This document shows positions 1 to 64,000 of a stretch of 64,000 nt of DNA, one piece after another. The stretch covers positions 128,001 to 192,000 of the forward strand of contig CAWIBO010000003.1 in NCBI GenBank assembly GCA_963834385.1. Direction: 5' to 3'. The position numbers were made by a program, and so were the translations under genes. This DNA is from an uncultured Verrucomicrobiae bacterium. Lineage in GTDB: Bacteria; Verrucomicrobiota; Verrucomicrobiia; Chthoniobacterales; UBA10450. A model generated the notes under the pieces. That model made no database searches and had not been told where the DNA came from. It saw only the letters and a list, made by a program, of their open reading frames with translations. Each line of letters opens with the position of its first letter. Position 1 is the first letter of the stretch.

Positions 1-291
1 GCGGCAGAGCAGGCCCGGGTTGACGAAAAGGAGGGCGGCGGTGCGGGTGAACTTCGAGTCCCAGTTCAGGAAGGCCTCGGCCACGTCGGCCATGAGATGA
101 CGCAGCGAGCGGTGATAATCGATCGCTGCCTGGCCGCAATGGGCGCAATATTGGCCGGTCACCGGACTTCCGCAGTTCTGGCACTGGACGAGCCGGACTC
201 CTCGGCGTTTGCGCTCTTTCCGGCGCGGCGGTTCACTCTCCGCCGCCGCGACGGCATCAGCGAAAACAAACTGGGCCGGCTCGTCGTCCAT
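1..291 (-). CDS. DUF3667-like zinc-ribbon membrane protein (runs off window start)
   Basis: Manual translation from ATG at 291: MDDEPAQ...CQNCGSPVTGQYCAHCGQAAIDYHRSLRHLMADVAEAFLNWDSKFTRT; CxxC..CxxCGQ ribbon plus D-S-K-F motif. Confidence 0.75.
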   Translation of the reverse strand, partial: MDDEPAQFVFADAVAAAESEPPRRKERKRRGVRLVQCQNCGSPVTGQYCAHCGQAAIDYHRSLRHLMADVAEAFLNWDSKFTRTAALLFVNPGLLCR

Positions 292-293
292 GG

Positions 294-1025
294 CTATTTC
301 ACGGCCGCCCAGACCCGATGGACGTCGTCGTGGTCTTCCAGGGTCTGGAGAAACTCGTGCACTTGGGTCCGTTCGTCCGCGGCGAGGTCGGGGTATGTCT
401 TGGCAAGGTAGCCGAGTTCGCTTGTTACCACCGTCCACGCATGACCGGCCAGCCACTGCGAGACGGCATGGAGATCGGTCGGCGCGGTGATGAACCGCGC
501 TCCCGTGGCGCCCTCCGGGATGTCGTCGTTCTCCTCGTGACGGAGCGGTTCCACCTCCTGCGCGCCGGCCTCGATCGCGGCCGCCTCGATATCGGCGCCG
601 GCGTCGGCATGATGGGCTTCCACCAGTCCCGCGTGATCGAAGAGAAATTTGTTGCTGCCCGGGTTTCCAAGCTGGCCACGCTTGAAGAGGACACGGATTT
701 CCGGGGCCGTCCGGTTCTTGTTGTCGGTCAGGACTTCGACGATGACGGGCACCTTGGCGGGCGCGTAGCCCTCGAAGACAATATGCTCCATGGCGAGCGT
801 TTCAGTTCCGATACCCGCGCCTTTTTTGACGGCTCGCTCGATGACATCGCGGGAGACGCTGGCTTTCCTGGCTTTCTCCATGGCGGCAAAGAGCCGGGCG
901 TTGCCGTTGGGATCGGCGCCGCCCAACTTGGCGGCAACCATGATTTCCTTGACCAGTTTGCCGGTGATCTGGCCCTTTTTCAGCCCGGCAACCTCCCGTT
1001 TTGCGTGCAACCATTGGCGACCCAT
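294..1025 (-). CDS. yebC: YebC/PmpR family transcriptional/translational regulator
   Basis: GGADPNGNARL, FEGYAP, VEVLTDNKNRT and LEDHDDVHRVW motifs; start trimmed to MGRQWLH. Confidence 0.92.
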   Translation of the reverse strand: MGRQWLHAKREVAGLKKGQITGKLVKEIMVAAKLGGADPNGNARLFAAMEKARKASVSRDVIERAVKKGAGIGTETLAMEHIVFEGYAPAKVPVIVEVLTDNKNRTAPEIRVLFKRGQLGNPGSNKFLFDHAGLVEAHHADAGADIEAAAIEAGAQEVEPLRHEENDDIPEGATGARFITAPTDLHAVSQWLAGHAWTVVTSELGYLAKTYPDLAADERTQVHEFLQTLEDHDDVHRVWAAVK

Positions 1026-1145
1026 GCGCCCGGTGTAACATGAGCGCGTCGACCTCACAAGGCTGACGCCCGCTGCGAGCGTCGCGTCCGCACTTTTTCC
1101 TAGGCCGCGCCGCGCGCAACCGGTAGCGTCCTTCCGAAGCACGGC

Positions 1146-2771
1146 GTGGCCTCGAAATTTCTAAAAACGAAAAGCCCGGAGCTGTTGATCCGGGAATCCG
1201 AAGCCCCGGAGCGGCAGATGAAGCGCTCCCTGACGGCCTTCGATCTCACCTGCCTTGGGATCGGCGCCATCATCGGCGCCGGGATTTTTGCCCTGGCTGG
1301 AACGGCGGCGGCGGGTGAATCCGCCCGGGTGGGCGAATCGCTGATCAAAACGCCGGTGCTCAATTTCCTGATTTCGTGGATCGGCGGAAGCGACCTTGTT
1401 TTTGGGCGGCCTGCGGCCGGCCCGGCGGTGGCTCTTTCCTTTGTGGTGGCGGCGCTGGCCTGCGGGTTCGCCGCGCTCTGCTACAGCGAACTGGCCTCGA
1501 TGATTCCGGTTTCCGGATCGGCCTACACCTATTCCTACGCCACCCTCGGCGAAGTGGTCGCGTGGATCATCGGCTGGGATCTGATTCTGGAATACGCGGT
1601 CGGGAACATGGCCGTGGCGGTCGGGTGGTCGGGCTATTTTGTGCAGCTGGTGGGCAATCTTCCCTTTGGCCTGGACATGAAATTCCCGCTCTGGCTCGTG
1701 ACCGATCATACCACCGCCGCCACCATTATCGCGAAGGGCGGCGCGGCCCTGGGCGACTATTCTTCGGTAGCCCTGCCGGTGATTGCAGGCATCCCCATCG
1801 CGATCAATCTGCCGGCCATCCTCGTGGTCGCCGCGGTGACCACCCTGCTGGTTTACGGCATCCGGGAGAGCGCCAAGGTCAACACCACGATCGTGATCGT
1901 GAAGGTGGCGGTGGTCGTCTTCGTCATCGCGCTGGGCGCGTTCATGGTGGACCCGGAAAACTGGCGTCCGTTCATGCCGAGCGGTTTCGCCGGGGTCATG
2001 AGCGGCGCGGCCATTGTCTTTTTCGCTTTCATTGGCTTCGACGCCGTCTCCACCACGGCGGAGGAGACAAGAAATCCGCGGCGCGATCTGCCCATCGGGA
2101 TGATCGCGAGCCTGATCATCTGCACGATTCTGTATGTCCTCATGGCGGGGGTGCTCACCGGGATGAAAAAATACACCGCCTACCTGGGCGATTCCGCCGC
2201 GGTGGCGAGCGCTTTTGCCAGCAAACCGTGGGCGCAGGCGATCATCAGCGCCGGGGCGCTGGCCGGCCTCACCTCGGTCCTGCTGGTTTTCCAGCTCGGC
2301 CAGCCCCGCATTTTCATGGCCATGTCGCGGGATGGTCTCCTTCCTCCCTATTTCTCGCGTTTGCATCCGCGGTTCCGTACCCCGCACGTCACCACCATCT
2401 GGACCGGGATCGTGGTGGGCGGGGTGGCCATGGTCACCGACATCGGTTCGCTGGCCGATCTGACCAATATCGGCACGCTCTTTGCCTTTGCCCTGGTGTG
2501 CGCCGGCGTCCTCGTCCTGCGTCGGACCGATCGGACCCGCCCGCGTCCGTTCCGGGTGCCGCTGGTCCCGCTCGTTCCGCTCCTCGGCATCCTGTTTTGC
2601 GTGGCTTTGATGCTCAGCCTGCCGATTGAAACCTGGATCCGTTTCCTGGTCTGGCTCGGGGCCGGTCTCCTGATCTATTTTGTCTACAGTTTCCGGCACA
2701 GCCGTCTGCAGCGCGGGATCGATACGGGTGACACCGAGGCGATCGTGCCGCCGGTGATCAAGCCGAAGTAA
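1146..2771 (+). CDS. APC-family amino acid permease (cationic amino acid transporter-like)
   Basis: GIGAIIGAGIF, GSAYTYSYAT and FFAFIGFDAVSTTAEE motifs; about 12-14 TM segments. Confidence 0.93.
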   Translation: MASKFLKTKSPELLIRESEAPERQMKRSLTAFDLTCLGIGAIIGAGIFALAGTAAAGESARVGESLIKTPVLNFLISWIGGSDLVFGRPAAGPAVALSFVVAALACGFAALCYSELASMIPVSGSAYTYSYATLGEVVAWIIGWDLILEYAVGNMAVAVGWSGYFVQLVGNLPFGLDMKFPLWLVTDHTTAATIIAKGGAALGDYSSVALPVIAGIPIAINLPAILVVAAVTTLLVYGIRESAKVNTTIVIVKVAVVVFVIALGAFMVDPENWRPFMPSGFAGVMSGAAIVFFAFIGFDAVSTTAEETRNPRRDLPIGMIASLIICTILYVLMAGVLTGMKKYTAYLGDSAAVASAFASKPWAQAIISAGALAGLTSVLLVFQLGQPRIFMAMSRDGLLPPYFSRLHPRFRTPHVTTIWTGIVVGGVAMVTDIGSLADLTNIGTLFAFALVCAGVLVLRRTDRTRPRPFRVPLVPLVPLLGILFCVALMLSLPIETWIRFLVWLGAGLLIYFVYSFRHSRLQRGIDTGDTEAIVPPVIKPK

Positions 2772-2777
2772 CCGGCG

Positions 2778-4649
2778 TCAAAAAGTCACCCGGTAAAAGA
2801 GCGCGTTGAGGCCGAGGACAACCGCGGACACGGCCACGCCCACGAGGAGTTTTCCGGCAACGGCAAGCCAGCCGCGGCGGACGGCGGGAATTTCCGCGGG
2901 CGATTTTTCGCGCCCGAGCAGCCACCAGGCGACCGCGGTGATGGAGGTCACGACGGCGAGGTAAAGGGCGACGATGCCCCAGGCCAGGCCGCTGAACTGC
3001 GAAAAGGGCAGGGGTTCCACGCCGACGAAGCGCAACCGGGCAAACAGGACACAAAGAAGGCCGTTGAGCGCGAGGAGAGGCAGGGCAAAGAGCGCGCCGC
3101 GGAAGCGAAGCTCGCGCCAGAACCAGACCCAGCCGAAAAGAGCGAGCGCATGGTAAGGGACCATGATGTGCAGACTGAAAATGGCGGGAATCCGGTAGAG
3201 CACCCCGATGAACAAGGTGGGGGCGAGATAAAGGGTCAGGGCGATGAGGCCGGCGCGCGGGCGACGCAGCGCGAGCAAAACGCCGGCAAGCACAAACGGC
3301 AGGGTGATGGCGCCGGCGGTGGCCGGCACGGTGCGCAGCTCGGTTTGAAAAAGCAGGGAGGAAACGCGGGTGAGCAGGCTGTGGTCGAGTTGCCACTGGC
3401 GCCAGAAATGCGCCGGATAAAGGCTGATCGCGATGTTGCGCCCGGGCAGGCGGCCGAGGCTTTCCGCGGTGTGCCGGGCGTGGAAACGCCGCGCCAATTC
3501 CGGGCGGGGCACGGTTTCCGCCTCCTTCATCGAGGTATCGTAAAGGTAAAAGGCGAAGAGACTTTGCCGCGCCTCGACCGCGCGCGTCAGGGCGAACCAG
3601 CCGCCGATGAACAGGGCGCAGACGGTGGCGAAGATGAGCACGTGCCGCCAGGGAGTGCGGCCGCCGGCGAGAGGGAAAAAGGCGCGCCCGATCTGCAAGG
3701 CGCCGAAACCCAGGAGGAAAGGCAGGACCGAGGAGTGAAGATGAAACGCGGCGGCGCAAAGAATTGCCTGCAAGACCGGGGCGCGTCCCTGGAGGAAAAG
3801 AGCGAAGGCAAGCAGGATGGGGTAGGTGGAGCCGAACTTCATCCACCCACCGAAATTCGTGAGGAGAAAGAGGCCGCTCAGCGCGGTGGTGGCCGTGGCC
3901 AGGAGCGCGCCGGCGGAGCCGGCGAGGCGCCGGAAAAGGAGGGCCACCCCGAAGAGGTAAAGATTGTTCACCAGCCAGCAAAAGCAGTGATAAAAGCGCA
4001 GCGAACCCGCGGGGTATTGCCAGGCGTTTTCGGTCAGCGGCAACTGGAAGAGCTTGAAAAAGAAGAGCGCGGCGTAACCGGCCAGATGGGGCCGGTCGAA
4101 AAGATCGCTCGTGCCATAGAAGGGTGATTCGGGGTAGGTGCGTTTTTCCGCGGCAAACAAGGCCTGGTGCCAGGAGAACATCTGGTCGGGCGGCGAAACT
4201 CCCGTGGCATGGTAGATCGTCCAGATCTCATCGCTCCCCGGGCGCATGAGCTGCCAGAGGTTCAAGAGCAGAAACTGCATGATGAAGAGGCCGGCAAAGG
4301 CCAGTCCCGTGAAGAGGAGCAATGAGTCCGGCCGGATTCGACCGCGCGCGGGGTCCAGGAGGGCGCGGACCGCCAGCCCCGCCACCAGGAGGAGGGCGGC
4401 GGGAATCAGGAGATCATGGGTATGACTGGCGACAAACGCCACCGCGGCCACGGCCACCAAACCGAGGGCAGGGGCAAAATAGAGGCGGTCTTCCGCCGCG
4501 ACCGCGCCGGGCGCGACCCAGCGCAGCAGAATCCATCCGAAAAGCCAGATGAGGCAGATTGAAAAAAGCGCGAGCAGTTCCACCGGGATTCCGCCCGCCC
4601 GGTGAGCGCGCGAGGTTTCAGTCTGGCCTCGGGAGAAGGCCGAGAGCAA
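2778..4649 (-). CDS. Polytopic membrane protein, possibly GT-C-fold glycosyltransferase-like
   Basis: Many hydrophobic helices with a periplasmic loop (PPDQ...DRPHL) after the N-terminal TMs; start uncertain. Confidence 0.55.
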   Translation of the reverse strand: MLSAFSRGQTETSRAHRAGGIPVELLALFSICLIWLFGWILLRWVAPGAVAAEDRLYFAPALGLVAVAAVAFVASHTHDLLIPAALLLVAGLAVRALLDPARGRIRPDSLLLFTGLAFAGLFIMQFLLLNLWQLMRPGSDEIWTIYHATGVSPPDQMFSWHQALFAAEKRTYPESPFYGTSDLFDRPHLAGYAALFFFKLFQLPLTENAWQYPAGSLRFYHCFCWLVNNLYLFGVALLFRRLAGSAGALLATATTALSGLFLLTNFGGWMKFGSTYPILLAFALFLQGRAPVLQAILCAAAFHLHSSVLPFLLGFGALQIGRAFFPLAGGRTPWRHVLIFATVCALFIGGWFALTRAVEARQSLFAFYLYDTSMKEAETVPRPELARRFHARHTAESLGRLPGRNIAISLYPAHFWRQWQLDHSLLTRVSSLLFQTELRTVPATAGAITLPFVLAGVLLALRRPRAGLIALTLYLAPTLFIGVLYRIPAIFSLHIMVPYHALALFGWVWFWRELRFRGALFALPLLALNGLLCVLFARLRFVGVEPLPFSQFSGLAWGIVALYLAVVTSITAVAWWLLGREKSPAEIPAVRRGWLAVAGKLLVGVAVSAVVLGLNALFYRVTF

Positions 4650-4676
4650 GAGCGAAGGGGGCCGCCAGGTACGCGC

Positions 4677-4714
4677 AAAAAAGAAACGGCCTCACCGTGT
4701 TCCGGTGAGGCCGT
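4677..4714 (-). terminator. Intrinsic terminator after DUF5069 gene
   Basis: 12-bp perfect stem ACGGCCTCACCG/CGGTGAGGCCGT followed on the minus strand by TTCTTTTTT. Confidence 0.8.
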
Positions 4715-4750
4715 GCTTAAATGCCTGTCTTACGAGGCGGAGCCGGGGGC

Positions 4751-5203
4751 TTAGGCGGCTTTTTGGAACGACGCTTTGTCGTCCACATCGAGCCACTGGA
4801 AAAGGGTGGTCGAGGCCGGGTCAAGGCCGAGGGGTTTGGTTTGTTCCTCAAACCATTCCCGCTTCTCCGGGTTATCGTAGGGGTTATAGGAGATTTTCTC
4901 GGCGCACCATTGTTCCTTCTCAGCCTCGGTCTTTGAGGCGCCATGCTGGTCGAGCCACTGGGCCAGTTCGTCGTCCGTGGCCCCTTTTTCCACCTCCGTC
5001 TTGAAATCGGCCCCCTGCACGCCTTTCCATTCGAAGAGCATCTGGTCCAGCGGGCAATCAAAGTGATATTCGCCGATGTTGCCGCCAATGAGGGCACGGC
5101 ACTTGTCGATGGTGCGCCCGAGGATGACGTAGCCGCCGATCCTGGTGTGCGGGCTGCGCGGCGCTTCCCTGGTCAAATCTTTCCCGATAACAGCTCTGTT
5201 CAT
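4751..5203 (-). CDS. DUF5069 domain protein
   Basis: DLTREAPRSP...GGYVILGRTIDKCRA...GEYHFDCPLD signature. Confidence 0.8.
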   Translation of the reverse strand: MNRAVIGKDLTREAPRSPHTRIGGYVILGRTIDKCRALIGGNIGEYHFDCPLDQMLFEWKGVQGADFKTEVEKGATDDELAQWLDQHGASKTEAEKEQWCAEKISYNPYDNPEKREWFEEQTKPLGLDPASTTLFQWLDVDDKASFQKAA

Positions 5204-5291
5204 GCGCAGAGGCTAGGTCTTCCCGGGGAGGGCGCAAGTAACGTTGCCGCAACAATGCACCCAAGGAGAGGGGCGCCTGCGAATCCCTTGT

Positions 5292-5750
5292 ATGGCACAA
5301 GCAAAAGAAACTGTTTCAACGATTAACAGCCTGATCGCGACCCTGAAAGACGGGCAGGAAGGCTTCAAACAGGCGGCGGACGCCGTCAACGACAGCTCAC
5401 TCAAGTCTCTCTTCACCGAGTATTCCACCCAGCGCGCGAAGTTCGCCGGGGAACTGCAAAGCGAAGTGAGCGGTCTGGGCGAGGGCAAGCCCGAGACCGA
5501 GAGCAGCACCGCGGGCGCGATGCATCGCGCCTGGATCGACCTCAAGGCGGCCATCACCTCGCAGGATGAGCATGCCATCCTGGCGGAGTGTGAGCGGGGC
5601 GAGGATGTCGCCGTGTCGGAATATAAAAAGGCGATGGAGGCGGATCTCGTCAGCCCGCTGCGCGAGACCGTTTCGCGCCAGTATGGCGAGGTGAAAAATG
5701 CGCACGACCGCGTGCGCAACCTGCGCGACAGCCGCAAGGCGTCGGCCTAA
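5292..5750 (+). CDS. PA2169-family (DUF2383) ferritin-like four-helix-bundle protein
   Basis: INSLIATLKDGQEGF, GAMHRAWIDLK and ILAECERGED motifs. Confidence 0.9.
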   Translation: MAQAKETVSTINSLIATLKDGQEGFKQAADAVNDSSLKSLFTEYSTQRAKFAGELQSEVSGLGEGKPETESSTAGAMHRAWIDLKAAITSQDEHAILAECERGEDVAVSEYKKAMEADLVSPLRETVSRQYGEVKNAHDRVRNLRDSRKASA

Positions 5751-5836
5751 AGTCGCCGGTTCTTCCGCATCGCCCCGGGTCAGCTTGCTGGCCCGGGGCG
5801 AATTGCATTGTGGGCCGGATTCTCCGACCCTTTGGG

Positions 5837-6244
5837 ATGGTCAAAGTTTCCGTTCGCTACACCGGCGACCTGCATTGTTCCGCCACGCACGGTCCCTCCG
5901 GGGACGAGGTCGCGACCGACGCGCCGGTTGATAACAAGGGGAAGGGGCAGGCCTTTTCCCCGACCGACCTGGTCGCGACCGCCCTCGGCACCTGCATGCT
6001 CACGACCATGGCGATCGTGGGCGAAAAACACGGGGTGGACCTGGCGGGGACGACCGCCAGCGTGACGAAGGAGATGACCGACGCGCCGCGTCGCATCGGG
6101 CGACTGGTCGCGGAGATTCGTCTGCCCTTGCCCGAAAACCATCCGCAAAGAGACGTGCTCGAGCAGGCCGCCCTGAACTGTCCGGTCCACCGCAGCCTGG
6201 CCGCGGAGATGGAGCGGCCGACCCGGTTTTTCTGGGAAGGCTGA
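5837..6244 (+). CDS. OsmC-family protein (YhfA-like)
   Basis: TDAPVDNKGKGQAFSPTDL..ALGTC and CPVHRSL conserved Cys pair. Confidence 0.9.
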   Translation: MVKVSVRYTGDLHCSATHGPSGDEVATDAPVDNKGKGQAFSPTDLVATALGTCMLTTMAIVGEKHGVDLAGTTASVTKEMTDAPRRIGRLVAEIRLPLPENHPQRDVLEQAALNCPVHRSLAAEMERPTRFFWEG

Positions 6245-7290
6245 TTACTGGCCGAGCACCCAGGCGAAAATGAGCGGCGCGCAGATGGTGGCGTCGCTTT
6301 CGACCACGAACTTCGGGGTGGAGGCGGCCAGTTTGCCCCAGGTGATCTTCTCGTTCGGCACGGCGCCCGAGTAGCTCCCGTAACTGGTGGTGGAATCGCT
6401 GATCTGGCAGAAGTAACCCCAGAGAGGGACCCCGGTGCGTCCGAGGTCCTGGTGCAGCATCGGGACAACGCAAATCGGGAAATCGCCGGCAATGCCGCCG
6501 CCGATCTGGAAAAAGCCGATCGAGCCCTCGCCGTTGCGCAGTTTCTTCGCGCTCTTCGTGTAGCGCTCCGCCAGGGAGGTCATGTACTCGATGCCCGTGC
6601 GGACGGTGTGAACGTTTTTAACGTCGCCGCGCATGACCGCCGCGGCGTACATGTTGCCGAGGGTGGCGTCTTCCCAGCCGGGCACAATGATGGGCAGATT
6701 TTTTTCGCTGGCCGCCATGACCCACGAATTCTTGGGGTCGATCTGGTAACTTTTTTTCAGTTTTCCGCTGCGCAGGATTTTGTAGGCGAACTCATGCGGG
6801 AAATAACGCTCGCCGGCGCGGTCGGCCGCGACCCACTCCGCCAGGACCGCCTTTTCGATCCGCCGCATCGCTTCCATCTCGGGGATGCAGGTGTCGGTGA
6901 CCCGGTTCATGTGGCGGGAAAGAAGGCGCTGTTCGTCCTGCGGGGTGAGTTCGCGGTAGTGCGGCACCCGTTCGTAATGGTCGTGCGCCACGAGGTTGAA
7001 GATGTCCTCCTCGAGGTTGGCGCCGGTGCAGACGATGAGGTGCACCTTGTCGCGCCGGATCATCTCGGCCAGGGAAATTCCGAGCTCGGCGGTGGACATG
7101 GCGCCGGCGAGGGTCACGAGCATTTTGCCGCCGGCGGCCAGGTGGGCCTCGTAGCCCTTGGCGGCGTCGAGGAGCGAGGCGGCGTTAAAGTGGCGGTAAT
7201 TCTGCGCGATAAACTGCGAGACGGGCCCCTTTTTCGCGGCCAGGGCGGCGTTGGTTTCTTCCGGGCTTTTCGAGCTCGTCTGGATTTCAT
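6245..7290 (-). CDS. Deoxyhypusine synthase-like protein (probable homospermidine synthesis); 5' frameshift
   Basis: LAGAMSTA, GANLEED, IGGGIAGDF, SYSGAVPNEKITWGK motifs; frame continues upstream (QNYRHFNAA) but the ATG at 7290, which overlaps the hldD stop, is out of frame. Confidence 0.85.
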
Positions 7291-8243
7291 TGCGGGGAAC
7301 CTTTCGTGTGGTCCGGGTAGAGCCATTTCATGTAATCGGCCACGCCCTGCTCGAGGGGATAGCGCGGCTCGTATCCGAGGGCGGACCGCACCCTCGAGAG
7401 GTCGGCCTGGGTGAAGTTCTGGTAATGCGCGTGGGGATTATCGATGAAGTCGGGTTGCAGGCTGGTCCCGAGGCAGCGGTTCAGGATGTCGACCAGCTCG
7501 GCAAAGGAGCGTGACTGTCCGCTCCCAAGATTGAAGATGCCGCTCGCGCCGGCCTCGAGCCCGAGGATGCTGCCGGCGACGATGTCCTTCACGTAAACGA
7601 AATCGCGGCGTTGCTCGCCGAACTTGAAAATCCGGGGGCGCTGGCCCGCGATCATTTGGCGTGAGAGATGGAAGATCATGCTGGCCGGCACGCCCTTGTG
7701 GGCCTCGCGCGGACCGTAGACGTTGAAATAACGCAGGCCGATGATGCGCCAGTCGGCCACTTCCGCGGCGGCCCGGCGGGCGAGGTTATCCATGATCGCC
7801 TTGGAAAAAGCGTAAACGTTCGCGGGGGCGGCCTCGCTCCCTTCCGCGCTCGGCTCGCTCGTATTGCCGTAGGTGGAGGCGGAGGAGGCGAAAATGACGC
7901 GGGTGCGGTGGGGACGGGCAAAGGCCAGGAGCCGGCGGAAGCTTTCCACGTTGTCGTGCACCTGCTCGAACTGGTCGTGGTTGGTCGTGTCCGTGATCGA
8001 GGCGAGATGAAAGATGGCGTCGAAGCGTTCGGTCTGGAAATGGGCGTTCCAGTCGAAATGGGCGAGGTCGGCGGCGACGAAATCGCCGCGGTAACCGGCA
8101 AGATTCTTGAAATCGCCCGAGCGGAAATCGTCGATCACGGTCAGGCGCGTCTCCGGGAATTTTTCCTGGAGGGCGAGGACGAGGTTCGATCCGACGAAGC
8201 CGGCCCCGCCGGTTACGAGCAGGTGGGAGGGGGCGGAATGCAT
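7287..8243 (-). CDS. hldD: ADP-L-glycero-D-manno-heptose 6-epimerase (extended SDR)
   Basis: TGGAGFVGSNL, YAFSK (YxxxK), LRYFNVYGPREAHKG, RDFVYVKD and YQNFTQAD motifs. Confidence 0.88.
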   Translation of the reverse strand: MHSAPSHLLVTGGAGFVGSNLVLALQEKFPETRLTVIDDFRSGDFKNLAGYRGDFVAADLAHFDWNAHFQTERFDAIFHLASITDTTNHDQFEQVHDNVESFRRLLAFARPHRTRVIFASSASTYGNTSEPSAEGSEAAPANVYAFSKAIMDNLARRAAAEVADWRIIGLRYFNVYGPREAHKGVPASMIFHLSRQMIAGQRPRIFKFGEQRRDFVYVKDIVAGSILGLEAGASGIFNLGSGQSRSFAELVDILNRCLGTSLQPDFIDNPHAHYQNFTQADLSRVRSALGYEPRYPLEQGVADYMKWLYPDHTKGSPQ

Positions 8244-8318
8244 CCCGGCGATTATTCGCCTTGAGCAGGCAAGCGCAAGCGGCTAGTTGTCGCTCCAGTT
8301 CTTTGCGAGTCTTGGATA

Positions 8319-8490
8319 GTGGATCGGCGCGAGAAATCCCGTGTGAACCGGGAGCAGTTGCGCTGCTGTAACTGGATACGACTTCCCAGAGGCCAGTCCC
8401 CGGAGAACCGGGGGTGAAGGCGGGAAGAAGGTGCGGTGCGACAGGGGTCGCGCCCGTGAGGCCAGGAGCCAGAATATTCGTCCGTTCCAC
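8319..8490 (+). promoter_or_regulatory. Cobalamin (B12) riboswitch, divergent variant
   Basis: GAAATCCCGTGTGAACCGGGAGCAG..CTGTAAC core, GCCAGT..GAAGGC and GAGCCAGAA B12-box; ends GTGGATCGG/CCGTTCCAC pair; lies directly upstream of a TonB-dependent receptor. Confidence 0.8.
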
Positions 8491-8606
8491 CTCATTCGCG
8501 GCTGCGGGTGCAGACGCGGAAAACTTCTTCGCAAAAAAGAAGAATGAGAGCAGTGGACCGCCGCAGCCCGGCCTTCCTCCGCTTCTCAACCACGGAGGAA
8601 AATCGA

Positions 8607-10518
8607 ATGTTCAGTTCAAGGAATGGCCCGGCGCGTCCGGGTCGTGTGTCGGTCCTGGCGGCGGCGTTGATGGTTTATGCCGGGAGCGCCCTGGCCCAGG
8701 TGGCGACATCGCCACGGCTGGCCGTGGGCGGAGGAAGAGGCGGAGATCGTGATCACGGCCACCCGGCTCGAGGTGGCGGAGGAAAACTCGCCCGCCAGCA
8801 TCAGCGTGATCCGCTCCGAGAATCTCGAGCGGCGGCAGGTCATCCGCGTGGCCGAGGCGCTGCGGCAGGTGCCGGGACTTTCCGTGGTGCAAACGGGGGC
8901 GCCCGGGCAGCTCACCTCCGTTTTTACCCGGGGTCTGCGCAGCGAACACACGCAGGTGCTGCTCGACGGCATTCCCCTCAACCAGGGCCTGGCCGGGCTC
9001 TTCAATTTTGCCGATCTGGCCGTGGATAATATCGACCGGATCGAGGTGGTGCGCGGCCCGCAAAGTCCGCTCTACGGCCCCCGCGCCCTGGCCGGCGCGA
9101 TCCAGGTCTTTACCCGGCGCGGCGACGGAAAACCGCGCGCCACGATCACCGCGGAAGGCGGTTCGTTTGGCACTTTCCGCGAATCCATCGGGAGCGAAGG
9201 CAGCTTCGGCGACTTCGATTATTCCATCGGGGCCAGCCGGTTCGACTCCGATTTCGAGCGTCGCAACAGCGAGTATCGCCGGAGCAACGCGCTCGCCAGC
9301 CTCGGCTGGTCGCCCGATCCACGCTTCCGGCTGGGCACTCTCCTGGCCTATTCCCTGGCGGATGCCGGAAGCCCCAACTCGATTTTTTCGCCGCGGCCCC
9401 TCGACAATCTGCTCACGGAACGCTGGCTGGTCGCGCCCCGCATAGATTTCACGCCGGTGGAATGGTGGCGGCACCAGTTGATCGTCAGCTACGACCACGA
9501 ACGGCAGGTGAACGACCCGAACGACGACGGGTTCGTCGGGCCGACCCGCGCCCTCTTCCGGCGTTTGACGATTGATTACCAGAACGATGTCAGCCCGGCG
9601 CGGTGGCTGACGCTCACGACTGGCTACTTTTTCAGTTCGGTCGAGGCCGGACAGGAGCGGCCGTTTGTCTCGCAGCTGTTCGGTCCGCAGCCGACCTTCA
9701 TCAGCGACGAGACCCGCCAGCATGGCCTCCTGGCCCAGGTCACGGTGACGCCATGGGAAGAGTTGATCCTGACGGCGGGTGGCCGTTTCGATCACTTCAA
9801 CCAGTTCGGCGGAGTCTGGACATGGCGCGTCGCGGGCAGCTACCGGATCGCAGCAAGTGACACGGTCCTGCATGCCAGCGCGGGGACCGGTTTCAGTCCG
9901 CCCAGCAGTCAGGACAAAATTTTCGGAAACAATTTCGATCTGGATCCGGAACGGGGGCGCGGCTGGGACGCCGGGGTGCGCCAGAAATTCTGGGAGGGTC
10001 GGATCGCACTGGGTGCGACCTGGTTCGAAAACCGGCTGACGAACCTGATCGGTTTCAGCGGCCTCTTTGAAACGCTGAACCTCGGAGCGGCCCGGACGCG
10101 CGGGCTTGAGTTCGAAGCCGTGGTCGAGCCGTTTCCGGAGCTGAGTTTCCGGGCGAGCTATACCTTCCTCGAAGCGATCAAGACCTCCGCCGCGGACATC
10201 GCCCAGCCGGAGGGGGCGCGTCTGCCGCGGCGTCCCCGGCATGAGGGATACTTTTCCGCGAGCTACCGATGGTTTGGGAAGCTGCGCACGACCGTGGAAA
10301 CGAAGGTGGTCAGCGCGCGGGAGGAACTGAGCTTTGGCGGTCCGAATTTCGATATCGAGGATTACGCCGTGATCAACCTGGCGGCGGAATACCCGCTGAC
10401 GCCGGACGTTGTCCTTTACGGCCGGGTGGAGAACCTGACCGACGAGCAGTATGCGGAGGTGTTCGGCTTTCCCGCGCTGGGGCGCGGCGCCTACGCGGGC
10501 GTGAGGGTGAACTTCTGA
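8607..10518 (+). CDS. btuB: TonB-dependent outer-membrane receptor, BtuB-like (frameshift near 8726-8728)
   Basis: GGAGG RBS and signal peptide from 8607; TonB box EIVITATR, plug IDRIEVVRGPQS.LYG, C-terminal Phe; riboswitch context. Confidence 0.8.
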
Positions 10519-10570
10519 GGCCGGGGCGCGCAGACTTGAAGGCGCCGTTGGTTTGCCGTACTTCGACGGG

Positions 10571-11842
10571 GTGACGAACGAGCTTCTTTACGCGGTCCTG
10601 GCCGGCGCGGGGGCGGGGCTTGGCGTCGTCCTGCTCGGTTTCATTTTCATCCGGCAGAGCCGGAAGGAACTGGTGCAGCGCCTGGAAAGCCTGCGGGAAT
10701 CGCAGGAGCGGGATGAGCGCGTTTTTCGCGAGGAGTTTGCGCGCAATCGGGAGGAGGCGGCCACCTCCGCGCGGTCGCAGCGGGAGGAACTGACGGCGGC
10801 GCTGCAGGTGTTTGGCGAAACCTTTTCCACCCAGACAGGCAAGTTGATCGACTCGAACGCACAACGCCTGGAGCTGCTGCGGGACAAGGTGGACACGCGC
10901 CTGAAGGAATTGCAGCAGGACAACGCGCAGCAGATCGACAAGATGCGGGCGACGGTGGACGAAAAACTTCAGGGCACGCTGGAGCGACGCCTGGGGGAAT
11001 CGTTCAAGCTGGTGAGCGAAAGGCTGGAGCAGGTGCACCATGGCCTGGGCGCGATGCAGCAACTGGCCAGCGACGTTGGCGGGCTGCAGCGGGTGTTGAC
11101 CAATGTGAAATCCCGCGGCGGCTGGGGCGAAGTGCAACTGGGGACACTCCTGGAACAGGTCCTGACCGCCGAACAGTTCGCGCGCAACGTCAAAACGCGT
11201 GAGGGCAGCGGCGAGATGGTCGATTTCGCGGTCCGGCTGCCCGGCGACGAGAACGGGGCGCCGGTCTGGCTGCCGATCGACGCAAAATTTCCGACCGAAG
11301 ATTACCAGCGCCTGATCGCGGCCCAGGAATCGGCCGACCTGGCCGCGACCGAGGAGGCGATGAAAAATCTCGAGCTGGCGCTGCGCAAAAGCGCGCGGGA
11401 TATCTGCTCGAAATACATCAACCCGCCGCGGACGACCGATTTCGCGATCATGTTTCTTCCCACGGAAGGTCTGTACGCGGAGGCGATCCGCCGCGTGGGT
11501 TTGGTTGAGCAGGTCCAGCGCGATTGCCGGGTCATCTTTGCCGGACCGACGACGCTGGCAGCCCTGCTGAACAGTTTGCAGATGGGGTTCCGGACGCTGG
11601 CGATCCAGAAACGGTCGAGCGAAGTCTGGAGCCTGCTCTCCTCCGTGAAGACGGAGTTCGGCAAGTTCGGCGGCGTGCTCGATGGCGTGAAAAAGAAGCT
11701 GCAGGAAGCGTCGAACAAGATCGACGAAGTCGACCAGCGTTCGCGCGTCTTAAGGAAAAAGCTGAGCAACGTCGAAGAGTCGCCAAGCCATCCCGAGCCG
11801 CTCCTGCCGGAGCTCCTCCCGCCTGAGGAAGAGGAGGAATAA
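10571..11842 (+). CDS. rmuC: DNA recombination protein RmuC
   Basis: N-terminal TM plus coiled coil; RGGWGEVQL, LPIDAKFP, KYINPPRTTDFAIMFLPTEGLYAE motifs. Confidence 0.93.
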   Translation: MTNELLYAVLAGAGAGLGVVLLGFIFIRQSRKELVQRLESLRESQERDERVFREEFARNREEAATSARSQREELTAALQVFGETFSTQTGKLIDSNAQRLELLRDKVDTRLKELQQDNAQQIDKMRATVDEKLQGTLERRLGESFKLVSERLEQVHHGLGAMQQLASDVGGLQRVLTNVKSRGGWGEVQLGTLLEQVLTAEQFARNVKTREGSGEMVDFAVRLPGDENGAPVWLPIDAKFPTEDYQRLIAAQESADLAATEEAMKNLELALRKSARDICSKYINPPRTTDFAIMFLPTEGLYAEAIRRVGLVEQVQRDCRVIFAGPTTLAALLNSLQMGFRTLAIQKRSSEVWSLLSSVKTEFGKFGGVLDGVKKKLQEASNKIDEVDQRSRVLRKKLSNVEESPSHPEPLLPELLPPEEEEE

Positions 11843-11858
11843 GGCGGGCTGGGAGGGC

Positions 11859-11889
11859 GTGAATCGTGAATGGTGAATCGTGAATGGTG
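11859..11889. repeat. Heptamer tandem repeat (GTGAATS)x4
   Basis: GTGAATC GTGAATG GTGAATC GTGAATG GTG read directly. Confidence 0.85.
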
Positions 11890-11905
11890 TGCGGGTCGGC
11901 TTCTT

Positions 11906-12074
11906 CGGTAGGGCGACGCTCTGCGGAGCCTGGGAGCACGCGCCGCCAGCTGTGAAACGAGGGCTAACTCCCGGCTCTTCGTCTTCCTCTGCTCTTTCTC
12001 GGTGCCCTCTGCGGTCTCTGTGGTAAGTCTCCTGGTTCGCCTGCTCCCAGGCTCGACGGAGTCTCGCCCCACCG
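11906..12074. repeat. REP/REPIN-like inverted doublet
   Basis: 33-nt arms 11906-11938 and 12042-12074 are reverse complements at 27/33 positions and carry GTAG/GTGG near their outer ends. Confidence 0.65.
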
Positions 12075-12103
12075 GGTGGTCTGGACGCGGGCGAAAATGT
12101 CCT

Positions 12104-13873
12104 CTACAGGACTTCAGGCCACTTGGCCTCGTCCTTGAGCATGATCTCGCGGAGAAGACGGATGGGGGGCATCCCCTGGTCGAGCATGGTGTCGTGAAAC
12201 TTCTGGAGGGAGAACTTGTCGCCCTCCTGCGCCTTGTAATCGTCGCGCAGCTTGAGGATCTGCAGTTTGCCGAGGGTGTAATTGAGGTAACCGGGATCAT
12301 AGGTGCCGCGCATGGCCTCAGCCCGGGCCGGTTTTTCCTCATAATAACTGTTCTCCATGAAGAAACGCGTGGCCTCGTCCACGGTCATGTTCTCCGTGTG
12401 CATCTTCACGGAAACGCAGAGCCGGCAGAGCCGGAGGAGCGCTTCCATGGCCTGGGCCATGCGGTATTTGGCCGCGCGCGCCTCATCCTGCCCGGGCGCG
12501 CCGTCCGCGGCGGGGCTGCGGCCGAAGCCTTCGTCGAGCATCATCTTCTCGGTGTAATGGGCCCAGCCCTCGATGAAGGCGTAGCTGCCGAAGATTTTCT
12601 CGAGCCGGTTGGCGGAGGAAGCGTTGAGGCGAAGGAACTGGGTGTAATGGCCGGGGTAGGCCTCGTGGATGGAGACCACGTCGGTGGTGTAATAGTTGAA
12701 CTGGCTCAGCCACTCTTCCTGCTGGTTCTCCGGCCAGTCCGGCTCCACCGGGGTCACATAATAGTAAGCCTCCTTGGCCTTGCGCTCGAAAGGCCCGGGC
12801 GTGTCCATCGAGGCCGTGCTCGTGGCGCGCTGATACTGCGGGGTTTCTTTCACCTTCACCCGGACCTCGGAGGGAATGGTGACCAGCTTGTTTTCCACGA
12901 CGAACTTGCGGATGGCCTCGAGATTGTTCGCCGTGTCCGGGATCAGCCCGGCGGCGGTCGGGTGTTCCTTCTGAATCAGCCTGGCCACATCCTGCGGGGG
13001 GAGGGTGGGATCAATTTTGCGAGCCGCCTCCGCAAAGGCGTCCTGTTCCTTTTTTAATTCGCGCAGGCCGATCTCGAGCACGCGGGCCGGCGGCAGGTCG
13101 ACGAACTCGGTTTCCGCGAGGAGCCGGCGATATTTTTCCTCGCCCAGGGCGTAGGAGGCGGTGGCCTTGGGCAGCTTTTGTTTTTCCAGCCAGGCGGCGT
13201 AATCGGTCAGGGCCATGGCGGCTTTGCGGTTGGTCTCGGCGAAGAGGGTGCGCAGCTTGTCGTCCTTGATCTCGGCCACGGCGGAAACGAGGTCTTTGCG
13301 CAGGAAATCGGCGGAACCGCGCGCGATCTGGATGGCCAGCTCGACGTGGGGCCGGGGAAGTTCCTGGGCGAGGTTGGTGCGCGCGGCAATCATGACGTTG
13401 GGCGCCTGCGCCAGGATGGAAACGATGTTGCGGACGCGGTCCTCCAGCGGACCGAAATTGCGCGCGATGTAGATGTTGACGTCAATGGCGCCGGCGTAGG
13501 TCATCGGGTTCATCTCGTAAACCCGCATGTCCTCGATGCGGAAAAGTTCGCGGCTGATGGCGGACTGGAGGATGCGCAGGTCGATGCCGTTGCGAGGGGT
13601 GAGTTTGCCCAGCTCGAATTTTTGCAGGCGGTCATCAAAACGCCCGAGCCGGTGCAGTTCGGCCTCGACCCCGAGGGCGGTGTAATCCGCAATCTTGCCG
13701 TCATACTCATGATAGCCGAGGGCCACGGCCTCGAGCGGGCGCGCCTTCAGGTAACCGCTGATGAATTCCTCCGCGACCCGGGCGAAATCGGCGTCGTCGT
13801 TCTGGGCCAGCGCCGGCGTGAGAGTCATGAGGAGAAAGCCAAGGAAGAACGGAAGGAGGCGCAAGGGAATCAT
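12104..13873 (-). CDS. DUF885 family secreted protein (putative metallopeptidase)
   Basis: Signal peptide MIPLRLL..ALA; HEAYPGHY, FIEGWAHYTE and YTLGKLQILKLR motifs. Confidence 0.9.
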   Translation of the reverse strand: MIPLRLLPFFLGFLLMTLTPALAQNDDADFARVAEEFISGYLKARPLEAVALGYHEYDGKIADYTALGVEAELHRLGRFDDRLQKFELGKLTPRNGIDLRILQSAISRELFRIEDMRVYEMNPMTYAGAIDVNIYIARNFGPLEDRVRNIVSILAQAPNVMIAARTNLAQELPRPHVELAIQIARGSADFLRKDLVSAVAEIKDDKLRTLFAETNRKAAMALTDYAAWLEKQKLPKATASYALGEEKYRRLLAETEFVDLPPARVLEIGLRELKKEQDAFAEAARKIDPTLPPQDVARLIQKEHPTAAGLIPDTANNLEAIRKFVVENKLVTIPSEVRVKVKETPQYQRATSTASMDTPGPFERKAKEAYYYVTPVEPDWPENQQEEWLSQFNYYTTDVVSIHEAYPGHYTQFLRLNASSANRLEKIFGSYAFIEGWAHYTEKMMLDEGFGRSPAADGAPGQDEARAAKYRMAQAMEALLRLCRLCVSVKMHTENMTVDEATRFFMENSYYEEKPARAEAMRGTYDPGYLNYTLGKLQILKLRDDYKAQEGDKFSLQKFHDTMLDQGMPPIRLLREIMLKDEAKWPEVL

Positions 13874-13954
13874 GGGTGGTTGGGGGCAAACGTTAGCGGG
13901 CTGTTTGGCCGTTGCCAAAGATTTCCGGCTACGCGAGAATGCTGGACGCTGCGC

Positions 13955-15283
13955 ATGAAGAAACTCGTTTTCCTCGCGATCATCGGCGCGGGGCTGACGC
14001 TCGGCTTCGCAGCCGAGCCGGATGCTTTTGGCCAGGTGCGCGAGCTGCCGGTCGGGGAAGCTTCCCCGGCACCGGTCGATGAGGAGACGGGTTACGCGCA
14101 GATCGCGGTCTTTGCGCGGGCCCTGCAAATCCTGCGCCAGGATTATGTCGACGAGGGCAAGACAGGTTACCGCGACCTCGTGACGGCGGCCCTGAAAGGA
14201 ATGCTTTCCTCCCTCGATTCGCACAGCGCCTACATGGAGCCGGACGATTTCCAGGACATGCAGGACGACACCCGGAGCCGGTTCAACGGGCTGGGGGTGG
14301 AGGTTTCCATGAAGAACAACGTCCTCACGGTGATTGCGCCCATGGAGGGAACGCCGGCGGCCAAGGCGGGCATTCTTGCGGGCGACCAGATCCTCAAGAT
14401 TAACGGGCGTTCCACCGAGAAGATGCAGATGCAGGACGCGGTCACGGCCCTGCGCGGCGAGGCCGGGCAGAAGGCAACTCTGACCATCCTGCGGCCTTCG
14501 ACCAAGGAACTGAAGGACTACGTCCTGGAACGCGTGGAGATCAAGGTGGCCAGCATCAAGGGCGCGCGGCTGCTCGATCAAGAGCTGACCGGTCCTTACA
14601 AGATCGGTTATGTGCGGCTGGTGCAGTTCAACGAGCCGACGGCGGAGGACCTGAGCCGGGCGTTGGACGAGCTGGAGAAGCAGGGCATGCAGGCTTTTGT
14701 TCTCGATCTCCGCAACAATCCCGGCGGTCTTCTGACCAGCGCGGTGGATGTCTGCGCGCAGTTTCTGCCTCCGCAGACCAAGGTGGTTTCCACGCAGGGG
14801 CGGGTCGCCTCGCAGCAGAACGAGTATGCCACTCCGCGGTCCGCGAAGGCACGCGCCCGGTTTCCCATGGCGGTCCTGGTCAACCAAGGCAGCGCCAGCG
14901 CGGCGGAGATTGTCTCCGGGGCCCTTAAAGACCTGAAACGGGCCATCGTCGTGGGCGAAACCACCTTCGGCAAAGGCTCGGTCCAGAACGTCATGCAGCT
15001 CCCGGACGGTTCGGCTCTTCGCTTCACCACCGCGAAATACTACACCCCGGGCGAGCAGGTCATTCAGGGACATGGCGTCGCCCCGAATATCAGTGTGCCG
15101 ATGAATGCGGAACAGGAACGGGCGCTCATGACGGCCCGGAACGCCGACCACCTCAAGCCGGAGCAGGAAACGGAGATCATCAAAAACAAGGATCCGCAGC
15201 TGATGCGCGCGATCGATTCGCTCCGCGGGGTCATGGTTTACGCGGGCCAGCCGGCGCCGAAAGTGGATCCGACCCGGCGCTGA
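13955..15283 (+). CDS. ctpA: S41 C-terminal processing peptidase with PDZ domain
   Basis: LDLRNNPGGLL, GSASAAEIVSGAL and TFGKGSVQ motifs. Confidence 0.93.
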   Translation: MKKLVFLAIIGAGLTLGFAAEPDAFGQVRELPVGEASPAPVDEETGYAQIAVFARALQILRQDYVDEGKTGYRDLVTAALKGMLSSLDSHSAYMEPDDFQDMQDDTRSRFNGLGVEVSMKNNVLTVIAPMEGTPAAKAGILAGDQILKINGRSTEKMQMQDAVTALRGEAGQKATLTILRPSTKELKDYVLERVEIKVASIKGARLLDQELTGPYKIGYVRLVQFNEPTAEDLSRALDELEKQGMQAFVLDLRNNPGGLLTSAVDVCAQFLPPQTKVVSTQGRVASQQNEYATPRSAKARARFPMAVLVNQGSASAAEIVSGALKDLKRAIVVGETTFGKGSVQNVMQLPDGSALRFTTAKYYTPGEQVIQGHGVAPNISVPMNAEQERALMTARNADHLKPEQETEIIKNKDPQLMRAIDSLRGVMVYAGQPAPKVDPTRR

Positions 15284-15332
15284 AACGGCTGCGGCGTGGC
15301 CCGGCACCCGGCGCCGTTTACGCACCGATATC

Positions 15333-16349
15333 TTGAAGACCATCCTCGCGCTCGAAACGTCCTGTGACGAAACCGCCGTGGCCGTGCTCCGCGGGAGAGA
15401 CCTGCTGGCCTCGGAAGTTTCCTCACAGGTCGACCTGCACGAACCGTATGGCGGCGTGGTTCCCGAGGTGGCTTCGCGCAATCATCTTCGGCAGGCGCCG
15501 CGGCTCCTGCAGCGCGCCCTCGAGCGCGCGGGGACGGACCCGGCCGGGATCGATGCCTTCGCAGCCACCAGCGGCCCCGGCCTGGCCAGTTCGCTTATGA
15601 TCGGCGCCTCGATCGCAAAGGGCCTGGCCCTGGCGACGGCGCGGCCGTATCTCGCGATCAATCACCTCGAGGGACATTTGCTCTCGCCCTTTTTCGGCGA
15701 GGAAAACATCGAGCGACATGTCGGCCTCGTGGTCAGCGGCGGACACACCCTGCTGGTGGAAGTCCGGGGGGTGAACGATTACCGCCTGCTAGGGCGAACG
15801 CAGGATGACGCGGCCGGCGAGGCCTTCGACAAGGTCGCCAAGATGCTGGGCCTGGGTTACCCGGGCGGACCGGCCATTGAAGCCACCGCGCGCGGGGGCG
15901 ACCCGGCCCGATATGCGCTGCCCCGGAGCATGGCGGGCTCGGGCGACCACGACTTCAGCTTCAGCGGGTTAAAAACGGCGGTGCGTTATCTTCTGCCCGG
16001 GGCGTTGGGCACGGCCGAGGGAACAGATCGCGACCGAATCGTGCGCGACATCTGCGCCTCGTTCCAGGCGGCGGTGGTCTCGGTCCTGACGCGCAAAGCC
16101 GTGCGCGCCGCGCAGGCCGCAGGCGTGGCGCAAGTGGCGGTCAGCGGGGGCGTCAGTGGCAACGGCGAGCTCCGCCGTCAGCTCAAGCAGGCGTGTGACC
16201 AGGCCGGGCTTCGCCTGCGAACCGCCGAACCCGGTTTGTGCACGGACAACGCGGCCATGATCGCTTTCGCAGCCTCGCTGCGGCTCGCGCACGGGCTCGT
16301 TTCGGAAGTGACGGAGGAAATCGATCCCAACCTTCGCGTGGCCGCCTGA
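15333..16349 (+). CDS. tsaD: tRNA N6-threonylcarbamoyltransferase
   Basis: LETSCDET, NHLEGH, VSGGHT, DDAAGEAFDK and TDNAAMI motifs. Confidence 0.96.
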   Translation: MKTILALETSCDETAVAVLRGRDLLASEVSSQVDLHEPYGGVVPEVASRNHLRQAPRLLQRALERAGTDPAGIDAFAATSGPGLASSLMIGASIAKGLALATARPYLAINHLEGHLLSPFFGEENIERHVGLVVSGGHTLLVEVRGVNDYRLLGRTQDDAAGEAFDKVAKMLGLGYPGGPAIEATARGGDPARYALPRSMAGSGDHDFSFSGLKTAVRYLLPGALGTAEGTDRDRIVRDICASFQAAVVSVLTRKAVRAAQAAGVAQVAVSGGVSGNGELRRQLKQACDQAGLRLRTAEPGLCTDNAAMIAFAASLRLAHGLVSEVTEEIDPNLRVAA

Positions 16350-16361
16350 TGCCGCGGCACC

Positions 16362-17243
16362 CTAGTATTCGCGGTCGAGGAGATAATCGGCCAGTTCACG
16401 CAAACGAACCGCCCGGGTCCCCAGCGCAGCAAGTGACTTGTGCGCCGATCGGGTCAGCCGCTGTGCCTCGCGCCGCGAAGCCTCCAGGCCGATGACGGCG
16501 GGATAAGTCGCCTTTTGCGCGGTCAGATCCTTGCCCGCGCTTTTCCCCAGCTTTTCCGAGGTCTGGGTCACGTCCAGGACGTCGTCGATGACCTGAAAGG
16601 CGAGGCCGAGTGCGCGCCCGAAGCCGGTGATGGCCCGGAGCTGCGCGGCGGTGGCGTTGGCACTCATGGCCCCGAGGCGAACGGAGGCGCTGAGAAGCGC
16701 GGCGGTTTTGTTCTCGTGAATGTAGCGGAGCTGGCGCCGGTCGATTTTTTTCCCTTCCGCCTCGAGGTCGGCCACCTGGCCGGCAATCAGGCGCCGGCTT
16801 CCGGCGGCCACGGCCAGTTCGCGAAGGATGAGGGCCAGCGGATAACGGCGGGGTGGTTTCACGCGGGCGACGATCTCAAAGGCCACCGTGAGGAGGGCGT
16901 CGCCGGCGAGAATGGCGATGCCCTCGCCGAAGACCTTGTGGCAGGTGGGGCGTCCCCGGCGGAAATCGTCGTTGTCCATGCTCGGCAGGTCGTCGTGCAC
17001 CAACGAATAGGTGTGGATGCATTCGACTGCGCCGGCCAGGGGGAGGGCGGCGGTGATCTTCCCGCCGCAGGCCTCCGCGGCCGCGAGGCAAAGGATGGGG
17101 CGGAGACGCTTGCCGCCGGCGAAAAGGCTGTAGCGCATGGCCCGATGGATGGTGGCCGGCTTTTCCGTCTCGCGCGGGAGGAAACCTTGCAGGGCGCGGT
17201 CGACCCGGGTCTGGCGCTCCCGGAGGTAAGCCTTGAGTTCCAT
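16362..17243 (-). CDS. ispA: Farnesyl/geranylgeranyl diphosphate synthase
   Basis: GGKRLRP, HDDLPSMDNDDFRRG, FQVIDDVLD and GKSAGKD motifs. Confidence 0.92.
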   Translation of the reverse strand: MELKAYLRERQTRVDRALQGFLPRETEKPATIHRAMRYSLFAGGKRLRPILCLAAAEACGGKITAALPLAGAVECIHTYSLVHDDLPSMDNDDFRRGRPTCHKVFGEGIAILAGDALLTVAFEIVARVKPPRRYPLALILRELAVAAGSRRLIAGQVADLEAEGKKIDRRQLRYIHENKTAALLSASVRLGAMSANATAAQLRAITGFGRALGLAFQVIDDVLDVTQTSEKLGKSAGKDLTAQKATYPAVIGLEASRREAQRLTRSAHKSLAALGTRAVRLRELADYLLDREY

Positions 17244-17304
17244 GGCGGGGCGAATGTGGGAATTCCGGGGCCGGGAGGCAACCGCAAAAATTCCCGGACG
17301 CCTG

Positions 17305-17322
17305 TTGTTATCTATGTAACAA
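17305..17322. promoter_or_regulatory. Palindromic operator candidate
   Basis: TTGTTA-TCTATG-TAACAA perfect inverted repeat in an AT-rich patch, ending 6 nt before ATG 17329. Confidence 0.5.
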
Positions 17323-17328
17323 TACAGC

Positions 17329-17598
17329 ATGACAACAAAGAAAGAGAGCCTGCGCCCCCGGGTCCGGCGCGTCCAGGTCGGCGCGCGCATGGAGAAAAAT
17401 CTCGTCAAGGTCCTCAAGGGCCTGGCCGAATACCTCGATCTCACCCTGGGCGATCTCCTCGAGGGCATCACCCTGCACGCCCTCGAGGGAAAGGCGCCCT
17501 TCAGCCCCGCCACCCTCGCCCAGGTGAAAAAGTTGCGGAGCGTCTACGGCCTCACCCTGCACGCCGCCGACAGTCATCGCCTCGAGGAGGAGCCGTGA
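17329..17598 (+). CDS. Small conserved hypothetical protein, ribbon-helix-helix-like N-terminus
   Basis: RVQVGARMEKNLVKVLKGLAEYLDLTLGDLLE beta-alpha-alpha pattern; good codon bias. Confidence 0.7.
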   Translation: MTTKKESLRPRVRRVQVGARMEKNLVKVLKGLAEYLDLTLGDLLEGITLHALEGKAPFSPATLAQVKKLRSVYGLTLHAADSHRLEEEP

Positions 17599-17999
17599 AG
17601 CGCCCCCGGGAGGCCGCCGACGAGGTCACGGCCGCTTTCCTGCGCGGCCAGGCCACGGCGGACCGATTTGATCATGTGGCCCATCTCCGGGCCGCCTTTT
17701 TCCTGCTCCAGATCCGTCCCTTCCCCGAGGCGCTGGCGCTCTTTTCACGCAATCTCCGGCGGCTGGCGCGCAGGGCGGGTCGTCCCGGGCTCTATCACGA
17801 GACGATGACCGTGGCGTTTTTCTCTCTCCTGGCAGAGCGCGTGGCGCGGCAGGAGCCCCGGGACTTCGCGACTTTCCTGGCGGCCAATCCCGATCTCACC
17901 GGCCGGCGTTGCCTCGAGAGATGGTATGATGCCGGGACCCTGGCTTCGCCGGAAGCGCGACGCACTTTTCTCCTCCCGCGGCCGGCCGCGCACGTTTGA
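17595..17999 (+). CDS. Hypothetical protein with FDHxxH and YHET motifs
   Basis: GTGA overlap with upstream stop; FDHVAHLR, YHETMT and SPEARRTFLLP. Confidence 0.7.
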   Translation: MKRPREAADEVTAAFLRGQATADRFDHVAHLRAAFFLLQIRPFPEALALFSRNLRRLARRAGRPGLYHETMTVAFFSLLAERVARQEPRDFATFLAANPDLTGRRCLERWYDAGTLASPEARRTFLLPRPAAHV

Positions 18000-18091
18000 T
18001 TTCGGTGCGGGCCGGGCCCGGGCGCGAATTTCTTTTCGCTCGCATACCGCCGTTTTATGGCGCAGAAACGTCATGAAAGCGGGAGATGCAC

Positions 18092-19045
18092 ATGATGAGA
18101 ATCTTTTCACAAATGATGGCGGGCGCGGCGACACTGCTGCTCCTGGTGGCGCCGGTGGAAACAGCCAACGCCCAGAAGAAGAAGAGCGGTGACCCGGGCG
18201 GGCACCTGGCCAAGGCCGAGGAGCTGGCCAAGGGCGGGCAATTCGACCAGGCGATTGCCGAGATGACGCAGGCGATCGAGAAGCGGCCGACCGCGACCAA
18301 TTACAATAACAGGGGCAACATTTACCGCGCGGCCGCCACGACGCAGAACGACCCGGCAAAGTTCCAGCTGGCCGTCGCCGATTACACCAAGGCGATCGAG
18401 AAAGCGCCGGGAGAGATGCAGGGCTATTTCGAGCGGGGCCAGACTCTGACCATGCAAAAGGATTACGCCGGGGCGCTGCCCGACCTGGACAAGGCGGTGG
18501 AACTCGGGCCGAAGGCGGCGGCGCCTCACAAAGTCCGCGGAATGACCTATCTCAACCTGCAGGATTACCAGAAGGCGGAGCCGGACCTGAACAAGGCCAT
18601 TGAGCTGAAAGCGGACGACCCGGTGAGCTACGAACGGCGGGCGTTGATCCACCGGAACAATCGCAATTGGGACGCGGCCCTGGCCGATTACAACAAGAGC
18701 ATCGAGCTGGCGCCGGAGAATGCGGAAACCCTGGTGAGACGGGGCTACACCTACAGCCTGATGGGCCGCTATCAGGAGGCGGTCAACGATTACAAGGCCG
18801 CTTTGGCGATTCGCCCCGGCGATTTCGAGACCGAAGAACGCCTGCGTTATGCGCAGGGCATGATGGCCCCGCGCACGCAGGCGCCGGCCCAGCAGCAACC
18901 ACAGCAGGCGGCGGCGCAGGCCACCCCGGAAGTGGAGAAGAAGGGGGGCTTCCCGGTGGGATTGGTGGTCGGGGTGGCCGTGGCTTTGGTGGCGGGGTTC
19001 CTGGTCTTCATGCGCGTGAAAACGCAGCGGGCCAGCGTCGACTAG
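18092..19045 (+). CDS. Secreted tetratricopeptide-repeat protein with C-terminal membrane anchor
   Basis: Signal peptide; repeated YxxRG..A..DY.KAIE TPR units; Gln/Ala linker; terminal TM. Confidence 0.85.
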   Translation: MMRIFSQMMAGAATLLLLVAPVETANAQKKKSGDPGGHLAKAEELAKGGQFDQAIAEMTQAIEKRPTATNYNNRGNIYRAAATTQNDPAKFQLAVADYTKAIEKAPGEMQGYFERGQTLTMQKDYAGALPDLDKAVELGPKAAAPHKVRGMTYLNLQDYQKAEPDLNKAIELKADDPVSYERRALIHRNNRNWDAALADYNKSIELAPENAETLVRRGYTYSLMGRYQEAVNDYKAALAIRPGDFETEERLRYAQGMMAPRTQAPAQQQPQQAAAQATPEVEKKGGFPVGLVVGVAVALVAGFLVFMRVKTQRASVD

Positions 19046-19153
19046 GAGAGGCTGAAGAGCGCGGTTCGGAAGAGCCGGGCCGGGGCTGGCGGTGCCGGTT
19101 TTTGCCGGGGGAAGAAGCGCGAGGCGGCCTGGGCCGAAACGGAAGAAATTTCT

Positions 19154-19181
19154 TTGACACCCGAAACGCGGCTGCTAGCTT
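19154..19181 (+). promoter_or_regulatory. sigma70-type promoter for tRNA-Thr-tuf operon
   Basis: TTGACA-16nt-TAGCTT with TG extension and AT-rich upstream tract. Confidence 0.6.
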
Positions 19182-19317
19182 GCCGACGCTTTTTGCGAGA
19201 GGGGAAAGTCCCAAGGTCGTTCAAATTGCAGAATTTGCGGCGGCTCTGGGATTTTTGATTCTCTGGCGACAAGCAACCGGTTGTTCCGCCCCAAGCGGGA
19301 TGAGCAGAAAATGAGCG

Positions 19318-19393
<76 letters not shown>

Positions 19394-19464
19394 GAGCGGG
19401 TCCGGAAACCGGGAGCAAACCCACACGAAGACGCAGTTTAGTTTAAACCGAAAGAAAAACCGAA

Positions 19465-20649
<1,185 letters not shown>

Positions 20650-20674
20650 ATTGTCCTCAGCAGTCGCAACTTAG

Positions 20675-20747
20675 ACGCCAGTAGCTCAATTGGTAGAGTA
20701 GCGGTCTCCAAAACCGTCGGTTGGGGGTTCGAGTCCCTCCTGGCGTG
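20675..20747 (+). tRNA. tRNA-Trp(CCA)
   Basis: ACGCCAG/CTGGCGT acceptor stem, anticodon loop CTCCAAA, GTTCGAG T-loop; CCA not encoded. Confidence 0.93.
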
Positions 20748-20791
20748 ATTTTGCGAGGCTGCTGAAAAAGAGCGAAACCGTTGCCTGAACC

Positions 20792-21007
20792 ATGATCACC
20801 CGGACCAAAAACTTCTTCAACGAAGTCAAAGTGGAGCTGCAAAAAGCCTCGTGGCCGTGGGATCCGAAGGAGAAGGGCACCAAGCGCTACAAGGAGCTGA
20901 CCGATTCGACCATCGTGGTCATCATCGCGATGCTTCTGCTGGGCGGCTACGTTTCGCTCTTCGATTTCGTCATCGTGAACTTCGTCCACTTCTTTACCCG
21001 CCTCTAA
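20792..21007 (+). CDS. secE: Preprotein translocase SecE
   Basis: FFNEVKVELQKASWP plus single TM; position between tRNA-Trp and nusG. Confidence 0.93.
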   Translation: MITRTKNFFNEVKVELQKASWPWDPKEKGTKRYKELTDSTIVVIIAMLLLGGYVSLFDFVIVNFVHFFTRL

Positions 21008-21011
21008 TTCG

Positions 21012-21578
21012 ATGCCGCAAACGCTTGCAGCCAAGGATCAGTGGTTCGTCGTGCACGTGCTCTCCGGCCAGGAGAACAAGGTGCGCGATAACCTGGAAAA
21101 ACGCGTCCAGCAGGAGGAAATGGGCGATGTGGTCTTCGAGGTCCTCGTCCCGACCGAGCGCGTCTCCGAGATCAAGAAAGGGAAAAAGAGCGAGACCACC
21201 CGCAAATTCTTTCCCGGTTACCTGATCGTGAACATGCACCTGCTCGACGAGAACAACCAGCTCATCGGGCGCACCTGGTATTTCATCCGGGAAACGCCGG
21301 GCGTGATCGGATTTGCCGGGACCAAGGACCGTCCCATCCCCATGCGCCCCTCCGAGGTGGAGAGCATGCTCGCGCAGATGCGCGAGCGCGAGGAAAAGGT
21401 CAAGCCGAAGGTCAGCTTCGAAGTCGGCGAAACGGTCAAGGTGGCCGATGGACCTTTCCAGAACCAGAACGGCATCGTGGAAGAGATCGATCCCGAGCGC
21501 GGCAAGCTCCGCGTTTCCGTCACCATTTTCGGCCGGGCCACACCGGTCGAACTCGAATACTGGCAGGTCGAAGCGTAG
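21012..21578 (+). CDS. nusG: Transcription factor NusG
   Basis: WFVVHVLSGQE, FFPGY, KOW GETVKVADGPF and FGRATPVEL. Confidence 0.97.
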   Translation: MPQTLAAKDQWFVVHVLSGQENKVRDNLEKRVQQEEMGDVVFEVLVPTERVSEIKKGKKSETTRKFFPGYLIVNMHLLDENNQLIGRTWYFIRETPGVIGFAGTKDRPIPMRPSEVESMLAQMREREEKVKPKVSFEVGETVKVADGPFQNQNGIVEEIDPERGKLRVSVTIFGRATPVELEYWQVEA

Positions 21579-21626
21579 GCTAGGCCGCCGTCAGGATTCA
21601 TTTCTCAACCCTCAACTTTCCGAAAA

Positions 21627-22052
21627 ATGGCTAAAGAAATCGTTGCTCACATCAAATTGCAGATCCCGGCGGGTCAGGCGAACCCGGCCCCGCCCGTTGG
21701 CACCGCCCTCGGGCCGCGCGGCGTCAACATCATGGCCTTCTGCAAGGAATTTAATGCCGCCACCCAGAAACAGGCGGGCGACATCCTCCCGGTCGTCATC
21801 ACCGTCTTCAAGGACAAGAGCTTTACCTTCATCACCAAGAGCCCGCCTGCGGCCATCCTCTTGAAAAAGGCGGCCAACATCGCCGCCGGTTCCAAGGAGC
21901 CGAACAAGACCAAGGTGGGCAAGGTCACGCGCAAGCAGGTCATGGAGATCGTGAAGACGAAGGGCAAGGACCTGAATTCGCGGAACGACGAGGCCGGCTA
22001 CAAGATCATTGCCGGCACCGCCCGCCAGATGGGGCTCGAGATCGTCGATTAG
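21627..22052 (+). CDS. rplK: 50S ribosomal protein L11
   Basis: [23 protein letters not shown] and GTARQMG. Confidence 0.98.
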
Positions 22053-22117
22053 CCGGTCCCGGCACCCACCCGCGTCGCGCCCTTGCGCGACGGTCTTAAT
22101 TCCATTAAGCGGAGCGG

Positions 22118-23416
22118 ATGCTCCTTCGATTTTTCGCAAGCGTCGCGGCGGCCGGGCTGATCTGCGCAGCCCAGGCAGCCGATCCCGTCATCGCCCTTAA
22201 AGCGGCCCGGCTTTTCGACGGAAAGGGCAAGGCCCTGCTGCCGAACGGCGTGGTCCTGGTGCAGGGCACAAAGATCCTCGACGCGGGAAGCAACCTTTCG
22301 ATTCCGGAAGGCGCCCGCGTGATCGACCTCGGAGACGCCACCCTTTCCCCCGGATTCATGGATGCGCACACGCACCTGACTCTGGATTATGCGCGCCCTT
22401 ACGACGAGGTGATGCTGCACGGGTTCAAGAGCAACGCCGCCCGGATCGCGCTCGAGTCGATTCCGCGGGCCCGGGCCACCCTTGAAGCCGGTTTCACCAC
22501 CGTGCGGGACGTTGGCGCGCCTGATTTCGTCGATGTCGCCCTGCGCGACGCCATTGCCGCCGGGACGGTCATCGGGCCGCGCATGCTGGTGGCCACCGCC
22601 GGTATCGGGACCACCGGCGGTCACTTCGATAACAGCAACGGGTTGCGCGACGGTCTTTTCGGGAAGCAGCCCGATTACACCGATGGCATCACCGACGGGC
22701 CCGAAGGAATGCGGAAGGCGGTCCGTTACCAGGTCAAGAACGGGGCGGACGTGATCAAGGCGGCCGTCTCGGGCGGCGTGCTTTCGCTCGCCAATGAAGT
22801 GGACGTGCGCCAGATGACACCGGAGGAAACGGCCGCGCTGGTCGATGAAACCCATCGCCTGCGCAAGACCATTGCGGTCCACAGCCATGGCGACGAAGCG
22901 GCCCGCGAGGCAATCGCGGCCGGGGTGGACTCGATCGAGCACGCCTCCTTTCTCAAGCCCGAGACCCTTGCGATGATGAAAAGCAAGGGCACCTACCTTG
23001 TTCCCACCCTGATGGCGACCGAGTGGATCGTCGCCAAGATCGAAAACTATCCCCCGGCCCTGCAGGAGAAGGCGCGGTCGGCCGACGAGGCGCGCTCGCA
23101 GATGTTTCGTGACGCCGTTAAAGCCGGGGTGCGCATCGCCTTCGGGACGGATGCGGCCGTCTTTCCGCACGGTCAGAATGCAAAGGAATTCAAGCTCATG
23201 GTCGACCTGGGGATGGCGCCGATCGATGCTCTTCGCTCCGCCACTTCCGTAACGGCGGATCTTTTCAAGATCGCTGACAAAACCGGGACCCTTGAGAAGG
23301 GAAAGCTGGCCGACGTGGTGGCGATGCCAGGCGATCCGACCCAGGATATCACGGCGACCGAACGCATTTCCTTTGTGATGAAGGAAGGCCGCATCATCAA
23401 GGGCGCAACTCCGTAA
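22118..23416 (+). CDS. Secreted metal-dependent amidohydrolase (Xaa-Pro dipeptidase-like)
   Basis: Signal peptide; DAHTH, carboxylated-Lys VIK, HSHG, IEHA and GTDA motifs. Confidence 0.9.
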   Translation: MLLRFFASVAAAGLICAAQAADPVIALKAARLFDGKGKALLPNGVVLVQGTKILDAGSNLSIPEGARVIDLGDATLSPGFMDAHTHLTLDYARPYDEVMLHGFKSNAARIALESIPRARATLEAGFTTVRDVGAPDFVDVALRDAIAAGTVIGPRMLVATAGIGTTGGHFDNSNGLRDGLFGKQPDYTDGITDGPEGMRKAVRYQVKNGADVIKAAVSGGVLSLANEVDVRQMTPEETAALVDETHRLRKTIAVHSHGDEAAREAIAAGVDSIEHASFLKPETLAMMKSKGTYLVPTLMATEWIVAKIENYPPALQEKARSADEARSQMFRDAVKAGVRIAFGTDAAVFPHGQNAKEFKLMVDLGMAPIDALRSATSVTADLFKIADKTGTLEKGKLADVVAMPGDPTQDITATERISFVMKEGRIIKGATP

Positions 23417-23453
23417 CCGCGCCCGGTCTCCGGAAGACGGACGGGGAACGCGG

Positions 23454-23798
23454 TTAGGCGAAGTCCGGGTTCGGTTTCAGCCAGGCGGCGTCCGGGGCGA
23501 GATCCCTGGCGCGCGCGGCGTTGTAAACACAAAGCAAATCCTCCACCGCATAATGCAGGGCGTCCCCTTCGCCTCCGGTCTCGAGGTCGTCCGGGGCATC
23601 CTTGTCGGGGGCCGGCAGGCCCGGGACCTCGAGGATATGGCTGCAGCGGGCAATGATCCGGCCGGAATGGACCGGCTGGAACAGGCGCACCGTGATCTCC
23701 TGTTCCAGGTCGCGCAGGTGGAACTTGAACTCCGAAAGGAAAATCAGGGGCTGCCGGACGGCAGGGTCAGTCAGGGCTTCACCACGGCTCCAGCTCAT
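23454..23798 (-). CDS. Hypothetical protein
   Basis: Compact ORF with plausible composition filling the gap; no recognised motif; start uncertain. Confidence 0.55.
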   Translation of the reverse strand: MSWSRGEALTDPAVRQPLIFLSEFKFHLRDLEQEITVRLFQPVHSGRIIARCSHILEVPGLPAPDKDAPDDLETGGEGDALHYAVEDLLCVYNAARARDLAPDAAWLKPNPDFA

Positions 23799-23873
23799 AG
23801 GGAACGAAGGTAGCGAAACCAAGCGGAGGCCGACAAGGAGAACCTCAGCCGAGATTTTTCGTTTTGTGCCGGA

Positions 23874-24680
23874 TCAGAGCATCGGGCGCACCGCCAGCTT
23901 CACCGAATCACCCGAGCCGCCGATGTAATAAAGGGCGACGCCGCCGGCACCGTAAACGGGGTAGAGCGCATACGGCACACCCTCGATCCGCACCGGATTC
24001 TGATGGTCGATGGCCAGAGTGCGCCCGACGGCGTGAGTCACCACCGCGGTGTAACCCAGCTCCGGGGCGGGAAAGGTGAGGCTTTCGTCAAGATAAGGCG
24101 CAAAGCGGCGGGTCGGCATCCGCACGGTGCGGTAGTTGAGGGAATCCAGCGTGTAGGGGCTGAGGTAGGTGGCCACGTCCGTCTGGCTGCTGATGGTGTC
24201 GATCAGGCGCGGCTCGATGATGTCTTCGCCGGCCTGGCGGAACCGGAGGAAAACGAACTCGTAATCGGGTCCGCCCCATTGGCCGAGGTTGAAGGGCTGG
24301 CCGTAGGAGGCGTTGAAAATGTGCAGGCGGGGCCTGGCGGCTGCGGGGCGTTGTTCGCCGCCGCCACGGGAGGCCGGTTTGGGCTGGCTGGCACGGGCGG
24401 CTTCAAAATTCCGCGCGGCTTTTTCATCGAGGAGGAGACTGGAATTCCGCAGTTCCTGGAGAAGGGCGGGGGAGGCGCCCTGTTTCCGCAGCGTATCTTC
24501 CTGGTCGCGGCTGAGTTTGCGCACCAATTTACGGCCGGAAACTTCCTGGACGATGGCGGCGTCGCGATCGCCGCCGCGGACCATGAGCGAAAGCTCCTGG
24601 AAATCAACGGGGCGGGCGAACGCGGGGAGACACGCCATACCTGTTATACTCACTATTAGGAGAAGCATTTTTGGGGTCAT
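23874..24680 (-). CDS. Secreted hypothetical protein
   Basis: Signal peptide MTPKMLLLIVSITGMACLPAFA; helical N-domain LRKQGASPALL. Confidence 0.65.
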   Translation of the reverse strand: MTPKMLLLIVSITGMACLPAFARPVDFQELSLMVRGGDRDAAIVQEVSGRKLVRKLSRDQEDTLRKQGASPALLQELRNSSLLLDEKAARNFEAARASQPKPASRGGGEQRPAAARPRLHIFNASYGQPFNLGQWGGPDYEFVFLRFRQAGEDIIEPRLIDTISSQTDVATYLSPYTLDSLNYRTVRMPTRRFAPYLDESLTFPAPELGYTAVVTHAVGRTLAIDHQNPVRIEGVPYALYPVYGAGGVALYYIGGSGDSVKLAVRPML

Positions 24681-24758
24681 GTTATAAATCAAGCGGCCCC
24701 GGGCCGGCCGTGGCAAGATGATTCGGCGGTCTCCCGGTGAAAAGCGCGGGGGATCCGC

Positions 24759-24787
24759 TTGACAGGGTGGTTTTCCTCGCGTAAATG
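24759..24787 (+). promoter_or_regulatory. Candidate sigma70 promoter for rplA-rplJ-rplL
   Basis: Perfect TTGACA followed at 16-17 nt by GTAAAT/TAAATG, about 70 nt upstream of rplA. Confidence 0.5.
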
Positions 24788-24857
24788 CGCCCTCCCGCTC
24801 CTCCCAAGGAGCATCCTTTATCAGGAGAGCCTGAGGCTCGCTTGGACTGACCAAATT

Positions 24858-25559
24858 ATGCAAAACAATCGCAGCAAACGTTATCGCGCGTCCGCCGAGA
24901 TGGTGGACCGCAACAAGGCCTACAGCCTGAACGACGCCGTTTCGACGCTGAAAAAGCTCCCGGCGCCCAAGTTCGACCAGACCGTCACCCTGGCCTTTCG
25001 GCTGGGCGTCGATCCCAAGCAATCGGACCAGATGGTCCGCGGCACCTGCCCGCTCCCGCATGGCAGCGGCAAACAGGTGCGCGTGCTCGTCTTTGCCGAG
25101 GGGCAGGCGGCGAACGCGGCCCGTGAAGCCGGGGCCGAGCATGTCGGTTTCATGGACATGGTGAAAAAGTGCCAGGAAGGCTTCCAGGATTTCGACGTGG
25201 CCATTGCCACCCCCGCGGCCATGGCCGAGGTGCGCAAGCTGGGCAAGGTCCTGGGCCCGCGCGGCCTGATGCCGAACCCGAAGACCGGCACGGTGACGGA
25301 CGACACGGCCAAGGCGGTGGGTGAGGTGAAAGCGGGACGAGTCGAGTTCAAGCTGGACAAGAACGGCAACGTGGCGGTGCCGGTCGGCAAATTTTCATTC
25401 GGGGAAGAGCAACTGCTGGAGAACGGCACGGCCGTGATCGAGGCAGTGGTGCGGGCGCGCCCGGCCACGGCCAAGGGGCGCTTTGTGGAGGGGTTGACCC
25501 TCAGCGCCACCATGTCGCCCGGGTTACGGGTCGATCCCTCCCCTTACCTGACTTTTTAA
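24858..25559 (+). CDS. rplA: 50S ribosomal protein L1
   Basis: KFDQTV, DQMVRG..LPHGSGK, LGPRGLMPNPKTGTV and TMSPG. Confidence 0.98.
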   Translation: MQNNRSKRYRASAEMVDRNKAYSLNDAVSTLKKLPAPKFDQTVTLAFRLGVDPKQSDQMVRGTCPLPHGSGKQVRVLVFAEGQAANAAREAGAEHVGFMDMVKKCQEGFQDFDVAIATPAAMAEVRKLGKVLGPRGLMPNPKTGTVTDDTAKAVGEVKAGRVEFKLDKNGNVAVPVGKFSFGEEQLLENGTAVIEAVVRARPATAKGRFVEGLTLSATMSPGLRVDPSPYLTF

Positions 25560-25569
25560 GGAGAATCCC

Positions 25570-26106
25570 ATGAGACCCGAAAAAACAAGCATCGTCGCGG
25601 ATTTGGTGGAAAAGCTGAACAGCACGCCTTTCCTGCTCGTGGCCGATTACCAGCGCATGAAAGTGGACCAGTTCAGCGAACTGCGGAACCGGCTTGCCCC
25701 CGCCGGCGCGGAGCTGCGCGTGGTCAAGAACAGCTTCCTTCGCCGCGCCCTGGCCGACTCCGGGCTGCCGGAGATTTCCGACCAGCTGACCGGCCAGACG
25801 GCCGTGGTCATGGGGCAAAAAGACGTGGCCCCGGTGGCCAAGGTGCTCAAGGCTTTTTCGGCCGAGTTCAAGGTGGGCGCTCTGAAGATCGGCATCATCG
25901 ACAATGCGATTCTTTCCACGAGCGAGGTGGAGGCGCTGGCTGACCTGCCGCCGCTGCCGATGCTGCAGGCGCAGCTGCTGGGCCTGCTGCTCTCGCCGAT
26001 GACGCAACTGGCGCGGGTGCTGAACGAGCCGGGCGCTTCGCTGGCCCGCCTGCTTCAGGCCAAGGTGGACAAGGAAGGTGGAGCGCCGTCGGAGGCGGCC
26101 GCCTAG
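25570..26106 (+). CDS. rplJ: 50S ribosomal protein L10
   Basis: ELRNRL...VVKNS, LADLP and synteny. Confidence 0.95.
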   Translation: MRPEKTSIVADLVEKLNSTPFLLVADYQRMKVDQFSELRNRLAPAGAELRVVKNSFLRRALADSGLPEISDQLTGQTAVVMGQKDVAPVAKVLKAFSAEFKVGALKIGIIDNAILSTSEVEALADLPPLPMLQAQLLGLLLSPMTQLARVLNEPGASLARLLQAKVDKEGGAPSEAAA

Positions 26107-26226
26107 AGAGAAAAATTTGCCGGTCCGGAAAAGGACGGCGGAACAACAACAACAACTAGCCGACCCGGTGGCTGCCGGGTTCAATTTTTCGGAGGCTTCC
26201 GAAAGCGGCGAAACGAGGAAAACACA

Positions 26227-26613
26227 ATGGCAGATACAAATACAATCGTGGAGCAACTCAGCGGCCTGACCGTTCTTGAGATTGCCGGTCTGGTAAAACA
26301 GCTGGAAGAAAAATGGGGCGTGAGCGCAGCGGCTCCCGTGGCCATGGCGGCGCCTGCCGCCGGCGGCGGTGGTGCGGCAGCTCCGGCGGCCGAAGAGAAG
26401 ACCACCTTCGAGGTGATCCTGAAGGAAATGGGCTCCAACAAGATTGGCGTCATCAAGGAAGTGCGCGGCGCGGTCCCGGGTCTCGGCCTGGCCGAGGCGA
26501 AGGCACTGGTCGAGGGCGCTCCCAAGTCGATCAAGGAAGGTGTGACCAAGGAAGAAGCCGAAGAGATCAAGAAAAAGATCGAAGCGGCCGGCGCCAAGGT
26601 CGAAATCAAGTAG
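26227..26613 (+). CDS. rplL: 50S ribosomal protein L7/L12
   Basis: [18 protein letters not shown] and [12 protein letters not shown]. Confidence 0.98.
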
Positions 26614-26920
26614 AGCCTTCTCCGCCCCTTGCGGGCGGGAAAGCATGGCCTCGACGGGGGCGATCCAGGCGAAAAAGGCTTGCCTGGACGCCCCCGGCGT
26701 GCCAAAAGTCTTTTTCGTTAGAAATCGTTATTTTTAACAAGGCGCACGACGGACATTTTCGACAGAGGCAACAAATCGAGGGTGGTCAATTGACACCCTG
26801 CCGATTTGCTGCCATTTTTGCGCCCCTCGCAAACCGGCAAATGCCGTAATTCGTTCCCCGAACAATCGCGCCGCTCCCTGGGTCAGGCGGCGCGCAAGTG
26901 TTCACCTTAGATGCACAGTT

Positions 26921-30730
<3,810 letters not shown>

Positions 30731-30760
30731 GTTTTTGGAAGTAAACAAAGAGAGATTTAA

Positions 30761-34886
<4,126 letters not shown>

Positions 34887-34907
34887 GCCTCTTTCCGCGA
34901 CCATTTC

Positions 34908-34949
34908 CGAAAGTCGAACCGGTTCCGGCCGGTTCGACTTTCGTGTTTT
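34908..34949 (+). terminator. Intrinsic terminator after rpoC
   Basis: 15-bp stem CGAAAGTCGAACCGG/CCGGTTCGACTTTCG followed by TGTTTT. Confidence 0.75.
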
Positions 34950-34965
34950 GGGAGTAAACTCCCTC

Positions 34966-35526
34966 ATGTCGATCGCAACCAAAACCGGCGACTCGGGCGA
35001 GACCTCCCTCATGTACGGCCGCCGGGTTTCCAAGGCCGACCCGCGGGTGGAGGCCTACGGCTCCGTGGACGAACTCAACGCCGCGCTGGGCGTGGTCCGC
35101 GTCATGGCCGGCGGCGACTCCTTCCTGCAGGACCAGGTCCATGCGGTGCAAAAGGAGTTGATCGTCGTCATGGGCGAACTGGCCACCGCGCCGGCGGATC
35201 TGGCCCGCTATACGGCCGACGGTTTCCATCTGACCACGGGGGAGATGGTGGAGGGTTTGACCAGGGCGGTGGAACACCTCGAACAGGAGAAGCTGGTCAA
35301 TTTCAAGGGCTGGGCCATCCCGGGCGACACGCCTGTGGGAGCGGCCCTGGACGTGGCCCGGACCACCTGCCGGCGGGCTGAGCGCCGGGTGGCCTTCCTG
35401 AGCGCAGGGGAGACCCCGGTGAACCCCGAAATTCTCCGTTTTCTGAACCGGCTTTCCGACCTGTGCTGGCTCCTGGAACGTTACGCCGCCCAGAGGCAAA
35501 ACAGCCCTGCCGGGAGCCAAATTTAG
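34966..35526 (+). CDS. PduO-type cob(I)alamin adenosyltransferase
   Basis: TKTGDSGET, YGSVDELN, RTTCRRAERR and FLNRLSD. Confidence 0.93.
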   Translation: MSIATKTGDSGETSLMYGRRVSKADPRVEAYGSVDELNAALGVVRVMAGGDSFLQDQVHAVQKELIVVMGELATAPADLARYTADGFHLTTGEMVEGLTRAVEHLEQEKLVNFKGWAIPGDTPVGAALDVARTTCRRAERRVAFLSAGETPVNPEILRFLNRLSDLCWLLERYAAQRQNSPAGSQI

Positions 35527-35611
35527 GCTCGATTTTCTGTTTGCCTAAGCAGGCTTCCTGTAGCACCTTCCACGTCCCGCCGCGCCCAGCGTCTGGAGCG
35601 GCTTTTTCTGT

Positions 35612-36343
35612 ATGGCGACTACGACTGAATTAATCCCTGAATTGCTCGAGGCAGGTGTCCATTTTGGCCACCAGACCAAGCGCTGGAATCCCAAGATGCG
35701 CCCGTTCATTTTCGAACAGCGCAACGCCATCTACATCATCAACCTCGATGAGACCGTCAAACAGCTGCAGCGAGCGACCGATTTTCTGCAGGAAGTGACC
35801 CGCAAAGGCGGCAAGATCCTTTTTGTCGGCTGCAAAAAGCAGGCCCAGGAAGCGGTCAAGGAAGCGGCCACCGCCTGTGGTCAGTTTTACGTAAACCAGC
35901 GCTGGCTGGGCGGCACGTTGACCAACCTCACCACCATTCGCAAGAGCATCGGACGCCTGAAGTACATCGAGGAGATCGAGCAATCGCCCGAGTACAAGAA
36001 GATGGGCAAGCAGGAGCTGGCCGCGCTGGGCCGCGAAGCCGCCAAGCTGCGCCGGAATCTGGACGGGATCATTGAGATGCACCAGCTTCCGGATGCCATG
36101 GTGATCATTGATACGACCCGCGAGCAAAACGCGGTCAATGAGGCGCGGCGCCTGAATATTCCCACGGTCGCGATCGTTGATACGAACGCCGATCCGGAGA
36201 TTGTCGATTACCCCATCGCCGGCAACGACGATGCCATCCGGGCCATTCGCGTGCTCCTGCAAAAGCTGGTGGACGCCATCGTTTCCTCGAGTGGCGAGGC
36301 GCGCATCCGCGAGCAGGTGGAGATGGCCGGCGTTTCCGCCTAG
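35612..36343 (+). CDS. rpsB: 30S ribosomal protein S2
   Basis: LLEAGVHFGH, RWLGGTLTN and DTNADP..GNDD. Confidence 0.98.
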   Translation: MATTTELIPELLEAGVHFGHQTKRWNPKMRPFIFEQRNAIYIINLDETVKQLQRATDFLQEVTRKGGKILFVGCKKQAQEAVKEAATACGQFYVNQRWLGGTLTNLTTIRKSIGRLKYIEEIEQSPEYKKMGKQELAALGREAAKLRRNLDGIIEMHQLPDAMVIIDTTREQNAVNEARRLNIPTVAIVDTNADPEIVDYPIAGNDDAIRAIRVLLQKLVDAIVSSSGEARIREQVEMAGVSA

Positions 36344-36368
36344 GCCCCTCCTTTTCCGCCCCCTTTCC

Positions 36369-37010
36369 ATGAGCACAGGCACCACCAACGTTGATCCGCA
36401 GCTGGTCAAGCAACTCCGCGAAAAGACCAACGCGGGCATGATGGATTGCAAACGCGCCCTGAGCGAGACCAACGGCGACATCAACAAGGCCGAGGCGCTC
36501 CTTCGCACCAAGGGGATCGCCAGCGCGAGCAAGAAGTCCTCCCGGGCCACCCGCGAGGGCATTGTCGCCTCCTACATCCATCTCCAGGGCAAGGTGGGCG
36601 TTCTCCTGGAAGTGGGCTGTGAGACCGATTTCGTGGCCAAGAACGAAAATTTCCGCGAGTTCGTGAAGGATATCACCCTGCACATCGCCGCGGCCCATCC
36701 CCTTTACGTCAGTCGCGAGCAGGTGCCGGCCGAGATGGTTGAGGCCGAGCGCGCCATCTTCGTCGGCCAGGTCAAGGACAAGCCGGCGAACGTGGTGGAT
36801 AAAATCGTGGAAGGGAAACTGGAGAAGTTCTACAGCTCCATCTGCCTGCTGGAGCAGGCTTTCATCAAGAATCCCGATCACACCATCAAGGAGCTCGTCT
36901 CGAGCAAGATTTCCGAACTCGGCGAGAACATCGTCATCCGCCGGTTCACCCGCTATTCGGTCGGGGAAGCCCTTCCCGGCAGCGGGGACGAAGCCAACGC
37001 CGCGGCCTGA
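36369..37010 (+). CDS. tsf: Elongation factor Ts (short form)
   Basis: [13 protein letters not shown] and CETDFVA. Confidence 0.98.
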
Positions 37011-37150
37011 GGCCGGCGCCCTTTTTCCGATACGCGCAACCGTGCCGGTTGCTGCGTTTTTCTAGTGCAGCGCCTTTCCAAGGCGCTTCCCGGCGTGACC
37101 GTGCACTGACGCGCGGAGCCGGAGGAAAACAAGGATTAACGAGGGAGAAA

Positions 37151-37693
37151 ATGAAACTGGAATCGTTGCAGACACTGTTGGAAGAAGAACTTAAGGACCT
37201 TTACAGCGCGGAGAAGCAGCTGGTGAAGGCCCTGCCGAAGATGGCCAAAAAGGCCTCCTCGGAGGAGCTCCGGGCGGCCCTGGAAGAGCACCTCGAGGTG
37301 ACAAAAGGTCAGGTGGACCGGCTCGAAAAGGTCTTTAAAAGCCTGGGTAAGCCGGCCAAGAGCAAGACCTGCAAGGCCATGAAGGGTTTGATTGAAGAGG
37401 CGAGCGAAATCCTGGAAGAGGATGCCACCGACGAGGTCCTCGACGCCGGCATCATCGCCGCGGCGCAGAAGGTGGAGCATTACGAGATCGCCAGCTACGG
37501 CACCGTCCGGACCTGGGCCCGCCTCTGCGGCGAGGACAAGGCCGCCGACCTGCTCCAGGAAACCCTGGATGAGGAAGGCGAAGCCGACGAGAAGCTGACG
37601 TCGCTGGCGGAGAGCGTTGTCAACCCGGAGGCGCAGGCCAACGGCAAGGCGCCCTCGCGCGGCACCAAAAAGAAATCGTCGTCGCGCCGGTAG
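37151..37693 (+). CDS. DUF892/YciF ferritin-like stress protein
   Basis: [21 protein letters not shown] and [14 protein letters not shown]. Confidence 0.92.
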
Positions 37694-37712
37694 GCTGGGC
37701 ACGGAAAAGCTT

Positions 37713-37755
37713 GAGCCATCGCGGTCCGACCGGCCGCGATGGCTCTTTTCTTTTT
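37713..37755 (+). terminator. Intrinsic terminator
   Basis: GAGCCATCGCGGTC/GGCCGCGATGGCTC stem followed by TTTTCTTTTT. Confidence 0.8.
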
Positions 37756-37774
37756 CCCTCCTATACTCGGATCG

Positions 37775-39463
37775 ATGGGTTTGGCGGAATACAAGCGGAA
37801 GCGGAACTTCGGCGTCACGGCGGAGCCCAAGGGAGGCAAAGCACTGCCCAAAAAAGTGAAGGGCGCGTCCCGCTTCGTGATCCAGAAGCACGACGCCAGC
37901 CGGCTGCATTACGATTTTCGGCTCGAGATGGACGGCGTCCTCAAGTCGTGGGCGGTTCCGAAAGGGTTGCCCCTGGAGAAAGGGGAGAAACACCTCGCGG
38001 TGGAGGTGGAGGACCATCCGGTGGAGTACGCGACCTTTGAGGGAGTGATTCCGGAGGGCCAGTATGGCGGCGGCACCGTGATGCTGTGGGACGAGGGGAC
38101 CTACTCCGTCTTTGGCGAGAATCCCTTGCAGGCGCTCAAGAAAGGCCGGCTGCATCTGGTTCTGGACGGGAAAAAGGTGCGGGGAGAATGGGCCCTGATC
38201 CGCACCCGGATGGAGGCCGGCAAGCCGCAGTGGCTCCTCCTTAAGGCCACCGAGGATCACAAGCGCATCACCAAAAAGTCCGATGACCAGTCGGCCGTCA
38301 CCGGCCGTTCCATGAAAAAAATCGCGTCCGATCGTGACGCCGAATGGGAATCAAACCGCGCGGACGACCCGGCTTCGTCCCGGTTGAAAAGCCGGGTCCG
38401 GCGGGCTGTAAAAAAAAAGGAAAGCGCGCCCCGACGCCGTCCGGGAAAGGCAAAGAAAAACGGACCTGAGCTTCCGGCCGGCCTGCCGCGAAAGAACCCA
38501 GGTTTCATCTCACCCATGAAACCAAAGCTCGTCTCCGAGCCGCCCGCGGGGGAGGGCTGGGTCTACGAGCTGAAGTTCGACGGAATCCGCGCGCTGGCGG
38601 TGAAAAAGGGGAGGCAGGTGCAGCTTGTCTCGCGCAACGGCAACCAGTTGGCCGGTCGATTCCCGGAGGTCAGCTCGGCCTTTGCCCGTCTCGGGACGGA
38701 GGAATTCGTGGTTGATGGCGAAGTGGTGGCGCTCGATCCGAAGGGGAGAACCTCTTTTCAACTGCTGCAGTCGCGTGAGGCCGATGCCAGGCCGGCTCCG
38801 CTTTGCTATTACGCCTTTGACCTCCTGCAAGCGTCCGGGCATGACCTGACCGGGCTTCCCCTGCGGGAGCGCAAGGAGCTGCTCGAGGCGCTTCTTGGAA
38901 AGGACGATCCCATGCTGCGGTATTCGGGCGAGATCGGTGGATCGCCGGAAAAGCTGCTGCGCGAGATTCAGCGTCTCGGCCTGGAGGGGATCATCGGCAA
39001 GCGGCATGACTCGGTTTATGAAGCCGGGCGCCGCAGCGGGGCCTGGATCAAGTTGAAATGCCTGAACGAGCAGGAATTCGTCATTGGCGGGTTCACCCCC
39101 CCGGCCGGCTCGCGCAAGCACTTTGGCGCCGTCCTGGTCGGTTATTACGAGAAGAAGCGGCTGCTTTTCGCGGGCAAGGTCGGAACCGGGTTTGACGGGA
39201 GGATGCTGCGCGACCTGGCCCGCCGGTTTGAGGATTATGCGCAGGAGGAGTGCCCGTTTGCCGATCTGCCCTCAAAAGCGGGCGGGAAGTGGGTCCAGGG
39301 TATCACCCCGGCGGCCTTCCGGCGCTGCCACTGGCTCCGGCCGGAGCTGGTGTGCCAGGTGCGGTTCGCGGAATGGACGCGGGAGGGCAAGCTGCGCCAG
39401 CCGGTTTTTCACGGTTTACGGGAAGACAAGGCCCCCCGGGAAGTCGTGCGCGAAAAGGCCTGA
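37775..39463 (+). CDS. ligD: NHEJ ATP-dependent DNA ligase LigD (3'-phosphoesterase plus ligase domains; no polymerase domain)
   Basis: PE: YKRKRNF..T.EP, QKHDASRLHYDFRLE, SWAVPKG; LIG: ELKFDGIR, EGIIGK, WIKLK, LRQPVF. Confidence 0.9.
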   Translation: MGLAEYKRKRNFGVTAEPKGGKALPKKVKGASRFVIQKHDASRLHYDFRLEMDGVLKSWAVPKGLPLEKGEKHLAVEVEDHPVEYATFEGVIPEGQYGGGTVMLWDEGTYSVFGENPLQALKKGRLHLVLDGKKVRGEWALIRTRMEAGKPQWLLLKATEDHKRITKKSDDQSAVTGRSMKKIASDRDAEWESNRADDPASSRLKSRVRRAVKKKESAPRRRPGKAKKNGPELPAGLPRKNPGFISPMKPKLVSEPPAGEGWVYELKFDGIRALAVKKGRQVQLVSRNGNQLAGRFPEVSSAFARLGTEEFVVDGEVVALDPKGRTSFQLLQSREADARPAPLCYYAFDLLQASGHDLTGLPLRERKELLEALLGKDDPMLRYSGEIGGSPEKLLREIQRLGLEGIIGKRHDSVYEAGRRSGAWIKLKCLNEQEFVIGGFTPPAGSRKHFGAVLVGYYEKKRLLFAGKVGTGFDGRMLRDLARRFEDYAQEECPFADLPSKAGGKWVQGITPAAFRRCHWLRPELVCQVRFAEWTREGKLRQPVFHGLREDKAPREVVREKA

Positions 39464-39540
39464 GCTCGCCCCTTGCCGAGGGCGAAGAAAGCTGCATACT
39501 TCCCACTCCTGCGCGCCCTGACATCCGGGGCGGTGGACCC

Positions 39541-39616
<76 letters not shown>

Positions 39617-39660
39617 TGCCGGCAGTTGACCGGGATGACGATGCGGCGCATGTCATGGCC

Positions 39661-40086
39661 ATGAAACGTAAAGCATCGGCAGAATGGAAAGGGGATCTCA
39701 AGACCGGCCAGGGGACGATCTCCACGGAAAGCACCGTCCTGAGCAGCACGCACTATTCGTTCAGCAAACGATTCGAGGAGGAAAAGGGGACCAACCCGGA
39801 AGAGTTGATCGCGGCGGCGCATGCCGGCTGTTTTTCCATGGCCCTTTCGGGGCAACTGGGCGCGGCCAATCTGAAGGCGGAAAGCATTCGCACGACCGCC
39901 TCGGTTTCGCTGGAGAAGGGGGACGGCGGCTTTGCCATCACCGCGATTCACCTGGAAGTCGCGGCGCGGGTGCCCGGGGCGGACGAGGCGGCCTTCGCGA
40001 AGGCGGCCCAGGCGGCGAAAGAGGGGTGTCCGGTCTCCAAAGTGTTGAACGCCAAGATCAGCATGGAAGCGAAGCTGGAAGGCTGA
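39661..40086 (+). CDS. osmC: OsmC peroxiredoxin
   Basis: RKASAEWKGDLKTGQG, GTNPEELIAAAHAGCFSM and CPVSK. Confidence 0.93.
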   Translation: MKRKASAEWKGDLKTGQGTISTESTVLSSTHYSFSKRFEEEKGTNPEELIAAAHAGCFSMALSGQLGAANLKAESIRTTASVSLEKGDGGFAITAIHLEVAARVPGADEAAFAKAAQAAKEGCPVSKVLNAKISMEAKLEG

Positions 40087-40134
40087 AGACCGGCCGGGGC
40101 GGAGGGGGCGCGGCGGATCCCTCTGTACGCAGAA

Positions 40135-40167
40135 GACCGCGTTGCGGGTTCGAGCCGCAACGCGGTC
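40135..40167. terminator. Strong hairpin between convergent osmC and peptide A (probable bidirectional terminator)
   Basis: 13-bp perfect stem GACCGCGTTGCGG/CCGCAACGCGGTC. Confidence 0.6.
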
Positions 40168-40185
40168 AACGCTAAGGGAGACTGG

Positions 40186-40344
40186 CTACCAGAGGTTCTT
40201 GTTTTTTCCCCCGCCGCCTTTTCCGCCCCCGCCTCCCCCGCCACCGGAGGAGCTGTTGTTCTTGTTCTTATTTCCACCCTTCTTGCCGCCACCTTTGGCG
40301 TCTTTGCTGGGTTTCAGGTCGCGAACTTTAGGTTTAGTTGGCAT
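40186..40344 (-). CDS. Double-glycine leader precursor peptide A (52 aa; absent from ORF track)
   Basis: Manual translation MPTKPKVRDLKPSKDAKGG-GKKGGNKNKNNSSSGGGGGGGGKGGGGKNKNLW*; A-rich leader; paralogous to peptide B. Confidence 0.8.
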   Translation of the reverse strand: MPTKPKVRDLKPSKDAKGGGKKGGNKNKNNSSSGGGGGGGGKGGGGKNKNLW

Positions 40345-40416
40345 TTACTTGTTTTTTTTGTTTTTGGGTTCGTCGCGTTGGGGATTGGACCCTCTGCGAT
40401 GAAGGTTGGTCGGTCT

Positions 40417-40618
40417 TTAGTTGTTCTTGTTACCGAAGCCGCCGCCTTTTCCGCCGCCGCCGCCGCTCGCTGCCGCCGCCGACGTTATTTCCTTTGCTTC
40501 CCCCGCCGCCGAGGTTGTTGCTCTTGGATTTACCGCCGCCGCCGCCGCCTTTGGCGTCTTTCTGGGGCTCCAGGTCGCGGATTGTTGGTTCGGGTTTCGG
40601 GTCGTTTTGTTTGTCCAT
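40417..40618 (-). CDS. Double-glycine leader precursor peptide B (probable 1-nt indel near 40468)
   Basis: MDKQNDPKPEPTIRDLEPQKDAKGG-GGGGKSKSNNLGGGGSKGNNVGGGS, then ERRRRRKRRRLR* as read or SGGGGGKGGGFGNKNN* in the shifted frame. Confidence 0.78.
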
Positions 40619-40624
40619 GGTGTG

Positions 40625-40807
40625 TTACTGGTTGTGTTGGTTTGTTGGTTTGTTATCTGAAGAGGCCCCGAAGATCTGCCTTCCGCCGCTGACATCCCCT
40701 TTTGGGAGAAGATCATCGAGCCGGATCAGCTTTTCTTTTCTGCGCTTGGGCTTCCGGGCTTCTGGCCCTTCTGCCGGCGCATTTTCTGTATCCTTCGAGT
40801 CGCTCAC
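40625..40807 (-). CDS. Double-glycine leader peptide C (non-Gly-rich core)
   Basis: ...KLIRLDDLLPKGDVSGG-RQIFGASSDNKPTNQHNQ*; GTG 40807 preferred over ATG 40846 because the sigma54 site lies between them. Confidence 0.65.
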   Translation of the reverse strand: MSDSKDTENAPAEGPEARKPKRRKEKLIRLDDLLPKGDVSGGRQIFGASSDNKPTNQHNQ

Positions 40808-40822
40808 GTTGCCCAATACATT

Positions 40823-40838
40823 ATCAGTATCCGTGCCA
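40823..40838 (-). promoter_or_regulatory. sigma54 -24/-12 promoter for the peptide genes
   Basis: TGGCACGGATACTGAT = TGGCACG-N4-CTGAT (GG-N10-GA variant of GG-N10-GC). Confidence 0.6.
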
Positions 40839-40887
40839 GACCCCATTTTCCGTCCTTAACGAACCTCGACAATAATGTATAAGACAC

Positions 40888-40906
40888 TGTAAACGAGAAG
40901 GTTACA
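40888..40906. promoter_or_regulatory. Candidate upstream activator sequence
   Basis: TGTAA-N9-TTACA palindrome about 75-95 nt upstream of the predicted sigma54 TSS, in an AT-rich spacer. Confidence 0.45.
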
Positions 40907-40988
40907 AAGAGGCAAATGAGCGAAAATAGGTTGAAAGCGGTCTCGGCGAAACCCTTAAAAAGGCACTAAAACGATACATCCACTGGCC

Positions 40989-42029
40989 TTATTCTGACCC
41001 TTCGGTGGTCGAGTTCTGGGCCATTGCTCGCAAATGGCGGGCAAGGGTGGCACGCGAGATTCCCAGCATCCGGGCGGTCCGCCGTTGGTTGCCGTTCATG
41101 TGACTGTAGACCGCCCGGATATGGCGCTGCACCGCGCTGCTCAGGGACAGGTCGTGATTCTCCTCCGTGGGGCCAGGCGCAAGACCCGAAGCGGCTGCGG
41201 CCGGCGGATCTCCCGGGCCGGGGTTTGTCACGGCCGCGTGGGAAACGGCCAGGTCAGGCGGGAAAACGACGTGGTGGGGCATGATGACCGAGCCCTCGCA
41301 AAACAGAGTCATGGTGCGAACGGTGTGGCTGAGTTCGCGCAGGTTTCCCCGCCAGTCGTGCGCGAGCAGCTTGGCCATGGCCGTGGGGTGAATGGCGGTG
41401 ATTTCCTTGCCTTCGCTCGCCGCGGAATGTTTCAGCTCGCCGGCGATCAACGGGGGCAGCTCTTCCAGGCGTTCACGCAAGGGCGGGATGAGGAGGGTCA
41501 GGCCGTTCAGGCGATGGTAGAGATCCTCCCGAAACTTTCCCTGGCGAACGCGTTCCCGCAGCGAGCAGTTGGTGGCGCAGATGATGCGAACGTCGGAGGT
41601 CAGCATCCGTTCCGACCCAAGCCGCTCGAATTCCCCGTATTCGAGTGCCCGCAGGACCTTGACCTGGGCGAGCGCGCTCATGTCCGCGATTTCGTCGAGG
41701 AAGAGGGTGCCGCCGTCCGCCAGCTCGAACTTTCCCTTCACCGTCTGCTGCGCTCCGGTGAAGGCGCCCCGTTCATGACCAAAGAGCTGGGATTCGAGGA
41801 GAGAATCGGTCATGGCCGAGGCGTTAAAGGCGATGAACGGCTGTTTGGCCCGGGTGGAGGAGTTGTGAATGGCGTGGGCCAGGAGCGTCTTGCCGGTCCC
41901 GGTCTCCCCGAGGAGGACGACGGGAACGTCGGAGCGGGCGGCGAGGGCGGCGAGGCGCAGGCAGCGGGCCATGGCCTCATTCGTCGTGGCCAAATCCTCC
42001 ACGCGCAGGTCGGAGAGCGTCCGCTGCAT
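40989..42029 (-). CDS. sigma54-dependent enhancer-binding protein lacking an N-terminal regulatory domain
   Basis: GETGTGKT, ESQLFGHERGAFTGA, LFLDEI, FREDLYHRL, WRGNLREL and Fis-type HTH GNQRRTARMLGISRATL. Confidence 0.92.
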   Translation of the reverse strand: MQRTLSDLRVEDLATTNEAMARCLRLAALAARSDVPVVLLGETGTGKTLLAHAIHNSSTRAKQPFIAFNASAMTDSLLESQLFGHERGAFTGAQQTVKGKFELADGGTLFLDEIADMSALAQVKVLRALEYGEFERLGSERMLTSDVRIICATNCSLRERVRQGKFREDLYHRLNGLTLLIPPLRERLEELPPLIAGELKHSAASEGKEITAIHPTAMAKLLAHDWRGNLRELSHTVRTMTLFCEGSVIMPHHVVFPPDLAVSHAAVTNPGPGDPPAAAASGLAPGPTEENHDLSLSSAVQRHIRAVYSHMNGNQRRTARMLGISRATLARHLRAMAQNSTTEGSE

Positions 42030-42036
42030 CAGCCGG

Positions 42037-43207
42037 CTAGTTTACCGCGAGGTTTTCCTTGAGTTCCTTGATCGGCTCGAAGAACGACTCGATCAGGGTT
42101 CTCTTGCCGGTAACGATGCGGGCTTCGCCGCGCATCCCGACGCGCAGGGCGAGCTTGGGCGGCCTTTTTTCCCAGTCCTGGATGGTGGCGACCCCGACGA
42201 AGCGGGGTCCTTCCTGCGAGTTGACGGCGGAGGGGCTGATCCAGTCGAGACGGGCGTTGACGGCGCCATAGCGCTGGTAGGGGAAGGCGTCGAAAAAGAG
42301 CTTGGTGCTGAGCCCGGCGGTGAGCTTGGAAAGCCCGGCCTCGGAGAGGAGGAGCCGGGCTTGCGGGGTGGCCTCGACCCGGGCGAGCTGGCAGAGTTCC
42401 TGGCCATTCTGGACCACGTTGCCGACGCTGCGCTGGGAAACGGAAATAACCACGGCATCGTAGGGGGCCTGCACGGTCAGGAGGCTGAGCTGGCTGTTCT
42501 CGAGGTCGCCCTGCAGGGCGGCGAGTTTGACCCGGAGTTTCCCGATCTCCGAGACGGCATCGCCGCGCTGGCGGGCATGATCGGTCTCCATTTTTTGCCG
42601 GTCCAGGATCACCTGCTGCAGGGTTCTCTGCGCCACGCTCTGGTCCTTCTCGGACTCAGCGAGGTCGAGGCCGAGCTGGAGCAGTTCCACCTGGGAAATG
42701 CCGCCGGTCTTGGAGAGTTTCTCCATGCGCTCGACGAGTTCGCGGCTGGTGGAGGCGTGTTTCTCGCGAAATTCGACCTCGCTTTTGGCCTGCTCGATCT
42801 CGGCCTCCTTGATCTTTCTGCTGGGCGGCGAAAGCGGCATCCGCGCGTTCCAGGTTTTCCTCCTGCGCTTTGAGATCGGCCTCGGTGGTCCTGAGATCGG
42901 TGTTCCAGCTCCTGATTTCGTCCGAGCGCAGAACAAACAATTCCTCTCCCTTCTTCACCGTCTGGCCCTCGCGCGCGGCGACCTTGGTGACGACGGCCTG
43001 GCGGGGCGACTGGATCGGATCGGCGCCATCCTGCGGGACGAGGACAAACGGGCAATCCACCGTCTCCGGCAGGCGCACGATGATGGTGGCGAGGACGGCG
43101 ACAATGAACATGGCGATGAGGAGGCGGGAAGCCGCCCGGATGATCCAGGGGGGTGGATCCTGCGGGAGCATTTCCGACTCGGACTCGAAGGAATTGGAGG
43201 ACGCCAT
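42037..43207 (-). CDS. HlyD-family membrane-fusion adaptor (frameshift near 42815)
   Basis: N-terminal TM, lipoyl-like REGQTVKKGEELF, coiled coil, FDAFPYQRYG and LRVGMRGEARIVTGKRTLIE. Confidence 0.88.
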
Positions 43208-43216
43208 GGGATATGC

Positions 43217-46200
43217 CTAGTGGAAACCGGACTGCTGGCTGGAGAGATAAAAGTAGAGACCGCGCTGTTCCATGAGCTGGTCGTGATTGCCGGCCTCGGC
43301 GATGCGGCCTTTTTCCAGGACCACGATGGTATCCGCATCGCGGATGGTGCTGAGGCGGTGGGCGATGGCGAGGGTGGTGCGGCCGGCCATGAGGCGCCCG
43401 AGGTTGTTCTGGATGGCGCGCTCCGACTCGGTATCCAGGGCGCTGGTGGCCTCGTCGAAAATGAGAATCGGCGGGTTGTTATAGATGGCGCGGGCGATGG
43501 CGATGCGCTGTTTCTGCCCGCCGGAAAGGGAAAGCCCCGATTCGCCGATCTTGGTTTCGTAGCCCATGGGGAGGCGCATGATGAAATCGTGGGCGGCGGC
43601 GGCGGAAGCGGCCGCGAGGACCCGGTCGAGATCCGGCTCCGCATCCCCGAAGGCGATGTTGCGGGCGATCGTCTCGTTAAACATGTGGTTCTCCTGGAGA
43701 ACCATGCCGACGTGCCGCCGGACGTCGCGGTAATTCAGGCTCTTCAGGTCGACGTTATCGAAAAGAATGGTCCCCTCGGTCGGCTCGAGCAGTCCGGCGA
43801 TGAGCTTGATCAGGGTGGTCTTGCCGCAGCCGCTGCGCCCGACGAAGGCGATCATCTTGCCGGGGGCGATGTCGAGATTGAGGTCGCTCAGGATGTTGGG
43901 CGCCTCGGGTCCGCCGTAGCGGAAGCTGACGTTGCGCAGCTCGATCCGGCCTTCAAGGCTGTGCACCGGGGTGAGGCGGGAACGGTCGCGACCCTGCTCC
44001 GGTTCCTGCTCGAAGATGTCGTTCAGGCGATTGAGAAGAACGGAGGAGAACTGGAGATTGTCCCAGACGCCGAGGGTGCGCAGGATGCCGCCGTAAGCCA
44101 TGGCGGTGAGGGAACTGAAAGCGACGAAGCCGCCGACGCTGATGGCGCCGGACATCACCTGGTTGGCCCCGACCCAGAGGAAGACAGCGGTGGAAACAAG
44201 CCCGATCGTGGTCAGGACACTGTCGTAGGACATGACGATAAAGCTGCTCCGGAAGATCTTTTTCGAGACGGCGAGGAACTCGTTCAGCATCAGGTCGCGA
44301 AAGACGCCCTCGGCCGCGGCGGCTTTGACCGCCTCGATGCCCTTGATGGCGTCGATCTGGTGCGAGCTGTATTTGCCCTGGCTTTCCTCGACATCGGCAA
44401 AGAGCGGCCGCAGGATTTTGACGGAAAAATACATCAGCCCGACGTAGAAGGGGGTGGTCGCGAGGAAGGCGAACATGAGGAATGGGCTGTAGACCATCAT
44501 CAGCCCCAGGGAACCGACCAACTGGATCAGGGCCAGGAGGGCGCCGATGCCCTCGCCCACGGCGAACTGGCGGACTTCGCGGGCCCCGTCGAGACGCCGC
44601 TGGATGTCGCCGGTGCGCCGGCTCGTGAAATACGTCATGGGCAGGGAGAGGAGCTGCCGGCTGAGGAAATCGAGAATGGCGGTATCGAGACGAACCGCGG
44701 TGAAGGAGAGAAGGTATTCCTGCGCGAGCGAGGCACCCTGGACGAAGATGATCGCGAGGGCCATGCCGAGGAGAATGGTGGAAAGAAGGTCGATATCCTT
44801 TTCCACGATGACCTTGTCGACCACCATCTGGGTGAAGATGGGAAAGAGGAGCTGGAGGACGCTGATGGCGACGGAAAGGATCAGGACCTGGATGAGGATG
44901 TGCTTGAACTTCGCGATGAAGGGAAGAACCCAGTTGATGGAAGGTTTGCTCTCCGGCGCCTGTTCAAAGGCGGGCGTGTAATCAAAAAGCGCGGCGTACC
45001 CCGACCAGTTCTCCTCGAACTCCTTGCGCGGGATCTTGCGCAGGCCAAGCGCCGGGTCGGCCACGCGGACAAAAGTGTCCTGCACGTCGTAAAGGACCAT
45101 CCAGTGGTTGCCTTCCCAGTGCACGATGGCCGGGAGCGGCATGAGCGAGAGATTGCGGATGGAAACCTTGAGGGCCCGGGCGGCGAGGCCCAGTTCGTTC
45201 GCAGCCCGGCAAAGCGCCTTCAGGCTGGTCCCGTCCGTGGCGGTGTGACAAAGCTGCCGGATCCGGGCGAGGCTGACCTTGCGTCCGAAATGGCGGCAAA
45301 TCATCCCGAGACTGGCGGCGCCGCAATCCATCTCGTCGATCTGCTGGATATGCTCAAAACGCTTGATCCGGCCGGTGCGTTTCTTGAAGAAACCCTCCTC
45401 GTCGGCAAAAGGATGCTTCGGATCCTCCACCGGCGGGGGCCGTTCGGCCGCGCCATCCAGGGCCGTCTTGTCGTGCGTCCGCGTTTCCGCCGGCAGGAGC
45501 TCGGTCGAAAAATCGAGCGGGACCCGCGCCTCCGTTTCGAGCTGGTACTGGGCCAGCCGTTCCTCGAGGAGCTTTTCAAACTCGGGGAAGTGCCGCTTCA
45601 GGTCCTGCACTGCCTCGGGCTCGAGGGCCAGCAGCCGGCAATCGGAGAATGCTTCCACGGAAGCGGCGCGGGAGGACCCGTTCAGGATCGAGAGTTCGCC
45701 GAAGAAATCGCCGTCGCGGTAAAAGGCGAGATTCTTCTGGGAACCATTGTTCTGGGCAAAGGCCCGGGCGCGCCCTTTCTCGAGGATATACATGGGGCCG
45801 GCCGGCGCTCCCTCCTCGATGATGAGGTTGCCCTTTTCGACCTGCACCGGCTCGAGCTTGGCGATGAGGCTGCGGAGCGCGCTCGCGGGCAGGCGCCCAA
45901 AATTGCTGAACTCGTAGAGGAAACCCTGCAAGGCGCGATGGCGGGCCGTCAGCTCAATATGCTGCTTCAGGTCGGGGATTCTCTCGGCCAGTTCAAAAAA
46001 GTCGGTCCGGGCCAGGCGAAGCGCCTCCACCCCGGTGCTGCAGCGAACGGTGGCGGCCCGGGTGCCGCCATCGGAAAGGGCGGCTTCGCCGAAAATATCG
46101 CCCGGACGCAGGGTGCCGAGCGCGATCTCCTCTCCATTGGGCTGCATCTTGATCGCGCGCGCCCGGCCGGAAATGATGACGTAGACGGCGTCGGCGGGAT

Positions 46201-46336
46201 CGCCCTGGCGGACAATGATCTCGCCGAAATCGAACTGTTCCTCGCGGAGGAGGGGACGAAGCTTGTCGAAATGTTCCTCCGGGAGGAGCCGGAAGAGGGA
46301 GGACCGCCTGAGTAAATCTTCGTCGCGCGTCTTCAT
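43217..46336 (-). CDS. Peptidase-containing ABC transporter (2x cNMP-binding, C39 peptidase, TMD, NBD)
   Basis: FGEAAL..RAATV and FGELSIL..RAASV; QIDEMDCGAA, HWEGNHW..VADP; GRSGCGKTT, LSGGQKQR, FDEATSALD, IAHRLS; ATGA overlap with upstream gene. Confidence 0.93.
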   Translation of the reverse strand: MKTRDEDLLRRSSLFRLLPEEHFDKLRPLLREEQFDFGEIIVRQGDPADAVYVIISGRARAIKMQPNGEEIALGTLRPGDIFGEAALSDGGTRAATVRCSTGVEALRLARTDFFELAERIPDLKQHIELTARHRALQGFLYEFSNFGRLPASALRSLIAKLEPVQVEKGNLIIEEGAPAGPMYILEKGRARAFAQNNGSQKNLAFYRDGDFFGELSILNGSSRAASVEAFSDCRLLALEPEAVQDLKRHFPEFEKLLEERLAQYQLETEARVPLDFSTELLPAETRTHDKTALDGAAERPPPVEDPKHPFADEEGFFKKRTGRIKRFEHIQQIDEMDCGAASLGMICRHFGRKVSLARIRQLCHTATDGTSLKALCRAANELGLAARALKVSIRNLSLMPLPAIVHWEGNHWMVLYDVQDTFVRVADPALGLRKIPRKEFEENWSGYAALFDYTPAFEQAPESKPSINWVLPFIAKFKHILIQVLILSVAISVLQLLFPIFTQMVVDKVIVEKDIDLLSTILLGMALAIIFVQGASLAQEYLLSFTAVRLDTAILDFLSRQLLSLPMTYFTSRRTGDIQRRLDGAREVRQFAVGEGIGALLALIQLVGSLGLMMVYSPFLMFAFLATTPFYVGLMYFSVKILRPLFADVEESQGKYSSHQIDAIKGIEAVKAAAAEGVFRDLMLNEFLAVSKKIFRSSFIVMSYDSVLTTIGLVSTAVFLWVGANQVMSGAISVGGFVAFSSLTAMAYGGILRTLGVWDNLQFSSVLLNRLNDIFEQEPEQGRDRSRLTPVHSLEGRIELRNVSFRYGGPEAPNILSDLNLDIAPGKMIAFVGRSGCGKTTLIKLIAGLLEPTEGTILFDNVDLKSLNYRDVRRHVGMVLQENHMFNETIARNIAFGDAEPDLDRVLAAASAAAAHDFIMRLPMGYETKIGESGLSLSGGQKQRIAIARAIYNNPPILIFDEATSALDTESERAIQNNLGRLMAGRTTLAIAHRLSTIRDADTIVVLEKGRIAEAGNHDQLMEQRGLYFYLSSQQSGFH

Positions 46337-47415
46337 TCTTCGATCATCTGGTAAAAGAGGCGCCACTGGATGTGGACGCCGCAAAGCTCGTCGAAGTGGC
46401 GCTGCAGGATGGCCTGCTGCACCCGGCCGCTGACCATCTCGTCCTCCAGGCTGGGTTCGATCTTGCTGGTGACCCGTCCGATCTCAAAAACGTCTCCCTG
46501 CTCGATCGGCCCGAGGACCGCACCGGGCGAAACGCTGAGATATTTTTGTTGCCAGTCCTCGTTCACGTTTTCGAGCACCACCTGCGACTGGCGATAGGGA
46601 TACCCTCCTTCGTCCGCCACTTCCTTCATGGTCATGCCGTCTTCGCGTACGCAAAGCAAGGCTTCATTCGCCGCATCAAGTGAATCAAACTGGATCACCT
46701 CGAGCTCGAAACGGGTCAGGGGCAGACGGAGGGAGGATAGTTCCTCGGCCCGCGCCTGCGGGTTCACGAGAGAGCCACTGCGGGCGCGGTAGGCGGCTTC
46801 CGCCTCCAGGGCGTGGTCCAGCCAGGCCTTTTCGCGATCGATCTGTCCCAGCCAGGCCTCGACCTCCTCCTCCCGGAGCCCGTGGCGCTCGAGAAATTCC
46901 TCCCGGGCCCGGGCAACCGCCGCCGGGTCCACCTCTTCTTCAGCCCGTCGCACGGCCACCCGCCAGCCCAGCTGCGTGGCGATCCGTTCGAGCTCGTCGG
47001 AGAAAAGAAGGTGGGCGGCAAAAAGTTCCTTCAGCTCTTTCCCGGCCCCGGGGTAGGCCTGGTCGGGGAGGTCGATTCTGACTGTCCGCGCCCAGTAACG
47101 GCGGCTGAAGAAGTCGCCGAAATCATTCATGTCGAGCCCGCGGGCGGAGAGCCATTTCTCCGTCTCCTCCGCCGTGATCAGGTCGTGCTGATAACGAAAG
47201 GCGTCCGCGGCTTCGTCGAGGGCGTCCCCCTCGATCTCCAGGTCATCCTGGTGGGCCTTTTTTTCCGCCTCCACTCCCCGCAGGAAGTCCGCCCAAATCG
47301 GGCCCAACTCTCCGCGGAAAAGGGCGCCATCAATCACATCGCGCAAGGTGTAAGTCTGGTTACCCGACTCAAATACCGTTACATCCTGCCGTGCCTTTTC
47401 CTCTGTCGCGGTCAT
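46333..47415 (-). CDS. Degenerate SurA/parvulin (PpiC)-like cytoplasmic chaperone
   Basis: AADAFRYQHDLITAEETEKWL helical N-domain; C-terminal SPGAVLGPIEQGDVFEIGRV..EPSLED parvulin-like pattern; no signal peptide. Confidence 0.6.
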   Translation of the reverse strand: MTATEEKARQDVTVFESGNQTYTLRDVIDGALFRGELGPIWADFLRGVEAEKKAHQDDLEIEGDALDEAADAFRYQHDLITAEETEKWLSARGLDMNDFGDFFSRRYWARTVRIDLPDQAYPGAGKELKELFAAHLLFSDELERIATQLGWRVAVRRAEEEVDPAAVARAREEFLERHGLREEEVEAWLGQIDREKAWLDHALEAEAAYRARSGSLVNPQARAEELSSLRLPLTRFELEVIQFDSLDAANEALLCVREDGMTMKEVADEGGYPYRQSQVVLENVNEDWQQKYLSVSPGAVLGPIEQGDVFEIGRVTSKIEPSLEDEMVSGRVQQAILQRHFDELCGVHIQWRLFYQMIEE

Positions 47416-47534
47416 GAACCGCTTGTTTTATGATAATTGGTCGGAAGAAGTCCAGAGAACCTTGCCGGTCGCCCGACGATCGTGGCTGCAGGCGCGCGCA
47501 GCGCCGATCGACTCTTCGGCAGGAAGCAGGATGA

Positions 47535-48062
47535 TCAGGCCGCGAGCAGCGGGGAAACCGGACGGGCGGATTCAACACCCCCGAACTTCGGATAAAGAAA
47601 GCGAGCCACCACGCTGGAGCGCTTGGCCAGGGCCGACGCCCGCCGCAATCCGGCCTCGGCGAGGAGGTGGAGAGCGCTTTCCATGAGCAGGGCGGCAAAG
47701 CCCCGGTTCCGATATTCCATCAGGATGCAGGGTCCGGGGGCGAGGTGATACTCCGACTCCGGGTCGAGGGAGAGCATGGTGGCGCCGATGATGCGCTGGC
47801 CATGCTTGAGCACGAGACCGGCATGCAAACCGCTCTCGGGGGCAAAGGCTCCCTCCAGCCATTGGTCGATCAACTCGCTCATTTCCTGAAGCTCCGGGTT
47901 CCACGACGAATCGAGGACGAAGGAGGTGGCAATGGCCCGGCGGATTTCCTGCTCGTCGCCTTCCTCTGCGGGCAGGACGCGATAATGTTCCGGCGCGCCG
48001 AGGCCGGGCGGCGGAAGCTGCGTCAAGTCCCACGAAAAACGTGTCCAGTTATCCCTTCTCAT
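47535..48062 (-). CDS. GNAT-fold acetyltransferase-like protein
   Basis: CILMEYRNRGFAALL matches the acetyl-CoA motif A (R/Q-x-x-G-x-A); FLYPKFG end motif. Confidence 0.65.
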   Translation of the reverse strand: MRRDNWTRFSWDLTQLPPPGLGAPEHYRVLPAEEGDEQEIRRAIATSFVLDSSWNPELQEMSELIDQWLEGAFAPESGLHAGLVLKHGQRIIGATMLSLDPESEYHLAPGPCILMEYRNRGFAALLMESALHLLAEAGLRRASALAKRSSVVARFLYPKFGGVESARPVSPLLAA

Positions 48063-48214
48063 AAGTCGGGGGCGCCCGGTCGAGAGACCGGAAACAACCC
48101 TTCCCGGAGGTGTTAACGCGGCAACCATGGTTGTGAGACGCACTTTCCTGCGTCACCCAAGTTAAAATCGTGGCGCCGCCCCTCCCCGGATGGGACAAAA
48201 CGGCGCGGTTGGCT

Positions 48215-48682
48215 TCAGATCGACTGGACGGCCTTCATCGTCTCGTGGAACGACTGGTAAAGTTCGCGGTATTGGGCGACGCCGCGGCGAAGGACCGGCT
48301 TGAAGTTGGCGAGGTCGGCCACGTTGACGATCTGGTCAACGCTTTGCACGAAGGCGCTCATGGCGTCGTTGGTGGCGAAGCGATGGCTGAGGAGGACGAC
48401 GAAGTGCTGGCGGCGCTGGGCGCCGGTCGTGCTCGTCATGTAGCGCAGGATTGGGTTGGCCTGGAGGGTGGATCCCTTGAAGGTCTCGTAGATCACGACC
48501 ACATCGTAATTGTAGGTCTTGAGTTTGAGGAGAACGTCCTCCTCGTAGAGGCCGAGGTGGACCTTGTAGGAGATGTCGATCAGCTGCGGCACGATCACCT
48601 TCTGATATTGCTGGTGATCGACGCAGACGAGGGCGGTGTTATCGCCGGCGTCGAAGAAGGAGGAATCGTTGGTCTGGATCAT
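48215..48682 (-). CDS. Hypothetical protein with receiver-like alpha/beta fold, pilT-associated
   Basis: ALVCVD, YDVVVIYE and TNDAMSAF..SVD pattern; cotranscribed after pilU. Confidence 0.65.
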   Translation of the reverse strand: MIQTNDSSFFDAGDNTALVCVDHQQYQKVIVPQLIDISYKVHLGLYEEDVLLKLKTYNYDVVVIYETFKGSTLQANPILRYMTSTTGAQRRQHFVVLLSHRFATNDAMSAFVQSVDQIVNVADLANFKPVLRRGVAQYRELYQSFHETMKAVQSI

Positions 48683-48688
48683 GGCGGT

Positions 48689-49855
48689 TTAGCGGAAGGC
48701 GTTGGCGGGAAGGTCGAGGCGAAGTCCGGAATCGAGGTCGCTGTCGATGCCGCGCGCCTTCTGAATCAGGTCGAGCCCGCGGGCGATCCGGCCTTTGCGG
48801 CTGGCATAAAGCCGGGCCGTGTTTTCGTCGATGGCGCCGTTTTCGTAGGCATTGAGGATCGACTGGTCGAAGGTGAGCCAGCCGAAGGGGGTGCTGGCCT
48901 CGATGATTTCGTAGAAGTTGCGGTGTTCACCTTCGCCAAGAGCGATGGTTTCCTTGGTCCGCAGATTGTTGCCCATGATCTCGGCAAGGAGATGACGGCC
49001 GCCGCCGGCCCGGGGGACGAGGCGCTGGCTCACGATGTAGCGAAGGGTGTCGGAAAGGCGGAGGCGCAACTGCTGTTCTTCGCCGAGGGAGAAGAGGCCG
49101 AGGATGCGGTTGATCGACTGGCCGGCGTCGACCGTGTGCAGGGTGCTGAGGACGAGGTGACCGGTCTCGGCCGCCATGAGGGCGACCTCGACGGTGGCGC
49201 GGTCGCGCATTTCGCCTACGAGGATGACCTTGGGAGCCTGGCGCAGGGCGGCGCGCAGGCCGTTGGGATAGTTGTTAAAATCGTGGCCCAGCTCGCGCTG
49301 ATTAAAGGTGGCGCGGTGAGACCGGTGGATGAACTCGATCGGGTCCTCCAGGGTCACGATATGCACGGCCTGCTTTTCGTTGATCTCGTTCAGGAGAGCG
49401 GCCAGCGTCGTGGTCTTGCCGCTGCCGGTGGCGCCGGTGACCAGGATAAGGCCGGTCTTTTCGCGCGCGATCTCCTCGAAGATGGGCGGCAGTTCGAGGC
49501 CGCCCAGCGTCGGGATCTGGGCCTGCAGCTTGCGCATGACAATGGAGAACTGGCCCTGTTGCCGGAAGATATTGACGCGGAAACGCGCCTCCTCCCCCAG
49601 GGTGTAGCTGCAGTCGCAGGAGCCCCCAGTGAGATAATCGTAGAGAAGACGACGGTTGCCCTGCATCAAAGTCAGGGCGATCTGCTCGGTCTGGTGCGGC
49701 GTCAGGGCCTCAATCGGCGGATCGACGAAGACCGGCTTGAGTTCGCCGAAGTCCTCCACCTGGAGGGGACGGCCGACGGAAAAATTGAGGTCGGAAATGC
49801 CGTCATACGTCTGCAGCATGGCCGAAAGAATGCGGTCGAGGTCGGGAATTCGCAT
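48689..49855 (-). CDS. pilU: PilT/PilU-family type IV pilus retraction ATPase (paralog 2)
   Basis: GATGSGKTT, TLEDPIE, LRQAPKVILVGEMRD and ETGHLVLSTLHT. Confidence 0.88.
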   Translation of the reverse strand: MRIPDLDRILSAMLQTYDGISDLNFSVGRPLQVEDFGELKPVFVDPPIEALTPHQTEQIALTLMQGNRRLLYDYLTGGSCDCSYTLGEEARFRVNIFRQQGQFSIVMRKLQAQIPTLGGLELPPIFEEIAREKTGLILVTGATGSGKTTTLAALLNEINEKQAVHIVTLEDPIEFIHRSHRATFNQRELGHDFNNYPNGLRAALRQAPKVILVGEMRDRATVEVALMAAETGHLVLSTLHTVDAGQSINRILGLFSLGEEQQLRLRLSDTLRYIVSQRLVPRAGGGRHLLAEIMGNNLRTKETIALGEGEHRNFYEIIEASTPFGWLTFDQSILNAYENGAIDENTARLYASRKGRIARGLDLIQKARGIDSDLDSGLRLDLPANAFR

Positions 49856-49866
49856 GGCGGGGCGAT

Positions 49867-50949
49867 TTATTCGTCGGTGAGGTCGGTCGGCGGGTTCTTG
49901 AGGAAGGGCCGGAATTTTTTCTTATCGAGGCACTTGTCGTAGGCTTCCTCGGGAGAGATGCGGGCCTCGCGGAGGTGCTCCATGATGGCGTCGTCGAGCG
50001 GCTGGTTGCCCTTTTTCTTGCCCACCTGGATCATGCCGGGGATCTGGTGGGTCTTGGCCTCGCGGATCAGGTTGGCAATGGCCATGTCGACCACGAGGAT
50101 CTCGAGGGCGGCAACGCGGCCGGGCCGGTCGATGCGCTTGAACAGGTTCTGGGCGATGACGCCCTTGAGCGACTCGGCCAGGGTGGTGCGGATCTGGTTT
50201 TGCTGGCTGGTCGGGAAGACATCAACCACGCGGTCGACCGCCTTGGAGGCGCTGGAGGTGTGGAGCGTGCCGAAAACAAGGTGGCCGGTGGCGGCGGCGG
50301 TGAGCGCGAGCTCAATGGTCTCGAGGTCGCGCATTTCGCCGACGAGCAGGATATCGGGATCTTCGCGCAGGGCGCCGCGGAGGGCGGCGGCGAAGGAGCG
50401 GGTATGGACGCCCACCTCGCGGTGCTGCACCAGGCAATTCTGGCTGCGGTGCACAAACTCGATCGGGTCCTCCACCGTGATGATGTGGTCGTGCCTTTGC
50501 AGGTTCGCGTAATCCATCATGGCCGCGAGCGTGGTCGACTTGCCGGAGCCGGTCGGGCCGGTGACCAGAATGAGACCTTTTTTCAGGAGCGGAAATTTTT
50601 TCAGGACCGGCGGCAGGTTCAACTGCTCGACCGTCAGGACCGTGGAAGGAATCAGGCGGAAGACCGCGGAGATGCCGTATTTCTGCTGGAAAAAGTTGGC
50701 GCGGTAGCGGGCGACGCCCGGCACTTCATAGCCGAAATCGACGTCGGAAGTTTCCTCGAAGAGTTTGATCTTACCCTCCGGGGCGATCTCATAGACCATG
50801 GCCTTGAGTTCGTCGTTGGCGAGCGCGGGGTAGTCGACCCGGATCAGCTCGCCATTGATGCGAAGCATCGGCGGGTTGTTCGTGGAAAGGTGAAGGTCCG
50901 AGGCCTTTTGCTCGGACATAAGTTTGAAGAAAGCGTCAATGCGAGCCAT
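49867..50949 (-). CDS. pilT: Type IV pilus retraction ATPase PilT
   Basis: GPTGSGKSTT, LREDPDILLVGEMRD and AIANLIRE. Confidence 0.93.
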   Translation of the reverse strand: MARIDAFFKLMSEQKASDLHLSTNNPPMLRINGELIRVDYPALANDELKAMVYEIAPEGKIKLFEETSDVDFGYEVPGVARYRANFFQQKYGISAVFRLIPSTVLTVEQLNLPPVLKKFPLLKKGLILVTGPTGSGKSTTLAAMMDYANLQRHDHIITVEDPIEFVHRSQNCLVQHREVGVHTRSFAAALRGALREDPDILLVGEMRDLETIELALTAAATGHLVFGTLHTSSASKAVDRVVDVFPTSQQNQIRTTLAESLKGVIAQNLFKRIDRPGRVAALEILVVDMAIANLIREAKTHQIPGMIQVGKKKGNQPLDDAIMEHLREARISPEEAYDKCLDKKKFRPFLKNPPTDLTDE

Positions 50950-51014
50950 GGGCGTGGTCCCATGGTGAAGCTAAATCGGTGCCATCGGGCGGGCTTTCCA
51001 CGACCCGCCCGGAC

Positions 51015-51824
51015 TTACCCGGGCCCGCCAGGGCCGGCGTCAAGGGTCGAGCGCACCTGCTCGAGCAATTTCTCGCGACTGTAAGGCTTGGGAATAAAAC
51101 CCCGCAGGCCCTTGGCGAGCATGTTTCCCAGCTTGCCCTGTTCCGCGAAACCGCTGCTCAGGACCACGTTGACCTGGGGATTGAGCGTGCGCAGTTCATC
51201 GAAGACCGCATCCCCATCCATGACCGGGAGAAAGAAATCGAGGATGACCAGCCCGATATGGCGGCTGATCTGCTGGTAAATGCGCAGGGCCTCGAAACCG
51301 TCCTTGGCCAGGATGACGCGGTAGCCTTCTTCGGCCAGCATCTCGGCAGCCAGCTCGGAGATTTCGGGCTCGTCGTCCACCAGCAAGATGAGCTCCCGGC
51401 GGCCTTTGGCGTTGCGCACGGAAATCTCCGGAGGGATCTCCGCGGAAATCGGGAAGGGGACGGTGGCACCCGGCGAATCCGACGGGCGCGGAGGCCGCGA
51501 CGCCTGTTTTGGCGCGGGCGAAGATGGCGAAGGCTGCTCTCTGGATGAGGAAGGCGAAGGGACCACCTTGAAGGGAATGGTGGACCGGACGGGCGCCGGC
51601 CCGGGTTTGCTGGTGCTGCCCGTGAGAATGCGGGAGGTGACACGGTCAAAAAGCGCCTGCGCGGTCTTGGTGGCCATCTCGACATGCTCGCTCAGCGTCT
51701 CGAGATATTTGCCCTCTCCCTTTTGCTGCCGTGCCAGGTCGGCATAGCGGGAGACCTGCTGCAACTGGGAGTTGAGCTCGGTCGAAGTGGTGGCAATCCA
51801 CTTCAGGTCATCGTGATCTAACAT
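51015..51824 (-). CDS. Response regulator with DHp-like N-terminal helices and C-terminal receiver
   Basis: ILLVDDEP, LVILDFFLPVMDG, SSG and FIPKPY; N-terminal ELNSQLQQVSRYADL. Confidence 0.8.
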   Translation of the reverse strand: MLDHDDLKWIATTSTELNSQLQQVSRYADLARQQKGEGKYLETLSEHVEMATKTAQALFDRVTSRILTGSTSKPGPAPVRSTIPFKVVPSPSSSREQPSPSSPAPKQASRPPRPSDSPGATVPFPISAEIPPEISVRNAKGRRELILLVDDEPEISELAAEMLAEEGYRVILAKDGFEALRIYQQISRHIGLVILDFFLPVMDGDAVFDELRTLNPQVNVVLSSGFAEQGKLGNMLAKGLRGFIPKPYSREKLLEQVRSTLDAGPGGPG

Positions 51825-51960
51825 GAATCCTTCATTCCTCTCGCGCTATGTCCGAATCATTGCGCTCGCTGACATAAGCCCAGCAGACACAGCCTAAAAC
51901 CGAGCCGAGGGCGAGGGCAAATAACGCAATGCTTAACATAGATCAGAGGAAGAAAAAATC

Positions 51961-51976
51961 AGCACGCTTTGTGCCC
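51961..51976 (-). promoter_or_regulatory. Candidate sigma54 promoter upstream of the regulator-pilT-pilU operon
   Basis: Minus strand GGGCACAAAGCGTGCT = GG-N10-GC with GGCAC core. Confidence 0.5.
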
Positions 51977-52012
51977 TTTTGAAAATGTGGCGTCAACCGC
52001 ATTCTGCCCGGG

Positions 52013-52465
52013 TCACAAGAATGTCACACCAAAAAAATCGCGAAAGACCTTTTGGTAGACCGGTCGCTTCATCGGGGGCAGCCACTCCAGGCGGAAATCG
52101 GCGGGCTGAATCCAGCGGAGTTGGCGAAACTCGGGGGCGGCGGTGGCGGCGGTAATGACGGCGTCTGCGTCGCGGCAGAGTTCGACCAGAAAATATTCCT
52201 GTTCCTGTCCGTTATGGCCTTTCTTGGTAAAGCCTGGCGGGAAGAGGTATCGGTAGGGGCCTTTGCGCGCGGTGACCCGATAATACTCCGCGGGAAGACC
52301 AATCTCCTCGAGCAGCTCGCGGCGCAGGGCCGCTTCCGGGTCTTCCCCCGGTTCGATGCCACCCTGCGGAAACTGCCAGGCGCCTTCCCTGTTGGCCCGT
52401 TCGCCGAGAAGAATCCGGCCCGCGCGATTCTGCACAATCCCGGCCACGCAGGGACGATAGGTCAT
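52013..52465 (-). CDS. rppH: Nudix hydrolase, RNA pyrophosphohydrolase-like
   Basis: YRPCVAG, WQFPQGGIEPGEDPEAALRRELLEEIGL Nudix box, GQEQEYF and PEF..W. Confidence 0.82.
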   Translation of the reverse strand: MTYRPCVAGIVQNRAGRILLGERANREGAWQFPQGGIEPGEDPEAALRRELLEEIGLPAEYYRVTARKGPYRYLFPPGFTKKGHNGQEQEYFLVELCRDADAVITAATAAPEFRQLRWIQPADFRLEWLPPMKRPVYQKVFRDFFGVTFL

Positions 52466-52541
52466 GCCGGAAGATGGCACGCCCCGGGGTTTCGCTCGAA
52501 CGGGCGCTCGCGCGGAGCCACGAAAGGGAGTATCTCGCCCG

Positions 52542-53027
52542 ATGCCGATCAGCTTCCGAAACGCGTTTTATGCGGGCGCGTTGCTCGCCCTTGTGGTGGG
52601 GCTTTGGCTGGCCCGCCTTTGGCAACCGGAACGCCAGGTGCGTCTGCACACGGAGCATCTCCTGGCGGCGGCGAACGGGCGGGATTGGCAGGAGATCGAG
52701 GAATTTGTCGCGATGGATTACCGCGATCAATGGGGGCACGACCGGGAGGAGGCGTTGCGCCGCCTGCGCCTGGTCCTGCAATATGCCCGCGGCGCGCGCC
52801 TCCAGTCCGGGCTTCCCTCGGTCGAAATCACCGGACGCCAGGGCCTCTGGCTGGGGACGATCAAGGTGGAAGGGGAGGGCGAAGGGGCGGCCCTGCTGGC
52901 GGAGCGGATCAATCCGCTGGAGGTGCCGTTCCAGCTCGACTGGCAGCGCTTCTCGCGCAAGCCCTGGGACTGGCGGCTGGTGGCGGTGCGCAACCGCGCC
53001 CTGGAAATCCCCTCTGCCGGGTTCTGA
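52542..53027 (+). CDS. Membrane-anchored hypothetical protein (NTF2-like?)
   Basis: N-terminal TM followed by DYRDQWGHDR. Confidence 0.6.
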   Translation: MPISFRNAFYAGALLALVVGLWLARLWQPERQVRLHTEHLLAAANGRDWQEIEEFVAMDYRDQWGHDREEALRRLRLVLQYARGARLQSGLPSVEITGRQGLWLGTIKVEGEGEGAALLAERINPLEVPFQLDWQRFSRKPWDWRLVAVRNRALEIPSAGF

Positions 53028-53030
53028 TCC

Positions 53031-54212
53031 TTATTTGCCGAGAGCGGCGCGAAGTTCGGCCTTGGCCGCGACGACCTCACGTTCCGGCTCGTGGCAAAGA
53101 AGAAGGCCGCGCAGTTTGTCGCCGACAAAATATTTCGCGATGAACTTTTTCTTCGCGTGGGTGCCCTTCATTTCGATCCGGGTGGGAGCGATGGAGAAAT
53201 CGCCCACGAAATCGAAGCGGAGATCGAAAATCTGGGTCCAAAAATAGGGGATCTGCTCGTAGCGCATCCGTTTTTTGCCCGTGATATTGGCCCCGGCCAC
53301 CAGGCCCTGGGCGCGGGCGTTTTCCCAGTGCGTCTGGCGGCGCATCCCCCCCATGAGGCGGTCGGGATAAAAGGCGAGGTCGCCGATGGCAAAAATTCCC
53401 TTTTCCTCCGTCTCGAGGGAATCACCCACGGGCGAACCATGCGGCCCGGAGAGAGGGGTATTGCGGACGAGATCAAGATTCGGTTCGGCGCCGCAGGCGA
53501 CCACGGCCAGACCGGCGGGCACGCGGTTGCCGCTCTTCGTCTGGATGTTGCGCAGGACGGTTTTCCCCTCGAAACCGTTCAGGCTCTCGCCCATGAGCAG
53601 GGTGACGCCGTGCTTCTCGAAATAGCTGGTGATCCAGGCGCCGGTCTCCGGATCGACGTAGCGATTCAGGAGATAGGAATTCCGGTGCATCATGCTGACC
53701 TTGATTTTGAGGGCGCGCAGGTGCGAGGCGGTCTCGCAGGCGAGAAGGCCGCCGCCCACGACCATGACCGTTTTTTCGTTGCCGGCCATTTCCCGGAGGG
53801 CGTTGGCATCGCGGATGGTGCGAAGATAAATGACGTTGCCAAGGCCGACGCCGGCGACCGGGGGGCGGACGGGGCGGCTGCCCATGGCGAGGCAGGCTTT
53901 CTTGAACTCGATGGTCTCGCCGTTGCCGAGCACGGCGAGGCGACGGTCGATGTTGAACTGGGTGACGACGCAACCGGCGCGAAACTCGATTTTATGGCTG
54001 TCGTACCAACGGGGATCATGCTCGGCCAGGCGGGCCACCTGGGGCCGCTTGTCGTGCAGGTAATGCTTCGAGAGCAACCAGCGTTTGTAAGGATGGAACG
54101 TCTCGGCGCCGACCAGGGTGACCGAGCCGCGTTTGTCGTATTTGCGAATGGCTTCGCAGACGCTCGCGCCGCCAATTCCGGCCCCGATAATAAGGTAATC
54201 CCGCTGAATCAT
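53031..54212 (-). CDS. FAD-dependent NAD(P)H oxidoreductase (ferredoxin reductase/AIF-like)
   Basis: IIGAGIGG, VGGGLLACE, IFAIGDLA and PYFWTQIF. Confidence 0.88.
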   Translation of the reverse strand: MIQRDYLIIGAGIGGASVCEAIRKYDKRGSVTLVGAETFHPYKRWLLSKHYLHDKRPQVARLAEHDPRWYDSHKIEFRAGCVVTQFNIDRRLAVLGNGETIEFKKACLAMGSRPVRPPVAGVGLGNVIYLRTIRDANALREMAGNEKTVMVVGGGLLACETASHLRALKIKVSMMHRNSYLLNRYVDPETGAWITSYFEKHGVTLLMGESLNGFEGKTVLRNIQTKSGNRVPAGLAVVACGAEPNLDLVRNTPLSGPHGSPVGDSLETEEKGIFAIGDLAFYPDRLMGGMRRQTHWENARAQGLVAGANITGKKRMRYEQIPYFWTQIFDLRFDFVGDFSIAPTRIEMKGTHAKKKFIAKYFVGDKLRGLLLCHEPEREVVAAKAELRAALGK

Positions 54213-54297
54213 CTGAAGATTGCCGGACGATAGAGAAGCGGTGCGCGCACTGGCGAGGCAAAAATGAGAGGGGGCGTGAAGAGCGGGCCGGGGCGGC

Positions 54298-55629
54298 TCA
54301 GGCGAGGACGGCCCGGCAGATGATAACGGAGGCGACAATGCCCGCCCCGTCGGCCAGCAACCCGGTCGGAATGGCATGGCGCGTCTGGGTCACGCCAACC
54401 GAGCCGAAATAGACTGCGACGACGTAAAAGGTGGTCTCGGTACTGCCGAAGATGGTGGCGGCCATGAGGGTGACGATGTTCTCGGGGCCGAGGCGCTGGA
54501 TCAGCTCGGTAAACAGGGCCAGGGAAGCCCCGCCGCTGAGAGGGCGCATGAGGGCGAGCGGAAGGAGATCGGGCGGGAACTGGAGCGGCGCCAGCACCGG
54601 GGTCAGCCCGCGGGTGAGGAGATCGATGCCGCCCGCGCCTTTAAACATGTTGATCGCCACCAGCATGGTCACGAGGAACGGGATGATCTTAAGGATGACG
54701 CTGAAGCCTTCCTTGGCGCCCTCGACAAACTCGTCGTAAACGCTGATGCCGCGGGTCATGGCGAAGAGCGGGAAAAAGCTGAGGAGAAAGGGGATGGCCA
54801 GGAGCGAGAGAGCGTTGACGCCGCGGACGAAGCCGGTTTCGTCAGGCGCGGTGGCAAGACCGAACCAGGCGGGGAAGGTGCCCCGGAGAAAGAGGGCCAC
54901 GAAGAAGAGAACCAGGAGCCAGAGGGCGGCCCGGCCCCACCAGGGCGGAGCCGTCTCGACGACCGTCGCCTCGGGGACCTCGAGAGCCTCGTGTTCGGCC
55001 CAGGTTTCGGTCGCGCGGCTGAGGGCGCTCCGGTCCGGGGCGCGCACGGCGAAGACGGGCCAGCGTTCCAGGAGTTTTACCACCACGATGGCCACGATGG
55101 TGGAACAAAGCGTGGCCAGGAGGGCGGTCCCGACGATGGCGGTGGGCCGGGCCGACCCGGCGGAGGCGAGGAGGGCAATGGCGGTGGCGGGGATCAACTG
55201 GATGGAGCTGGTGTTAATCGCGAGGAAGGTGACCATGGCGTTGGTGGCGACGCCGGGGACCTTGTTCAACCGCTGAAGATCGCGCATGGCCCGCAGCCCG
55301 AGCGGAGTCGCGGCGTTGCCCAGGCCGAGCATGTTGGCCGCCATGTTCATCAGCATCGAGCCCATGGCCGGATGGTCAGGCGGCACATCGGGAAAAAGGC
55401 GGCGCAGCACCGGGCGCAGGCCGCGCGCCATTTTCTGGACGAGGCCGGCCCGCTCGGCCAGGCGCATGACGCCGAGCCAGAGGGCCATGATCCCAATCAA
55501 GCCGAGGGAAATGGTGGCGGCGGTTTTGGCCCCGTCAAAAGCGCCTTCGGTGACTTCCTTGAGCCGGTCGGTGGCGCCGCCGAGGACAACCGCGAGAAGG
55601 ATGAGCGAGAACCAGATATAATTCAGCAC
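54298..55629 (-). CDS. SpmA-SpmB fusion membrane protein (nucleoside-recognition gate domains)
   Basis: NMLGLGNAATPLG, RPLSGG and GSTETTFYV. Confidence 0.88.
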   Translation of the reverse strand: MLNYIWFSLILLAVVLGGATDRLKEVTEGAFDGAKTAATISLGLIGIMALWLGVMRLAERAGLVQKMARGLRPVLRRLFPDVPPDHPAMGSMLMNMAANMLGLGNAATPLGLRAMRDLQRLNKVPGVATNAMVTFLAINTSSIQLIPATAIALLASAGSARPTAIVGTALLATLCSTIVAIVVVKLLERWPVFAVRAPDRSALSRATETWAEHEALEVPEATVVETAPPWWGRAALWLLVLFFVALFLRGTFPAWFGLATAPDETGFVRGVNALSLLAIPFLLSFFPLFAMTRGISVYDEFVEGAKEGFSVILKIIPFLVTMLVAINMFKGAGGIDLLTRGLTPVLAPLQFPPDLLPLALMRPLSGGASLALFTELIQRLGPENIVTLMAATIFGSTETTFYVVAVYFGSVGVTQTRHAIPTGLLADGAGIVASVIICRAVLA

Positions 55630-55700
55630 CGGCCCACTCTTAAACGCGATGGCCCCGCCACGGGAAGCGGGATTTTTTCAGTCGCGACACCTGGTCCGGC

Positions 55701-56771
55701 TCAGCGCCGGGCTTTAACCGGGCGCGCGGCGAGGCGTCCCTGACCGAGCGCCTGGCGCGACTGGGCGAGACGCTGCGCGGCCTTGGGATAGGAGGGCATC
55801 AGGCGCAGCGCTTTTTCAAAGGCGGCCACCGCCTCGCGATGGCGTTGCTGGTGCTGGTAGGCGCAGCCGAGATGGTACCACACCGGTGCGTAGCTGGCGT
55901 TGAGATCGGCGCCCCGTTTCAAATGCATCAGGCCGGCTTTCGTCTGGCCGACCGCGGAAAGGCAAAAGCCCAGTTGCGACTGCACGAGAAAATCGCGCGG
56001 GTTCAGTCGCGCCGCGCGTTGCAACGGGCGAATCGCCTCGGGAATGCGGTTAAGGTTGATGTAGGCATATCCGACGGTGGCCAGGATGTCGGCGGCGTCC
56101 GGGGAGACATCAGCCGCGCGGGAGAGGGCGTTCAGGGAGGCCTGGGCCCGTCCCTGTTCCTTTTCCGCCCGGGCCAGGAGGAGCCAGGACACCGCGTAGG
56201 ACGGGGCCACCTCGGTGCCACGGCGCGCGTGCTGCACGGCGTCGGCGCGTCGGCCGAGACGATGGCTGGCGTCGCTCAGGAGCCAGTGCGATTCCGGCCA
56301 CGCTGGCTGCAATTTGGCGGCCCGCTTCAAAGGGGGAATGGCAGCGGCAAAGCGACCAAGGGAACCTTCCGCCACGCCGAGGCCGAAGTGCGCGTGGGCC
56401 ATTCCCGGGTCGAGCGCCACGGCCCGTTCCAGGCTGCTTTTCGCATCCTGCAACTGGCCGAAGAGCAGGCTCAACATCCCGCGAAAACTGTGCGCTCCCG
56501 CGCTTTGCGGATGCCGCGCGGTCAAATCGCGGGCCAGCGTGAGGCCTCGTTTGATCTGCCCGGACTGAAGCGCGGCCACGGTCTTGTTGACCAGCGGGTC
56601 GCGCAGGGCCGCGTCGTCCCGGCGCTGCAGGCCCTTCTCCACGCGCGGCTTCACCAGTTTCTCGGGCGGCGGCAGCTTTTTCAAAAGCCGGTCGATGGCC
56701 GGGTCGGCGGCATCGGCGCCGGCACCGGCCAGAAAAGCAAAGGCGAAGATCGCCAGGAAGCGATGCCGCAT
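55701..56771 (-). CDS. Secreted TPR protein
   Basis: Signal peptide MRHRFLAIF; repeated A...L..A..L.P TPR units. Confidence 0.82.
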   Translation of the reverse strand: MRHRFLAIFAFAFLAGAGADAADPAIDRLLKKLPPPEKLVKPRVEKGLQRRDDAALRDPLVNKTVAALQSGQIKRGLTLARDLTARHPQSAGAHSFRGMLSLLFGQLQDAKSSLERAVALDPGMAHAHFGLGVAEGSLGRFAAAIPPLKRAAKLQPAWPESHWLLSDASHRLGRRADAVQHARRGTEVAPSYAVSWLLLARAEKEQGRAQASLNALSRAADVSPDAADILATVGYAYINLNRIPEAIRPLQRAARLNPRDFLVQSQLGFCLSAVGQTKAGLMHLKRGADLNASYAPVWYHLGCAYQHQQRHREAVAAFEKALRLMPSYPKAAQRLAQSRQALGQGRLAARPVKARR

Positions 56772-56859
56772 GCCGCGCTTGGTAACGCCCCGGCGCGATT
56801 CTGACAAGAAGATTTTAAAGTGATTGCGTGCCGCGGTTCCGCTTTGCTAGAGCAGAACG

Positions 56860-57732
56860 GTGCGTTGGTTGCGCTTCCAGATCGCGCTCTGGTTTTTCCC
56901 GGCCGTTTTTTGTCTCGGATGGGCGGTCCCGGCGGAAGCGGGCCGCACCTGCGTGTGGAAAGTGACCGGCGAAAATGGCCGGACTCTCTTTCTCGGCGGC
57001 TCAATCCACATGCTGCGGAAGACGGATTATCCGCTGCCGGCCGCCTTCAACCAGGCTTTCGAAGCTTCCTCACGCCTTGCCTTTGAGGTCGATTCCAAAG
57101 CCTACCATCGGTCCGGTTCGGACCTCGGAAAAGCGGGCGAATATCCGCGGCGGGACAATCTGAAGAATCACGTCGATCCGCGAACCTACGATTATCTGCG
57201 GCGCTTTTTCGCCCTGGTCCAGGTGCCCGAGGAGAAATTTTCCCGCTTCAAACCCTGGGCGCTGGCGCTCTTCCTGCAGACTCCGGGAAGCGATTTTTCC
57301 TCCGAGCTCGGGGTGGAGAGTTTCCTGGAACGCCGGGCCCGAAGGCATGGCAAGGCGATCGAGGGTCTCGAGTCGGCGCGGGAACATCTGGACGTGTTTG
57401 CGGGCCTGGGCGACCGGCCGAGCGAAGCGCTGCTCCTGCTTACGTTCATCCCGGCGGAGAATCCGGGGCGGCAGGGCGACAATGTCCTGAAGGCGTGGCG
57501 CCGCGGCGACGCAGAGGCCATCTGGCGTTCCACCCGCAGCAGTTTTCGCGACTATCCCGCGCTGGGCGATCGTCTGCTGGAGGAGCGGAACCGGCGCTGG
57601 ATGCCGCATCTCGATCGTTATCTGCGCTCCGGCCAGACCTATTTCGTGGTGGTGGGCGCGGCCCACCTCGGGGGGCCGGGCGGCCTGCTCCAGCTTTTGC
57701 GCCAGCGCGGTTGCCGAATCGAACAGTTGTAA
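56860..57732 (+). CDS. TraB/GumN family protein
   Basis: LFLGGSIH, GLES, RNRRW and FVVVGAAHL. Confidence 0.88.
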   Translation: MRWLRFQIALWFFPAVFCLGWAVPAEAGRTCVWKVTGENGRTLFLGGSIHMLRKTDYPLPAAFNQAFEASSRLAFEVDSKAYHRSGSDLGKAGEYPRRDNLKNHVDPRTYDYLRRFFALVQVPEEKFSRFKPWALALFLQTPGSDFSSELGVESFLERRARRHGKAIEGLESAREHLDVFAGLGDRPSEALLLLTFIPAENPGRQGDNVLKAWRRGDAEAIWRSTRSSFRDYPALGDRLLEERNRRWMPHLDRYLRSGQTYFVVVGAAHLGGPGGLLQLLRQRGCRIEQL

Positions 57733-57759
57733 GCGGCGTTTTCCCGCCCAGGGCCGGGG

Positions 57760-59421
57760 CTAACCGGCGCGGAGGAGCGTGGCCGCGTGTTTGATGGCCG
57801 ACTCCGTTTTGCCCCCGAGCATCCGGGCGACCTCCTCCTGCCGCGCCTTGCCGGTCACTTCGTGCAACTGGGAAAAGGTGCGTCCCTGCGACACCTCCTT
57901 GGTCACGACAAAGTGTGAGGAGGCCATGGCCGCGACCTGGGGGAGATGGGTGATGCAAAGAACCTGATGCGCCCCGGCCAGAGTCCGCATCTTTTCGCCC
58001 ACCGCGTTGGCGATTTCGCCACCGACGTTGGCGTCGATCTCGTCGAAAACGAGGAGCGGAATCGCATCCTGTTCGGCCAGAGCCGATTTCACCGCGAGCA
58101 TGAGCCGCGAAATTTCGCCGCTCGAGGCGATGGCGCGGAGCGGCTTGGGCGGCTCGCCCGGGTTTGGGGAAAACATCAGTTCGACGGCCTCAAGGCCGGT
58201 GGCGCGCGGCTCCGCGGCGGTTAGCCGCGTTTCGAATTCCGATTGGCGGAACCCGAGGTCGCGCAGGTGTTGCCGGATGGTTGAAGCCAGCTTGGGAGCG
58301 GCCTTGCCCCGGGACCGGGAGAGCGCCTTGGCGTCCCGGTCGAACCCGGTTTCGGCCGCCTCGATTTCACGGGCGAGCCGTTCCAGCTCGGCGTCGCGCC
58401 CTTCCAGACGCTGCAGGCGCGCCTGCGCCGTTTCGCCCGCGGCGATGACTTCCGCGAGGGTGCCGCCGTATTTGCGTTTCAGGGTTTCGAGCAGGCTGAC
58501 CCGCTGCTCGAGCGCGGCCAGTTGCTCGGGATCGAGGTCGAGGCGTTCGGCATACTGGCCGAGCGCACGCGCGATTTCCGAAAGCTCGACCACGCTGGCC
58601 GCATGCGCCGCCGCCCAGGACTCCGCCGCCGGGTCGATCTTTTCCAAATCGCGCAATTGCTTCTGCGTCTCGGCCAGTTGCGAGAGGATGGAGTCATCCG
58701 CCTCGGCCAAACGGTTGGCGAGGCCGCCGGCCAGTTCAATGAGGCGTTTGCTGTTGCTGGCCAGGCGATAGCGGGAGTTGATTTCCTCTTCCTCATCCGC
58801 GGAGAGATGCGCGGCCGCGATCTCGGCGGCCTGGTGCCGCAACAACTCGACCTCCTGTTCCCGCGCCGCTTCCGAGGTGCTGAGGGCGGTGTGCTCGTCC
58901 CGGAGGGTTTGCCACCGGCGAAAGCTCCGGCGGGTCTGCTCGAGCAAATCCCCGGCACGGGCAAAGCCATCGAGCAACGCCAGTTGCCGCTCGGGCGAAA
59001 GCAACGACTGGTGATCGTGCGGGCCGTGCAGGTCGACCAGTTCGTCACCCAGATTTTTCAGGACAGCCAGGGTGGTCGGGGAACCGTTGATGAATTGCCG
59101 GTTGGCGCCGGTCGCGGTCAGGCTGCGCTTGAGGATGAGCTGGCCGTCGCCGGGTTCGATGCCGGCCTCGGCCAGGGTGGTCTCCAACCGGGCGAGGTCG
59201 CCCCCTTCGAAGACCGCCTCGACCACACACTGGTCGGCGCCGGTGCGGATGAGTGATTTATCCGCGCGCTCGCCGAGGACAAGATGAAGGGCGCCGATGA
59301 TGATTGACTTGCCGGCGCCGGTCTCGCCGGTGATGGCGGTGAAGCCGGCGCCGGGCTGCCAGGAGAGATCCTCGACGAGGGCGAGGTTCTTGATTCGCAG
59401 CAGGGTAAGGACCGCAGGCAT
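57760..59421 (-). CDS. recN: DNA repair protein RecN
   Basis: TGETGAGKS, HGPHDHQ, ASSGEISR, FDEIDA and CITHLPQVA. Confidence 0.96.
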   Translation of the reverse strand: MPAVLTLLRIKNLALVEDLSWQPGAGFTAITGETGAGKSIIIGALHLVLGERADKSLIRTGADQCVVEAVFEGGDLARLETTLAEAGIEPGDGQLILKRSLTATGANRQFINGSPTTLAVLKNLGDELVDLHGPHDHQSLLSPERQLALLDGFARAGDLLEQTRRSFRRWQTLRDEHTALSTSEAAREQEVELLRHQAAEIAAAHLSADEEEEINSRYRLASNSKRLIELAGGLANRLAEADDSILSQLAETQKQLRDLEKIDPAAESWAAAHAASVVELSEIARALGQYAERLDLDPEQLAALEQRVSLLETLKRKYGGTLAEVIAAGETAQARLQRLEGRDAELERLAREIEAAETGFDRDAKALSRSRGKAAPKLASTIRQHLRDLGFRQSEFETRLTAAEPRATGLEAVELMFSPNPGEPPKPLRAIASSGEISRLMLAVKSALAEQDAIPLLVFDEIDANVGGEIANAVGEKMRTLAGAHQVLCITHLPQVAAMASSHFVVTKEVSQGRTFSQLHEVTGKARQEEVARMLGGKTESAIKHAATLLRAG

Positions 59422-59444
59422 GTCGACGAATTGCAGGTTGAGGG

Positions 59445-60296
59445 TTGAGCGAAAAGAGGGGACGGCGGAAACTGCCGCTCCTTTTGAACGCTTCGGACCC
59501 TCCACTCTCAACAAAAAACTCTCAACTGTCCGTCGTTTTCCTCGGGACCGGCACTTCGCAGGGCGTGCCCATGATCGGGTGCGACTGCGCGGTTTGCCGT
59601 TCGCCCGATCCGCGGGACAAGCGGACGCGTTCCTCGATTTATGTGCGGACGCCGGAATGCGCGCTGGTGGTGGACACCGGGACCGACTTCCGGACACAGG
59701 TCCTGCGCGAAAACATCCGGCATCTCGACGCGGTCCTGTTCACCCATTCGCACACCGACCACATCATGGGCTTTGACGATCTTCGCCGTTTCGGCGCGGC
59801 GCGGGGCGGCACCATGCCGGTCTATGCGGCGCCGGAGACGATGCGCGACCTCGAGCGGGTCTTCGAGTTTGCCTTCAAGGCGACGAATCCCTTTCCGGGC
59901 TATCTGCAACCGGAGCCGCATTTGGTCGAGGGGCCATTCCGGCTGGGCGAAACCGTGATTACGCCGCTGCCGGTGCCGCATGGGCAGTTCACCGTGAACG
60001 GCTATCTCTTCGCGCGGGGCGAACGCCGGCTGGTGGCCTACCTGAGCGACTGCAGCGAGGTCCCGGCGGAGATTGTCCGGCAGATCGAAGGAGTGGAAAC
60101 GCTGATCATCGATGCCCTGCGCCACAAGCCTCATCCGACCCACCTGAGCGTTGACCAGGCCCTGGCCGTGGCCGCGCGGGTCCGGCCGGGGCGCGCCTAT
60201 TTCACCCACATTGCGCACGAGCTGCCGCACCGTGCCGGGGAAACTCTTCCACCGGGAGCGCACCTCGCGTATGACGGCCTTCAGTTGCATCATTAG
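59445..60296 (+). CDS. Metallo-beta-lactamase-fold hydrolase (PhnP-like)
   Basis: LGTGTSQGVP..GC.C..C, THSHTDH, YLSD, THIAHE and AYDGL; start uncertain. Confidence 0.88.
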   Translation: MSEKRGRRKLPLLLNASDPPLSTKNSQLSVVFLGTGTSQGVPMIGCDCAVCRSPDPRDKRTRSSIYVRTPECALVVDTGTDFRTQVLRENIRHLDAVLFTHSHTDHIMGFDDLRRFGAARGGTMPVYAAPETMRDLERVFEFAFKATNPFPGYLQPEPHLVEGPFRLGETVITPLPVPHGQFTVNGYLFARGERRLVAYLSDCSEVPAEIVRQIEGVETLIIDALRHKPHPTHLSVDQALAVAARVRPGRAYFTHIAHELPHRAGETLPPGAHLAYDGLQLHH

Positions 60297-60297
60297 G

Positions 60298-61868
60298 ATG
60301 ATGAACCGCTGTCTCGCCCTTTTTCTCGTCGTGCTCGCCGGGCAGACCATGCCGGCGAAAGCGGAGGATCCGGCCACCGCCGCGACGATCGTCATCTATA
60401 ACGCGAACTTCGCCGGTTCGCGTGAACTGGCCCATTTCTATGCGGAGAAGCGCTCCATTCCGAAGGCCCACGTGATCGGCCTGGAGTGCCCGGTCGGGGA
60501 GGAAATCAGCCGGGAGCAATACGACGACACCATCGCGGAACCGCTGCGGGAAATATTTTTGGAGCGCGGCTGGTGGCTCCTGCGCGACGAGGAAGAGCCG
60601 GACCGGGGCGTTCTGACCACGCGCATCCGGTTCGTGGCCTTGATCCGCGGCATGCCCATGAAGATCCGGGGGCGGCCAACTACGCCGACGATCAGCCGGG
60701 GCCGGGGCCGATCGGCGACCGCTCCGAGGCCTCGGTCGATTCGGAGCTGAGCGCTCTGGGACGTTTCACGGGGCAGATCTCCGGCGCCCTGAACAATCCC
60801 TATTTCCAGAGCAACCTGCGGGCGCGTGACCTGCCGGATCCCGCGCTCCTTTTCGTCTGCCGCCTGGACGCGGCGGACGATGGGACGGTGCGGCGAATGA
60901 TCACCGAGAGCCTGGCGGCGGAAAAGGGCGGGCTTTGGGGGCGGGCCTACGTGGATGGCGCGCGCAACACCTCGCCGGGTCTCAAGGTCGGGGACGACTG
61001 GCTGCGCGAAGTGGTGCTGGCGTTGCGCCGAAAGGGCATCCCGGTGGTCTTTGACGATGCGCCGGGCATTTTCCCGGCCGGTTTCCCGGTGACCGATTGT
61101 TCCCTTTACTACGGCTGGTACACGCCCGGGGTGGCCGGGCCATTCGCGGACGAGGAGTTTCGGTTCGTGCCCGGGGCGGTGGCGGTGCACATCCATTCCT
61201 TCAGTGCGCAGACCCTGCGGGATGCGAAGACGGGCTGGGTCGCTCCGTTGCTGGCGCGCGGGGCCGCGGCCTCGCTGGGCAATGTTTACGAACCGTATCT
61301 GCAGCTGACCTCGGAGTTGCACATCCTGAATGACCGGCTGCTGCAGGGATTTACGCTCGCGGAGAGCGCCTACATGTCGATGCGCGCCCTTTCCTGGATG
61401 AACGTGGTGGTGGGCGACCCGCTCTACCGCCCGTTTGCGACCTGGACCGAGATCGACCCGGCGCCCGGCCCGCGCCCCGCCGCCGCGTGGAAGGCCTGCC
61501 ATGCCTTTGCCATGAAGAACTCGGGCCTGCCGCCGGAGGGTTATCGCAAACTGGCTCGCCTGACGGCGTCGCGCACGGGGAACGGGCCGATGCTGGAGGA
61601 CCTCGGGAGCCGGGCGGCGGAGGCTGGAGAATACCTCGAGGCGGTCAGCTTTTTCCAGCAGGCCCGCTCGGTCTACGAGGCGCGCGATGACATTGTCCGC
61701 GTCGTCCTCCTGGAAGCGGACGCCTGGGTGAAGGCCAACAAACCCGGGCGTGCCCTTGCGCTTGTTCGGAGCGTTGTGCGCATTGTCTCGAGTTCGCCCG
61801 CGGCGCCACTCCTGCGCAAACTGGAACAGGAACTGGCCCCGCCCGCGGGGGCGACGCCGCCGCGCTGA
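60298..61868 (+). CDS. TIGR03790-like protein with C-terminal TPR-like region (frameshift near 60670)
   Basis: IYNAN..SRELAHFYAEKRSIP, SVDSEL, NPYF, RLDA, YYGWY, HIHSFSA, GNVYEP and GDPLYRP. Confidence 0.8.
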
Positions 61869-61881
61869 GGCCGGGCCGGGA

Positions 61882-62661
61882 TCAGCGGATGATTCCGCGC
61901 TGCGAGTTCTCGATGAAGGCGACGATCTGGTTGATGGCCTCGCTCGCCGGCAACTGGCTCCGGATCGCTTCCACCGCCTGCCGGGTATTGAACTCGGAGC
62001 GGTAGATCAGCTTGAAAGCCTGCTTGATCGCCTTCACCTCGTCTGCGGGATACCCATGGCGCTCGAGACCGACGAGGTTGACCCCGCGCACTTCCGCCGG
62101 GTTGCCGTCGGCAATCATGAATGGCGGGACATCCTGCACGATTTTGGAACAGCCGCCGGTGATGGCGAAGCGGCCGATCCGGCAGAACTGATGCACGGCG
62201 GTGAGCCCGCCCATGACGGCATGATCGCCCACCTCGACGTGTCCCGCGAGGGTGCCGTTGTTCGAGAAGATGACCGCGTCGCCCACGGTGCAGTCATGCC
62301 CGATGTGGCTGTAGGCCAGGAAATTTCCTCCGCTGCCGATTCGGGTCCGGCTTTCCGCGCCGGTGCTGCGATTGACGGTGACGAATTCGCGGAAGGTGTT
62401 GTCGTTTCCAATCTCGAGATAGGTCGGTTCGCCCCGGTATTTCAGATCCTGCGTCTGCTGCCCGATGGAGCAGTAGGCGTAGAACTTGTTGCCGGCGCCG
62501 GCCGTCATCGGCCCGGCCAGGGTGACGTGATGCTGCAGCCAGCAACCGGGGCCGAGCACGACCCCGGGACCGACGATGCAGTAGGGGCCCACGGTTGTCC
62601 CGGCGCCGAGTTCGGCCCCGGCGTCGATGATGGCGGTGGGATGGATCTCGGCTCCACTCAT
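61882..62661 (-). CDS. lpxA: UDP-N-acetylglucosamine O-acyltransferase
   Basis: IHPTAII, QDLKYRGE, HIGHDC and VHQFCRIG hexapeptide repeats. Confidence 0.95.
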   Translation of the reverse strand: MSGAEIHPTAIIDAGAELGAGTTVGPYCIVGPGVVLGPGCWLQHHVTLAGPMTAGAGNKFYAYCSIGQQTQDLKYRGEPTYLEIGNDNTFREFVTVNRSTGAESRTRIGSGGNFLAYSHIGHDCTVGDAVIFSNNGTLAGHVEVGDHAVMGGLTAVHQFCRIGRFAITGGCSKIVQDVPPFMIADGNPAEVRGVNLVGLERHGYPADEVKAIKQAFKLIYRSEFNTRQAVEAIRSQLPASEAINQIVAFIENSQRGIIR

Positions 62662-62695
62662 CGGCGCCTGAAAAATGGAGGCGGCAGCCTGTGCT

Positions 62696-64000
62696 TCATT
62701 TGTCGAGGAAGGTGAACATCAGCTCGCCTTCCGAGACCACGACATCGTTGACGATGCAGCGGCACTTTGCCTTGGCCAGGCGGTTGCTGCGGGCCTTGGT
62801 CAGTTCCGCTTCGATGAAAAGAGTGTCGCCCGGGAAGACCGGCTTGCGGAACTTCACCGCGTCCGCGCTCATGAAATAACCGATGCGGCTGGCGCTTTTG
62901 CTCAGGCGCATCATGAGGACGCTGGCGACCTGGGCCATGGCTTCCACCTGGAGGACGCCGGGCATGACCGGGTGACCGGGGAAATGGCCCTGGAAAAAAG
63001 GCTCGTTGATGGTGACCGATTTCAGCCCGGTGATCTTGGTTTCGCCCTCGAAACCAAGGATGCGGTCCACGAGCAGAAACGGGTAGCGGTGGGGCAGGAC
63101 GTTCATGATCTCGCGGATGTCGAGGCCGCGATCGCCGGGCGGGAAGGTGCGCGGCATGGCCAGGGCAGCCACTTTCTCCTGCTCGCGGGCAATGGCACGG
63201 GCCAGTTCCGCATTGGCGCCATGACCGGGACGCACCGCAATGACGTGCCCCCGCAGGCGCTGCCCGATGAGGGCGAGGTCGCCGATGATGTCGAGAATCT
63301 TGTGCCGGACGAACTCGTCGGGAAAACGCAGCGGTTCCTTGCTCAGGACGGCATCACCGCGCACGACAATGGCGTTCTCGAGGCTGCCCCCCTTGATCAG
63401 GTTTTTCTCCATGAGCGGCTCGACATCCTCGTAATAGACAAAGGTGCGGGCGGGCGCGATCTCGCGCTCGAAGATGGCCGGGGTGACCTCGGTCGAGAAG
63501 AACTGGGTGAACCGCCCGTTGGGCCCGGCCTGCGTGCAGCTGATGCGGAACTTGTCGTCCGGGAGCAGGACAAGAACGGAGCCGGACTTGGTCTCGATGT
63601 GCAACGGTTCCCGGGCGTGAAAGAAGCGCCGGGGCGCCTCCTGGGGAGCGAGCCCGGCTTTTTTCACGAGATCGACGAAGAGCAGCGCGCTGCCGTCGCC
63701 GATGGGCGGTTCGTTGGCGTCCATCTCCACGATGGCGTTGTCGACGCCCATGGCGGAAAGGGCGGAAAGAACATGCTCGACCGTGTGCACCCGCATGGAG
63801 CCCTCGCCGATGGTGGTGGCGCGCTCGACCGTCTTCAGGTTCCCGATCCGGGCGTCAATGGTGGGTTCGTCCTGCAGGTCGCGGCGCCGGAATTTGATGC
63901 CGTGATCCGCGGGGGCCGGGTGCAGTTTCAGCGTCACCTTCTCGCCGGTGTGCAGAGAGGTGCCGCTGAGCCCGGCGGCTTTGGCGACGGTATGCTGGAG
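62696..64000 (-). CDS. lpxC: Bifunctional LpxC-FabZ (start just beyond window end)
   Basis: GTSLHTG, TVEHVLSAL and RHKILDIIGD (LpxC); LPHRYPFLLVD and FQGHFPGHPVMPGVLQVEA (FabZ). Confidence 0.95.
   Translation of the reverse strand, partial: LQHTVAKAAGLSGTSLHTGEKVTLKLHPAPADHGIKFRRRDLQDEPTIDARIGNLKTVERATTIGEGSMRVHTVEHVLSALSAMGVDNAIVEMDANEPPIGDGSALLFVDLVKKAGLAPQEAPRRFFHAREPLHIETKSGSVLVLLPDDKFRISCTQAGPNGRFTQFFSTEVTPAIFEREIAPARTFVYYEDVEPLMEKNLIKGGSLENAIVVRGDAVLSKEPLRFPDEFVRHKILDIIGDLALIGQRLRGHVIAVRPGHGANAELARAIAREQEKVAALAMPRTFPPGDRGLDIREIMNVLPHRYPFLLVDRILGFEGETKITGLKSVTINEPFFQGHFPGHPVMPGVLQVEAMAQVASVLMMRLSKSASRIGYFMSADAVKFRKPVFPGDTLFIEAELTKARSNRLAKAKCRCIVNDVVVSEGELMFTFLDK

Follow-up and report, generated by a model that had tools for sequence, protein, structure and literature searches.

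The window, a 64,000-nt stretch of DNA from an uncultured Verrucomicrobiae bacterium, contains a peptide-export locus at 40186..48062, where every gene lies on the minus strand. The core consists of four genes: a SurA/PrsA-fold chaperone, a peptidase-containing exporter (PCAT) with two cNMP domains, a C39 domain and an ABC module, a HlyD-type adaptor, and a sigma-54 activator. Three small ORFs follow the activator, and a GNAT acetyltransferase gene flanks the chaperone. The chaperone and PCAT genes overlap by ATGA (46333-46336); the gaps from PCAT to HlyD and from HlyD to the activator are 9 and 7 nt. Orientation and spacing were read directly from the sequence and agree with the initial annotation. 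The domains identified are two cNMP, C39 and ABC; HlyD; Sigma54_activat and HTH_8; and GNAT. All 40 of the Chthoniobacterales loci compared keep the four core genes in the same order. Of 151 genomes sampled from this Chthoniobacterales family, 94 contain the chaperone, and named records with it include Ca. Udaeobacter. An element, CT(C/G)GAC, is located at 47450..47455, some 41 nt before the chaperone gene; it recurs at -40 to -62 in 34 of 41 loci, this window counted, and is likely to be the -35-type box of the operon's own promoter. A sigma-70/terminator scan gave chance-level output.

The chaperone (46333..47415) combines a helical chaperone domain with a C-terminal parvulin-like domain. 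Its AF2 model has a pLDDT of 93.4, Foldseek matches PrsA and SurA with E values of 5e-6 to 7e-6, and the parvulin domain superposes with Z 11.4 and an rmsd of 2.3 over 93 aligned residues. The SurA-like helical cradle and parvulin domain are shared with SurA, PrsA and the PpiC-related peptide maturation protein TIGR04500, the last of which also occurs beside a peptide exporter. However, the protein scores only 33.3 bits against TIGR04500 (cut-off 180), it is strongly acidic (net -34), and no signal peptide is apparent by eye; it is therefore probably cytoplasmic. The parvulin catalytic His motif was not evident by eye. The chaperone found no match in a plasmid collection.

The PCAT (43217..46336) carries two cNMP-binding domains, a C39 peptidase, and membrane and ATPase domains, all above Pfam cut-offs. 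The C39 domain, the only one found in the genome (one PF03412 match), retains the motifs of its catalytic Cys and His in all 41 loci. The G-E...R pocket motif, under a strict pattern, is kept in 30 and 34 of the 41 loci for the two cNMP domains. Scores fall below cut-off both for the HlyB/RTX type I secretion family TIGR01846 (548; cut-off 725.55), the catalytic Cys being kept, and for the NHLP bacteriocin exporters TIGR03796 (538.7; cut-off 853.3). The HlyD-type adaptor (42037..43207) is frameshifted near 42815 in this assembly, with TIGR01843/PF13437 matches on both pieces; the initial annotation did not record this split into two frames. OEP-family genes sit elsewhere in the genome, which supports the earlier proposal that TolC is supplied in trans.

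The activator (40989..42029; PF00158, PF02954) is a sigma-54 enhancer-binding protein that lacks a sensor domain at its N terminus. Only 14 aa precede its AAA domain, compared with 104-154 aa in the four other activators of the genome; the Walker A and B motifs, GAFTGA and the HTH are all intact. It scores 241.7 against the PspF family TIGR02974, below the cut-off of 443.55. The genome also contains rpoN. Beyond the activator, a sigma-54-type -24/-12 promoter is predicted at 40821..40838 from a PWM and comparison of loci. Its -12 box is a variant in which T, A or G takes the place of C after the TG; two Opitutaceae-labelled copies carry canonical GC at the same spacing. The promoter is present upstream of the first small ORF in 40 of 41 regions. 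In this genome it is the best match to the PWM, which was itself built including this site, and the second-best match in 2.9 Mb lies 69 nt before an orphan precursor gene on contig C1. A first search for enhancers (UAS) returned only the coding sequence of the activator's own HTH. A second, over 94 related regions, gave a candidate palindrome, GGCCTnA-N3-TnAGGCC (14.1 bits vs 6.3 for shuffled sequence), which is weak in this window and serves as a lead only.

Each of the three small ORFs bears the leader D-L-x-P-x-x-D-[AV]-x-G-G. The first gene behind the sigma-54 promoter is ORF A (40625..40807), which encodes 60 aa. Its start is most likely GTG 40807; ATG 40846 was rejected, since a frame of that length would extend across the promoter. 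ORF B (40417..40618) joins the GG leader to a Gly/Ser/Asn/Lys core. Its frame changes in a GGC tract near 40465, so that the stop is at 40430 as assembled and at 40417 in the other frame; this change, too, was not mentioned in the initial annotation. ORF C (40186..40344; 52 aa) has a Gly/Lys/Asn core, and the one metagenome contig that covers it shows three substitutions and zero indels within the ORF. A 13-bp hairpin predicted by RNA folding at 40135..40167, which the terminator scan did not flag, is the probable end of the cassette transcript. ORF A and the cargo precursors share a single leader register (D-11, L-10, P-8, [AV]-4, G-2, G-1). When the whole 2.9-Mb genome was scanned in six frames with a leader PSSM (score >12), three matches were obtained: ORFs B and C, and the orphan on C1. 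The small ORFs are thus not chance. They match no Pfam or NCBIfam family, NCBIfam leader families included.

The leader common to the three ORFs was correctly recognised at the outset, but the ORFs are not equivalent: ORF A belongs to a separate, conserved class. It is conserved on either side of its GG, with I28, L30, D32, L33, P35, V39, G41, G42, F46 and G47 invariant in 61 sequences, and variation is greatest at third codon positions (0.63 vs 0.89/0.93). Its core of 11-24 aa is near-constant across approximately 25 genera; the first 6-8 residues past the GG have an entropy of 0.7-1.9 bits, against 2.7-3.6 in cargo. Folded alone, ORF A is mostly disordered (pLDDT 62.8). Of 50 metagenome loci from this clade, 45 have ORF A after the activator. 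In viral contigs there is a single weak match, with no activator beside it. Given the usual spacing, transcription from the sigma-54 promoter is expected to begin only about 2-6 nt ahead of the ORF A start, and the AGGA-like box carried by many copies lies upstream of that point; translation of ORF A from the activated transcript is thus uncertain. ORF A can be considered a candidate regulator of the activator, but it could also be riding along with the promoter.

The cargo cores, of the ORF B and C type, are hypervariable and of low complexity. It had been proposed that PCAT loci lacking adjacent GG peptides would count against an export system; in fact, 53 cargo precursors adjoin the transporter in 37 of 41 loci, and in the other four the precursors are elsewhere in the genome. 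Promoter-ORF A-cargo cassettes are also dispersed in the genomes of relatives. Promoter and cargo occur together in 14 of 14 such regions, ORF A being read in 13. The earlier description of the cargo as Lys-rich and cationic applies to this window only: over the 53 cores, the Lys content is 3.3% and net charge has a median of +2.

The transport trio is already known. Cyanobacterial putative bacteriocin clusters of groups I, II and VI share a long-type C39 transporter with CAP_ED (cNMP) domain, HlyD, a SurA/rotamase protein and GG precursors, and those of group I have few precursors and no added enzymes (PMC3140520, in the sections available). The locus has the same group I architecture of long-type CAP_ED C39 transporter, HlyD and SurA. 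It differs in its host, a member of the Verrucomicrobiota, and in its leader, which is basic and has Pro at position -8 and Leu at position -10, unlike the cyanobacterial M(R/K)ELX3E(I/L)X2(I/V)XG(G/A); the co-encoded sensor-less sigma-54 activator, the sigma-54 cassette and the conserved pilot peptide ORF A do not feature in the cluster descriptions available from that paper (PMC3140520). HetC of Nostoc PCC 7120 likewise joins a cNMP domain to a C39 cysteine protease and an ABC exporter, and is thought to export a regulatory peptide; its cNMP domain bound ppGpp and not cAMP (PMC10986499, available text). According to the same text, HetC has one annotated cNMP domain, whereas there are two here, and it has no nearby membrane-fusion gene or known substrate, whereas HlyD and clear substrates adjoin the PCAT in this locus (PMC10986499). 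For the leader family, the activator and the pilot peptide, no prior description was found in the literature covered, mostly the main text of open-access papers. In a similarly open-access body of papers, none was found on a Udaeobacter C39 exporter, on this five-part architecture or on Verrucomicrobiota PCAT RiPPs. ESM Atlas returned hypothetical clusters only, and a single-protein scan of a genome-contig collection gave no match.

Dedicated export of GG-leader peptides under the system's own sigma-54 activator, as first suggested, is borne out. The preferred reading, with a probability of about 0.62, is that two transcription units and two peptide classes serve the export of unmodified peptides, the regulatory part of ORF A being left open. 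One unit, from its own promoter, would supply the chaperone, the cNMP-C39-ABC exporter, HlyD and the sensor-less activator; the other, from the sigma-54 promoter, would supply ORF A together with one cargo precursor or two. The basic, unfolded precursors may be held by the acidic chaperone. By analogy with other PCATs, it is quite likely that C39 cuts after the GG and that the exporter, HlyD and a TolC in trans release unmodified cores; gating of this export by a nucleotide signal at the cNMP domains is probable.

Sensor-less sigma-54 activators can be held off by a product of their own regulon, as in PspF/PspA and HrpRS/HrpV, and secretion of an inhibitor such as FlgM or ExsE couples transcription to export. 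An activator without a sensor should need a partner that holds it off. ORF A is the preferred candidate for that inhibitor: if it were cut at its GG or exported during transport, cargo transcription would follow export activity. This scheme, in which the running exporter removes the inhibitor, is plausible, at somewhat less than even odds. ORF A differs from inhibitors of the PspA/FlgM type in being a peptide of 60 aa that has a GG leader and matches no Pfam family.

ORF A might instead be a helper of export or assembly, by priming the chaperone or the transporter or by acting as nucleus or cap for a fibre of cargo, with an activator that is constitutive or held off by the chaperone. Among 151 genomes, ORF A and the activator are both present in 83, ORF A alone in 5, the activator alone in 4 and neither in 59; ORF A and the chaperone occur together in 86, an equally tight association, all these counts being taken among kin, which overstates association. 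The counts therefore cannot name the binding partner of ORF A. The ORF A stop and the start of the first cargo gene are no more than a few nt apart in many loci, which suggests coupled translation and favours a helper. However, ORF A heads both cassettes of locus L143, with LanC-like and LanL-like kinase genes, and both of L147, with GT4, and is thus independent of cargo chemistry. It was also not seen in the DNA examined at two trio loci which have no activator (L098, L107), and at the C1 orphan, promoter and cargo occur without an ORF A in cis. A helper role is accordingly unlikely.

For the cargo, self-associating surface or matrix material is tentatively placed ahead of antimicrobial or signal roles. 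The case for unmodified antimicrobials under diversifying selection, similar to class II bacteriocins or microcins, lies in the combination of GG leader, PCAT and HlyD, in hypervariable cores of which 48 of 53 are net positive, and in the naming of such trios as bacteriocin clusters, by prediction only, in the accessible part of Wang et al. (PMC3140520). Against it, Cys occurs in 0 of 53 cores and aromatics make up 1.4%, 19 of 44 cores are significantly repetitive, and no conserved immunity gene was seen by eye beside the cassettes. This role is rather doubtful.

Class II bacteriocin systems use induction factors that act as exported inducers. ORF A, with its export leader and the conserved residues past its GG, could similarly be a pheromone whose core is sensed outside or re-imported to induce the system. 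This is improbable: the activator lacks a sensor domain, neither a kinase nor an importer was conspicuous by eye as a conserved neighbour among the flanks listed, and a core so nearly constant over about 25 genera would give little specificity.

Acetylation of the cargo, suggested initially, is without support, because the GNAT (47535..48062; PF00583) is the last gene of a neighbouring PilT/PilT-like/155-aa/GNAT block and not a component of the export system. Its orthologs adjoin the 155-aa and PilT-like genes in 7 of 7 loci; it is at none of the 40 related export loci, and it co-occurs with the system in 59 genomes against 57.3 expected under independence. It was rejected as a tailoring enzyme. 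The absence of any tailoring enzyme from the locus, as noted earlier, stands, and YcaO, PqqD/RRE and MNIO were not found in the genome (89.6% complete); the LanC search had no control match and is uninformative. The genome does hold a PEARL-like gene and 17 radical-SAM matches, which leave room for modification in trans. Distant loci pair the same leader and trio with LanC/kinase, radical-SAM methyltransferase, TPR/methyltransferase or GT4 genes. The cargo could thus be a true RiPP modified by an unlinked enzyme (GNAT, PEARL-like, lyase-kinase or radical SAM), but this is quite improbable. The PEARL-like gene, present in 122 of 151 genomes, is found in 12 of the 13 genomes from g17, a genus without the system, and in none of the 13 from g10, six of which carry the system; it was rejected, as was the lyase-kinase, which occurs in 16 of 151 genomes, does not track the system and was not found in this genome. 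The cargo cores also share no target motif.

That the locus is a decaying copy, with HlyD and ORF B truly broken, is suggested by two frame breaks inside 8 kb but is very unlikely, since each lies within a homopolymer or triplet tract, a split of the same look is seen in 18 of 112 gene bins across the assembly, every other part is intact, and the PCAT is similarly split in four related loci. Both breaks are probably indel errors of the assembly. Eighty-three unbroken HlyD relatives span both pieces; neither break (42815, 40465) is bridged by the pieces shown from three low-share DNA runs.

The export reading may extend further: the exporter would control the genes of its own cargo, with ORF A as a leader-bearing anti-activator that it destroys or exports, and a nucleotide second messenger would be the gate. 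A dominant soil family would use this to secrete strain-specific, repeat-expanded, low-complexity peptides as matrix or self-identity material, the same chassis being reused elsewhere for modified RiPPs. In its entirety this is speculative and on the unlikely side. Known cNMP-PCAT systems mostly have no identified substrates. Here substrates, promoter and regulator are all visible, which opens to direct test both the gating of a PCAT by nucleotides and what its SurA-like partner does. The leader is also a marker for modified-peptide clusters of other lineages. Ca. Udaeobacter is among the most abundant soil bacteria; if the extended reading is true, the logic of FlgM and PspA would operate inside a bacteriocin-type exporter.

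The export system is real, conserved and widespread. It consists of four core genes on the minus strand, encoding a 360-aa chaperone (47415-46333), a cNMP-C39-ABC transporter or PCAT (46336-43217), HlyD (43207-42037) and a sigma-54 activator (42029-40989), followed by three small ORFs, A, B and C, on the same strand. The window sequence bears out the gene order and spacings of the initial annotation: the chaperone gene overlaps the transporter gene by ATGA, and gaps of 9 nt and 7 nt precede the HlyD and activator genes. The surrounding genome (G000) is 2.9 Mb in five contigs and is 89.6% complete. Two frame breaks had been overlooked; HlyD is split between two reading frames near 42815, and the frame of ORF B shifts inside a GGC tract. 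Indel error is likelier than decay, because 18 of 112 gene bins in the assembly look split by a crude test and 83 relatives are unbroken across both HlyD pieces.

Within the Chthoniobacterales family, 94 of 151 genomes match the chaperone; the family tallies take in genomes marked unpublished (G002, G007, G014, G135). All 40 fetched loci, drawn from 93 loci of other genomes with long contigs preferred, have the four core genes in identical order. The chaperone is rare in a phylum sample outside the family (13/301 at E 1e-3, mostly weak matches). It belongs to a large wider protein family (462 50%-clusters at E 1e-30), and homologues carry the names Spartobacteria, Chthoniobacterales and Ca. 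Udaeobacter. The predicted chaperone fold (pLDDT 93.4) combines a cradle of SurA/PrsA type with a parvulin domain (Foldseek E 5e-6; Z 11.4, rmsd 2.3, 93 aligned); the protein is acidic (net charge -34) and scores under the cut-off for TIGR04500. The transporter has two cNMP domains, a C39 domain, a membrane domain and an ATPase. Its C39 is the sole one found in G000, and all 41 loci (the 40 fetched and the window) retain catalytic Cys and His motifs. Only 14 residues stand ahead of the AAA domain of the activator, compared with 104-154 in the four other activators of G000. RpoN and several OEP-family genes are found elsewhere in the genome.

The neighbouring GNAT gene, previously counted as a component, is not part of the system. 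It is absent from the vicinity in 40 of 40 loci (about 4 kb of upstream DNA examined; 350 nt in one locus), and GNAT and chaperone occur together in 59 genomes where independence predicts 57.3. GNAT belongs instead to a minus-strand block (47535-50949: PilT, PilT-like, 155-aa protein, GNAT) conserved in relatives, the last three genes adjoining in 7/7 loci examined (one from unpublished G014). An ARAGORN tRNA-Ala call at 49429-49513, opposite the PilT-like gene, is probably false. In 34 of 41 loci, the window among them, the chaperone gene is preceded at about 41 nt by a CT(C/G)GAC element, which places the operon start most likely after GNAT.

The small ORFs had been taken as three equivalent precursors, but ORF A is a distinct class. 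ORFs B and C are hypervariable cargo precursors, of which 53 are spread over 37 of the 41 loci. Their leaders are basic with the common ending D-L-x-P-x-K-D-A-K-G-G. The cores are 10-48 aa long and contain Gly (22.8%), Ser (13.1%), Ala (10.1%), Asn (9.4%), Arg (7.8%) and Lys (3.3%), no Cys and 1.4% aromatics, with a median net charge of +2; 19 of the 44 cores of >=20 aa have excess internal repeats (p<0.01). ORF A shares the leader register; unlike cargo, it has a conserved core. I28, L30, D32, L33, P35, V39, G41, G42, F46 and G47 are invariant in 61 sequences, and codons vary chiefly at third positions. ORF A matches no Pfam family and by itself is predicted to be largely disordered. In locus L218, cores LNPQPLPP... 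and ALNAYLKID lie downstream of the activator; the latter may resemble Hcp-like proteins at their N-terminus. In L193, L195 and L196, GG-leader precursors stand alone, lack a promoter match and have distinct cores rich in Pro and Phe (SIPPxGF); they may form a second class of cargo.

Of 41 regions upstream of ORF A, 40 contain a -24/-12 site. In it, GG and the next G never vary, and the last position is T (17), A (11) or G (10); C at this position in two Opitutaceae-labelled copies supports assignment as a -24/-12 promoter. A promoter PWM run over G000 scores highest at the ORF A site, a member of its training set, and next highest at a site 69 nt 5' of an orphan precursor at C1:62566. This orphan cargo precursor (G000:C1:62479-62727; L093:7480-7728) has the same sigma-54 promoter type without ORF A, and a tmRNA gene adjoins it on the opposite strand. 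In the window, tRNA-Phe (39541-39616) lies just before an OsmC-like gene convergent with the cassette (promoter, ORF A and cargo). Of the 151 genomes, which as kin are not independent, 88 have ORF A and 87 the activator; 83 have both, five only ORF A and four only the activator. Where the cassette is not adjacent (four loci), it is present elsewhere in the same genome. On metagenome contigs, 45 of 50 clade loci with sufficient DNA have ORF A after the activator. Among 20 regions around further ORF A matches, 14 have promoter and cargo (L177-L190), with ORF A reading through in 13; the other six are weak matches with variant or lone precursors and no promoter pattern. Neighbours, judged by eye, are housekeeping genes, except for a lanthipeptide lyase-kinase in L194. 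Two genomes (G099, G107; L183-L187) carry up to four near-identical cassettes each at unrelated sites. A palindrome, GGCCTnA-N3-TnAGGCC, occurs upstream of the chaperone in six loci (L043, L050, L058, L062, L063, L068) and 115-185 nt 5' of many cassette promoters; it is weak in the window. It is a candidate activator binding site, with autoregulation possible.

Distant loci carry genes for putative modifying enzymes. In L143 (labelled Alphaproteobacteria), the four genes are followed by ORF A, a Cys-containing precursor and a LanC-like gene, then by ORF A, precursors and a LanL-like kinase. Its split class IV-like lanthipeptide genes (LanC-like and lyase/kinase; 16499-21035) accompany the same leader, ORF A and activator, and each cassette comes with duplicated pieces of the activator 3' end. 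In an Opitutaceae record (L147), a GT4 is flanked by two ORF A cassettes. In records of Chthoniobacter (L098) and Vicinamibacteria (L107), chaperone and transporter lie near TPR/methyltransferase or radical-SAM genes, with neither activator nor ORF A in the locus DNA examined; in L098 (12041-12500, minus strand), same-leader precursors with an NHNETLV-type core lie near TPR, dioxygenase-like and methyltransferase genes. These neighbours suggest that the chassis can serve modified peptides; in the Chthoniobacterales family it appears stripped of enzymes. Two candidate in-trans modifiers were rejected, as neither tracks the system: the lyase-kinase (16/151 genomes, not G000) and a PEARL-like gene (122/151), the latter present in 12/13 genomes of a genus without the system and 0/13 of one where six have it. 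The stand-alone lyase-kinase occurs at L194:2892-4938 and in L198-L208; its G076 copy and two GG precursors are convergent. G000 has 17 radical-SAM matches; no YcaO, PqqD or MNIO was found there, and a LanC search of it gave no match for its control.

Anatomy, conservation, the two peptide classes, the promoter motif and co-occurrence are established from sequence. In known PCATs, cleavage falls behind GG, and HlyD and TolC take part in export. By extension, precursors here would be cleaved at that site and exported through the transporter in the same way. The acidic chaperone would escort basic leaders, and a nucleotide would gate export. ORF A is the first product from the activator's own promoter and is conserved on both sides of the predicted cleavage site. 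By analogy with the inhibitors PspA, FlgM and ExsE, which work in this manner, it would inhibit the sensor-less activator until removed by the exporter. Against this, the co-occurrence of ORF A with the chaperone is just as tight, and the start of ORF A lies about 2-6 nt beyond the expected transcription start site; read-through transcripts may therefore be its main source. The weakest step concerns cargo function: judged by composition, the cargo is somewhat more like matrix or self-associating material than like membrane-active bacteriocins.

The initial annotation recognised no described system of such composition. The transport trio is described already: HlyD, SurA and a long-type C39 transporter carrying CAP_ED are common to this system and, by prediction, cyanobacterial groups I, II and VI (Wang et al. 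2011, PMC3140520). In HetC the C39 is an active protease and the cNMP domain is required, binding ppGpp rather than cAMP; its substrate is described there as not known (PMC10986499). For such a system in Verrucomicrobiota, or for its motifs, a literature search of incomplete coverage found nothing relevant. The surprising and testable part is the conserved pilot peptide (ORF A), the sensor-less activator and the portable cassettes.
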